DNA of 64,000 nt from Rickettsiales bacterium (GTDB lineage Bacteria > Pseudomonadota > Alphaproteobacteria > Rickettsiales > UBA1997), in assembly GCA_047404215.1 (NCBI GenBank), contig JBDOIV010000038.1:2220-66219 (forward strand), in the 5' to 3' direction. The notes beneath the pieces were generated by a model. That model ran no database searches and was not told where the DNA came from. It saw only the letters and a program-made list of their open reading frames with translations. Shown in pieces: positions 1 to 64,000 of this stretch; within the stretch, counting starts at the first letter, position 1, and every line of letters starts with the position of its first letter. The translations under genes and the position numbers were made by a program.

Positions 1-1
1 G

Positions 2-1180
2 TTAAGTGGCAGAAGCAGAGAGCATGGTGGTGGTCAAAAAGTAACTATAAAAGGAAAAGATGCTGATAATCCAATCAAATATATCGTAAAAGAAGATACA
101 TTATATTATGCAAAACCAGGGATAATCATGTTTGGAAATAAAATGTATGAAGTTAAGGCGGAAGGTCTACCAGAAGGCATGGATCAACACATGAAGAAGC
201 TTGGTATTGATCAATCTGCAGCAGCAAATGCAGCAGGTGAGGTGGCTGAGGCATTGAGAAAAATTGCAGATTTAAAAGAGAAAATTGCGCAGGTTGAAGC
301 AATAGGAGGAGTTAACGCTGGTAACGAAACTGACAATTCCCTTGGCGTAGAAAAAGGAACGCTAAGTCGCAAGGGGGATAGGAGAAGAGGAGATAGTCCG
401 AGTCCGGATGGCGATGATAGTCTTGTAACGCCAAATGAGATAAAGGAACGAAGAAGGGCAAGAAGAAAGTCAGTGACAAGAAGATCCTCAGTCATGAATC
501 TTGGTTCAGAGTTATCAGGTGCATCATCGTCCGACGAAGGAAGGGGCCTGCCTGACTTTAATGAAGAAGTTGAAATGGAGGGCAGAGGCGACTTAAAAGC
601 TACTGATGAGCAATCGCAAGTAGAAGTTCTTAATAGATTCGAGTTAGATACTATGAAGCGACTAGAAGGTATAGGATCTCCAAGTGATACACAAAAGGAA
701 ATTTTGGACAAACTGCAAAGAATCAATAGAGAGCAAATCGTAAGGCCTGCTTATGAAACACCACCGGTCTTTAAATTGACAGATGGAAAGGGTCTAGGAG
801 ATGAATCTGTTGATGAAGACCAAGACCTAGCGGCAGAGGTAGCAGGGATTACTAACTCACCAGCAAGACCTGATAGGAGAGGTGGTGACGGTTTTGAGAC
901 AGTCAGTCCACCAGTAGCCACTTCAACTCCTGATAGAGGTGATAGAAGGCAAAATACCAGCAAAGCCTCTACAGCCTCTACAGACTCTTCTGGCCTTGGT
1001 ACATCGTTTGATGATTCATCGCCATCGGTTGGTACATCCAGTCCGGGTGCAGATTCGAATGATTCAGCTCTGGATATGGCAACACCGCCTTCTAAGCCAT
1101 CTGACACGCCATCTACAACCGTCACTTATCCAAGAGCTGCACCTTTGGTTAATCGTGCTTCCTCATTAACAGCTCCGTAA
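2..1180 (+). CDS. 3' portion of a gene entering from upstream of the window; low-complexity Ser/Pro/Asp/Arg/Gly-rich, effector-like protein with no recognisable family
   Basis: The frame of ORF 128..1180 stays open back to nt 2 (42 sense codons, no stop), so the ATG at 128 is probably internal. The C-terminal two thirds is S/P/T/D/G-rich and contains two RGD tripeptides. Confidence 0.6.
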   Translation, partial: LSGRSREHGGGQKVTIKGKDADNPIKYIVKEDTLYYAKPGIIMFGNKMYEVKAEGLPEGMDQHMKKLGIDQSAAANAAGEVAEALRKIADLKEKIAQVEAIGGVNAGNETDNSLGVEKGTLSRKGDRRRGDSPSPDGDDSLVTPNEIKERRRARRKSVTRRSSVMNLGSELSGASSSDEGRGLPDFNEEVEMEGRGDLKATDEQSQVEVLNRFELDTMKRLEGIGSPSDTQKEILDKLQRINREQIVRPAYETPPVFKLTDGKGLGDESVDEDQDLAAEVAGITNSPARPDRRGGDGFETVSPPVATSTPDRGDRRQNTSKASTASTDSSGLGTSFDDSSPSVGTSSPGADSNDSALDMATPPSKPSDTPSTTVTYPRAAPLVNRASSLTAP

Positions 1181-1284
1181 AATAACAAAATACCACGAAC
1201 AAACCCCTGAAGCTTTATAGTTTATTTTATATCCATATTGACATCACTGATTTTATCTAATTAAAAAATATGTAAAATAATTAC

Positions 1285-1312
1285 TTGACATATAAAATGA
1301 ACAATGTATAAT
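1285..1312 (+). promoter_or_regulatory. Copy 1 of a conserved promoter-like cassette (TTGACA-16-TATAAT with conserved spacer)
   Basis: ttgacatataaaatgaacaatgtataat closely matches the copies at 37458, 54829(-), 59712(-) and 52445(-). Confidence 0.45.
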
Positions 1313-1552
1313 ATAATTACATCACAGTGCTTTTGCTTTAATTAATGTAGTATTGATATTAATCTATAAATATTAAAATATGATTATTATGTAATTAAAT
1401 TTTAGACATTAAGAATATCAATGATATTGAGTTGTTAATTTCAATAATTATTCTTTTTGTCAAAAAAACATGGCTAATCTAGGTTTTTGGAGTCAATAAA
1501 TGCTGAATATATGTATCAAAATAATACATATACAATAAATAGTATATAAAAA

Positions 1553-1581
1553 TTGACTAAAACTACAATATATGGTATAAT
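1553..1581 (+). promoter_or_regulatory. sigma70-type promoter with extended -10 for the 1639 gene
   Basis: TTGACT, 17-nt spacer, TGgTATAAT, about 57 nt upstream of the ATG. Confidence 0.55.
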
Positions 1582-1638
1582 TAAGTTAGATAAAGATGAT
1601 TTTATGTCATCGCTAAAAATTAATTAATCATATTAGTC

Positions 1639-3177
1639 ATGAGTAGATATGTAAAAAATGAAGCATTTGTTCCAGATGACGAAGAGCGTGATGCTACTAG
1701 TCCGGCTAAATCGGTATATTCAGGGTTTGGTTCTGGCGTCAGTACCTCTTCACGAAGAGAGTCGCTATCATCAGGCGCTTATGATGATTTTAGCTTTGCT
1801 GGTAGTTTCATTGATCACGGCACCCCTCCAAGCCCTATCGGCAGGGTCGATGATGATTCCGTGAGTTTTACTGGTAGCTTCTTTGATAATGGCACTCCAA
1901 GCCCTGTTGGTAGTTTCGTTGATAATGGTGATGCTAGTAGCATGGTTTTTACCGCTGAAGATCCGGGTCCCGGATTATTAAATAATTCTTTCGCACAGGC
2001 CACCGCCATGGCTAGGTTCAGTGACTTTATTTCTGATCAATCTGATTTAATAGAATATCTTGTGGCTGCTCACGATCTACTAACCCCAGAACTTATTACA
2101 GGCGGTAAATTGGATGGTGGCTTGTTATATCGAATATCTTCTAGCAATTTAAGCTTATCTCCTGAGGATTATAAATCGAGATCTATATTTCCAAAAACTG
2201 ATTTTAAAATCACAGACTCTCAAATATCGCAACTCTCACCTGTGGCAATGAAATTAGCACAAGAGGGTTTTGTCATTAAGGTTGGACCTTCCATTTCCAG
2301 GGTTTATGACGTGCAAGGTAACAGTCTATATGAGATGATACAGGGTCTAGATTTATTTGAAAATGAAGAGCAAATATATGATGTAGCTCGAATAGTTATC
2401 GATAATTTATTTAAATATATTCAAAAAGATAGTAGAATCGCCAGCAAATCACCAGTTGATTTAGAGCTTACGGATATAGAAAATCAGGCTTTAGTTAAAG
2501 AATATATTAAAATGGAAGAGGAGTTGGTGGCGGCTAGATCGGAAGTAAAAGCTTTGCAAGATCCGGCTTTAGTTGAGCAATCTATTCAAATAGAGGAGGG
2601 GTTGATGGCGGCTAGATCTGAAATCAAAGCTTTGCAAGATCAGGTTGGTGCATTGTTCGAATATCTAGATGGTCTCGACCCAGAAGTTTTGGATAGAGAT
2701 GCATCTCCTTCATCTTCTGATAGAGGTTCTCCAAAAAGTGAATCACCGGCATCGTCTATTAGTAGCAGTCCTCCTATTGATCAGGTAAGAAGTACCTCTG
2801 CTCTGAGTCTTGATTTGTCTGATGTCGCAAGAGTTATGAGTCCGCATCCACTACGAAGAAGCGTGACTCCTTCCCTAGGGGTAGCTGTAGATGATCACCA
2901 TTTTGCTACAATATCACCGCCAGCTTCGCCATTGCCATCATATCCAGCTTCGCCACCTACTATTGTTGATACGCTTGATACGCAGCAAAGAAGTATCACA
3001 CCAACAACCCCTGAGGGCGCCGGTACCTTTGATTTTGCTACTGTTTCTAGCCCCAGCTCTCCTGAAAGGCCAAGAAAGGCAATGCCAAGGCCAATACCGC
3101 AAATACCGCAAATAGCTACCCCTGGAAGGCCTTTAGTTGATACGGTAAATACCAGGGGTCAAGAAGTAACTCTTTAG
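1639..3177 (+). CDS. Hypothetical effector-like protein: disordered S/P-rich ends, folded middle, duplicated coiled-coil segment
   Basis: 512-aa ORF with its own promoter. Three GSFxDxG(T/D) motifs near the N-terminus, a 26-aa duplicated helix, and a Pro/Ser-rich C-terminus. No signal peptide. Confidence 0.7.
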   Translation: MSRYVKNEAFVPDDEERDATSPAKSVYSGFGSGVSTSSRRESLSSGAYDDFSFAGSFIDHGTPPSPIGRVDDDSVSFTGSFFDNGTPSPVGSFVDNGDASSMVFTAEDPGPGLLNNSFAQATAMARFSDFISDQSDLIEYLVAAHDLLTPELITGGKLDGGLLYRISSSNLSLSPEDYKSRSIFPKTDFKITDSQISQLSPVAMKLAQEGFVIKVGPSISRVYDVQGNSLYEMIQGLDLFENEEQIYDVARIVIDNLFKYIQKDSRIASKSPVDLELTDIENQALVKEYIKMEEELVAARSEVKALQDPALVEQSIQIEEGLMAARSEIKALQDQVGALFEYLDGLDPEVLDRDASPSSSDRGSPKSESPASSISSSPPIDQVRSTSALSLDLSDVARVMSPHPLRRSVTPSLGVAVDDHHFATISPPASPLPSYPASPPTIVDTLDTQQRSITPTTPEGAGTFDFATVSSPSSPERPRKAMPRPIPQIPQIATPGRPLVDTVNTRGQEVTL

Positions 3178-3186
3178 TATAATATT

Positions 3187-4394
3187 ATGTCAGCAAAAAG
3201 TCCTTCGACAGCTTTGTTGCAACATAGAGGCTCTTCTATATCACCAGATCCAGAGACTGCTTCACTAAGTTCTGAATCTTCTGTGGAGGCTTATGAAGTT
3301 ATTGATGCAGATGGTCTAGAAGATCCTGTAGAAGGCTATGGCGTGATTGTTGATGATAGGCAAAGTGTGGACCTTCACCTTTTCGTCTCGCTGATGATTC
3401 TTGGCAAAATGTTTATATAGAATCTCAAGATGGCTATGACTTCATTGCTAAATGTGTTGATGGCGATATTAGATTTGCTAAAAGTATTGATGGTGGATAT
3501 TTCGATCTTACTTCTTTTCAATCGGGCGGTGTTTATGATTTCAATTCAATGCTAAAGCGTGGCCTAGATATAGACTTTGGTGTCGACGTTGCTCAATCTT
3601 TATGTTCGCAGTTAATTGGTAGTGCTGTAGTGCCATTTGAGGGCGGGAGGTGCTTTTATTCGCAAGCTTCACAAAAAGTTGTTGCATCTTCTGGAGGTGG
3701 TGTTGATTTTAATCCGGACTCTGATAGTTTAAAATCGGCATGTCTTATCGCATCAATAATGAATCGTGGTAATATTGATGGATCGGATACAAGTAGCATC
3801 AGAAGATCGCTCGATGAAAGTCATACGGACTATAGTTATGGCAAATTTCATTTATCGATATCTTGTAATGGAGATAGGTCTGGTCACGATTCGAAATATG
3901 ATTACCAAAGGTTGTTTTATGATTCGATGTTAGTATCAGTAAGTGACTATCCGCATTATTTGACTGTTTTGTTTCATGAGCATGGATTGAGTCGTGATTT
4001 ATTCGACCAAAGTAAGGTCGCATTGTTTGGAGAGCATCTTAGTGACGGTGAGTTTGTTGGTGTGGTGGGTGGTGGTGTCGCAGTAGATGACACGCCCTAT
4101 GATGTTCTTACGGGGCCGGTTGCATCTGTTGTCGAAGGTGAAGGTTATGATTCCTTTGGCCCGCTTCAAGAGTCGTATGACGAAATAAAAGATCATGGTA
4201 CTAGTGCGGACGCAGTTAGTATTGCCTCGACAGTAAATTCTCCTGATCAGTGGACCATTATAGAATTGCCAGAGGAGGTCATGACTTCCGATATTGATAA
4301 TAAAGAGACGGTTTTGGGTAGTGAAGATATGCCTTCCACATCAATATCTTCGCAATCAGCGGTTGTAATTGCAAATGAAGGCAGAATAAGATAA
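3187..4394 (+). pseudogene. Hypothetical gene apparently split by a frameshift (ORFs 3187..3420 and 3360/3549..4394)
   Basis: The second reading frame is open from 3360 with 63 sense codons and no ATG/GTG/TTG before 3549. It overlaps the end of the first ORF, and the ATG lies 9 nt after the stop of the 1639 gene. Confidence 0.5.
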
Positions 4395-4438
4395 ATTATG
4401 TAACAAAACAATACAATAATAATTAATAATTATAATTA

Positions 4439-4467
4439 TTGCATTAATAGTAAAAATATGATATAAT
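4439..4467 (+). promoter_or_regulatory. sigma70-type promoter with extended -10 for the 4524 gene
   Basis: TTGCAT, 17-nt spacer, TGaTATAAT. The aaaatatgatataat block is shared with other accessory-gene promoters. Confidence 0.55.
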
Positions 4468-4523
4468 AAGATTAGGATAGCAAGATACCTTTATCTTGTA
4501 AATATTAAATTAATTATAAAGTT

Positions 4524-5174
4524 ATGAGCGGTGGAAACAAAGATCTGTTAGCAATAAGGAATAATATGCGTCAGAAAAGGGCTGGCAGGAGAGCGGGTGG
4601 AGCATTTGCCCCTGTTCTTGAAGCGCCTACTGAAGAGTCTACAACTCCTGATGAAGGTCTTGGAGACTCTCCAGGAAATTCTCCCCCAAATGTTCCTGCA
4701 AGTTCAGATGTCAAGACGGCTCCTGGTTGGCAAGAAGCTCGTGAAGCTCATCAAGAACGATTGCTTAATGAGAAAAAAGAAAGGGGTAGAAAGATAGCAA
4801 GAAAAGATCAGGTTGCAAGATATAACGAAGCAGATAAGAAAAGCGCAACGGGAAGTGAAACGTCGAGAAGTGAAACGTCGAGAAGTGAAACGCGTGTTTC
4901 TTTTGGAGGTGCTGAGGTTAAAGAATTTAAACCAGGTAGCTCTCTTGAATCTGGAACTTTACCTGCTTTAGAAGCCCCTATCAAAGGAGCCATGGCAGGA
5001 TCGAGAAAAAAACATGAGACTGCAATAGGTGCGGCTTCTGAAAGTCTTGCTGGCGAAGCGATTAGTGAAGCCTTGGAAGAATTGACATCAGAGCAGGGTT
5101 CTTTGCCTGGTCCATCAATAACAGCTGCCTCAGCCGGGGCTGTTAAAAGTGGCAGCAAGGGCAAGACACCGTAA
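4524..5174 (+). CDS. Hypothetical disordered protein: basic N-terminus, charged and Ser/Ala/Gly-rich
   Basis: 216-aa ORF with its own promoter and an internal SETSR tandem repeat. No hydrophobic segment. Confidence 0.65.
   Translation: MSGGNKDLLAIRNNMRQKRAGRRAGGAFAPVLEAPTEESTTPDEGLGDSPGNSPPNVPASSDVKTAPGWQEAREAHQERLLNEKKERGRKIARKDQVARYNEADKKSATGSETSRSETSRSETRVSFGGAEVKEFKPGSSLESGTLPALEAPIKGAMAGSRKKHETAIGAASESLAGEAISEALEELTSEQGSLPGPSITAASAGAVKSGSKGKTP
4854..4895 (+). repeat. 15-bp in-frame tandem repeat, about 2.8 copies (agtgaaacgtcgaga = SETSR)
   Basis: Direct reading: agtgaaacgtcgaga agtgaaacgtcgaga agtgaaacgcgt. Confidence 0.9.
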
Positions 5175-5237
5175 CTATCGTATTAATAGCCGTCTACCTT
5201 CAAGGGTTTAAGATTTAGGAAAATACTAAGCAAAGCG

Positions 5238-6293
5238 CTATCTAAGTAGCATAAAATCAGCCAATACGCAGGCCATCATCGCTTCACCAACTGGTACTGC
5301 GCGAATGCCAACACAAGGATCGTGTCGACCCTTAGTTATAATTTCAGTATTGTTACCATTGATATCGATCGTTTTCCTTGGAATTAGGATTGAGCTTGTT
5401 GGTTTGACAGTGAACCTCACCACTAAATCCTGACCCGATGAGATGCCACCTAGCACTCCTCCGGAATAGTTAGAAGCAAAGTTAACTTTACCATCTTCAC
5501 TCCACATTTCATCGCTAAGTTGCGACCCTAGGGCGTACGCAGCTTCCGAGCCAATACCGATATCTACCGATTTTACCGCATTGATACCAAGCATAGCACT
5601 CGCTAAACGAGCATCAAGCTTGTCATAGATTGGCTCGCCAAGTCCTACTGGCATATTTTTAGCAATAATTTCAATTTCAGCGCCCACTGAGTCACCTTTT
5701 TTACGAATTTCAGTTAAATAGTCAGCGAAATTAGCTGCCGCTTCTTTATCGGGACAGAAAAAATCGTTATTCTTAATCTCATTAACATCAAAATTATCAT
5801 AATTAATTGTCTTCTCACCAATTCTGGTGATGTAGCCGTGAATTTGAATATTTTCCTGCTCGATAACTTTTCTGGCTACCGCTCCAGCAGCAACCCTCAT
5901 CGCTGTTTCTCTAGCCGAGGATCTACCGCCGCCACGATAATCTCTGATGCCATATTTTTCATGATAGGTGTAATCAGCATGACTAGGGCGAAACTTATCT
6001 TTAATGTCACCATAATCCTTGCTTCTTTGATCTTGGTTGTGAATTAAAAGAGCAATTGGAGTACCGGTAGTCTTACCTTCAAAAACACCAGACAGAATCT
6101 CAACTTTGTCATCCTCTTGGCGCTGGGTTGTGAATTTTGATTGACCAGGCTTTCTTTCTTCTAAATATTTTTGAATATCAGTCTCATTCAAGTCAAGTAG
6201 CGAAGGGCAGCCGTCAACCACACAGCCGATAGCCTTACCATGACTTTCACCAAAGGTTGTAAATGTAAATTTTCTACCAAATTTATTACTCAT
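5238..6293 (-). CDS. aroC: Chorismate synthase
   Basis: 351 aa; FGESHG near the N-terminus, [11 protein letters not shown], and a C-terminal RHDPCV block, all typical of AroC. Confidence 0.95.
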
Positions 6294-6315
6294 TTTTTAT
6301 AAAATTATTATTTAA

Positions 6316-6744
6316 TTATTTTTTCTTGTAACTTTTAATTACTAACACCGGATTTTGCGAAAAGGTAATATTATCACCATCTTGACCAACGGTAACTTTA
6401 CCGGCAGTGATAGTGCCTATTTGCCCAACTGCCTTGACATCATACATAGTTACGTTATTTTGATCAAAATGCGAGGCCTTCTTGGCTTTGATTTTAAAAA
6501 CCTGATCATCATCATATTGAAAATTAATGGTCGGATTGGTCATAATCTTCTCGCTTTTAAAAGCACCTTTATCTTTCTTATAGTCATTGACAATTTTATA
6601 TTTTTTAACTGGGTTATTAAAAATATAAAAAGCAAAAATAATTATTGCCAAAGCAAGTAGGCTATATGAGGATATTGTCAGCACCTTTCTTAAAAGCTGA
6701 TGAAAGGCGAGTTTTTTCAAAATAACGTTAGTTCTTAGGTCCAT
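6316..6744 (-). CDS. Small membrane-anchored periplasmic protein, possibly LptC-like
   Basis: One N-terminal TM segment followed by a beta-rich region with a pattern resembling LptC. Weak call made by eye only. Confidence 0.4.
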   Translation of the reverse strand: MDLRTNVILKKLAFHQLLRKVLTISSYSLLALAIIIFAFYIFNNPVKKYKIVNDYKKDKGAFKSEKIMTNPTINFQYDDDQVFKIKAKKASHFDQNNVTMYDVKAVGQIGTITAGKVTVGQDGDNITFSQNPVLVIKSYKKK

Positions 6745-7093
6745 TTCCCCTTTCCTTAGTTAGTGTCACCGAAAAAGATTCAACATCTTTAATAACGCCA
6801 ATTTTGTCAATTTCTAATATACACCTATCTATTCTACCGTCACTCATTATCATTTCAAGAATTTCTTGATTCATTTTTTCAATTAATTGAAACTTTTTAC
6901 TTGATACATAATTTTTTATCTGTTTAATTATAGTATCATAGTCTATAGTTTCATCAATGCTATTTGAAAATTTTGCATTGTCAAAATTTGTATGAATTTC
7001 AGCATTGATAACAACTGGACGCATTGTTGTTTGTTCCCATTCGTAAATACCAAGAATGGTTTCAAGCTTAAAGTTTTTAATTTTAATTATCAT
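6728..7093 (-). CDS. folB: Dihydroneopterin aldolase (FolB family)
   Basis: Starting from the internal Met, MIIKIKNFKLETILGIYEWEQ...VVINAEI matches the FolB N-terminal pattern. The upstream part of the 152-aa ORF is hydrophobic and looks like non-coding read-through. Confidence 0.75.
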   Translation of the reverse strand: MIIKIKNFKLETILGIYEWEQTTMRPVVINAEIHTNFDNAKFSNSIDETIDYDTIIKQIKNYVSSKKFQLIEKMNQEILEMIMSDGRIDRCILEIDKIGVIKDVESFSVTLTKERGNGPKN

Positions 7094-7094
7094 T

Positions 7095-7718
7095 ATGGAT
7101 AAAAAAATTATTTCAATAAAAAAATACCAAAACAATAAATATATTTCTAAATTTATGTTATTTATAATTATACTTCTTTGTGTCATAGTTGCAAGCCTAT
7201 TTTGGAAATTCCATATAGAAAATCAAGAAATCTTAGAAGCGCCAATCCCGGTATCACAAAATATCGCTTACAATGATAGCCGTATCGCTCTTGTCGAGAG
7301 TGCTGATTTAGCTAATCAAATCCAAAATAACAGCAATAAGCCAGTATTAATATATTTTTATACGACATGGTGCAGCTCTTGCAAGAAAAACTTTGCTAAT
7401 TTCAATGAAATTGCCAGAGAATATCAAAATACTGACCTAAAAATTATAGCAGTGGCAATCGACAAAGATTCTTCGCAAGATAATTTAGTAAAATTCTTGG
7501 CCAATAAGGGTGATATTTATTTTCAGCCACAGATATTATTATCAAAAAACGGTTTTAAAGAGTTCTTACAGAATTTTAATATCAAATATCGAGGTCGAAT
7601 ACCATATACCGCACTACTATCAGCTGAAGGTAAACTGCTAGTTAGCTACAGCGGAGCTAAGCCAACAAAAAAGTTAGCAATAGCAATTCGCCAGCAAATC
7701 CTAACTACGGAGTATTAA
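7095..7718 (+). CDS. Membrane-anchored thioredoxin-fold thiol:disulfide oxidoreductase (TlpA/ResA-like)
   Basis: Basic N-terminus, one TM segment, and a WCSSC (CxxC) motif in a thioredoxin-like context. The start is uncertain (7095 or 7155). Confidence 0.7.
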   Translation: MDKKIISIKKYQNNKYISKFMLFIIILLCVIVASLFWKFHIENQEILEAPIPVSQNIAYNDSRIALVESADLANQIQNNSNKPVLIYFYTTWCSSCKKNFANFNEIAREYQNTDLKIIAVAIDKDSSQDNLVKFLANKGDIYFQPQILLSKNGFKEFLQNFNIKYRGRIPYTALLSAEGKLLVSYSGAKPTKKLAIAIRQQILTTEY

Positions 7719-7844
7719 GGCTAATCTTGTCGTTTTATTGTTGCTTTGCTATTTTGCAAAAATATACAATATTGCTTTAGCTAATGTCAATTCTCATATA
7801 CGAATAATTTATGTTAATATTACTAAAATACAACGCTCAGTAAT

Positions 7845-7873
7845 ATTATAATATACATTATTCAGTATGTCAA
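7845..7873 (-). promoter_or_regulatory. Variant copy of the promoter cassette (TTGACA-17-TATAAT) on the minus strand with no downstream gene
   Basis: The reverse complement reads cttgacatactgaataatgtatattataat...tgagcgttgta. It shares the cassette ends with an expanded middle. Confidence 0.4.
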
Positions 7874-7984
7874 GTCTTTTTTAATATTTTTTTAAATTAA
7901 TTGTTTATTGGCTGATTGTTAACTCAATATCGCGATAAATATGTATTATATCGATACAATAAATTATAAATACTATTAATTATT

Positions 7985-8013
7985 GACATAAAGCTCAAAA
8001 TATGATATAATTA
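7985..8013 (+). promoter_or_regulatory. sigma70-type promoter with extended -10 for the 8082 gene
   Basis: TTGACA, 17-nt spacer, TGaTATAAT followed by taagtta. Confidence 0.55.
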
Positions 8014-8081
8014 AGTTAAGGGTAATATTATACAATTTTATCAAATTATGTAATGTTTAAATATTAATTAATTTTTATATT

Positions 8082-8828
8082 ATGAGTAAAAGTGCCAAAG
8101 GTGGAGATCAAAGAAATGCGATAATCGATCGCTATTTTCAAAAAGGTAGTGGGATTAGACCTCATCGTACAGATCTAAAGCCACGCCCAGAAAATAGTGA
8201 TATATCTATATTGCATGTTGATTTATCAAATGCATTTAAAGACTATTGTCAAAGACTTTCTGCTTCTTCTATTGATGATATTAGAGATGAAGATCTAAAG
8301 GAATTTACAGATAAAATGACACAGTTCGCTGGAGAATATTTTAAAGAGGGTGCTAGTGATAAAATTGGTAAAAAAAGAATGGATAAATTTAACGCTGCGC
8401 TAGAGGGTGCTATATATGCTATACGCATGATGGATGGAATAGATCGAAGAAGTTCGCAGACTGCTCCACTTAGAGACCCAGACAGCCATTTTGCTAATCG
8501 CTTTACTGAGATTGGAGGTGGAGTTGGTTACGGTCCTGCAATTGCAACAGGAGGTGCTGGTGAAGACGAAGGCCATATCTATGGGGCGGCTGTAGCAAGT
8601 TCAGCAGCAGCAGAATATATGAATGCTAATACTGGTGGTTACATGGATGTGAGTGCGACAGTTGGTGGTGCTACTACTGATGGTGCTACTAATACTACTA
8701 CTGATGGCGGCTACATGGAAGTTTCGGGCGGCGGCGAACCTTCTCCTGGTTCAAGTCTGTCTGAGGCTGGCGCCGAGGCCGCAGCTAATACAAAAGGAAA
8801 GGATGGTGCAGATAATGCAGGTCGCTAG
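8082..8828 (+). CDS. Hypothetical effector-like protein: helical N-terminal half, Gly/Ala/Thr-rich C-terminal half with repeated Tyr motifs
   Basis: 248-aa ORF with its own promoter. The C-terminus contains HIYGA, EYMNA, GGYMDVS and GGYMEVS. Confidence 0.65.
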   Translation: MSKSAKGGDQRNAIIDRYFQKGSGIRPHRTDLKPRPENSDISILHVDLSNAFKDYCQRLSASSIDDIRDEDLKEFTDKMTQFAGEYFKEGASDKIGKKRMDKFNAALEGAIYAIRMMDGIDRRSSQTAPLRDPDSHFANRFTEIGGGVGYGPAIATGGAGEDEGHIYGAAVASSAAAEYMNANTGGYMDVSATVGGATTDGATNTTTDGGYMEVSGGGEPSPGSSLSEAGAEAAANTKGKDGADNAGR

Positions 8829-8905
8829 ATAGCCCAAGCAAGTAATTAAGAGCGCAAAGTTACCTGCAATCAACGGCAATCAATAGTTGCTGTTAGATCT
8901 AAGCT

Positions 8906-9862
8906 TTACAGATAAAATTGATTTAAAACTTTTGTTACTTTTTTATCTTTTGAGCTCATCAACAAGGTGTTTATTGTAACTTTGCCCGGCTCTTTTTTAA
9001 CGCCATCAAGCATGTCTCCATCGGTGACACCGCTACAGACAAACAAAACATCGCCTTTGGCCATCTCTTCAGCGCTATATTTCTTATCTAAATCTGTAAT
9101 TCCCATTTTTTTGGCTCGATCAATCTGCTTTTGATTATCGTTGAAAATCAAGCGACCCTGCATCTGGCCACCGATTGTTTTAAGAGCGGCTGCTGCTAGA
9201 ACACCTTCTGGGGCGCCGCCAGTTCCAACATACATATCAATCCCAGAGCTACCATCAACACAAGAAACTACGCCAGCAACGTCACCATCAGTGATTAAGC
9301 TAACTTTAGCTCCGGCTTTACGATGGTCGTTAATCAAGTCTTGATGACGATCGCGATCCAAAATTAATACTTTTAAATCGGAAATAGCGCAATTTTTAGC
9401 TTTTGCCAAGCTTTGTAAATTTTCTTCGGCACTATTGTCTAAATCAACGACACCAGCTGGTAAGTCAGGGCCAACTGCGATTTTTTGCATGTAAACATCA
9501 GGCGCATGCAAGAAGTTACCAGCTTCGGCAATGGCAATTACCGCCAAGGATCCTCTAGTGCCGTCAGCGCAAATAGTTGTGCCTTCTAGCGGGTCAAGAG
9601 CGATATCGACCTTAGGACCATTTTGTTTCAATCCGACTTCTTCACCAATGAATAGCATTGGCGCTTCATCTCTTTCGCCTTCGCCAATAACAACTGTGCC
9701 ATCAATATCGATTTCATTTAATGTTTTGCGCATTGATTCGACTGCTGCTGCGTCAGCGGCCATGCTATCACCTTTACCAATCCAGTCGTAACAAGCGATT
9801 GCTGCTTGTTCTGCGGTTTTTACTATGTCAAAAGAGATATCGGTAAGGGATGATTTCGTCAT
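8906..9862 (-). CDS. glpX: Fructose-1,6-bisphosphatase class II (GlpX)
   Basis: 318 aa with GlpX-type blocks (DPLEGTT, GGAPEGV and others) across the full length. Confidence 0.93.
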   Translation of the reverse strand: MTKSSLTDISFDIVKTAEQAAIACYDWIGKGDSMAADAAAVESMRKTLNEIDIDGTVVIGEGERDEAPMLFIGEEVGLKQNGPKVDIALDPLEGTTICADGTRGSLAVIAIAEAGNFLHAPDVYMQKIAVGPDLPAGVVDLDNSAEENLQSLAKAKNCAISDLKVLILDRDRHQDLINDHRKAGAKVSLITDGDVAGVVSCVDGSSGIDMYVGTGGAPEGVLAAAALKTIGGQMQGRLIFNDNQKQIDRAKKMGITDLDKKYSAEEMAKGDVLFVCSGVTDGDMLDGVKKEPGKVTINTLLMSSKDKKVTKVLNQFYL

Positions 9863-10053
9863 TTTTATATTTTTATTTATTAATTAATATTATAATTATT
9901 GTATTCTATTTCTATTATTTCAAAATATCAATAAAATTCAAGTAAATAATTACCATTAAATAGTGCGTAGAGAGTCTAAAGCTTTGAAAATGGCATAATA
10001 TCTACCAAGGAGCAATAGTGAAAAATTAAAAATACAGGAAGATAAGTTAAGAA

Positions 10054-10245
10054 TTAGCTAGAAAGCTTTTTCTCTTTAAATTCAACATGCTTTCTGGCTC
10101 TTGGATCATACTTTCTGAAAGACATTTTCTCTTGCTTTTGCTTAGGGTTTCTGCGCGCAAGGTAGAAATAGCCAGTACCAGCAGTACTTTCCATTTTGAA
10201 TAGAATTGAACTTCTTTTAGATTTTGATGGTTTTTTAGCAGCCAT
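10054..10245 (-). CDS. rpmG: 50S ribosomal protein L33
   Basis: 63 aa; STAGTGYFY...RKYDPRARKHVEFKE is a typical L33 sequence. Confidence 0.9.
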   Translation of the reverse strand: MAAKKPSKSKRSSILFKMESTAGTGYFYLARRNPKQKQEKMSFRKYDPRARKHVEFKEKKLSS

Positions 10246-10317
10246 TTTTGTTTAAAATTAATTATTATTCTTACATTATACATCACCAAAATTTAAATTT
10301 CAAGAGAATTTTTCAAC

Positions 10318-10475
10318 AAAAGTGGCAGCTTTTGTTGAAAAATGGGGATCCCCACAAGGTGGGGCGCGCCACGTGGCGCGTAAAAAACATAAACAAAAGT
10401 GGTAGCTTTTGCTAGAAGTTAAAAAGTGGTAGCTTTTGCTAGAAGTTAAAAAGTGTTAGCTTTTATTGAAAAGTG
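10318..10475. repeat. 27-bp hairpin-containing repeat: one copy at 10318-10344, then three tandem copies at 10395-10475
   Basis: aaaagtggtagcttttgctagaagtta appears twice exactly, followed by a degenerate third copy. Each unit carries the hairpin caaaag-tggtag-cttttg. Confidence 0.85.
10344..10380. repeat. GC-rich palindrome cluster interrupting the 27-bp repeat array
   Basis: ggggatcccc, ccccac-aag-gtgggg and the perfect 16-bp palindrome cgcgccacgtggcgcg lie back to back. Confidence 0.85.
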
Positions 10476-10555
10476 AAGCTTGTTCTCTTGTGTCAGTTGC
10501 TAGGGGTCCGCGTTTTTAGGGGGCGGCTGACAGTTCAGTCGTGTAAAGAAAAAAT

Positions 10556-11080
10556 TTAAGCCTCACTAAGTTTTTTCTCGCCTTTAAAGCCAGCAGCAAC
10601 ACCAGTTCTAGAAACTCCTTCTAAGCCTAAAACTGAGAATTTTTGCAATATCTCGTCGATATTTTCTGAGGTACCAACAATTTCAAATACTACTGAGTCG
10701 CCAGTAATATCAACGATGTTGGTGCGGTATTTATCAGCTATTTTTAAAGCCTCTTCGCGCTTTTCTTCATCTCCGATGATTTTAACTAGCGCCAGCTCTC
10801 TTTCAACATAACCAAATTCTTTAGTTAGTTCGACAGCGCGATGGACTGGAACTATTCTATTTAGTAATTTACAGATCAAATCAACAGTTTTGGAGCTGCC
10901 ATAGGTTGTAATGGTAACTCTGGAGAGTTTTTTATCTTCCGAGATAGGTGCTACATTTAAAGACTCGATATTATAACCTCGAGCAGAAAATAGCTCAACA
11001 ATTCTCGCTAGGGCGCCAAATTCGTTATCAACCAAGATGGCAATTACATGTTTTTTTACGATATCAGACATATTTATCAA
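10556..11080 (-). CDS. ilvN: Acetolactate synthase small (regulatory) subunit
   Basis: 174 aa with an ACT-domain N-terminus (VDNEFGALARIVELFSARGYNIESL), located directly downstream of the large subunit. Confidence 0.9.
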   Translation of the reverse strand: MINMSDIVKKHVIAILVDNEFGALARIVELFSARGYNIESLNVAPISEDKKLSRVTITTYGSSKTVDLICKLLNRIVPVHRAVELTKEFGYVERELALVKIIGDEEKREEALKIADKYRTNIVDITGDSVVFEIVGTSENIDEILQKFSVLGLEGVSRTGVAAGFKGEKKLSEA

Positions 11081-11082
11081 AT

Positions 11083-12864
11083 TTATACTGAATTAATATC
11101 CTTTTGGACATACTCTTTTGCTTGTGAACCAAGTAAAATTTCGTTATGAGCAGCTCCAGCAGGGATCATTGGGAAAACGTTCTCCGCTTTGTCAACCAAG
11201 CAATTGAATAAAACAGGGCCGTCATGATCGATCATTTCCTGGATTTTAACTTCTAGTTCGCTGGCTTTATCACAAGTAATACCTTTGATGTCAAAAGTTT
11301 CGGCTAATTTCATAAAATCAGGTAATGATTCCATGTAAGACTGACTCTCGCGCTTTTCATATACTAACTCTTGCCACTGACGAACCATGCCCATATATCT
11401 ATTATTTACGATAAATATCTTAATCGGTAGATTATATTGGCGGATGGTGCTAAGTTCTTGCATATTCATTAAAAACGAGGCATCGCCACTGACACAAATT
11501 ACCAAGTCGTCCGGGTTAGCAACTTGAGCCCCCATAGCGGCTGGTACGCCGTAACCCATAGTGCCAAGGCCACCAGAAGTTAGCCATTTTTTTGGCTGAT
11601 CAAATTGCATATATTGCGCTGTCCACATTTGATGCTGTCCAACGTCAGTTGAAACGTAAGGTTTTTGTGATTTAGATGCCTTATTTAAAGTTTCTAGAGC
11701 GTATTCAGGCTTAATAATATCGTTTTCTGAATCTTTATAGGATAGCGACTTGACATCCTTCCACTTTTGTAGCTGTTGCCACCAATCCTGGTTATCTTCC
11801 TTGGAAATACTGATATTTTGATCTTTAAGTTCAGCGATGATTGCCCTTAAAGCGTTCTTGGCATCGCTAATAATTGATAAATCAACGTTGATAATCTTGT
11901 CAATCGATACGTCGTCAATATCAATATGAATTTTTTTAGAATTAGGTGCAAAAGCGTCAACTCTACCAGTTACTCGGTCATCAAATCGAGCGCCAATGTT
12001 AATCAAAAGATCACATTGATGCATAGCCATATTGGACTCATAGGTGCCATGCATACCAACCATGCCAAGGAATCTATCGTCATGGGCGTCAAAACCTCCT
12101 AGACCCATCAAGGTATTGGTAACGGGGGAGTTAATGGTATCAACAAGTTCTTTTAGCAAAACTCTAGCTTCCTCTCCGGAGTTAACAATACCACCGCCAG
12201 TGTAAATTAAAGGTTTTTTCGCTTCTTTGATTAAATTTACCGCTGCAGCAATCTTTTTGTGGTCAATTTCGCTGCTGAATTTTTTGATTTGGTAAGAAGG
12301 GCGGTCAATTTCGATTTTACCATGATATTCCGTCTTGTTATTTTGTACATCCTTAGGGATGTCGATCAACACGGGGCCAGGGCGACCTGTTTTAGCGATA
12401 TGGAATGCTTCATGAATAGCGTAAGCTAAGTCTTTGACATCGGTAACTAAGTAGTTGTGCTTAGTGCAAGATCTGGTGAGGCCAGTAACGTCGGCTTCTT
12501 GAAAGGCATCGGTACCAATCAGGCCAGAAGGAACTTGTCCAGAAAAACAAATTACCGGAATTGAATCCATATAAGCATCAGTAAGACCAGTGATTGCATT
12601 AGTAGCGCCGGGTCCAGAGGTAACTGTCATAATACCAACCTTACCAGTAGATCTGGCATAGCCTTCGGCGGCGTGGGAGGCTGCTTGTTCGTGACGGGTC
12701 AAGATGTGCTTAATATCATCTTGCAAGTATAAAGCGTCGTAGAAAGGTAGGATCGCCCCTCCTGGGTAGCCAAAAATATCAGTTACACCTTCATTTTTAA
12801 GGCATTGCAGTATTATTTCAGCACCGCTAAATAGTTTTTTATTGTTAAGCTTGTTTTCGCTCAT
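11083..12864 (-). CDS. ilvB: Acetolactate synthase large (catalytic) subunit, biosynthetic type
   Basis: 593 aa; ThDP-binding GGLGTMGYGVPAAMGA...SGDASFLMN, with full-length AHAS similarity. Confidence 0.95.
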   Translation of the reverse strand: MSENKLNNKKLFSGAEIILQCLKNEGVTDIFGYPGGAILPFYDALYLQDDIKHILTRHEQAASHAAEGYARSTGKVGIMTVTSGPGATNAITGLTDAYMDSIPVICFSGQVPSGLIGTDAFQEADVTGLTRSCTKHNYLVTDVKDLAYAIHEAFHIAKTGRPGPVLIDIPKDVQNNKTEYHGKIEIDRPSYQIKKFSSEIDHKKIAAAVNLIKEAKKPLIYTGGGIVNSGEEARVLLKELVDTINSPVTNTLMGLGGFDAHDDRFLGMVGMHGTYESNMAMHQCDLLINIGARFDDRVTGRVDAFAPNSKKIHIDIDDVSIDKIINVDLSIISDAKNALRAIIAELKDQNISISKEDNQDWWQQLQKWKDVKSLSYKDSENDIIKPEYALETLNKASKSQKPYVSTDVGQHQMWTAQYMQFDQPKKWLTSGGLGTMGYGVPAAMGAQVANPDDLVICVSGDASFLMNMQELSTIRQYNLPIKIFIVNNRYMGMVRQWQELVYEKRESQSYMESLPDFMKLAETFDIKGITCDKASELEVKIQEMIDHDGPVLFNCLVDKAENVFPMIPAGAAHNEILLGSQAKEYVQKDINSV

Positions 12865-13027
12865 AATCTTTTGATCAAATATTTAATTGCAATAATTATA
12901 TTTTAGTAAATTTATAGTTTTTTTTCAAGTAAAATCTTGCTTTTTTCATAAAAAATTGAAAAAATAGCTAATTTTACCAGTTTTTAGTCAAAAATACCTA
13001 GAAAATCAAATATTTTTTTATTAAACA

Positions 13028-13056
13028 TTGACAGAAAGTTTTTTATATGGTATCAT
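13028..13056 (+). promoter_or_regulatory. sigma70-type promoter with extended -10 for fabZ-lpxA-dnaQ
   Basis: TTGACA, 17-nt spacer, TGgTATCAT, 29 nt upstream of the fabZ ATG. Confidence 0.5.
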
Positions 13057-13084
13057 ATTATAACCTAGTAATTAATGATTTAAA

Positions 13085-13558
13085 ATGACTACGCAAACGA
13101 CGGAAAACAAATTGATTAAAATCGACAAAATTCTTAAATATCTTCCACATAGATATCCCTTTTTATTGATCGATAAGGTGGAAATTGTTGAGAATTATAA
13201 AAAAGCCATCGGTTATAAAAATGTTACCATGAACGAGCCACAATTTACTGGCCATTTTCCTGAAAATCCAATCATGCCAGGAGTTTTGATTGTTGAAGCC
13301 ATGGCGCAGACTGCGGCTGTTTTGATTATGGGATCAGAAGAGGGTGAAAAAGGCTGCGTTAAAGAGAAAAATGTTTTATTTATGTCAATTGACAATACTA
13401 AGTTTAGAAAGCCTGTCATTCCTGGAGATCAGCTGGCTTTAGAAGTTGAAGCGTTGCAAGGTAGAATGAATGTATGGAAAATGAGATCAATTGCTACAGT
13501 CGACGGTGTTAAGGTTGCTGAATCACAGTTCTCGGCAATGATTGTTGAAAAAAAATAA
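13085..13558 (+). CDS. fabZ: 3-hydroxyacyl-ACP dehydratase FabZ
   Basis: HRYPFLLIDKV and HFPENPIMPGVLIVEAMAQ motifs. Confidence 0.95.
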   Translation: MTTQTTENKLIKIDKILKYLPHRYPFLLIDKVEIVENYKKAIGYKNVTMNEPQFTGHFPENPIMPGVLIVEAMAQTAAVLIMGSEEGEKGCVKEKNVLFMSIDNTKFRKPVIPGDQLALEVEALQGRMNVWKMRSIATVDGVKVAESQFSAMIVEKK

Positions 13559-13564
13559 ATCAAA

Positions 13565-14356
13565 ATGTCTAATATTCACCCTACAGCAGTAATTTCGGAT
13601 GATGCTAAAATAGCCGCAGATGTTACCATAGGGCCATTTTGTGTCATCGGTGGCGAGGTTGAGATAGGGTCAGGAACGCAAATTTCTTCCCATGTAGTAA
13701 TTGAAGGTAAGACCAAGATCGGTGAAAATAATAAAATTTTCCCTTTTGCTATTATGGGTGTTGTACCTCAGGATTTAAAGTTCAAAGGAGAAGAGGCGAG
13801 ACTTGAAATTGGCGACAGCAACACGATTCGTGAATATTGCAACTTCCACCTAGGTACTGAAGATGGTGGTATGCTAACCAAAATCGGTAGTAACAACCTG
13901 TTCATGGTCGGAGTTCATATTGCTCACGATTGTATTATTGGTGATAATATTATTATGGCAAATCATGCTACAATGGCAGGTCATGTCGAGGTGCAAGATG
14001 ATGTTGTGATTGGTGGTTTAGCCGCGGTTCATCAATTTGCAAGAGTTGGAAAAGGGGCGATGGTCGGTGGATTGTCGGCTGTGGTTAGTGATATAGTACC
14101 TTTTGCTACTGTATCAGGAGAAAGAGCTAATATCGCGGGTCTTAACTTGGTAGGGGTAAAAAGAAAGGGTTATTCTAAAGATCAAATTAATGACTTACGC
14201 GCTTATTTTAAGGATGTCTTTCAGTCTGAAAATGAGTTATCGTTCGTTAAAAAAATTGCAGAATTTTCAAAAGATAAAGATTCTGATCTAGTAACGCAAA
14301 TTGTAGAGTTTGTTAATACTGAGAGCTCTCGTCAATTTACGCAAATGAAAAAATAA
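13565..14356 (+). CDS. lpxA: Acyl-ACP--UDP-GlcNAc O-acyltransferase LpxA
   Basis: Hexapeptide-repeat N-terminal domain starting IHPTAVI, with an LpxA-type helical C-terminus. Confidence 0.95.
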   Translation: MSNIHPTAVISDDAKIAADVTIGPFCVIGGEVEIGSGTQISSHVVIEGKTKIGENNKIFPFAIMGVVPQDLKFKGEEARLEIGDSNTIREYCNFHLGTEDGGMLTKIGSNNLFMVGVHIAHDCIIGDNIIMANHATMAGHVEVQDDVVIGGLAAVHQFARVGKGAMVGGLSAVVSDIVPFATVSGERANIAGLNLVGVKRKGYSKDQINDLRAYFKDVFQSENELSFVKKIAEFSKDKDSDLVTQIVEFVNTESSRQFTQMKK

Positions 14357-15039
14357 TGAGAGAAATCTGTCTTGATACTGAAACTACTGGCTTAAGTCCT
14401 AATGAGGGTCATAAAATAGTTGAGATTGGTTGTGTCGAAATGATAGATAAGGTTAAAACCGGGAATAATTTTCACGAATATATAAACCCAAGAAGAAGTA
14501 TGCCAGAGGGCGCTTTTCGAGTGCATGGAATTTCAGAAGAGTTTCTGGCGGATAAGCCTATTTTTGCTCATGTGAGTGAAAAATTTCTAAATTATATCAA
14601 GGGGGCTAAGTTAATTATTCATAACGCTAAGTTTGATATGAAGTTTTTGAATTTTGAGCTTGAACTAATAGGTAGCGAACCATTGTCATTTGATAATGTA
14701 GTGGATACCTTGGTCGTTGCAAGAAATAAGTTCCCAGGTGCCAAAAACTCTCTAGATGCATTATGTAAGAGGTTTGAAATTGATTTAGGCAAAAGAACTC
14801 TTCACGGAGCTTTGCTTGACTCTGAATTGCTGGCCGATGTATATGTTGAATTAATGGGTGGGGCGCAAAAAGGCTTCAAGCTTGAAAGTGATAATGATAA
14901 AGCGAATGATAACTTGCTAAACAGTCAGGAAAAGAAAGTTGTAATACCAAGCAGAAATTTTAATCTTGATCCAGATATAGTAGCTAAGCATAAAGATTTT
15001 GTTACTAAGAATTTTAAAGATAGCCAGTGGGGCTATTAA
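14356..15039 (+). CDS. dnaQ: DNA polymerase III epsilon subunit (3'-5' exonuclease)
   Basis: Exo motifs LDTETTGL, HNAKFDMKFL and HGALLDSELLADVY. Confidence 0.9.
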   Translation: MREICLDTETTGLSPNEGHKIVEIGCVEMIDKVKTGNNFHEYINPRRSMPEGAFRVHGISEEFLADKPIFAHVSEKFLNYIKGAKLIIHNAKFDMKFLNFELELIGSEPLSFDNVVDTLVVARNKFPGAKNSLDALCKRFEIDLGKRTLHGALLDSELLADVYVELMGGAQKGFKLESDNDKANDNLLNSQEKKVVIPSRNFNLDPDIVAKHKDFVTKNFKDSQWGY

Positions 15040-15076
15040 AGTAAGAAGTTAAACTAATAATATTAAATCTTAATTA

Positions 15077-17392
15077 TTGTCACCGCCAATGATAAGGTTC
15101 AAGCCGATCCTAACCTCTGAGTTAGAGCAATTCATTATCGATCTCAAAAGTAATAGCTTTCCAATATGCTGCGCATTTTTTATTGCTACATGTTCTTTTT
15201 TGGTATATAATAATTCTCAAAGTAGCTTTTCAAGTAGTGCTATTTTTTATTGTTTGATCTCCCTGTTGTTTGCGGTATTGCTTTATGTTGTTAATAAAAA
15301 TTTTTTAACAAAGATAGTTTTATGTGTTATTTGCGCCGCTTTATTTGCCATGATATTTTTATCTCATCATAATAATTATCAAAAAATTCAAGGTAATCTT
15401 TTTGCTAATATCTCAGGGGAGATTATTGATTATCACAAAATAGATCGCTCCAGATCTAAACGCTTTAATTATAGGGTGATATTAAAAAATATCGAAATTA
15501 CAAAGCCTATTTATAATAAGAAGAAAAAAAATACCAGCAAAAAGAAAGTGGTAAGCTCTAGATATGTCACGAATAATTATCAAAATTTGAAAAATTACTC
15601 GGACATAGACTCAAAACATGTCGATGAGAGGGGTAAGTATTATAATCCAAAATGGAGTGAGGTTAGTGGCAAGTATTTTTTTGATAAGCCGGCGAAATAT
15701 ATACAGGTTTTTCTGAAGTCCGATGAAGATTTATCTGTTGGTGATATAATTAAAGCTGATGCAATGATCGCGGAGCATCAATCTAAGAGTTTTTTTAGGC
15801 AATATGATCATTCTTTCTATCTGTTAGCTAATTCGATAGCTAACAACGCATATGCAACAAAGAAGGTGGAGCTATTGAGTTACAGCAAGGATGGTGTCCA
15901 TATCAATAGCACCGGCTATTTTGCTAAATTGAGGAAGGGTATTTTTAATAAAATATATCAATTGCAATCGCAGCAGGAAAATTCTGCCGTAATAGAGGCT
16001 TTGCTATTAGGAAATAAGAAAAATATTGATTCGTCTTATTACAAAGTTATTAAGGATTCGGGACTTGCTCATTTAGTATCTATTTCCGGTCTTCACATGA
16101 GTCTTGCCGCAGGGATATTTTTTATTCTATTTCGATTTGTATTATCAAGGTCTGAATATTTGCTACTAAGGTGGGATGTGAAAAAAATTTCAGCTATATT
16201 ATCGATTTTCGCTGCTTATGTATATTTAAATATTGCCAATATGCCAATATCTGCGATCAGGGCTTTTTTAGCAATCTCGTTTTTTATGATAGCAATATTG
16301 CTGGATAGAAAAATATCAGCATTGAGAATGGTCTTTTTAGCTGCGCTGATAATTGTAATTATTAATCCATTCTATGTTTTTTTTATTGGCTATCAACTGT
16401 CATTTTCATCGGTTATTGCTATTATCTGTACAAGAAAATTCGCCATTTATTTGTTTCAGGAAAGATTTTCTCAGTTCTTCCAAAGCAAAACCACTGTCGC
16501 TAACTTTAGTAAATATTTTCTTGAAGTAGTAATGATTTCATTGGCGACGCAGATTTTCACTCTACCATTTCTAATTTATCACTTTGGCAATTTTCCACTA
16601 TATAGTATTGTTTCTAATATTTCTGCCATCCCAATTGTAAGTTTTGTTACGATGCCAATTGGCTTTATCTCGCTTTTTTTAATGATTTTCGATTGTCATG
16701 AGTTTGCACTTATTGCGATGTCAAAGTCAATAGATTTGATATTTTTCATAGCATCTAGCGTCACCAAGATAAAACATAGTGTTGTTGATTATGATTATTA
16801 TATACAGAGTCATATTATGATTATAATAGTAATTTTATTATTGATTTTTAGCATCTTTTCATCCCACTATATTAAGATTATTACGATTGCAGTTGTAGCA
16901 ATCCTAATTATTAAGGTCGATAAAGAAAATAACTATCCTAATATTTTAATAGATTCGAAAGGTTCACACCTTGCTTTATTTGATCGAGACAACGGCTTGT
17001 TGTTTCCAAGAAAAGTGAGAAGTTCGAAGAGGGTTAACTTGTGGCTGGATAAACTGCCAAATAGATATCGAGATAGCGCTAGTTTAAATTCAAAAAAAAG
17101 CAAAGGCTTAGATTGTGATAAAAGATCATGTGTAGTAGACTTAGCAGAATATTTTAACAATAGCGGTTTAATGGGTAAGAAGCTATTGTCAGTACATGGT
17201 AGATATCAAGTATCACAAATATGCAATCAAAGATATGATATCGTAATTAATCTAACTAGAAAGTATGAATTAGCAGATTGCTTAATAGATGATAATATAG
17301 TTATAGACAATTCGTCAATACTAGACAAAGGTGGGCATTATATCTTTATCGACAAAGGGGGTAAAATGACGATATACTACTCTAAAAGTTAG
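15077..17392 (+). CDS. comEC: ComEC/Rec2 family competence channel protein
   Basis: Polytopic membrane protein with GLAHLVSISGLHMS. TTG start at 15077, or ATG at 15089. Confidence 0.85.
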   Translation: MSPPMIRFKPILTSELEQFIIDLKSNSFPICCAFFIATCSFLVYNNSQSSFSSSAIFYCLISLLFAVLLYVVNKNFLTKIVLCVICAALFAMIFLSHHNNYQKIQGNLFANISGEIIDYHKIDRSRSKRFNYRVILKNIEITKPIYNKKKKNTSKKKVVSSRYVTNNYQNLKNYSDIDSKHVDERGKYYNPKWSEVSGKYFFDKPAKYIQVFLKSDEDLSVGDIIKADAMIAEHQSKSFFRQYDHSFYLLANSIANNAYATKKVELLSYSKDGVHINSTGYFAKLRKGIFNKIYQLQSQQENSAVIEALLLGNKKNIDSSYYKVIKDSGLAHLVSISGLHMSLAAGIFFILFRFVLSRSEYLLLRWDVKKISAILSIFAAYVYLNIANMPISAIRAFLAISFFMIAILLDRKISALRMVFLAALIIVIINPFYVFFIGYQLSFSSVIAIICTRKFAIYLFQERFSQFFQSKTTVANFSKYFLEVVMISLATQIFTLPFLIYHFGNFPLYSIVSNISAIPIVSFVTMPIGFISLFLMIFDCHEFALIAMSKSIDLIFFIASSVTKIKHSVVDYDYYIQSHIMIIIVILLLIFSIFSSHYIKIITIAVVAILIIKVDKENNYPNILIDSKGSHLALFDRDNGLLFPRKVRSSKRVNLWLDKLPNRYRDSASLNSKKSKGLDCDKRSCVVDLAEYFNNSGLMGKKLLSVHGRYQVSQICNQRYDIVINLTRKYELADCLIDDNIVIDNSSILDKGGHYIFIDKGGKMTIYYSKS

Positions 17393-20300
17393 TCGATGTT
17401 AAGGCTTTTCCAAACATATTCGCTGGTAAATGGTAGCATTGACGCACTTGCTTCACACATGTACACTAAGCAGCTATACAAAACATCATAAGCATCTTGC
17501 TTATCTTGATTATGTTCGCTACTCCAAAATCTTTGCCTAGATCTTCTGATGTACCAATTGTTTAAAACTTCAAAGAAATTATCAAACTCTGCACAAGCGC
17601 TAACGGTATCATATTTGGTCAGTGACGTATCAATTTTAGTCACCGCTCCTTTTAGTTTTGATAATATATAGTTATCAAGTGGATTGCTAAAGTCTCTAGA
17701 ATATTCAATCTTGTTAGCCTTAACACCATCAGAGTTAGCATATAGACAGAAAAAGTTGAAGGCGTTGATCAAAGGTTTAATGGAGATTCTTAAGCTATCA
17801 ATAAATGATTTACCATTCTTATCTACCTTTAATTCTTGGCCCCGCATTACTGGCTGCGATATCATATAAAACCTCAGGGCGTCAGAGCCTATTTTATCAA
17901 ACATCTCCACCGGGTCAGGGTAGTTTTTTAGTCTTTTTGACAGTTTTTGCGCCTTTTCATCCAATATCGTACCATGACAGATTACATTTTTAAATGGAGC
18001 GCGGTCAAATAGAGCGGTTGATAACACCATCATGGTATAAAACCACCCTCTAGTCTGGGCTAAATATTCAGTAATAAAGTCGGCAGGGAAGTTTGCCTCA
18101 AACCACTCTTTATTCTCAAATGGGTAGTGAACCTGAGCATAAGGCATCGAGCCGCTTTCAAACCAACAGTCTAAAACGTCAGAAACCCTCTTCATTTGTG
18201 AACAATTTTTGTGATCTTGGTGCGCAGAGTCGCTTCTGGGGTCGTCCGGATTGAGTCTGGTTAGATTGTCAATATGAGGTCGATGCAAATTATCAGGTCT
18301 GACGCCAAAATCTTTTTCTAAATCATCTAGTGAGCCGTAAACATCAATTCTTGGATATTTAGAGTCACTACTAGTCCATACTGGCACTGGGCAGCCCCAA
18401 AATCTGTTTCGAGAAATTGACCAATCTCTGGCTCCTTCTAGCCATTTGCCAAACTGTCCATCCTTAATATGATCAGGAATCCAATTGATCCCACCTCCAG
18501 ACTTTCTTTTAATGGTAAAAAAACTTTCTTCGTGGTCTGAATATCCTTTGGGATAGGTATTTTTTGAAGTTCTACTAAGTTCAAAGCCGACTTTTTTGAG
18601 AACTTTCATCGATTTTTCGTTGGTACCAGCAACTGCGGCTACTAGTTCATCGACAGGGTAATGCCTGAAGCCAAACTCAATTAACGCTCTGGCAATTTCA
18701 GGTGCTAGGCCTTTACCCCAGGACTCTTTAACAAATTGATACACAATTTCTGCCTTACCAGTTTCGAAGTTTTCATGCTTAGGGTCGTAAAAAGCAAAAC
18801 CTGCTAAGCCGATGAAATTATCAGTTTCTTTGTCAAAAAGGCAAAATCTAGGCATGCCCTTACTTTTTTGATCATTAAAATAGTCAATATAATCTTGAGT
18901 GCCTTTTTCGTCACAGAACTGTTGCTTAGCGTAGTAATAATGTTCTCTAACTTCTTTATCTGAGAATATTTTAAGCAAGCCATCGAAATTATCTTCATAG
19001 GAAGCGACGCCGTACATTCTGTCAGTTTCGATAGTATTAGGAATTTGATCAAGATTGAAAACTGGCTTGCCGGAGTTGAGCTCCACCATGCGATCCTTAA
19101 AGTCGGTAACTTTAACGTACCAAGAAGATACCGCCTTATATATTAAGGGAGTGTCGGTGCGCCAGCAATGAGGATAATTATGTAAATATTGATCGGTCTT
19201 AATCCATAGACTCTTAGCTTTTAAGTATTTTATAACATCATCATTAGTTTCAAAAACCTGCTTGCCTTTTAAAGATATTTCTAGATCGCCAATCTTTATG
19301 TCATCGATTTGAATAAACTTAACATTACTTTCATTATCATATACTTTGGCGGCGTCAAATTTGCCGGCTTCATCGACTGGGCAAATTGTTGGAATATTAT
19401 TAGCTTTACATAGCAATTGGTCATCCTCACCAAAAGCAGGAGCTAAATGCACTATACCAGTTCCTTCATCAGTTGCTACAAAATCACCATGTAGAATTGT
19501 AAAGCAGCTAGTTTGAGACGACTTTACTTCTTTGAAATAGTCAAAAAGCGGCTCATAATCAAGTCCAACAAGATTTTCACCTTTAAAAGACAAGATTTCA
19601 TGCTCATTATTTTCCAAATCGAAATCTTTAGTAAATTTTTCTACTAAATTGCTAGCAACAATCAATATTTCTTTTTTATCAGTAAAAATAATAGCGCTAT
19701 ATATAATTTCTTGACCAACACCAAGTGCTAAGTTTGAAGGCAATGTCCAAGCGGTAGTGGTCCATGCAGCAATTCTAACGTCAAAATCATTTAAATCTTT
19801 ACTGGTCTTGCTGTCGTTGTTAAGGGGTTTTAAAAACTGCGATCTTTTATCGTTTTTGCTTAATTCAAACTTCAAGGTGACGGCCTTGCTCTTTTTTTCG
19901 CGATAAGAGTTATCCATTCTGGTTTCAAAGTTCGAAAGGGGGGTTTGGCAAGCCCAAGAATAAGGCACTACGCGATAATCTTCATAGAGTAGGCCTTTAT
20001 TATGTAGCTCTTTAAAAGCCCACAGTACTGACTCCATATAGTTGATATCCATTGTCTTGTAGCCATTTTCAAAATCAACCCAGCGGCCTTGTCGTGTTAC
20101 ATAGTCTTGCCACCGGTCAGCATATTTCATGACCGACTTTTGACAAGCTTCATTAAATTTATCAATACCAAATTCTTCGATAGCAATCTGCCCAGACACT
20201 CCTAGCTCTTTTTCAGTCTCCATCTCAACTGGCAAGCCATGGGTATCCCAACCAAACCTACGCTCAACTTTTTTCCCCTTCATGGTTTGGTAGCGCGCAA

Positions 20301-20604
20301 ATAAATCTTTGATAAAACCGGTTAATAGGTGGCCATAATGTGGTAAGCCATTGGCGAATGGTGGACCATCATAAAATACAAACTCATTTTTTTCTTCATG
20401 ATCGTGACGGCAATGAACGTGGTCTTTTAGGGCGCACGGTTCAGTGACTGGCGAAACATTATCTTCATCAAGATCGCAATCATCGCGCAGTGCGATGGAT
20501 TTGTTAAAAATATCATTTTCTTGCCAAAATTGCAGAATCTCTTGCTCCATTTTAGAAAAATCAAAATTCTGGTCAGCTTTAGGATAGCGAGCTTTTTTCG
20601 TCAT
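17389..20604 (-). CDS. ileS: Isoleucine--tRNA ligase, type 2 (eukaryote-like), carrying an internal GNAT insertion
   Basis: FYDGPPFANGLPHYGH (HIGH), WTTTAWTLPSN, HCWRTDTPLIY, DWSISRNRFWG and KLSKRL (KMSKS variant). Confidence 0.95.
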   Translation of the reverse strand: MTKKARYPKADQNFDFSKMEQEILQFWQENDIFNKSIALRDDCDLDEDNVSPVTEPCALKDHVHCRHDHEEKNEFVFYDGPPFANGLPHYGHLLTGFIKDLFARYQTMKGKKVERRFGWDTHGLPVEMETEKELGVSGQIAIEEFGIDKFNEACQKSVMKYADRWQDYVTRQGRWVDFENGYKTMDINYMESVLWAFKELHNKGLLYEDYRVVPYSWACQTPLSNFETRMDNSYREKKSKAVTLKFELSKNDKRSQFLKPLNNDSKTSKDLNDFDVRIAAWTTTAWTLPSNLALGVGQEIIYSAIIFTDKKEILIVASNLVEKFTKDFDLENNEHEILSFKGENLVGLDYEPLFDYFKEVKSSQTSCFTILHGDFVATDEGTGIVHLAPAFGEDDQLLCKANNIPTICPVDEAGKFDAAKVYDNESNVKFIQIDDIKIGDLEISLKGKQVFETNDDVIKYLKAKSLWIKTDQYLHNYPHCWRTDTPLIYKAVSSWYVKVTDFKDRMVELNSGKPVFNLDQIPNTIETDRMYGVASYEDNFDGLLKIFSDKEVREHYYYAKQQFCDEKGTQDYIDYFNDQKSKGMPRFCLFDKETDNFIGLAGFAFYDPKHENFETGKAEIVYQFVKESWGKGLAPEIARALIEFGFRHYPVDELVAAVAGTNEKSMKVLKKVGFELSRTSKNTYPKGYSDHEESFFTIKRKSGGGINWIPDHIKDGQFGKWLEGARDWSISRNRFWGCPVPVWTSSDSKYPRIDVYGSLDDLEKDFGVRPDNLHRPHIDNLTRLNPDDPRSDSAHQDHKNCSQMKRVSDVLDCWFESGSMPYAQVHYPFENKEWFEANFPADFITEYLAQTRGWFYTMMVLSTALFDRAPFKNVICHGTILDEKAQKLSKRLKNYPDPVEMFDKIGSDALRFYMISQPVMRGQELKVDKNGKSFIDSLRISIKPLINAFNFFCLYANSDGVKANKIEYSRDFSNPLDNYILSKLKGAVTKIDTSLTKYDTVSACAEFDNFFEVLNNWYIRRSRQRFWSSEHNQDKQDAYDVLYSCLVYMCEASASMLPFTSEYVWKSLNID
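18490..19074 (-). other. In-frame GNAT (RimJ/RimL-like, Acetyltransf_3-type) module embedded in IleS
   Basis: About 195 aa lie between ...KDRMVELN and INWIPDHIKDG. The segment contains WGKGLAPEIARALIEFGF and NEKSMKVLKKVGFE, which are GNAT motifs A and B. Confidence 0.75.
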
Positions 20605-20722
20605 ATAATAAATTTTTTTATCTATAGCCTTGAAAATTATCTAATTTGACATTATATTATAACTATAAACTATTTTTCTTAAATTACAAGAAAAACAGCA
20701 ATATTTAATTAATATTTTTATA

Positions 20723-22006
20723 ATGAAAAAACTTAAAGTTGGCCTGGTAGGCCTAGGTACCGTTGGCAAGTCAGTTTACGAAATAATTACTACACAGTCT
20801 GATATCGTCAATCCTAGAAGTGCCAATAAGATTGAATTAAAAAGTGTTTCTGCGCGCTCAAAAAAAGACTTTATTGATGAATCTAAAGTACAATTTGTTG
20901 ATAATATCGTCGACATTGCTAACGATGAAGAGATCGATATCGTTATCGAAGCTGCTGGTGGCGAAAGTGAGGTGATTCTCGATCTATGGCGCAGCGCTTT
21001 AAAAAATGGTAAAAAAATCATTACTGCTAATAAAGCGCTAATGGCTAGTCGCGGCCTAGAGATGGTCAAGTTAGCTGAAGAAAATGGTGGTTATATTGCC
21101 TATGAAGCAGCAATCGCCGGCGCAATTCCAATCGTTAAATTATTTAAAGAAGGATTGTCTGCGAATCAGATTAAAACCTTTTACGGTATTTTAAATGGCA
21201 CCTGCAACTACATTTTGACCAAAATGCGCGATGAGGGTATAGATTTTGATGTTGCTTTAAAGCAAGCACAAGAAGCTGGTTACGCCGAGGCAGACCCAAC
21301 TTTTGATATTGAAGGTATTGATGCTGCACATAAATTATCGCTATTGTCAGCTATTGTATCAGCTACCGAGCCAAATTTTAACTCGCTATTTATTGAAGGA
21401 ATTACTAAAATTTCTTCTGATGACATCAATTTAGCTACCGAGTTTAGTTATAAAATTAAACTGCTTGGCATCTATAAGGATTTGGGAGCCAAATCTTCTC
21501 AGCAAACGGTATATCCAGCTTTAATTAAAAATGATGAACAGATAGCTGCTGTTGAGGATTCTTTTAATGCAATCTTCACTCAAGGTAATAACTGCGGCGA
21601 TAATTTAATTGTTGGCAGGGGGGCTGGCGGTTCTCAAACTGCATCAGCCATTGTCGCTGACTTGATTGATATTGCCAATGATCGTCACTCTTTTGAGTTT
21701 GGTGTTAAAACTACAGATCTGGTAGAGTCAAAGGTAAGTGCAATAGCCAACAGAAATGGTAAATATTTTATTCGCTTAAATTTAGATAAGGAGGAGGTAA
21801 AAAATAAAGACTCTTTGCCCGAAGAGTTCTTCAAGGATCTGAACCCGTTATCGACTCATTATTATATTAATCAAGATTCTCAGCAGGCTATTTGCGGCAT
21901 CATTACATCTGATATTAATGAAAAAACTGCTTTTGCTGCTATTGATAAAATTGATCAAAACACTCTTTTATCATCAAATGTCATTAGAGTTGAAGAAATT
22001 ATATAG
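20723..22006 (+). CDS. hom: Homoserine dehydrogenase
   Basis: N-terminal GLVGLGTVG NAD-binding site, GYAEADPTFDIEG, and a C-terminal ACT-like region. Confidence 0.9.
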   Translation: MKKLKVGLVGLGTVGKSVYEIITTQSDIVNPRSANKIELKSVSARSKKDFIDESKVQFVDNIVDIANDEEIDIVIEAAGGESEVILDLWRSALKNGKKIITANKALMASRGLEMVKLAEENGGYIAYEAAIAGAIPIVKLFKEGLSANQIKTFYGILNGTCNYILTKMRDEGIDFDVALKQAQEAGYAEADPTFDIEGIDAAHKLSLLSAIVSATEPNFNSLFIEGITKISSDDINLATEFSYKIKLLGIYKDLGAKSSQQTVYPALIKNDEQIAAVEDSFNAIFTQGNNCGDNLIVGRGAGGSQTASAIVADLIDIANDRHSFEFGVKTTDLVESKVSAIANRNGKYFIRLNLDKEEVKNKDSLPEEFFKDLNPLSTHYYINQDSQQAICGIITSDINEKTAFAAIDKIDQNTLLSSNVIRVEEII

Positions 22007-22061
22007 ACTTTTAATTAAAAAACGATATAATTCAATTAATTACTATTAAAAATTATTAAAA

Positions 22062-23153
22062 ATGAAAATATTAATCTTAAAAGAAACCAAAGAAACTGAA
22101 AGTCGTGTTGCTTTCACGCCAGATTTAGCAAAAAAATATATCAGGCTTGGCTTTGAAGTTTTGGTAGAGAAGGATGCTGGTTTGAAATCTGAAATAAGTA
22201 ATGAGCAATACCAAGAAGTTGAGGCTAAAATTGTTGATAATATTGACGATGCGCTACCTCAAGTTGATATTATTGCTTCGGTACAAAGAACTGAGGTTAA
22301 TCTAGAAAAGGTGAAAAAAGGGGTAATCTTTGTTGCCACTTTAAATCCTCATTTTCAAAAAGAAGAAATGTCAAAGCTATTGGCAGCAGGAGTATCTCCG
22401 TTTGCTTTAGAATTTGTTCCTAGAATTACTAGGGCACAATCGATGGACGTCCTTTCTTCACAAAGTAATTTGGCTGGTTATGTTGCGGTTGTTGACGCGG
22501 TTGCTAATATGAAAAAATGCGTGCCAATGATGATGACTGCTGCTGGAACAGTATCTGCTGCTAGAGTTATGATACTTGGTGCCGGTGTTGCTGGTTTGCA
22601 AGCTATTGCCACTGCCAAAAGATTAGGAGCAATCGTTTGTGCGTTTGACGTCAGAGCGGCGGCTAAAGAGCAGGTGCAAAGTTTAGGAGCAAAATTCATT
22701 GAAGTTGAAGCTGATCAAAATAGTGAGACCGAAGGTGGTTATGCTAAAGAAATGTCAAAGGATTATAAAAGGCGACAAGAGGACCTTATCGCACAAACTA
22801 TCGCTAAACAAGATATCGTGATTTCTACCGCCTTAATTCCAGGTAAAAAAGCACCAATTTTGATCAAAAAAGAGATGGTAGAGTCAATGAAAGCTGGCTC
22901 TGTGGTATCTGACTTAGCTGCTGTCAACGGTGGTAACTGTGAATTGACAAAGTTAAATGAAATAAATGAAGTTAATGGTGTTAAAATTATTGGTCACGAA
23001 AACTTTCCAAGCTTGGTTGCTAGCGATTCATCAAGACTGTTTGCTAAAAACATATATAATTTTGTTGAATTATTAGTCAATCAAGACAGCAAAGAGATCG
23101 AAATTAATCTCGAAGACGAGATTTTGGCTGCTAGTTTGATTAAAGAGGGTTAA
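22062..23153 (+). CDS. pntAA: NAD(P) transhydrogenase subunit alpha part 1 (dI domain)
   Basis: The N-terminus has the E..E.RVA.TP pattern, followed by the GAGVAGLQAIATAKRLGA NAD site. 363 aa with no TM tail. Confidence 0.85.
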   Translation: MKILILKETKETESRVAFTPDLAKKYIRLGFEVLVEKDAGLKSEISNEQYQEVEAKIVDNIDDALPQVDIIASVQRTEVNLEKVKKGVIFVATLNPHFQKEEMSKLLAAGVSPFALEFVPRITRAQSMDVLSSQSNLAGYVAVVDAVANMKKCVPMMMTAAGTVSAARVMILGAGVAGLQAIATAKRLGAIVCAFDVRAAAKEQVQSLGAKFIEVEADQNSETEGGYAKEMSKDYKRRQEDLIAQTIAKQDIVISTALIPGKKAPILIKKEMVESMKAGSVVSDLAAVNGGNCELTKLNEINEVNGVKIIGHENFPSLVASDSSRLFAKNIYNFVELLVNQDSKEIEINLEDEILAASLIKEG

Positions 23154-23222
23154 TTTTTTGTTGACAATCAAAATTTCTAGGGTTTTAATAGTATTAATAT
23201 AAATTTGAATTAACAAAACATC

Positions 23223-25016
23223 ATGGCTTTAAATATAGATATTCCACAACCAGACACTCTTAAACCTAAAATTACCATTTTCGGCGTTGGTGGAGCTGGT
23301 GGCAATGCTCTAAATAATATGATGAATTCAAATTTAGAAGGTGTAGAATTTGTTGCTGCTAATACTGATGCTCAGGCCTTAGAATACTCATTATCAGAAA
23401 ATAAAATACAACTTGGAGAAACTACTACTAAAGGTCTAGGAGCTGGGTCTTTTCCTGATCGTGGCAGAGCGGCCGCTGAAGAAAATATTAAGGAGATAGA
23501 AGGTTTACTTGAAGGCAATCATATGATTTTCATTGCTGCAGGAATGGGTGGTGGTACCGGTACCGGAGCTGCACCAGTTATTGCAAAATTGGCTAAAGAC
23601 AAGGATATTCTTACTGTTGGCGTGGTCACTAAGCCATTCCATTTTGAAGGTAAATATCGCATGGAAACAGCTGAAAACGGCATTGAAGAATTAAAAAAGA
23701 ATGTTGATACTTTAATCGTAATTCCTAATCAAAATCTATTTAGAATTGCAAATGAAAAAACAACTTTTGAATCTGCTTTTAAAATGGCGGATGACGTTTT
23801 GAATGCTGGCGTTAGGGGTGTTACTGATCTAATCACGATGCCAGGCTTGGTAAATTTGGATTTTGCTGATATTGGCACAGTTATGACCAAAATGGGTAAG
23901 GCGATGATGGGTACTGGTGAGGCTGAGGGTGAAAACAGAGCTATTGACGCATGTGAAGCAGCGATTTCTAATCCGCTATTAGATGATATCTCTATCAGGG
24001 GGGCAAAAGGTGTTCTAGTTAACATGACCGGCGGTCCAGATATGACGTTATTTGAAGCTGATATGGCGGTTAATGCGATCAGAAAAGAAGTTGATGATAA
24101 TGCTAATATTATTTTTGGTTCTGCTTTTGATGAAAATATGAAGGGAAAAATCAGGGTTAGTGTAGTAGCCACTGGTATCGACGAAGAGGAGTACCGTAGA
24201 AACATCATCAGAGATAATGTTAATGAGCAATCCCCGTCAAGATTTAAATCTCTTGACACTGGCCTTAACTCAGCCCCAAATGAGGAATCTACTGCGCAAG
24301 GGGAGAGGTCATTTTTTGACCCAACAAGTATCAAGGCTCCGGTAGAGGAAGGTCTGCAAGAGATATCTGCTAATGATTTTCAATCTAGGACTGAATTTCA
24401 AGAAAAAGAAAATTTAGAATACGGTAAGGCTGATAATTCTTCTTCTGAAAAGCAAATGCAAAATGCAATATCTCAAATTAGCTTTTTCAGCGATGATAAT
24501 GAGGGGATAAATAGCGACTTACCTAGCGAAGATAGAGCTTCAAAACCCGATGTTCAGAAAAAAAAGAAAAAAGAAAAAGCTAAAGAAAAAGACGGTTCGG
24601 GCTTCTCTTTGTTTAGTTTTATGTCTGGTGGCAATAAAGAGAAAGATACTGAGGCGGAGGAGTTGTGTGACAATAGGGATGATTATGATAAAATCTCTGA
24701 GCTAATGGATCGTAGCAAGAGTGGTGATAGCGTCCTTGATAATATAGCAGAAGATTTGGTAAGTGTTACCAATGACAATATTGAGGATCTGGATGTGCAA
24801 GATGATGTTAGCGATAAAAATACGCATGAAGTTGGTAACGAGACTATTATTTCAAGCCCCGATCTTAATAATAAAATAAATGATGATTCGGTAATTGAAA
24901 AAAATATTTCATTACAAGACTCTAGTACTTATCAATCAGGGTCTTCTAACGACTCCTCTGATCAATCTGATGATCTGCTAAACGTTCCTGCATTCTTTAG
25001 AAGAAAAAACGGCTAA
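23223..25016 (+). CDS. ftsZ: Cell division protein FtsZ with a long acidic/Ser-rich C-terminal linker
   Basis: GVGGAGGNA and [11 protein letters not shown] motifs, with the conserved C-terminal peptide [12 protein letters not shown]. Confidence 0.97.
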
Positions 25017-25642
25017 TGACAAAAATATATCTAATATCTCCAGAAGACTTTGTTTTGGATGACTTTATTGCAAAACTTGAAAACTTGTTGCAAAAATTTG
25101 ATATTGATATTTTTCAACTTAGACTTAAGAATAAAAGTCGTTTTGAGGTGCGGCAATATGCTAAAAAGCTGCTGGATAGTTGCAACAAGTATGATTGCAA
25201 ACTAATTGTTAATGATTATGCTGATATAGCGTTAGAGATTGGCGCTCATGGGGCGCATATTGGTCAAGACGATGTTGATATTTCTCAAATTAGAAGTAGC
25301 GCCCGGGGCAAAGATTTTATTATCGGGGTAAGTTGCTATGATTCCATTGATATTGCTACTGATTATGCTAAAAAAGGGGTTAGCTATGTATCGTTTGGAA
25401 CTTTCTTTACTAGTAATACTAAAAATTCGCACGGCAAGCCAGATGTTTCGATTATTTCAAGAATGCGCAAGGTGTGCAATGTTCCGATAGTTGCTATTGG
25501 CGGTATCAATTCTGATAATTGTATAGATTTGATTAGGCATAAAGTAGATTATCTAGCTATTATTTCATATATATGGAATAATCCGCTAGGGCAAGAAAAG
25601 GCGATGCGGGATGTGTTATTCAAGCTAGAAAGTGTCGATTAA
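25016..25642 (+). CDS. thiE: Thiamine-phosphate synthase
   Basis: TIM-barrel ThiE pattern (FQLRLK, HIGQDD, VAIGGI). The start overlaps the ftsZ stop (TAATG). Confidence 0.85.
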   Translation: MTKIYLISPEDFVLDDFIAKLENLLQKFDIDIFQLRLKNKSRFEVRQYAKKLLDSCNKYDCKLIVNDYADIALEIGAHGAHIGQDDVDISQIRSSARGKDFIIGVSCYDSIDIATDYAKKGVSYVSFGTFFTSNTKNSHGKPDVSIISRMRKVCNVPIVAIGGINSDNCIDLIRHKVDYLAIISYIWNNPLGQEKAMRDVLFKLESVD

Positions 25643-27792
25643 TTTACCCTATTAACCTTATTCGTTGATTTTGACATTATCAAGCTCGATATCAAGGTAT
25701 CAAGATGGTCTCTATTTTTTATCTCAATATCAATAAGTAGGTCGCAAACATCATCTCCCTTTTTAACAACTCTCATATTCGTAATATTAACCCTATTTTT
25801 TGATATAATTGAAGTAACTTTCGCTAATTTTCCCAATTTATTGATTATAGAAAGTTGAATTCTAGTGTGATAAAGCGCCTGGTCATCCTCTTTATCTTTC
25901 CAATGTACCTCTATAATTCTTTGGGGCTTAACCACTAGTTTCTTAAGATTGTTGCAGTCTTGATTGTGAACGGTGATACCTATGCCAGTATTAATAATGC
26001 CAACAATATTGTCGCCAGGAATTGGATTGCAACAAGTCGCTAAGTTAGTTGACATTCCAGGCACGACACCATCAATTGCAATAGATTTACTGCTATCTTC
26101 TATCTTGCTAAGAGTGGAGCTTGGCTTGTTAATTAAATCAATTTCTGATGGGTAGACTAGGGCAAAAATCTTCCTTCGCGTTATTAACCCTTCGGCAATT
26201 TTTATATACAACTCATCAATTGAGTTAAGGCCTAGTTTTGGCAAAATCTTTGCCATCAAATCTTCGCTAAACATCTTATTCTTAATTAAAAAGAATTTGC
26301 TAATCAGTGATAATCCTAGCTTTTTATTTTCATTGAACTTCTCCTCTCTTAAGTAAGCTTTAATAGCGGATCTTGCTTTGGCAGTGGTGACAAACTGTAG
26401 CCAGTTTGGACTGGGGGTTGAATTCTTCCTGGTGATAATTTCTATCTGGTCACCATTCTCTATTTTTTGTCTTAAAGGAGAGGTAATGCCATTAACTTTC
26501 GCAGAAATGCAGCTATTACCAATTTCTGAGTGAACGCAGTAAGCAAAATCAAGTGCCGTTGACCCAACTGACAGATTGAATATGTCTCCATTGGGAGTAA
26601 AGCAGAATACTTCATCTTTGTGGAGATAGAGCTTGTTACTTTCCATCGCTTCTTTAGCGCTGAATGAATTTTCAAAAAGTGAAATCAAATCTCTAATCCA
26701 TCGATAATGCTTAGTTATTGATTTGACATCATCTGATTTTGAAATATTGCCAGGATAGTTGTCTTTATATGACCAGTGAGCAGCTAAGCCCAGCTCTGCC
26801 TCGTCGTGCATTCTAAAGTCCCTGATTTGGATTTCAATTTTTTTGTTAAAAGGACCAAGTACTGCCAGATGAATTGATCTATAGCCATTATCCTTGGGTG
26901 TTGAAATGTAATCATGAAAAGTGCCAGGAATCATATTGTATTTTGAATTTATAATTCCAAGTACTTGATAGCAAGAAGGAATGTCGTCAACTACAATTCG
27001 AAAGGCCATGATGTCGTGCAAATGGTGGAAGCCAGCATTTTTTGCTTTCATTTTATTCCAAATGGAGTAGTGAGTTTTTTGCCTACCCATAATTTTAAAT
27101 TTAACACCTTCCGACGATAGCGTATCTTTTAGGCTTTCAATAATTTTATCAATGAAACCCTGTCTTTTATCTATTAAGTCATTTAGCTTGTTGGAGATGA
27201 ATTCCCTGGCATCTGGGTCTATAACTTTAAATGCTAAATCCTGAATTTCATCCTTGATTTTATTGAGCCCAATCCTTCCAGCTAAGGGAGCGTAGATGTC
27301 TAAACTTTCTCTAGCCTTGCTAACTCTTTTATTTTTTGAAGGAATGAAATGAATTGTTCTTAGATTGTGTAACCTATCCGCAAGCTTAATAAGCAAAACC
27401 CTAATATCTTCAGACATTGCCAGGGCTAGTTTTCTAAAATTTTCCGCCACTGTCTCATTGGCTGAATAGCCACTTATCTTATTTAATTTGGTAACACCAT
27501 CAACTAATCTTTCAACGCTAGCTCCAAATTCATTTTCTATCTCATCTAAAGTTACCTCAGTATCTTCAACGACATCGTGAAGTAATGCGGCGACAATCGT
27601 ATCATCATCAACCTTTAAATCGATTAATATCGATGCCACTTCCAGTGGGTGGGTAAAATATGGCTCCCCAGAGTGTCTCTTTTGAGATCCATGATTGCTT
27701 TTTGAGAAGATATATGCTTTTTGAATTAGTGCAGAGTCGCTAGTAGGGTTATATGATTTGATTTTTGAAGTAAACTGTTGTGCTGTAGTCAT
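25639..27792 (-). CDS. spoT: Bifunctional (p)ppGpp synthetase/hydrolase, RelA/SpoT family
   Basis: HD domain (HPLEVA...LHDVVEDT), synthetase block (YSIWNKM, GYRSIHL), and TGS and ACT regions. Located downstream of rpoZ. Confidence 0.93.
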   Translation of the reverse strand: MTTAQQFTSKIKSYNPTSDSALIQKAYIFSKSNHGSQKRHSGEPYFTHPLEVASILIDLKVDDDTIVAALLHDVVEDTEVTLDEIENEFGASVERLVDGVTKLNKISGYSANETVAENFRKLALAMSEDIRVLLIKLADRLHNLRTIHFIPSKNKRVSKARESLDIYAPLAGRIGLNKIKDEIQDLAFKVIDPDAREFISNKLNDLIDKRQGFIDKIIESLKDTLSSEGVKFKIMGRQKTHYSIWNKMKAKNAGFHHLHDIMAFRIVVDDIPSCYQVLGIINSKYNMIPGTFHDYISTPKDNGYRSIHLAVLGPFNKKIEIQIRDFRMHDEAELGLAAHWSYKDNYPGNISKSDDVKSITKHYRWIRDLISLFENSFSAKEAMESNKLYLHKDEVFCFTPNGDIFNLSVGSTALDFAYCVHSEIGNSCISAKVNGITSPLRQKIENGDQIEIITRKNSTPSPNWLQFVTTAKARSAIKAYLREEKFNENKKLGLSLISKFFLIKNKMFSEDLMAKILPKLGLNSIDELYIKIAEGLITRRKIFALVYPSEIDLINKPSSTLSKIEDSSKSIAIDGVVPGMSTNLATCCNPIPGDNIVGIINTGIGITVHNQDCNNLKKLVVKPQRIIEVHWKDKEDDQALYHTRIQLSIINKLGKLAKVTSIISKNRVNITNMRVVKKGDDVCDLLIDIEIKNRDHLDTLISSLIMSKSTNKVNRVN

Positions 27793-27878
27793 AAAGATAA
27801 ATCAAAATAATGATTAATATATTTCGAAATATCACGTAGTCAAAGCAGTTCTGTAACTGACCTTTTTGTTACATTGAA

Positions 27879-28235
27879 TTAGTCTTCAACTTCGATATTT
27901 TCTGATACAAAGCTAGCTCCGGCGTTAGAGCTGGCAGCAAGTGATTGTTGGTTAATGGACTCGATAATGTCTTCTGCTGCTTCAACTTCGTTATTTTCGT
28001 TACCTGAAGAGTCTCTATTTTTAATTGTAGATACAATATCATCTTTAACAGCTTCAATATCAATCATATTCTCCCCAATTTCTCTAAGGGCGATGACGGT
28101 AGATTTTTCTTTACCTTCGTCCAGTTCGCTGTGAGCTCCAGATAGGATGTTTTTTGCTCTTTTGCTAGCGATCAAACATAGTTCAAATCTGTTAGGAACC
28201 AATAAAACACAATCTTCAACTGTAACTCTTGCCAT
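27879..28235 (-). CDS. rpoZ: DNA-directed RNA polymerase subunit omega
   Basis: MARVTVEDC...NRFEL...ASKRAK N-terminus, in the classic rpoZ-spoT arrangement. Confidence 0.9.
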   Translation of the reverse strand: MARVTVEDCVLLVPNRFELCLIASKRAKNILSGAHSELDEGKEKSTVIALREIGENMIDIEAVKDDIVSTIKNRDSSGNENNEVEAAEDIIESINQQSLAASSNAGASFVSENIEVED

Positions 28236-28332
28236 AATTAACCTTGCTTTAATTAAATTTTTATGTAAAATAAAACTTATATATTATATAATAACAGTAA
28301 TGACTGCTTAAGTCAACATTTTTTTAATTGTT

Positions 28333-29121
28333 ATGCCAAATATTACAATACACACTAAAGAAGATTACGAAAAAATGAGAAAAGCTGGCGAGTTGGCTGC
28401 TTTTGTTCTTGATTTTATTACTCCTCATGTTCAAGTAGGTGTTGCAACTGAAGAACTTGATAGGCTTTGTCATGATGAAATTACAAAGCATGGCGCAATT
28501 CCCGCTCCTTTAAACTATAAGGGTTTTCCTAAGTCGATATGTACATCGATTAATCACGTCGTCTGCCATGGTATTCCAAGCTCTAAGAAGGTCAAAGATG
28601 GCGATATTGTCAATATCGATGTTACAGTTATTTTGGATGGTTGGCATGGTGACACTAGCAGAATGTTCTATGTAGGCAATCCTGCGATTAAAGCTAAGCG
28701 CTTATGTCAAGTGACATATGACGCTATGATGCTCGGTATTGAACAGGTAAAGCCAGGAGCTACCACTGGTGATATAGGATATGCTATACAAACTTATGCT
28801 GAAAAACAAGGTTATTCCGTAGTTAGGGATTATTGCGGTCATGGCCTGGGTCGAGTATTTCATGCCGAACCAAGTATTTTACATTACGGTAAAAAGGGGC
28901 AGGGCGTGACTTTAGAAGAAGGTATGTTTTTTACCATCGAGCCCATGGTTAATATAGGTGGCTATAAAACAATATTGAGTAATTTTGATGGCTGGACTGT
29001 AACCACCAGGGACAAGTCTCTATCGGCGCAATTTGAGCATTCATTGGCGGTAACTAGAGATGGCTTTGAAATATTTACGCAATCACCAAAAGGTTTAGAT
29101 TTTCCACCTTATGAGCTATAA
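28333..29121 (+). CDS. map: Type I methionine aminopeptidase
   Basis: VCHGIP, DIVNIDVT, GHGLG, FTIEP and FEH metal-ligand blocks. Confidence 0.96.
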   Translation: MPNITIHTKEDYEKMRKAGELAAFVLDFITPHVQVGVATEELDRLCHDEITKHGAIPAPLNYKGFPKSICTSINHVVCHGIPSSKKVKDGDIVNIDVTVILDGWHGDTSRMFYVGNPAIKAKRLCQVTYDAMMLGIEQVKPGATTGDIGYAIQTYAEKQGYSVVRDYCGHGLGRVFHAEPSILHYGKKGQGVTLEEGMFFTIEPMVNIGGYKTILSNFDGWTVTTRDKSLSAQFEHSLAVTRDGFEIFTQSPKGLDFPPYEL

Positions 29122-29125
29122 AGTT

Positions 29126-30595
29126 CTAGAATCCTAGATATCTTGAAATTATTACCACAAAGTCTTTCAAGAATAATATAAATCCTAGGTTTAAGAAGGC
29201 AATAAGCACAATCACCATTTTAGAAGGAAGTCTTTTATGAAATTTAATTTGTGCACTTGTGGCCTTATCAAAGAACATAATTTTTACCACTCTTAAATAG
29301 TAATAAGCACTGACAACGCTGAATAATATGGCTATGGTAGAGCTAATTATGTAACCCTCTTTGATAGTGGCAATAATTACATAAAACTTTGAAAAGAATC
29401 CGGCTAAAGGAGGAATTCCAGCAGTTGAAAACATCAGGATAGCAAATGACAGAGCTAAAATAGGATGGTTGCTAGCAATACCTGCAAGTGATGATATTGA
29501 ATATTTTTTATCATCAGCTTTATCATTATCTGATTTATCGTTACCAGATCTAGAAATTAAAGTTAAAAATCCAAAATTTGCGATTGATAAGGTGGCATAT
29601 ATTGTCATATAAATGACGCAAGATTTGGCTCCTTCTAACGATATAGCAGAAAGACCGAATAAAACAAATCCAATATGACCAATCGAGCTGTATGCAAGTA
29701 ATCTCTTCAAGTCATTTTGTTTGATAGCTCCAAAGGCGCCTACCGCAATGGATAGAATTGCAACAAGTATTAGCACATTATTCATACCATCGAATCCAGT
29801 CGATAGGTCGAGAAACATTCTGACTAATATCAAGCTAGCTGAGAACTTACTAACAGTAGCAAAGAATGAAGTTACTACCGAATTAGAGCCTTGGTAAACA
29901 TCCGGGGTCCACATATGAAAAGGTGCAGCTGATATTTTGAAGAAAATAGCAGTTAATATAAGTACAAATCCTAATATTACAGCTGGAGGGACTTGATTTT
30001 GTGCATATAAATTGAAGGCAGCATCAAAATTGGTTGTACCAGAAAAGCCATAGAATAGAGATATGCCAAATAGTAAGATACCCGAAGCTACCGATCCTAA
30101 AATAAAGTACTTAACGCCACTTTCTGAAGATCTAACGGAGGATTTATTCATCGCTGCAAGTAGGTAAAGCGGAAGCGATTGTAACTCTAGAGATAGATAC
30201 AGGATCAAGAAATCGTTAGCGGAAATCAAAAACATCGCACCTACAGTTGAGATCATTATAAGTGATAAGAATTCGGCGCTAACTGACGACTTCTTTTTGA
30301 TATATTCATATGATAAAATTATAACAAAAATTAACAGGATCGATAGACATATTTTTACAAATACCGTGAAGCCATTAGAGAATAGCATTGAGTAGAAGAA
30401 ATTTTCTGGCTGCGTTGCGGTATTAAGTGCGAAAAATAGAGCTGTGAATACTGACACCAATGCAAATGAATATGAAAATTTGTAGAAATTTTTTATTTTG
30501 CTTGACAAGAATACATCGGCCATCAATATAAACAGAGCCGAGCTGAAGATTATCAGTTCTGGTAGAATAGGAAATGCAATTTTATCAATCATCAT
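29126..30595 (-). CDS. nuoN: NADH-quinone oxidoreductase subunit N
   Basis: Polytopic antiporter-like subunit with PFHMWTPDVYQGS. Confidence 0.92.
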   Translation of the reverse strand: MMIDKIAFPILPELIIFSSALFILMADVFLSSKIKNFYKFSYSFALVSVFTALFFALNTATQPENFFYSMLFSNGFTVFVKICLSILLIFVIILSYEYIKKKSSVSAEFLSLIMISTVGAMFLISANDFLILYLSLELQSLPLYLLAAMNKSSVRSSESGVKYFILGSVASGILLFGISLFYGFSGTTNFDAAFNLYAQNQVPPAVILGFVLILTAIFFKISAAPFHMWTPDVYQGSNSVVTSFFATVSKFSASLILVRMFLDLSTGFDGMNNVLILVAILSIAVGAFGAIKQNDLKRLLAYSSIGHIGFVLFGLSAISLEGAKSCVIYMTIYATLSIANFGFLTLISRSGNDKSDNDKADDKKYSISSLAGIASNHPILALSFAILMFSTAGIPPLAGFFSKFYVIIATIKEGYIISSTIAILFSVVSAYYYLRVVKIMFFDKATSAQIKFHKRLPSKMVIVLIAFLNLGFILFLKDFVVIISRYLGF

Positions 30596-30628
30596 TTTAT
30601 ATTGGTTTAGATTTATTTAATATGTTAC

Positions 30629-32098
30629 TTAGTTAAGAATGTTTACAATATGCGAAACTGGCAGTTTGTAGTAGCTAATAACTATATTGGGTAAGAAACC
30701 AAGCAAAATAGTTATTAAAGCTAGGCTGCCAAGGCTTAATAATTCGATAATGTTTAGATCCTTCATTTTTGCAACATTATCATTTGTAATTTCACCAAAT
30801 GCAACCCTCTTATAGAGCCAAAGCATATAGCAAGCACCTATGATAATTCCAATTGTTGCAAATATTGCAGTAATTTTACTAGCTTTGAAAGCGCCAATAA
30901 TAGTTAAAAACTCTCCAACGAAGCCACTAGTTCCTGGAAGTCCAACGCTGGCAAGGGTAAAAATCATAAAAGCTAAGGCAAAGTTAGGCATCTTAGTGGT
31001 AATACCACCCATTTGCGCAATTTCCTTCGTTTTAATTCTGTCATAAATTACGCCTACACAGATAAACAAGGCAGCAGAAACTACGCCGTGACTTATCATT
31101 TGCATTACCGCGCCATCAATACCTTGTTGATTAAAGCTAAAAATACCCATCGTAACATATCCCATGTGTGCAACTGAAGAATAAGCGATCATCTTTTTCA
31201 TATCCTTTTGCATTAAAGCTATTAAAGAGGCGTAAATTATTGCAACAATACTCAAGGCAAATACTAGATTAGCAAAGTAAGCGCTAGCATCTGGAAAGAA
31301 TGGTAACATAAATCTAATCATCGCATAAGCGCCTAATTTGATCAGAATACCCGCTAATATCACGGAGCCGGCGGTGGGGGCTTGTACGTGAGCATCTGGC
31401 AGCCATGTATGAACCGGAAACATAGGTATCTTGATAGCAAAAGATACGAAGAATGCTAACCATAAGAGTTTTTGTATGTCAGCTGGTGTATAAGGTAGAA
31501 TATTTCTTAATATATAAATATCAGTTGAGCCAACGTTGACATAGATATATATAATTGCAACCAAGAATAATACTGAGCCAAATAGGGTGTATAAGAAGAA
31601 TTTATATGAAGAGTAGATTCTATCCTTACCGCCCCAGATACCAATTACCAAGAACATTGGGATCAGCATAGCTTCAAAGAAGATGTAGAACAGTAAAAGG
31701 TCTATCGCGCAAAAAGATCCAATTACAAAGCCCTCAATAAGTAAAAAGCATATCACAAATTCTTTAACTCGATTTTGAATTGATTTATAGCTGATCATCA
31801 AGCAGATTGGAGTCAAGAATGTTGTCAATATGATCATTGCCAAAGATATGCCATCGATACCTAGGTAGTATTTAAAGCTAAGGTTATTGATCAGGCTATA
31901 AACTTCTTGGTTTTGAAAGTCTAGCACAGACTTGTCGAATCCAAGTAGTAATTTAATTGAGATTACAAAATTAACAAAACAGACCAAAAGTCCAGCATTA
32001 TAAAAGTTTTTATTATTTTTTGATTTGACAAAAGCCAGAACTATTGAGCTCAATATTGGCAGAAATATTAGTATAGATAATATTTTATCTTCTATCAT
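30629..32098 (-). CDS. nuoM: NADH-quinone oxidoreductase subunit M
   Basis: Polytopic protein with HTWLPDAHVQAPTAGSVILAG. Confidence 0.94.
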   Translation of the reverse strand: MIEDKILSILIFLPILSSIVLAFVKSKNNKNFYNAGLLVCFVNFVISIKLLLGFDKSVLDFQNQEVYSLINNLSFKYYLGIDGISLAMIILTTFLTPICLMISYKSIQNRVKEFVICFLLIEGFVIGSFCAIDLLLFYIFFEAMLIPMFLVIGIWGGKDRIYSSYKFFLYTLFGSVLFLVAIIYIYVNVGSTDIYILRNILPYTPADIQKLLWLAFFVSFAIKIPMFPVHTWLPDAHVQAPTAGSVILAGILIKLGAYAMIRFMLPFFPDASAYFANLVFALSIVAIIYASLIALMQKDMKKMIAYSSVAHMGYVTMGIFSFNQQGIDGAVMQMISHGVVSAALFICVGVIYDRIKTKEIAQMGGITTKMPNFALAFMIFTLASVGLPGTSGFVGEFLTIIGAFKASKITAIFATIGIIIGACYMLWLYKRVAFGEITNDNVAKMKDLNIIELLSLGSLALITILLGFLPNIVISYYKLPVSHIVNILN

Positions 32099-32260
32099 TT
32101 GAATTAACTTTTATATTTATATTCTGGACATATGTTAAATTATCAACAATTAATTACTTTTTGCAATATATTTTTACAAATTATTGGTTAAATTAGTTGA
32201 ATAATTATTATAAGATTGTAATATTATTGCCGTAGTTCATATTATACAACATAAATTGCA

Positions 32261-33325
32261 ATGATTCAGTTAGATGAAAATCAACAACAGCTGCAAACCG
32301 AATTTGATAATTTAAAAGCAAAAATTGAATCTGGCAACTTTTTATCTAACTCCTTTTTAAAGTTACTATCTAAAAAGGATAGACCTCTGGGCCTGTATAT
32401 ATATTCAAAACCGGGCAGGGGTAAGACGATGTTGATGCAAGACTTTTATAATAAAATAAAAAGTGCAAAAAAATATTTTCATTTTAATGAGTTTATGTAT
32501 CAGATTCATCGCAATAATCACCAAATAAGATCTGCAAAATCAAAGGATCAATACAGCAACAAAGATCTAATAATTAGTTTAAAGAAAGTGATAGGCAGGG
32601 TTAGGTTAATATGTTTTGACGAGTTTCAGGTCACGGACATAGCAGACGCTATGATTCTAGAGAGAATATTTTCATATTTTTTTGATCAAAATATATATGT
32701 TGTTGTTACTTCAAACTCTCATCCGTTAGAACTTTACCCCGAAGGTATTCAAAGAGAGGTTTTTATGAAGTTTGTAAAATCAAAAATTGTTAATGACCTT
32801 AAATTGATTAACTTTAAATCGGATATCGATTACCGGTTAATTCACAAAGATAGCATTAGTAATAGATATTTCTTATCCGACCAGGATCAGTTGCAGGATT
32901 TTAACGCATTGGTTGCAAACCTAACTAACAAGCAAAATCCCAAATCTAGAGCTTTGGAGGTTTGGGGTAGAAAAGTAGAGATTCCAAGCGCGGTAGACAA
33001 TATCGCCATTTTTAGTTACGATGAGTTGTTTCAAGAAAATAGATCAGCTGCTGATTATCGGGTAATAGCTAAAGAGTTTGATTTAATTATATTGCGGGAT
33101 TTAGATAAATTCAATAGTGAATCAAAAAATGAAATTAAGAGATTTATGCTGTTCATCGATGAGATATACGAAAACAAAACCGCCTTGGTTATTAATGCTA
33201 AAGTTGAGATATTTGATCTTTACAGTAAAGAAAAAGATGATAAGATGAATTCTAGAGTTACATCGAGATTAAGTGAAATTAAGTCGGATTATTATTTTAA
33301 CAATTCAAAATATATTCAAAAATGA
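32261..33325 (+). CDS. zapE: ZapE/AFG1-family ATPase
   Basis: Walker A PGRGKT and Walker B LICFDEFQVTDIADA. Confidence 0.85.
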   Translation: MIQLDENQQQLQTEFDNLKAKIESGNFLSNSFLKLLSKKDRPLGLYIYSKPGRGKTMLMQDFYNKIKSAKKYFHFNEFMYQIHRNNHQIRSAKSKDQYSNKDLIISLKKVIGRVRLICFDEFQVTDIADAMILERIFSYFFDQNIYVVVTSNSHPLELYPEGIQREVFMKFVKSKIVNDLKLINFKSDIDYRLIHKDSISNRYFLSDQDQLQDFNALVANLTNKQNPKSRALEVWGRKVEIPSAVDNIAIFSYDELFQENRSAADYRVIAKEFDLIILRDLDKFNSESKNEIKRFMLFIDEIYENKTALVINAKVEIFDLYSKEKDDKMNSRVTSRLSEIKSDYYFNNSKYIQK

Positions 33326-33696
33326 TAACTAAAATATTATTAAAGATTTGGCCAGCTATCACCCCAATATTGCTATATTTGTTTTGGGTATTTTTTAGCA
33401 CCATAATCGTAGCAAAAGTTAGAAAGTTTGCTTATAACTTTGTCAACAAAAAGAATAACAATAGTAAGAAAAAGAAGAAGTGCGTTGATGGAAGTTACAA
33501 AGTGGTTAGTCAGGACGGTAAGGAGGCGGATGAATTTAAGTCAAAAATATCGTTTTCTAACAAAAACTTCGTAATTTCTATCTATTTAGGGCTGATTTTA
33601 CTTATTTTATTGATGGTTTTTGGTGGTTTATTTGAAGAAAGAAATCTCAAGCAAACAAATGTCGAAGATTTAAAAAAGAATATTCGCTTCGAGTAA
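33322..33696 (+). CDS. Small hypothetical membrane protein (two TM segments, Lys-rich loop)
   Basis: 124-aa ORF overlapping the zapE stop by 4 nt (ATGA). No recognisable family. Confidence 0.5.
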   Translation: MITKILLKIWPAITPILLYLFWVFFSTIIVAKVRKFAYNFVNKKNNNSKKKKKCVDGSYKVVSQDGKEADEFKSKISFSNKNFVISIYLGLILLILLMVFGGLFEERNLKQTNVEDLKKNIRFE

Positions 33697-33866
33697 TAAA
33701 GGTGTAAATTTTCACTTGAAATATAAAAATAACACTATATAATTAAGCAGGTGGTAATCATTTTGATTATTACATTTTAATAATAATGCCACAATTTACA
33801 GTGCTTTTGGTGTCTACTTTAAGTGGATTTTTTTTGCTGTAAGTTGGTAAATAACCAAATATAATT

Positions 33867-34835
33867 ATGACTATTATACCTCAATTCACAGTTAAGCAGC
33901 TACTTGAAGCTGGTGTTCATTTCGGCCATAAAACTATGCGCAGAAATCCTAAAATGACTCAATATGTTCATTCAAAAAGAAATGGCTTGAGTATTATTGA
34001 TCTTAACAAGTCCGCTAGAATGTTGCATCAGGCTCTTATAGCTACCTATGATGTTGCAAAAAATAATGGTAAGATATTATTCGTTGCCACCAAAAAGCAA
34101 GCGGCTGACATCGTTGCTGACGCTGCGCAGAAATCAGGGCAATACTACGTTAATCATAGATGGTTAGGTGGTATGTTAACCAACCTTAAAACTGTTTCAG
34201 GTTCAATTGATACTCTTAAAAAGACCGAAGAAAAATTACAAGATCCTGAGTCCGACCTTAACAAAAAAGAGAAGTTAGTTCTGGATAGAAAAAGATTAAA
34301 ATTAGAAAAAACTCTTGGCGGTATTAAGTCAATGGGCGGTTATCCTGATTTAATCATCGTGATTGATGTTAATAAAGAAGATATTGCTATTAAAGAAGCG
34401 CAAAAACTTAACATCCCAGTACTTGCGATAGTTGATACTAACTGCTCACCTGAAGGTGTTAAATATGTCGTTCCTGGTAATGATGATTCAACTAAGGCGA
34501 TCAAATTATATTGTAAGTTGCTATCAGATACTATTTTATCTGGAATTAAAGAAAATATGGCAGCCTCAGGTGTTGATTTATCTAAAGTATCACCGAAGCT
34601 ATCTATAGATTCTAAAAAGAAAGAAGAATCTACTGCACCAGCTAAAAAAGAGTCGGCAAAAGAAGGGGGGAAACCTAAGGCTTCTAAAAAGAAAATAGTT
34701 GTCAAAGCTAAGGGTGAAGAAAAAGCAGAAGAAAGTCCGAATAAGAAGGTTGTTGCGAAAAAAGATACTAGCACAGAAATTAAAGCTGACGCTGCTGACG
34801 CTAAAGCAGAAAAAGCTGAAGAGAAATCTGAGTAA
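33867..34835 (+). CDS. rpsB: 30S ribosomal protein S2 with a Lys/Glu/Ala-rich C-terminal tail
   Basis: LLEAGVHFGH and full-length S2 blocks, plus a charged tail of about 70 aa. Confidence 0.96.
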   Translation: MTIIPQFTVKQLLEAGVHFGHKTMRRNPKMTQYVHSKRNGLSIIDLNKSARMLHQALIATYDVAKNNGKILFVATKKQAADIVADAAQKSGQYYVNHRWLGGMLTNLKTVSGSIDTLKKTEEKLQDPESDLNKKEKLVLDRKRLKLEKTLGGIKSMGGYPDLIIVIDVNKEDIAIKEAQKLNIPVLAIVDTNCSPEGVKYVVPGNDDSTKAIKLYCKLLSDTILSGIKENMAASGVDLSKVSPKLSIDSKKKEESTAPAKKESAKEGGKPKASKKKIVVKAKGEEKAEESPNKKVVAKKDTSTEIKADAADAKAEKAEEKSE

Positions 34836-34864
34836 TAATAATATTAATATAATTTTTTAAGAAA

Positions 34865-35779
34865 ATGGCTGACTTAAAATTAATTAAAAAACTTCGTGAA
34901 GCTACTGGATGCGGTATTTCAGATTGCAACAAAGCTTTGGCAGAAAATGGTGATGACTATGATAAATCGGTAGATTGGCTTCGTAAAAAAGGTCTTTCAG
35001 CTGCTGTTAAAAAAGGCGGTAGGGTAACCTGTGAAGGAGTTGTTGCCGTCGCTTCTGATGACAACAAGGCTTGTGTTATCGAGTTAAACTCTGAAACTGA
35101 TTTTGTTGCTAGAAACGAAAAATTCCAAAATTTCGCTTCTGCCTTAGCTAATGCTGCATTAGGATTTGGATCAGATATTGAGAAGTACAAAGATGCAAAA
35201 TATCAAGACCAGGCTCATTCAATTGATGAAGAAATCAAAAACCAAATCGGTGTTATTGGTGAAAACATCAACTTAAGAAGAATTGCTAACTTAGAAGTTA
35301 CTAAAGGTAGGGTTGTGAGTTACGTTCACAACGCCGTTACCACTGGTATGGGTAAAATTGCTGTTCTAGTCGCTCTTGACTCAGAAGCTGATGCTGATAA
35401 GGTGGAAGAATTGGGTAAGCAAATCGCTATGCATATCGCTGCTACTAAGCCAGAATCATTAAATGTCGAAGGTCTGGACCCGGAAAAGCTTAATCGTGAA
35501 ACTGAAGTTTTAAAAGATCAAGCTCGCGCTTCGGGTAAGCCAGAAAATATCATTGAAAAAATGATCCAAGGTCGTATCCGTAAATATTACGAAGAGGTTG
35601 TTCTTCTTGAGCAAGCTTTTGTAATGGATGATAAAAAGAAAATCAAGGATGTTGTTGCTGATTTTGCTAAAGAGAATGCTGCAACTACAATTGTTGATTT
35701 TAAATTATTTGTCCTCGGCGAAGGAATTGAGAAAAAAGAAGACGACTTCGCGGCTGAAGTCGCCTCTATGACAAAATAA
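34865..35779 (+). CDS. tsf: Elongation factor Ts
   Basis: LREATGCGISDCNKAL UBA-like N-terminus with EF-Ts core blocks. Confidence 0.96.
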   Translation: MADLKLIKKLREATGCGISDCNKALAENGDDYDKSVDWLRKKGLSAAVKKGGRVTCEGVVAVASDDNKACVIELNSETDFVARNEKFQNFASALANAALGFGSDIEKYKDAKYQDQAHSIDEEIKNQIGVIGENINLRRIANLEVTKGRVVSYVHNAVTTGMGKIAVLVALDSEADADKVEELGKQIAMHIAATKPESLNVEGLDPEKLNRETEVLKDQARASGKPENIIEKMIQGRIRKYYEEVVLLEQAFVMDDKKKIKDVVADFAKENAATTIVDFKLFVLGEGIEKKEDDFAAEVASMTK

Positions 35780-35803
35780 TTATTTAGCAAAATTTATTTT
35801 TCA

Positions 35804-35842
35804 AAGAGGTTTAACTTTAATTAGTTAAGCCTCTTTTTTTTT
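35804..35842 (+). terminator. Rho-independent terminator after tsf
   Basis: Stem aagaggtttaac / gttaagcctctt with one mismatch, followed by a run of about 9 T. Confidence 0.7.
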
Positions 35843-35881
35843 GAGCTCTATAAAATTAATATTAAGTTTAATTTAACACAT

Positions 35882-36604
35882 ATGACAAATGGTGGTGATC
35901 TAAAATTTAAGAGAATTCTGTTTAAAGTTTCTGGTGAGGCTTTAATGGGAGATCAAGATTTTGGTCATGACCCAAAGGCAATGTCGTCAATTGTAGCTCA
36001 AATTAAAAATGCTCATGATATGGGCTGCGAGATATGTTTAGTTGTTGGCGGTGGCAATATTTTCCGTGGCGTTTCTAAAGCCGCGCAAGGAATTGAAAGA
36101 GCGAGCGCTGATTATATGGGAATGTTGGCAACTGTAATGAATGGTATCGCATTGCAAGCTGCACTTGAAAAAGCTGGAATTAACACTAGAATGCAATCTG
36201 CTATCCAAATGGATACAATCTGTGAACCTTATATCAAGAGAAGAGCAACTCGTCACTTAGAAAAAGGCAGGGTGGTGATTTTCTGCGCTGGAACCGGTAA
36301 TCCATTCTTTACCACTGATACTGCGGGGGTTTTAAGGGCGGTGGAGATGAATTGCGACGCTATTTTAAAAGGTACGCAAGTTGACGGGGTGTATTCTGCT
36401 GACCCAAAAACCGATAAAGACGCTACTCATTACGATCAAATTAAATATATTGATGTCATCAAGCAAGACCTTAGGGTAATGGATCAAACGGCAATTACTC
36501 TGGCAAAAGATAATAAACTTCCAATCATTGTATTTTCTATTAAAGGCGAAGATGCGCTGTGCGAAGTTGTCAATGGCAATGGTAAATTTACGATTATTTC
36601 TTAA
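35882..36604 (+). CDS. pyrH: UMP kinase
   Basis: [17 protein letters not shown] and [11 protein letters not shown] motifs. Confidence 0.96.
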
Positions 36605-36620
36605 GGATTGTTGCTATTCT

Positions 36621-36645
36621 CATTGCGAGCGAAGCTTGGCAATCT
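36621..36645. repeat. Single copy of a short GC-rich interspersed repeat (cattgcgagcgaagcttggcaatct)
   Basis: Matches the three copies at 42915-43063. It sits between pyrH and the YebC-family gene, where frr usually follows pyrH. Confidence 0.6.
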
Positions 36646-36668
36646 TATAATAACAAAACATAAATAAA

Positions 36669-37418
36669 ATGGCTGGACATTCAAAATTTGCTAATATTAA
36701 GCATAGAAAAGGCGCTCAAGACAAAAAAAGAGCAAAATTCTTCACAAAATTATTGAAGGAAATCACAGTTGCTGCTAAAACTGGCCAACCAGATGCTAAT
36801 TTTAATCCAAGACTGAGAACTGCGATAATTGATGCTAGATCAAGCAATGTGCCAAAAGATAGAATTGAGGCTGCAATAAAAAAAGTTGCTTCTGGGGCCG
36901 ATACTAGCAATTATGATGAAATTCGTTATGAAGGCTATGGGTCGGCTGGGATTGCTTTTATTGTTGAGGCTATGACTGACAATAAAAATCGTACTGCTGG
37001 TGAAGTTAGAAGTATTTTTACTAAAGCTGGTGGCTCTTTAGGTGAAACTGGGTCGGTAAATTTTATGTTTGATCATGTTGGAGTAATTACTTATGAAGGT
37101 AATAAGGCTAGTGAAGATGAGTTTTTTGAATTTGCATTAGACGCGGGCGCTGATGATGTTGAATCTAGTGAGGATATGCATATTGCCTATACCCAAATTG
37201 AAAACTTTACTGAGTCTAGGGATAAGTTAATTGAAAAATTCGGCGATCCATCTTCTGCTAAAATTGAATGGAAGGCGAAAGAGACTATAAAGGTTGATGA
37301 TTTAGAGAAAGCGCAAAAAATTCTAAAACTTGTTGATACCCTAGAAGACTGCGATGATGTACAAAATGTATTTGGAAATTTTGACTTTACCGATGAAGTT
37401 GCTCAAGGATTAGAATAG
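36669..37418 (+). CDS. YebC/PmpR family DNA-binding transcriptional regulator
   Basis: MAGHSKFANIKHRKG N-terminus with full-length YebC similarity. Confidence 0.93.
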   Translation: MAGHSKFANIKHRKGAQDKKRAKFFTKLLKEITVAAKTGQPDANFNPRLRTAIIDARSSNVPKDRIEAAIKKVASGADTSNYDEIRYEGYGSAGIAFIVEAMTDNKNRTAGEVRSIFTKAGGSLGETGSVNFMFDHVGVITYEGNKASEDEFFEFALDAGADDVESSEDMHIAYTQIENFTESRDKLIEKFGDPSSAKIEWKAKETIKVDDLEKAQKILKLVDTLEDCDDVQNVFGNFDFTDEVAQGLE

Positions 37419-37457
37419 ATAGATTTTTCTTTATTTTCAGATTGCCATATATTAATC

Positions 37458-37485
37458 TTGACATTTAAAATGAGCGTTGTATAAT
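37458..37485 (+). promoter_or_regulatory. Copy of the conserved promoter cassette (TTGACA-16-TATAAT)
   Basis: ttgacatttaaaatgagcgttgtataat, located 272 nt upstream of the ankyrin gene and ahead of a second promoter. Confidence 0.45.
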
Positions 37486-37648
37486 AATATTAGCAGTTGA
37501 TATTATTTATATTTTCTGTTATCAGGCTTATAATTTGCCTACCCTGTGCTAAAATTCTTGCTTAAACATAAAAAAGATCCTTAGAAGAGTCTGGGTATTT
37601 TTGACACACTCTAGGCTGTCATTTAAAAAATCAAAGAATATTTTATGC

Positions 37649-37677
37649 TTGCAAGCAAACCGTAAATGTGATATAAT
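37649..37677 (+). promoter_or_regulatory. sigma70-type promoter with extended -10 for the ankyrin gene
   Basis: TTGCAA, 17-nt spacer, TGaTATAAT followed by taaatta. Confidence 0.55.
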
Positions 37678-37756
37678 TAAATTATAGATATAATTCAGGT
37701 GCAATAGTTACTATTTTTATAATTATTGGCCTTAATATTAATTAGTTTCTTAAATA

Positions 37757-40700
37757 ATGGGTAACTTGTTTTTAGAATGTAAATATGGTAATTTAAGAAG
37801 AGTGAAAGTATTATTAGAAAAAGGTGCAGATCCCAATCAAGCAAGAGCTAGTGATGGCGCAACTCCTTTATATCTCGCCGCTTTACAAGGTCACAATGAG
37901 GTTGTAATTACATTATTAGAAAAAGGTGCAGATCCTAATCTAGCAAGAACTGCTAATGGCGCAACTCCTTTATATCTCGCCGCTCAACTAGGTCACAATG
38001 AGGTCGTAACTTCATTATTAGAAAAAGGTGCAGATCCTAATCTAGCAAGAACTTCTAATGGCACAACTCCTTTACATATTGCTGCTAGTCTTGAGAGGTC
38101 AGATATTGTAACTTTATTATTGCAGGCAGGTGCTGATCCTCTTCTAAAAGACATGGAAGGTAACACTGCCGCTGGAATGATAATAAATGCGATAGAGAAT
38201 GATAAAAAGTTGATTGAGGGCATTAATGGCAATGATTTAAAAAAAGTGTCGGAGGCATTGCATAGTGGTGCCAAACCCAATCGGATAAAACATAGGGGCA
38301 AAACCCCCTTACTTATAGCTGTTCAAAATGGTAATTTAGAAATTGTAGCTTTATTACTAGAAAAAGGCGCTGATGTTAATCAAGGAAGCAATAAAGGTAA
38401 AACCCCTTTATATAAAGCTTCTGCAAATGGTCTCGGAAAAATAGTAGAAACATTGTTAGGTGCTGGAGCCAGTGTTGATAAAGTAAGAACGGTCGACGGC
38501 GAGACTTCTTTGATGATCGCTTCTTTCAATGGCCATGCAGATATTGTAAAAACATTATTAAAACAAGGCGCTAATCCTAACCAAAAGAGAGTTAGTGATG
38601 GAGTAACTCCTTTACAGTGGGCCGCCATTAAAGGTAACGCTGAAATTGCAAAAGAGTTATTGGGGGCAAATGACATAGATGTTAGTCAAGCAAGTAATCT
38701 GGGTAAAGCTCCTTTATATATGGCTTCTCAAGAGGGTAATTTAGAAATTGTATCTTTATTATTAGAAAAAGGCGCCGATGTTAGTCAAGCAAGCAGTAAA
38801 GGTAAAACTCCTTTATATATCGCTTCTCAAGAGGGTGATTTAGAAATTGTATCTTTATTATTAGAAAAAGGCGCCGATGTTAGTCAAGCAAGCAGTAAAG
38901 GTAAAACTCCTTTATATATCGCTTCTCAAGAGGGTGATTTAGAAATTGTAAAAGTATTGCTGGGGGCAGGTGGCATAGATGTTAATCAAGCAAGCAGTAA
39001 AGGTAAAACTCCTTTATATATCGCTTCTCAAGAGGGTAATTTAGAAATTGTATCTTTATTATTAGAAAAAGGCGCCGATGTTAATCAAGTAAGCAATAAA
39101 GGTAAAACTCCTTTATATATAGCTGCTGAAAATGGTAATTTAGAAACTTTATCTTTATTATTAGAAAAAGGCTCTGATATTAACCAAGCAAGCAATAAAG
39201 GTAAAACTCCTTTATATATAGCTGTTGAAAATGGTAATTTAGAAATTGTAGCTGCATTGTTAAATGCCGGGGCAGATATTGATCAAGCAAGAACTGATAA
39301 TGGCGCAACTCCTTTACATATGGCTGCTAGTCTTGAGAGTTCAGATATTGTAACTTTATTATTGCAGGCAGGTGCTGATCCTCTTCTAAAAGACATGGAA
39401 GGTAACGCTGCCGCTGCGATAGCCGGCAAATCTAGGCGCATAGATAATATGAGAATGATAATAAGTGCGATAGAAAATGATAAAAAGTTGATTGAGGGCG
39501 TTAATGGCAATGATTTAGAAAAAGTGTCGGAGGCATTGAATAGTGGTGCCAAACCCAATCGGATAAAACATGAGGGCAGAGCTCCTTTATGGATAGCTGC
39601 TCAAAGTGATAATTTAGAAATTGTATCTTTATTGCTAGAAAAAAGAGCTGATGTTAATCAAGCAAGCAATAAAGGTAAAACTCCTTTATATATAGCTGTT
39701 GAAAATAGTAATTTAGAAATTGTAAAAGTATTATTGGGGGCGGATGGCATAGATGTTAATCAAGTAGAGCGTGATGAGTTGATTAGCCCCTTACATATGG
39801 CCTCTTCCGAAGATAATTTAGAAATTGCAGAAGCATTGTTGGGGGCGGATCACATAGAAGTTGATCAGAGAGATTTTTTTGATACCACTCCTTTGATAAT
39901 CGCTGTGTACAATGGTTTTAAAGAAATCGTAACTGCATTGTTAAATGCTGGTGCAGATCCCAATCTAGCAGCGAGAATTGATAATGGCGTAACTCCTTTA
40001 TGGATAGCTGCTAAAAATGGCGATATAGATGTTATAAAAGAACTAATAGCAGCTAAAGCAGGCCTTGACAAAGCAAATAATAGCGGCATAACTCCTTTAT
40101 GGATAGCTGCTTCAGAAGGTCACAATGAGGTTGTAATTACATTATTAGAAAAAGGTGCAGATCCTAATCTAGCAAGAACTGCTAATGGCGCAACTCCTTT
40201 ACATATTGCTTCTCAAGAAGGTTACAATGAGGTCGTAACTTCATTGTTAGCAGCTAAAGCAGACCTAAATAAAGCAACTGACGAGGGTGCAACTCCTTTA
40301 TTTATCGCCGCTTTACAAGGTTACAGTGGCGTCGTAACTGCATTATTAGAAAAAGGTGTAGATCCTAATCTAGCAAGAACTGCTGATGGCGCAACTCCTT
40401 TACATATTGCTTCTCAAGAAGGTTACAATGAGGTCGTAACTTCATTATTAGCAGCTAAAGCAGACCTAAATAAAGCAACTGACGAAGGTGCAACTCCTTT
40501 ATTTTTCGCCGCTTTACAAGGTCACAATGAGGTTGTAATTACATTATTAGAAAAAGGTGCAGATCCTAATCTAGCAAGAACTGCTAATGGCGCAACTCCT
40601 TTACATATGGCTGCTAGTCTTGAGAGTTCAGATATTGTAACCTTATTATTGCAAGCAGGTGCTGATCCTCTTCTAAAAGACAGGGATGGTAACACTGCCG

Positions 40701-41629
40701 CTGTGATGGCTGGTAAATCTAGGCGCATAGATAATATGAGAATGATAATAAATGCGATAGAAAATGATAAAAAGTTGATTGAGGGCGTTAATAACAATGA
40801 TTTAAAAAAAGTGTCGGAGGCATTGGATATTGGTGCCAACCCCAATCGGATAAAACATGGGGGCAAAACCCCCTTACTTATAGCTGTTCAAAGTGATAAT
40901 TTAGAAATTGTAACTGCATTAATAGAAGCAGGTGCAGATCCCAATCAAGCAAGAACTGATAATGGATCAACCCCTTTGTTTATAGCTGCTCAAAGTGATA
41001 ATTTAGAAATTGTAACTGCATTATTAGCAGCTAAAGCAGATCTAAATAAAGCAAGAACTGATAATGGCGCAACTCCTTTACTTGCTACCGCTTATCAAGG
41101 TCATGCTGAGATTGCAACTGTATTAATGGAAGCAGGTGCAGATCCCAATCAAGCAACAACTAATGGTGGCGATACTGCTTTAATGGTGGCTGCGTATAAT
41201 GGCCACCTAGAGGTCGCAACTGCATTATTAGCATCTAAAGCAGACCTAAATAAAGCAAGAACTGATAATGGCGCAACTCCTTTATATGTAGCTGCTCAAA
41301 ATTGCCATATAGATGTTGTAAAAGAACTAATAGCAGCTAAAGCAGACCTAAATAAAGCAAGAACTGATACTAGATCAACTCCTTTACATATTGCTGCTAG
41401 TCTTGAGAGGTCAGATATTGTAACTTTATTATTGCAGAAGGGCGCTGATCCTTTTCTAAAAGATGATCAGGGGATTGCCGCTGCTATGATAGTTGCTAAT
41501 CGTGGAGGTCTTAGAGAAATTGAGCCACTACTGAATGCGAGGCTCCCAGGCTCTAGCGTTACAGATCCTATATTCGGTGCTCCTACTTGCAAAACCTCGC
41601 TAGACAAGCCTTTCGAGAAAGGGAATTGA
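37757..41629 (+). CDS. Giant ankyrin-repeat protein (about three dozen 33-aa ANK units in four arrays)
   Basis: 1290 aa made almost entirely of G.TPL..A...G..E(I/V)V..LL..GAD.N repeats, with three copies of a non-ANK linker module. Confidence 0.95.
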   Translation: MGNLFLECKYGNLRRVKVLLEKGADPNQARASDGATPLYLAALQGHNEVVITLLEKGADPNLARTANGATPLYLAAQLGHNEVVTSLLEKGADPNLARTSNGTTPLHIAASLERSDIVTLLLQAGADPLLKDMEGNTAAGMIINAIENDKKLIEGINGNDLKKVSEALHSGAKPNRIKHRGKTPLLIAVQNGNLEIVALLLEKGADVNQGSNKGKTPLYKASANGLGKIVETLLGAGASVDKVRTVDGETSLMIASFNGHADIVKTLLKQGANPNQKRVSDGVTPLQWAAIKGNAEIAKELLGANDIDVSQASNLGKAPLYMASQEGNLEIVSLLLEKGADVSQASSKGKTPLYIASQEGDLEIVSLLLEKGADVSQASSKGKTPLYIASQEGDLEIVKVLLGAGGIDVNQASSKGKTPLYIASQEGNLEIVSLLLEKGADVNQVSNKGKTPLYIAAENGNLETLSLLLEKGSDINQASNKGKTPLYIAVENGNLEIVAALLNAGADIDQARTDNGATPLHMAASLESSDIVTLLLQAGADPLLKDMEGNAAAAIAGKSRRIDNMRMIISAIENDKKLIEGVNGNDLEKVSEALNSGAKPNRIKHEGRAPLWIAAQSDNLEIVSLLLEKRADVNQASNKGKTPLYIAVENSNLEIVKVLLGADGIDVNQVERDELISPLHMASSEDNLEIAEALLGADHIEVDQRDFFDTTPLIIAVYNGFKEIVTALLNAGADPNLAARIDNGVTPLWIAAKNGDIDVIKELIAAKAGLDKANNSGITPLWIAASEGHNEVVITLLEKGADPNLARTANGATPLHIASQEGYNEVVTSLLAAKADLNKATDEGATPLFIAALQGYSGVVTALLEKGVDPNLARTADGATPLHIASQEGYNEVVTSLLAAKADLNKATDEGATPLFFAALQGHNEVVITLLEKGADPNLARTANGATPLHMAASLESSDIVTLLLQAGADPLLKDRDGNTAAVMAGKSRRIDNMRMIINAIENDKKLIEGVNNNDLKKVSEALDIGANPNRIKHGGKTPLLIAVQSDNLEIVTALIEAGADPNQARTDNGSTPLFIAAQSDNLEIVTALLAAKADLNKARTDNGATPLLATAYQGHAEIATVLMEAGADPNQATTNGGDTALMVAAYNGHLEVATALLASKADLNKARTDNGATPLYVAAQNCHIDVVKELIAAKADLNKARTDTRSTPLHIAASLERSDIVTLLLQKGADPFLKDDQGIAAAMIVANRGGLREIEPLLNARLPGSSVTDPIFGAPTCKTSLDKPFEKGN
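38739..38950 (+). repeat. Perfect tandem duplication with a 99-bp (one ANK unit) period
   Basis: 38761-38859 and 38860-38950 are identical over at least 91 nt, and identity extends about 22 nt to the left. Confidence 0.9.
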
Positions 41630-41746
41630 TTAAAGCAGGCTTACACAAAGACATAGAAGTGGCAACTAAGGTGCAAATAAAGTTCTTGGCAAATTAAAAG
41701 ATTACTGTAAGAGTCTTGACTTCATTTAAATAAAGATTAGCAAAAT

Positions 41747-41775
41747 TTGACAAAAAATTCTTTATATGCTATAAT
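41747..41775 (+). promoter_or_regulatory. sigma70-type promoter with extended -10 for argC
   Basis: TTGACA, 17-nt spacer, TGcTATAAT. Confidence 0.5.
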
Positions 41776-41820
41776 TTTAATATAGATAATAAGATTTACC
41801 AAAATAACAATATATAAGCT

Positions 41821-42868
41821 ATGGCTAAATTAAAAGTAGCGGTTCTTGGGGCTTCAGGCTATACTGGCGCTGAACTAATTAGGTTACTGCTCAATCACAA
41901 TGAAGTAGAAATCTCGGCTTTGGTCGCTAATTCAAATGCTGGGCAAAATATTGCTGATATTTATAACCATTTCACGCATTTTGATTTACCGCGGCTAAAA
42001 AAAAGTGGATCAGGTTGATTTTGCTAAAATCGATGTCGCATTCTGCTGCTTGCCACATACCACTTCGCAGGAAATAATTGCGCAAATTATTGCCTCGAAA
42101 GCTAATCCTGAGCTGAAAATCATTGATTTATCGGCTGATTTTAGGCTTGATGATGTTGAAAATTATCAAAAATGGTATGGTAACGAGCATAAAGCTAAGG
42201 ATATCCAGTCAAGCGCGGTTTACGGCCTTAGCGAGATTAATAAAGCTAAGATTAAGAATTCCAACTTGGTAGCATGCCCTGGCTGCTATCCAACATCAGC
42301 TCTTTTGCCTTTATTACCATTGCTTGAATATAAGTTAATTAAGTCAGAAAATATCATCATTGATTCAAAATCAGGTGTTAGCGGTGCAGGGCGCGCTTCG
42401 AAAGTAGCTAATTTATTCGCTGAAGTTAATGAGTCATGCAAAGCTTATGGCATTGGTACTCATCGTCATATTGGCGAAATTGAGCAAGAATTGTCAAAAG
42501 TTGCTGATGGCGATATCGAAATTGACTTTACCCCACATTTATTACCGATAAATCGTGGTATTATCTCAACTATTTACGTCGATATTGACGACAAATTTAC
42601 TATTGATGACCTGAAAAACTGTCTAAATACTAGATATCAGGATGAGTATTTCGTAACCATTAGTGATAATGTCCAGATTAGCGATGTTAAGGCAACAAAT
42701 TTTTGCCATATTAGTGTCAATAAGGCTAGGTCAGGCAATAAAGCGGTGATAGTTAGTGTTATTGATAATTTGTGCAAAGGAGCTTCTGGGCAAGCGGTAC
42801 AGAATATGAATATTATATTTGGGTTTGATGAGAGGCTTGGGTTGACCAATGCGCCATTATTTCCTTAA
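41821..42868 (+). pseudogene. argC: N-acetyl-gamma-glutamyl-phosphate reductase, frameshifted in an A8 run
   Basis: ORFs 41821..42018 ([12 protein letters not shown]) and 42005..42868 (PGCYPT) together make a full ArgC. Removing one A from 41997-42004 gives ...[24 protein letters not shown]. Confidence 0.85.
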
Positions 42869-42914
42869 AAATCAAAATATTCTGTGATATTTGTCCGTTT
42901 TTGATTTTTTATTT

Positions 42915-43063
42915 GTCACCAGCGAGGAGTCTTGGCGACGTGACAATCTAATGGATCGCCGCGCTGACGCTCGCGATGACAAAGGAAGGGGATTGCGATA
43001 ACAAAAGAAGAGGTAATCCAACTACAGCGTCATTAAAGAGGAGCGGTAGCGACGCGGCAATCT
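42915..43063. repeat. Three clustered copies (direct, inverted, direct) of the GC-rich interspersed repeat
   Basis: 42915-42949 gtcaccagcgaggagtcttggcgacgtgacaatct; 42954-42980, reverse complement gtcatcgcgagcgtcagcgcggcgatc; 43029-43063 gtcattaaagaggagcggtagcgacgcggcaatct. Confidence 0.65.
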
Positions 43064-43086
43064 AAAAATATAGTAAATTTTAACTT

Positions 43087-44424
43087 ATGACTACAATTTT
43101 CGCCCCAATAACATCTTTAAGTGCTTCTAGCGTGATTTTACTGAGGATATCTGGTGAAAAAGCTATCGATTGCCTTAAAAATCTTGACTTTAAAGCTGAC
43201 CTCACCCCTAGCCAAGTGCAATTTGGTAATATCTATGATCAAAATGGTGAAATTCTTGATCAGGTGGTTGTTACTTATTTTAAAGCTCCATATAGCTTCA
43301 CTGGTGAAGATGTTGTTGAAATATCGCTGCACGGTTCTAGTTATATCTATAACCAAGTAAGTGCAATATTGCTAAAAGTTGATGATGTTAAATTAGCTCA
43401 AGCTGGTGAGTTTTCAAAAAGAGCCTTCCTCAATAATAAATTTGACCTAGTGCAAGCTGAAGCGATCGTTGATCTGGTCAATTGCCAGACTGATCTGCAG
43501 CATAAGCAAGCGCTTAAGCAGCTTCGCGGTAATCTAGGTAGAATTTACGATGATTGGCGAGGGCAAATCATCAATATTTTAGCTCTAATTGAAAGTTTTA
43601 TTGATTTTCCCGACGAGGATATTCCGCAAGATCTAACCAATCAGGTTCGGGCTAATGTTCTGTCGCTAACTGATCAAATTAAATCACATCTTGACGATAA
43701 TAAAAAGGGTCAAAAAGTCCATGATGGCTTAAAAATGGCGATAATTGGCGCCCCCAATGTTGGTAAATCATCTTTGTTAAATTTCTTAGCGCAAAGCGAA
43801 GTGGCAATTGTCTCTGATATTGCTGGCACCACTAGGGATATTATCGATGTCAGCTTGGATATTGCTGGCGTACCCGTTAAAATATCGGACACCGCTGGCA
43901 TTAGAGCTAGTAAAGATGTAATTGAGCAAGAAGGAATCAAAAGAGCAATCAATAAAGCTCAAGATTGCGATATAATTATCATTTTATCGGATTTGGCTCA
44001 TCAAAATGATGAAATTAGCAATTATATCAATGAAAAAATATCTCAAATCGAAGATTTATCTGAAAAATCAGTAATTCGATTATTTAACAAACTTGATCTT
44101 AAAGATAATGCTGATAAAGAAGACTGCGATCTCGAAATTTCGTTAAAAGAACAGCAAAACCTTGATCAGCTACTAGCTTTAATCGAAGTAAAAGTACAGG
44201 AGTTAATACCAGATCTCAATGAAACTTTAATCACCAAGCAAAGATATCGCGATAATTTGACTGAGGCCTTGGAATATCTTCAAGAATTTAATTTAGATAA
44301 AAATATTGAGCTTGCTGGTGAAGATCTTCGCATAGCAGCTACTGCCATTGGTAAAATCACCGGTAAAATCGAAGTTGACAATATTCTAGATGTAATTTTC
44401 TCAAAATTTTGTATTGGTAAGTGA
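43087..44424 (+). CDS. mnmE: tRNA modification GTPase MnmE
   Basis: G-domain motifs GAPNVGKSSLLN and DTAGIR, with the C-terminal FCIGK. Confidence 0.95.
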   Translation: MTTIFAPITSLSASSVILLRISGEKAIDCLKNLDFKADLTPSQVQFGNIYDQNGEILDQVVVTYFKAPYSFTGEDVVEISLHGSSYIYNQVSAILLKVDDVKLAQAGEFSKRAFLNNKFDLVQAEAIVDLVNCQTDLQHKQALKQLRGNLGRIYDDWRGQIINILALIESFIDFPDEDIPQDLTNQVRANVLSLTDQIKSHLDDNKKGQKVHDGLKMAIIGAPNVGKSSLLNFLAQSEVAIVSDIAGTTRDIIDVSLDIAGVPVKISDTAGIRASKDVIEQEGIKRAINKAQDCDIIIILSDLAHQNDEISNYINEKISQIEDLSEKSVIRLFNKLDLKDNADKEDCDLEISLKEQQNLDQLLALIEVKVQELIPDLNETLITKQRYRDNLTEALEYLQEFNLDKNIELAGEDLRIAATAIGKITGKIEVDNILDVIFSKFCIGK

Positions 44425-44597
44425 CAAAATATTTTATTTACAAAAAATTATTTTGTCATCCTGAGGTTTTAGAATTTCCAACTGAAGTCGTAAAAAATAT
44501 AATTGATCCTAAGTCGCTACAAATCCATTAACTAGCAACATCTTGTATTGTATTATTTTAAGGTTCTTCTATGGTAGAATAAGGTATATTAGGTTTA

Positions 44598-44647
44598 TCG
44601 GCGGGCACCGCGGGTGAGCGTGGGACGGTCGACCATGCGGCCGCGAG
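44598..44647. repeat. GC-rich palindrome cluster in an AT-rich spacer
   Basis: cggcgggcaccgcgggtgagcgtgggacggtcgaccatgcggccgcgag contains ccgcgg, ggtcgacc and gcggccgc. Confidence 0.7.
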
Positions 44648-44792
44648 AAAAAATTACTGTCATTCAAAAGCGTTAGAAGCTATTTTTACTTTGCCATTCA
44701 GAGGCTTAAGAGCTCTTTTAGAGTTAGTTGTCGATGAAATCTATTTAAGATAGAATATTTTGTTTTGTGCTGCTAACTATTTCGTCATTATG

Positions 44793-44901
44793 TCAGATTT
44801 GTTCCATCAAAATGATGAAATCAGTAGTTATATAAATGAAAAAATTGCTAAAATTGAAAATTTAAGTGAGAAATCGGTACTTCGATTATTTAATAAGTTT
44901 G
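44793..44901 (+). pseudogene. Diverged duplicate of an internal mnmE segment (matches 43987-44095)
   Basis: SDLFHQNDEISSYINEKIAKIENLSEKSVLRLFNKF versus SDLAHQNDEISNYINEKISQIEDLSEKSVIRLFNKL. Most nucleotides match by eye over about 108 nt. Confidence 0.8.
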
Positions 44902-44980
44902 GTAATATCTTATATTACTTTTTGTCAATATTTTTTCAGAATATTTATTGTATCAGAATATAGATATTATTTGCATAAAG

Positions 44981-45022
44981 ATAATAGTATGTTGTATTTA
45001 TGTAAATACAGCATACTATTAT
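44981..45022. repeat. 42-bp near-perfect palindrome (20-bp arms, one mismatch) 39 nt upstream of the 45061 ATG
   Basis: ataatagtatgttgtattta tg taaatacagcatactattat. Confidence 0.85.
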
Positions 45023-45060
45023 AAACAGTAAGAAAGTAATTATAGTAATCTGAAAAATTA

Positions 45061-64000: not shown

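Follow-up and report, generated by a model that had tools for sequence, protein, structure and literature searches.

A 117-nt fragment of mnmE that lies between the intact gene and a large ankyrin-repeat gene, in the 64-kb stretch of Rickettsiales DNA analysed here (the window), is probably a non-functional relic of a distinct mnmE allele, which would have been captured through illegitimate recombination within a ~5-kb insertion and afterwards trimmed by deletion. As a scar it belongs to a known kind, of which it adds a further example, and neither a new mechanism nor a new functional element was found.

The fragment (F) occupies 44785-44901 on the forward strand and copies mnmE positions 43979-44095, each letter lying 806 nt beyond its counterpart. 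Over the 117 nt there are 23 mismatches and not a single indel (~80% identity), and the copy is in frame over 38 codons. It starts 360 nt past the mnmE stop codon, in the same orientation as mnmE, and the mnmE frame stays open throughout. Searches within the window recovered the match by blastn (112 nt, 81.25%, E 3e-25) and by tblastn (42 aa, 71%, E 3e-14), and all other matches to mnmE in the 64 kb had E >= 0.07. The preliminary description of this DNA had reported a repeat of about 108 nt, copied from an internal mnmE segment and lying 3' of the intact gene; the repeat was recovered at a slightly greater length, both peptides quoted for it are correct with the frame preserved, and the ORF drawn around the copy (44760-44963, 204 nt) exists and spans F. 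The similarity is not a chance resemblance between stretches of AT-rich DNA, as the blastn E-value shows.

The resident mnmE (43087-44424, + strand, 445 aa) is an intact ORF with Pfam matches to TrmE_N, MMR_HSR1 (residues 216-335) and MnmE_helical. By alignment and Pfam, the segment matched by F (43979-44095, + strand) comprises codons 299-336, the final third of the G domain as far as the NKxD motif. F covers 38 of the 445 codons, at the end of MMR_HSR1. It lacks the N-terminal domain together with the greater part of the G domain (residues 1-298), and also the C-terminal part ending CIGK (residues 337-445). No significant further mnmE-like sequence was found beside F by Smith-Waterman alignment against shuffles (P=0.14 for the DNA to its right, P=0.84 for that to its left), and the edges of F are abrupt on both sides. 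In a sensitive self-search, F was the sole gene fragment in the 27 spacers of the 64-kb window. It is present in three independent assemblies (L001, L002 and L037), and is therefore not an assembly artefact.

The window sequence is identical to Logan contig L001, and L002 is the same strain from another sample. A search with MnmE gave uncultured Rickettsiales as the nearest relatives, and the 90% cluster of the protein had four members (the window allele, L037, L043 and L044). The alleles are named here A (the window and L037, which is strain 2) and B (L043 and L044, the NCBI MAG alleles). MnmE of the window is 94% identical at the amino acid level to L037, L043 and L044, and 65-70% identical to MnmE of the next lineages (L038, L003, L039/L040 and L041/L042). 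The best protein matches of F were residues 299-335 of A/B-clade MnmE, at 81-84% identity.

The interval between mnmE and polA was compared across six related lineages (L003, L038, L039, L041, L043 and L044). In all of them the gene order is (tsf-pyrH-yebC-)argC-mnmE followed directly by convergent polA, with an mnmE-polA spacer of 141 nt in L003, 178 nt in L038, 149 nt in L039, 314 nt in L041 and 23 nt in L043 and L044, and both F and the ankyrin gene are absent from all six. Since mnmE and polA are adjacent in these relatives, 44425-49496, which holds the spacer, F and the 1344-aa ankyrin gene (~5 kb), is an insertion; it is absent from the two nearest strains (MnmE 94%) and from four more distant lineages. 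By blastn, the window is collinear with L043 and L044 save for window-specific 37432-41819, 44421-49495 and ~52296-54200. The earlier suggestion that 45061-49095 is an insertion, to be judged by comparing the mnmE-polA interval in relatives, is thus borne out, six lineages having the two genes adjacent. The recombination junction that had been placed at 44425-45060 holds as a junction, by synteny, but not in its limits, with the insert running from ~44484 (or 44425) to 49496.

Read from left to right, the interval begins with the ancestral 3' flank of mnmE (44425-44483, + strand), the first ~60 nt after the mnmE stop codon matching the mnmE 3' flank of L038 (36 nt, 86%, E 5e-5) and containing an inverted repeat that forms a hairpin with 17-nt arms (44422-44458). 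For the spacer left of F (44484-44784), related loci, plasmids and Rfam families yielded no homologue, and the spacer 44484-45060 as a whole gave no match to plasmids in distant mode. A 'palindrome cluster' had been described within it at 44598-44647; the stretch is indeed GC-rich (44588-44652), but it folds no better than shuffled sequence (z=-0.43) and is not repeated elsewhere in the window, its exact copies being confined to contigs of the same strain. A 12-mer common to this stretch and the L041 spacer (P=0.025 against mononucleotide shuffles) was judged not robust. F itself (44785-44901, + strand) follows, identified by blast, tree and site patterns as 38 in-frame codons of an mnmE allele that falls outside all known resident alleles. 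Next comes the upstream region of the ankyrin gene (44902-45060, + strand), in which the palindrome reported ahead of that gene is real, a 20-nt inverted repeat at 44981-45022; two L037 substitutions fall in this repeat, and both break pairs. The ankyrin-repeat gene (45061-49095, + strand, 1344 aa) is lineage-specific and matches ankyrin families only in Pfam. The central region of its protein is an orphan, its 600 aa matching ankyrin repeats only, and no homologue of this region was found in metagenome contigs. The right junction (49096-49496, 401 nt) consists of a part common to L037 (49096-49169) and a part unrelated to L037 (49170-49496). It is followed by polA (49497-52286, - strand), which by Pfam and synteny is the ancestral convergent neighbour of mnmE.

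F was then compared with the resident alleles at the nucleotide level. Over the 117 nt, A differs from B at 14 positions and from F at 23; between F and B there are 26-28 differences. With the majority of the outgroups as reference, 10 sites in the 38 codons joined A with B against F and the outgroups, none joined A with F, and two joined B with F; with single outgroups the first pattern was found at 7 to 12 sites. The chance of a 10:0:2 skew under a trichotomy is P about 0.002, where the polarisation relied on four AT-rich outgroup lineages at 36-46% nucleotide divergence, a distance at which third-position homoplasy is possible. In the NJ bootstrap, A and B grouped without F in 99.8% of replicates, (A,B,F) was separated from the outgroups in 100%, and (A,F) was recovered in 0%. 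By this placement F is sister to a crown group made up of the known resident alleles, those of insertion-free strains among them, and the comparison with mnmE alleles that the preliminary description had proposed puts the fragment outside the A+B clade. No allele closer to F than A and B was found among the best 120 MnmE hits or in the 90% cluster. A degenerate DNA pattern covering the F and A versions had 0 hits in JGI metagenomes, and an F-specific 34-mer had 0 hits in viral contigs. A protein search with a 45-aa peptide of the fragment gave no candidates past its word filter.

The branch leading to F is short. Changes unique to F number 3 in 114 nt, or at most ~11 if all unresolved sites are charged to F, against roughly 30-40 expected on this branch under neutrality. 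The A side has accumulated ~10-12 changes since the split, ~5 of them at 20.5 synonymous sites. In a relative-rate comparison, 5 changes fell on the F side and 10 on the A side, where a 77:23 split is expected if F is neutral (P=4e-4, or P=0.02 when omega is leniently set to 0.5). F is also nearer to each of the four outgroups than the resident segment is.

Tree position and short own branch together suggest that F evolved mostly as part of a working mnmE, in a sister lineage not yet sampled, and was reduced to a fragment only recently. This import is read from the position and branch length of F on 114-117 sites. Of the two origins offered earlier, an old duplication and an imported allele, the second is the one favoured by the tree position and the few changes that F has of its own, and the first is disfavoured. 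F would have come with, or during turnover of, accessory DNA, perhaps in one event with the ankyrin gene. DNA of the sister lineage would have been joined by homology-facilitated illegitimate recombination (HFIR), with at least one illegitimate end in the donor mnmE near codon 299, and donor codons 337-445 would then have been deleted. At least two steps (capture, and deletion of 337-445) are needed, because no mnmE-like sequence flanks F, and the deletional bias of Rickettsia fits a later trimming (PMC2374718, PMC1779305). Since then the insertion-bearing block has passed from strain to strain by homologous recombination, with mnmE as one anchor.

Such a spread is visible in the comparison of the window strain with L037, which are near-identical over a block at 43699-49169, as delimited by differences, pS and a Fisher test. 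In the 5' part of mnmE (43173-43698) the two strains differ at 72 positions (~12%), and the flanks, polA included, have a dS of about 0.46-0.47. Inside the block, the rest of mnmE has 3 differences, with no synonymous one in codons 208-445, and pS is about 0.004 in the ankyrin gene past codon 60; the density of differences changes at 43698/43699 (Fisher P=6e-25). On the right, identity stops abruptly at 49169/49170, beyond which 49170-49496 of the window (327 nt, moderately GC-rich) is unrelated to 7537-7658 of L037 (122 nt), up to the polA stop, and no gene fragments were detectable in the right junctions of either strain. Since 43699-49169 is near-identical within flanks that differ by ~12%, the block was exchanged recently: the insertion-bearing block moved between strains, with a homologous crossover in mnmE and a non-homologous right edge. 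The pattern is the one known from HFIR (PMC3240628) and from the displacement arrays attributed to it (PMC5361080). One-sided homology is seen for the window-L037 block; at F, both edges are abrupt and there is no identifiable anchor.

An unlikely alternative is the mirror image of the favoured history, in which F would be a piece of the old resident mnmE. An incoming A/B allele, bringing part of its downstream flank, would have recombined homologously upstream and illegitimately near codon 299, and the old 3' part would have been pushed downstream and trimmed later, in analogy to rhs C-terminal displacement and T6SS effector arrays. Such a displacement explains the sharp left edge, the position of F outside A+B and its short branch, and its mechanism has been described for other loci (PMC5361080); one-sided-homology events do occur at the mnmE-polA locus, and the window is close to B left of the junction (MnmE 94%, ArgC 92.5%) and far from it on the right (PolA 69%, LactB 50%). 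The PolA discordance (31% aa) is, however, much deeper than the depth of F (about 1.8 x the A-B distance), and it is B's PolA, not that of the window, that is the outlier relative to the outgroups, which would allow a separate event in B. Displacement would also require that at least 10 kb, from tsf to mnmE, had been imported, and it would still require the later loss of codons 337-445.

An old partial duplication of the resident mnmE in situ, with neutral decay and deletions leaving a single block, is quite improbable. The distance of F from its parent gene (360 nt) and their common orientation suit a duplication, and pseudogenes that decay by deletion to short remnants are well documented in Rickettsia (PMC2374718, PMC1779305). 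F branches before the A/B split, however, and the insertion is found in A strains only, which means that a duplication needs a loss in B down to the 23-nt spacer. A duplicate would have been neutral at all 114 sites, yet F has only the 3-11 changes given above against ~10-12 on the A side (P=4e-4), and it is not nested with A (the A-with-F pattern at 0 of 12 sites, (A,F) bootstrap 0%). No co-duplicated flanks of F were detectable, and the lack of any indel or stop in 38 codons has a probability of 0.23-0.36 under fully neutral divergence. Between F and the resident segment pS is 0.56 and pN 0.12 (dN/dS 0.13), values for which an all-neutral divergence is rejected (P about 0.001). A count-based simulation with half of the substitutions neutral did not reject the in-situ duplicate (P=0.1-0.5), so dN/dS alone is weak. 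Taking these comparisons together with the tree, F as a drifting in-situ duplicate of the present mnmE is disfavoured.

It is very unlikely that F has been exapted, whether as part of a small protein (57 aa from ATG 44790, or 67 aa from TTG 44760), which would combine an MnmE-derived N-terminus with a hydrophobic tail, or as an RNA leader or regulator, which would act on the ankyrin gene or mnmE. The ORF frame is open, ATG 44790 coincides with the conserved codon for Met300, there is a weak promoter-like site (TTGTCG-17-TAGAAT) at 44728-44756, the longest exact match between F and the mnmE copy is 17 nt, and the short F branch could reflect constraint in situ. Against this, the ORF 44760-44963 had no Pfam hit, no Rfam covariance model matched at gathering thresholds in the window, leaving no known structured RNA as a candidate, and no gene was called at F in three public assemblies. 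In E-value mode, a search of 44380-45100 returned chance-level miRNA hits (E 0.37-0.84). The two strain variants compared differ at 2 positions in F and at 4 in the whole 204-nt ORF, with at least 2 of the ORF changes non-synonymous, a rate no lower than in neighbouring DNA (the block around it differs by about 1%). The 38 codons make up only part of a GTPase domain, and the element occurs in one lineage only. That these codons were recruited either into a new small protein or into an RNA coupling the ankyrin effector gene to mnmE through their 80% similarity is most improbable; if true, it would mean that in an obligate intracellular bacterium a recombination scar had given birth to a gene or been exapted for regulation. 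F is an ordinary recombination scar, and nothing supports a function for it.

Displaced gene fragments of comparable kind, left by HFIR (PMC3240628), are known from rhs C-terminal displacement and Vibrio cholerae T6SS effector-immunity arrays (PMC5361080, PMC2935791). In the rhs and T6SS loci one end recombines by homology through a conserved gene and the other is joined illegitimately, as would have happened at the F locus on the favoured reading. In both cases pieces of a different allele lie downstream of the intact gene, beside new accessory genes, and are phylogenetically distinct from the resident. The displaced pieces of those systems are 3' ends, often with intact and still useful immunity genes, whereas F comes from the interior of a housekeeping GTPase gene, 38 codons with neither gene end and no plausible activity, and its event is reconstructed rather than observed. 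F is also like the pseudogene remnants of Rickettsia and other reduced genomes (PMC2374718, PMC1779305, PMC3164680), in being a short relic within a long AT-rich Rickettsiales spacer shaped by deletional erosion. In the classical Rickettsia cases the decayed remnant is the genome's only copy of a gene that relatives have kept intact; F has an intact copy 360 nt away and, unlike them, would have come from another lineage and be young on its own branch. Like the pseudogenes of failed or partial horizontal transfer (PMC522871), F is a truncated, non-functional, apparently foreign copy amid recently acquired DNA. It differs from these in that its donor would be a close sister lineage rather than a distant taxon, and the transferred piece xenologous to a gene that the recipient already has.

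Duplications at att sites arise from the 3' end of the target gene and leave direct repeats at both ends of the island, which carries an integrase. They are like F in that a partial copy of a conserved gene stands beside an inserted accessory segment. An att-type duplication was rejected for F, which is internal to mnmE (codons 299-336), has no second copy at 49096-49496 or elsewhere, and is not accompanied by an integrase, the only long ORF of the insert matching ankyrin families only when scanned with Pfam. A dispersed repeat, RPE-like or other, was likewise rejected, with only two copies in the 64-kb window, one of which is mnmE itself.

On the favoured reading, the relic of a captured allele, F is a molecular fossil, indicating that DNA from a sister lineage absent from ~15 billion public proteins reached an uncultured Rickettsiales lineage. 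The exchange would have taken place at the site where a large ankyrin-repeat gene, with a putative role in host interaction, was inserted between two housekeeping genes, and the 5.5-kb block that is near-identical across strains with ~12%-different flanks points the same way as F. Together, F and the block suggest ongoing recombination and accessory-gene traffic among intracellular bacteria that are often assumed to be genetically isolated. The F-type mnmE provides a sequence tag for a donor search, and may serve as a marker of inter-lineage recombination.

Several further features of the window were recorded. The first 60 codons of the ankyrin gene (45061-45240) differ by ~13% between the window strain and L037 (pS 0.13, pN 0.12, one codon indel), and the remaining 3.85 kb of the 1344-aa gene by 0.3%; either a hypervariable basic N-terminus or a separate conversion patch would account for this. 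A second large ankyrin gene occupies 37432-41819, between yebC and argC, which are adjacent in the B strains and outgroups; its 1290-aa protein consists nearly entirely of ankyrin repeats (about 30).

Divergence between the window and B changes across the junction. On the left, amino acid identity is 95% for Tsf, 97% for PyrH, 92.5% for ArgC and 94% for MnmE, with a dS of 0.7-0.8; on the right it is 69% for PolA, with a dS of about 1.6, and 50% for LactB. At 69%, PolA of the window and B are no closer than the window is to the outgroup lineages (73%). Beyond PolA residue 300 (49497-51400) the B allele is the most divergent from everything, and over the first 200-300 residues a weak sisterhood of A and B remains. 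A link between this discordance and F is unproven, since its depth far exceeds that of F and B's PolA is the outlier, and the discordance is treated here as a separate event that may have struck the same hotspot.

The B strains and outgroups have an empty slot between polA and the metallo-beta-lactamase gene, which is filled by a 444-aa orphan ORF in the window (52592-53926) and by a 427-aa ORF in L037 (10853-12136). The two ORFs have only 27% identity over 93 aa, within flanks that are 88-92% identical. A motif, D-x-D-x-[FY]-R-T-P-x-V-E, is common to the 444-aa protein and the orphan centre of the 1344-aa ankyrin protein (pairwise E 4e-4).

In argC (41821-42868), an A8 homopolymer at 41997-42004 splits the gene into ORFs of 65 aa and 287 aa. 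L002 has A7 at this site, which leaves the gene intact at 348 aa, and over 13 kb the two sequences differ nowhere else; the A8 is either a sequencing error or a slippage-prone tract. The argC-mnmE spacer contains a 45-nt GC-rich piece (42939-42983) that is 95.6% identical to L043, where the next spacer hit is 77% identical and the flanking genes 86-88%. In appearance this spacer resembles Rickettsia palindromic elements.

A motif of 34-36 nt recurs in four spacers at 83-94% identity (1284-1319 and 37457-37492 on the + strand, 54824-54857 and 59705-59740 on the - strand). On the proper strand it reads CTTGACATTGTAAATGAGCGTTGTATAATAAT, a near-consensus TTGACA-16-TATAAT promoter in which the spacer is conserved as well, and it points to the 1290-aa ankyrin gene, the lactamase gene and the ORF at 1639-3177.
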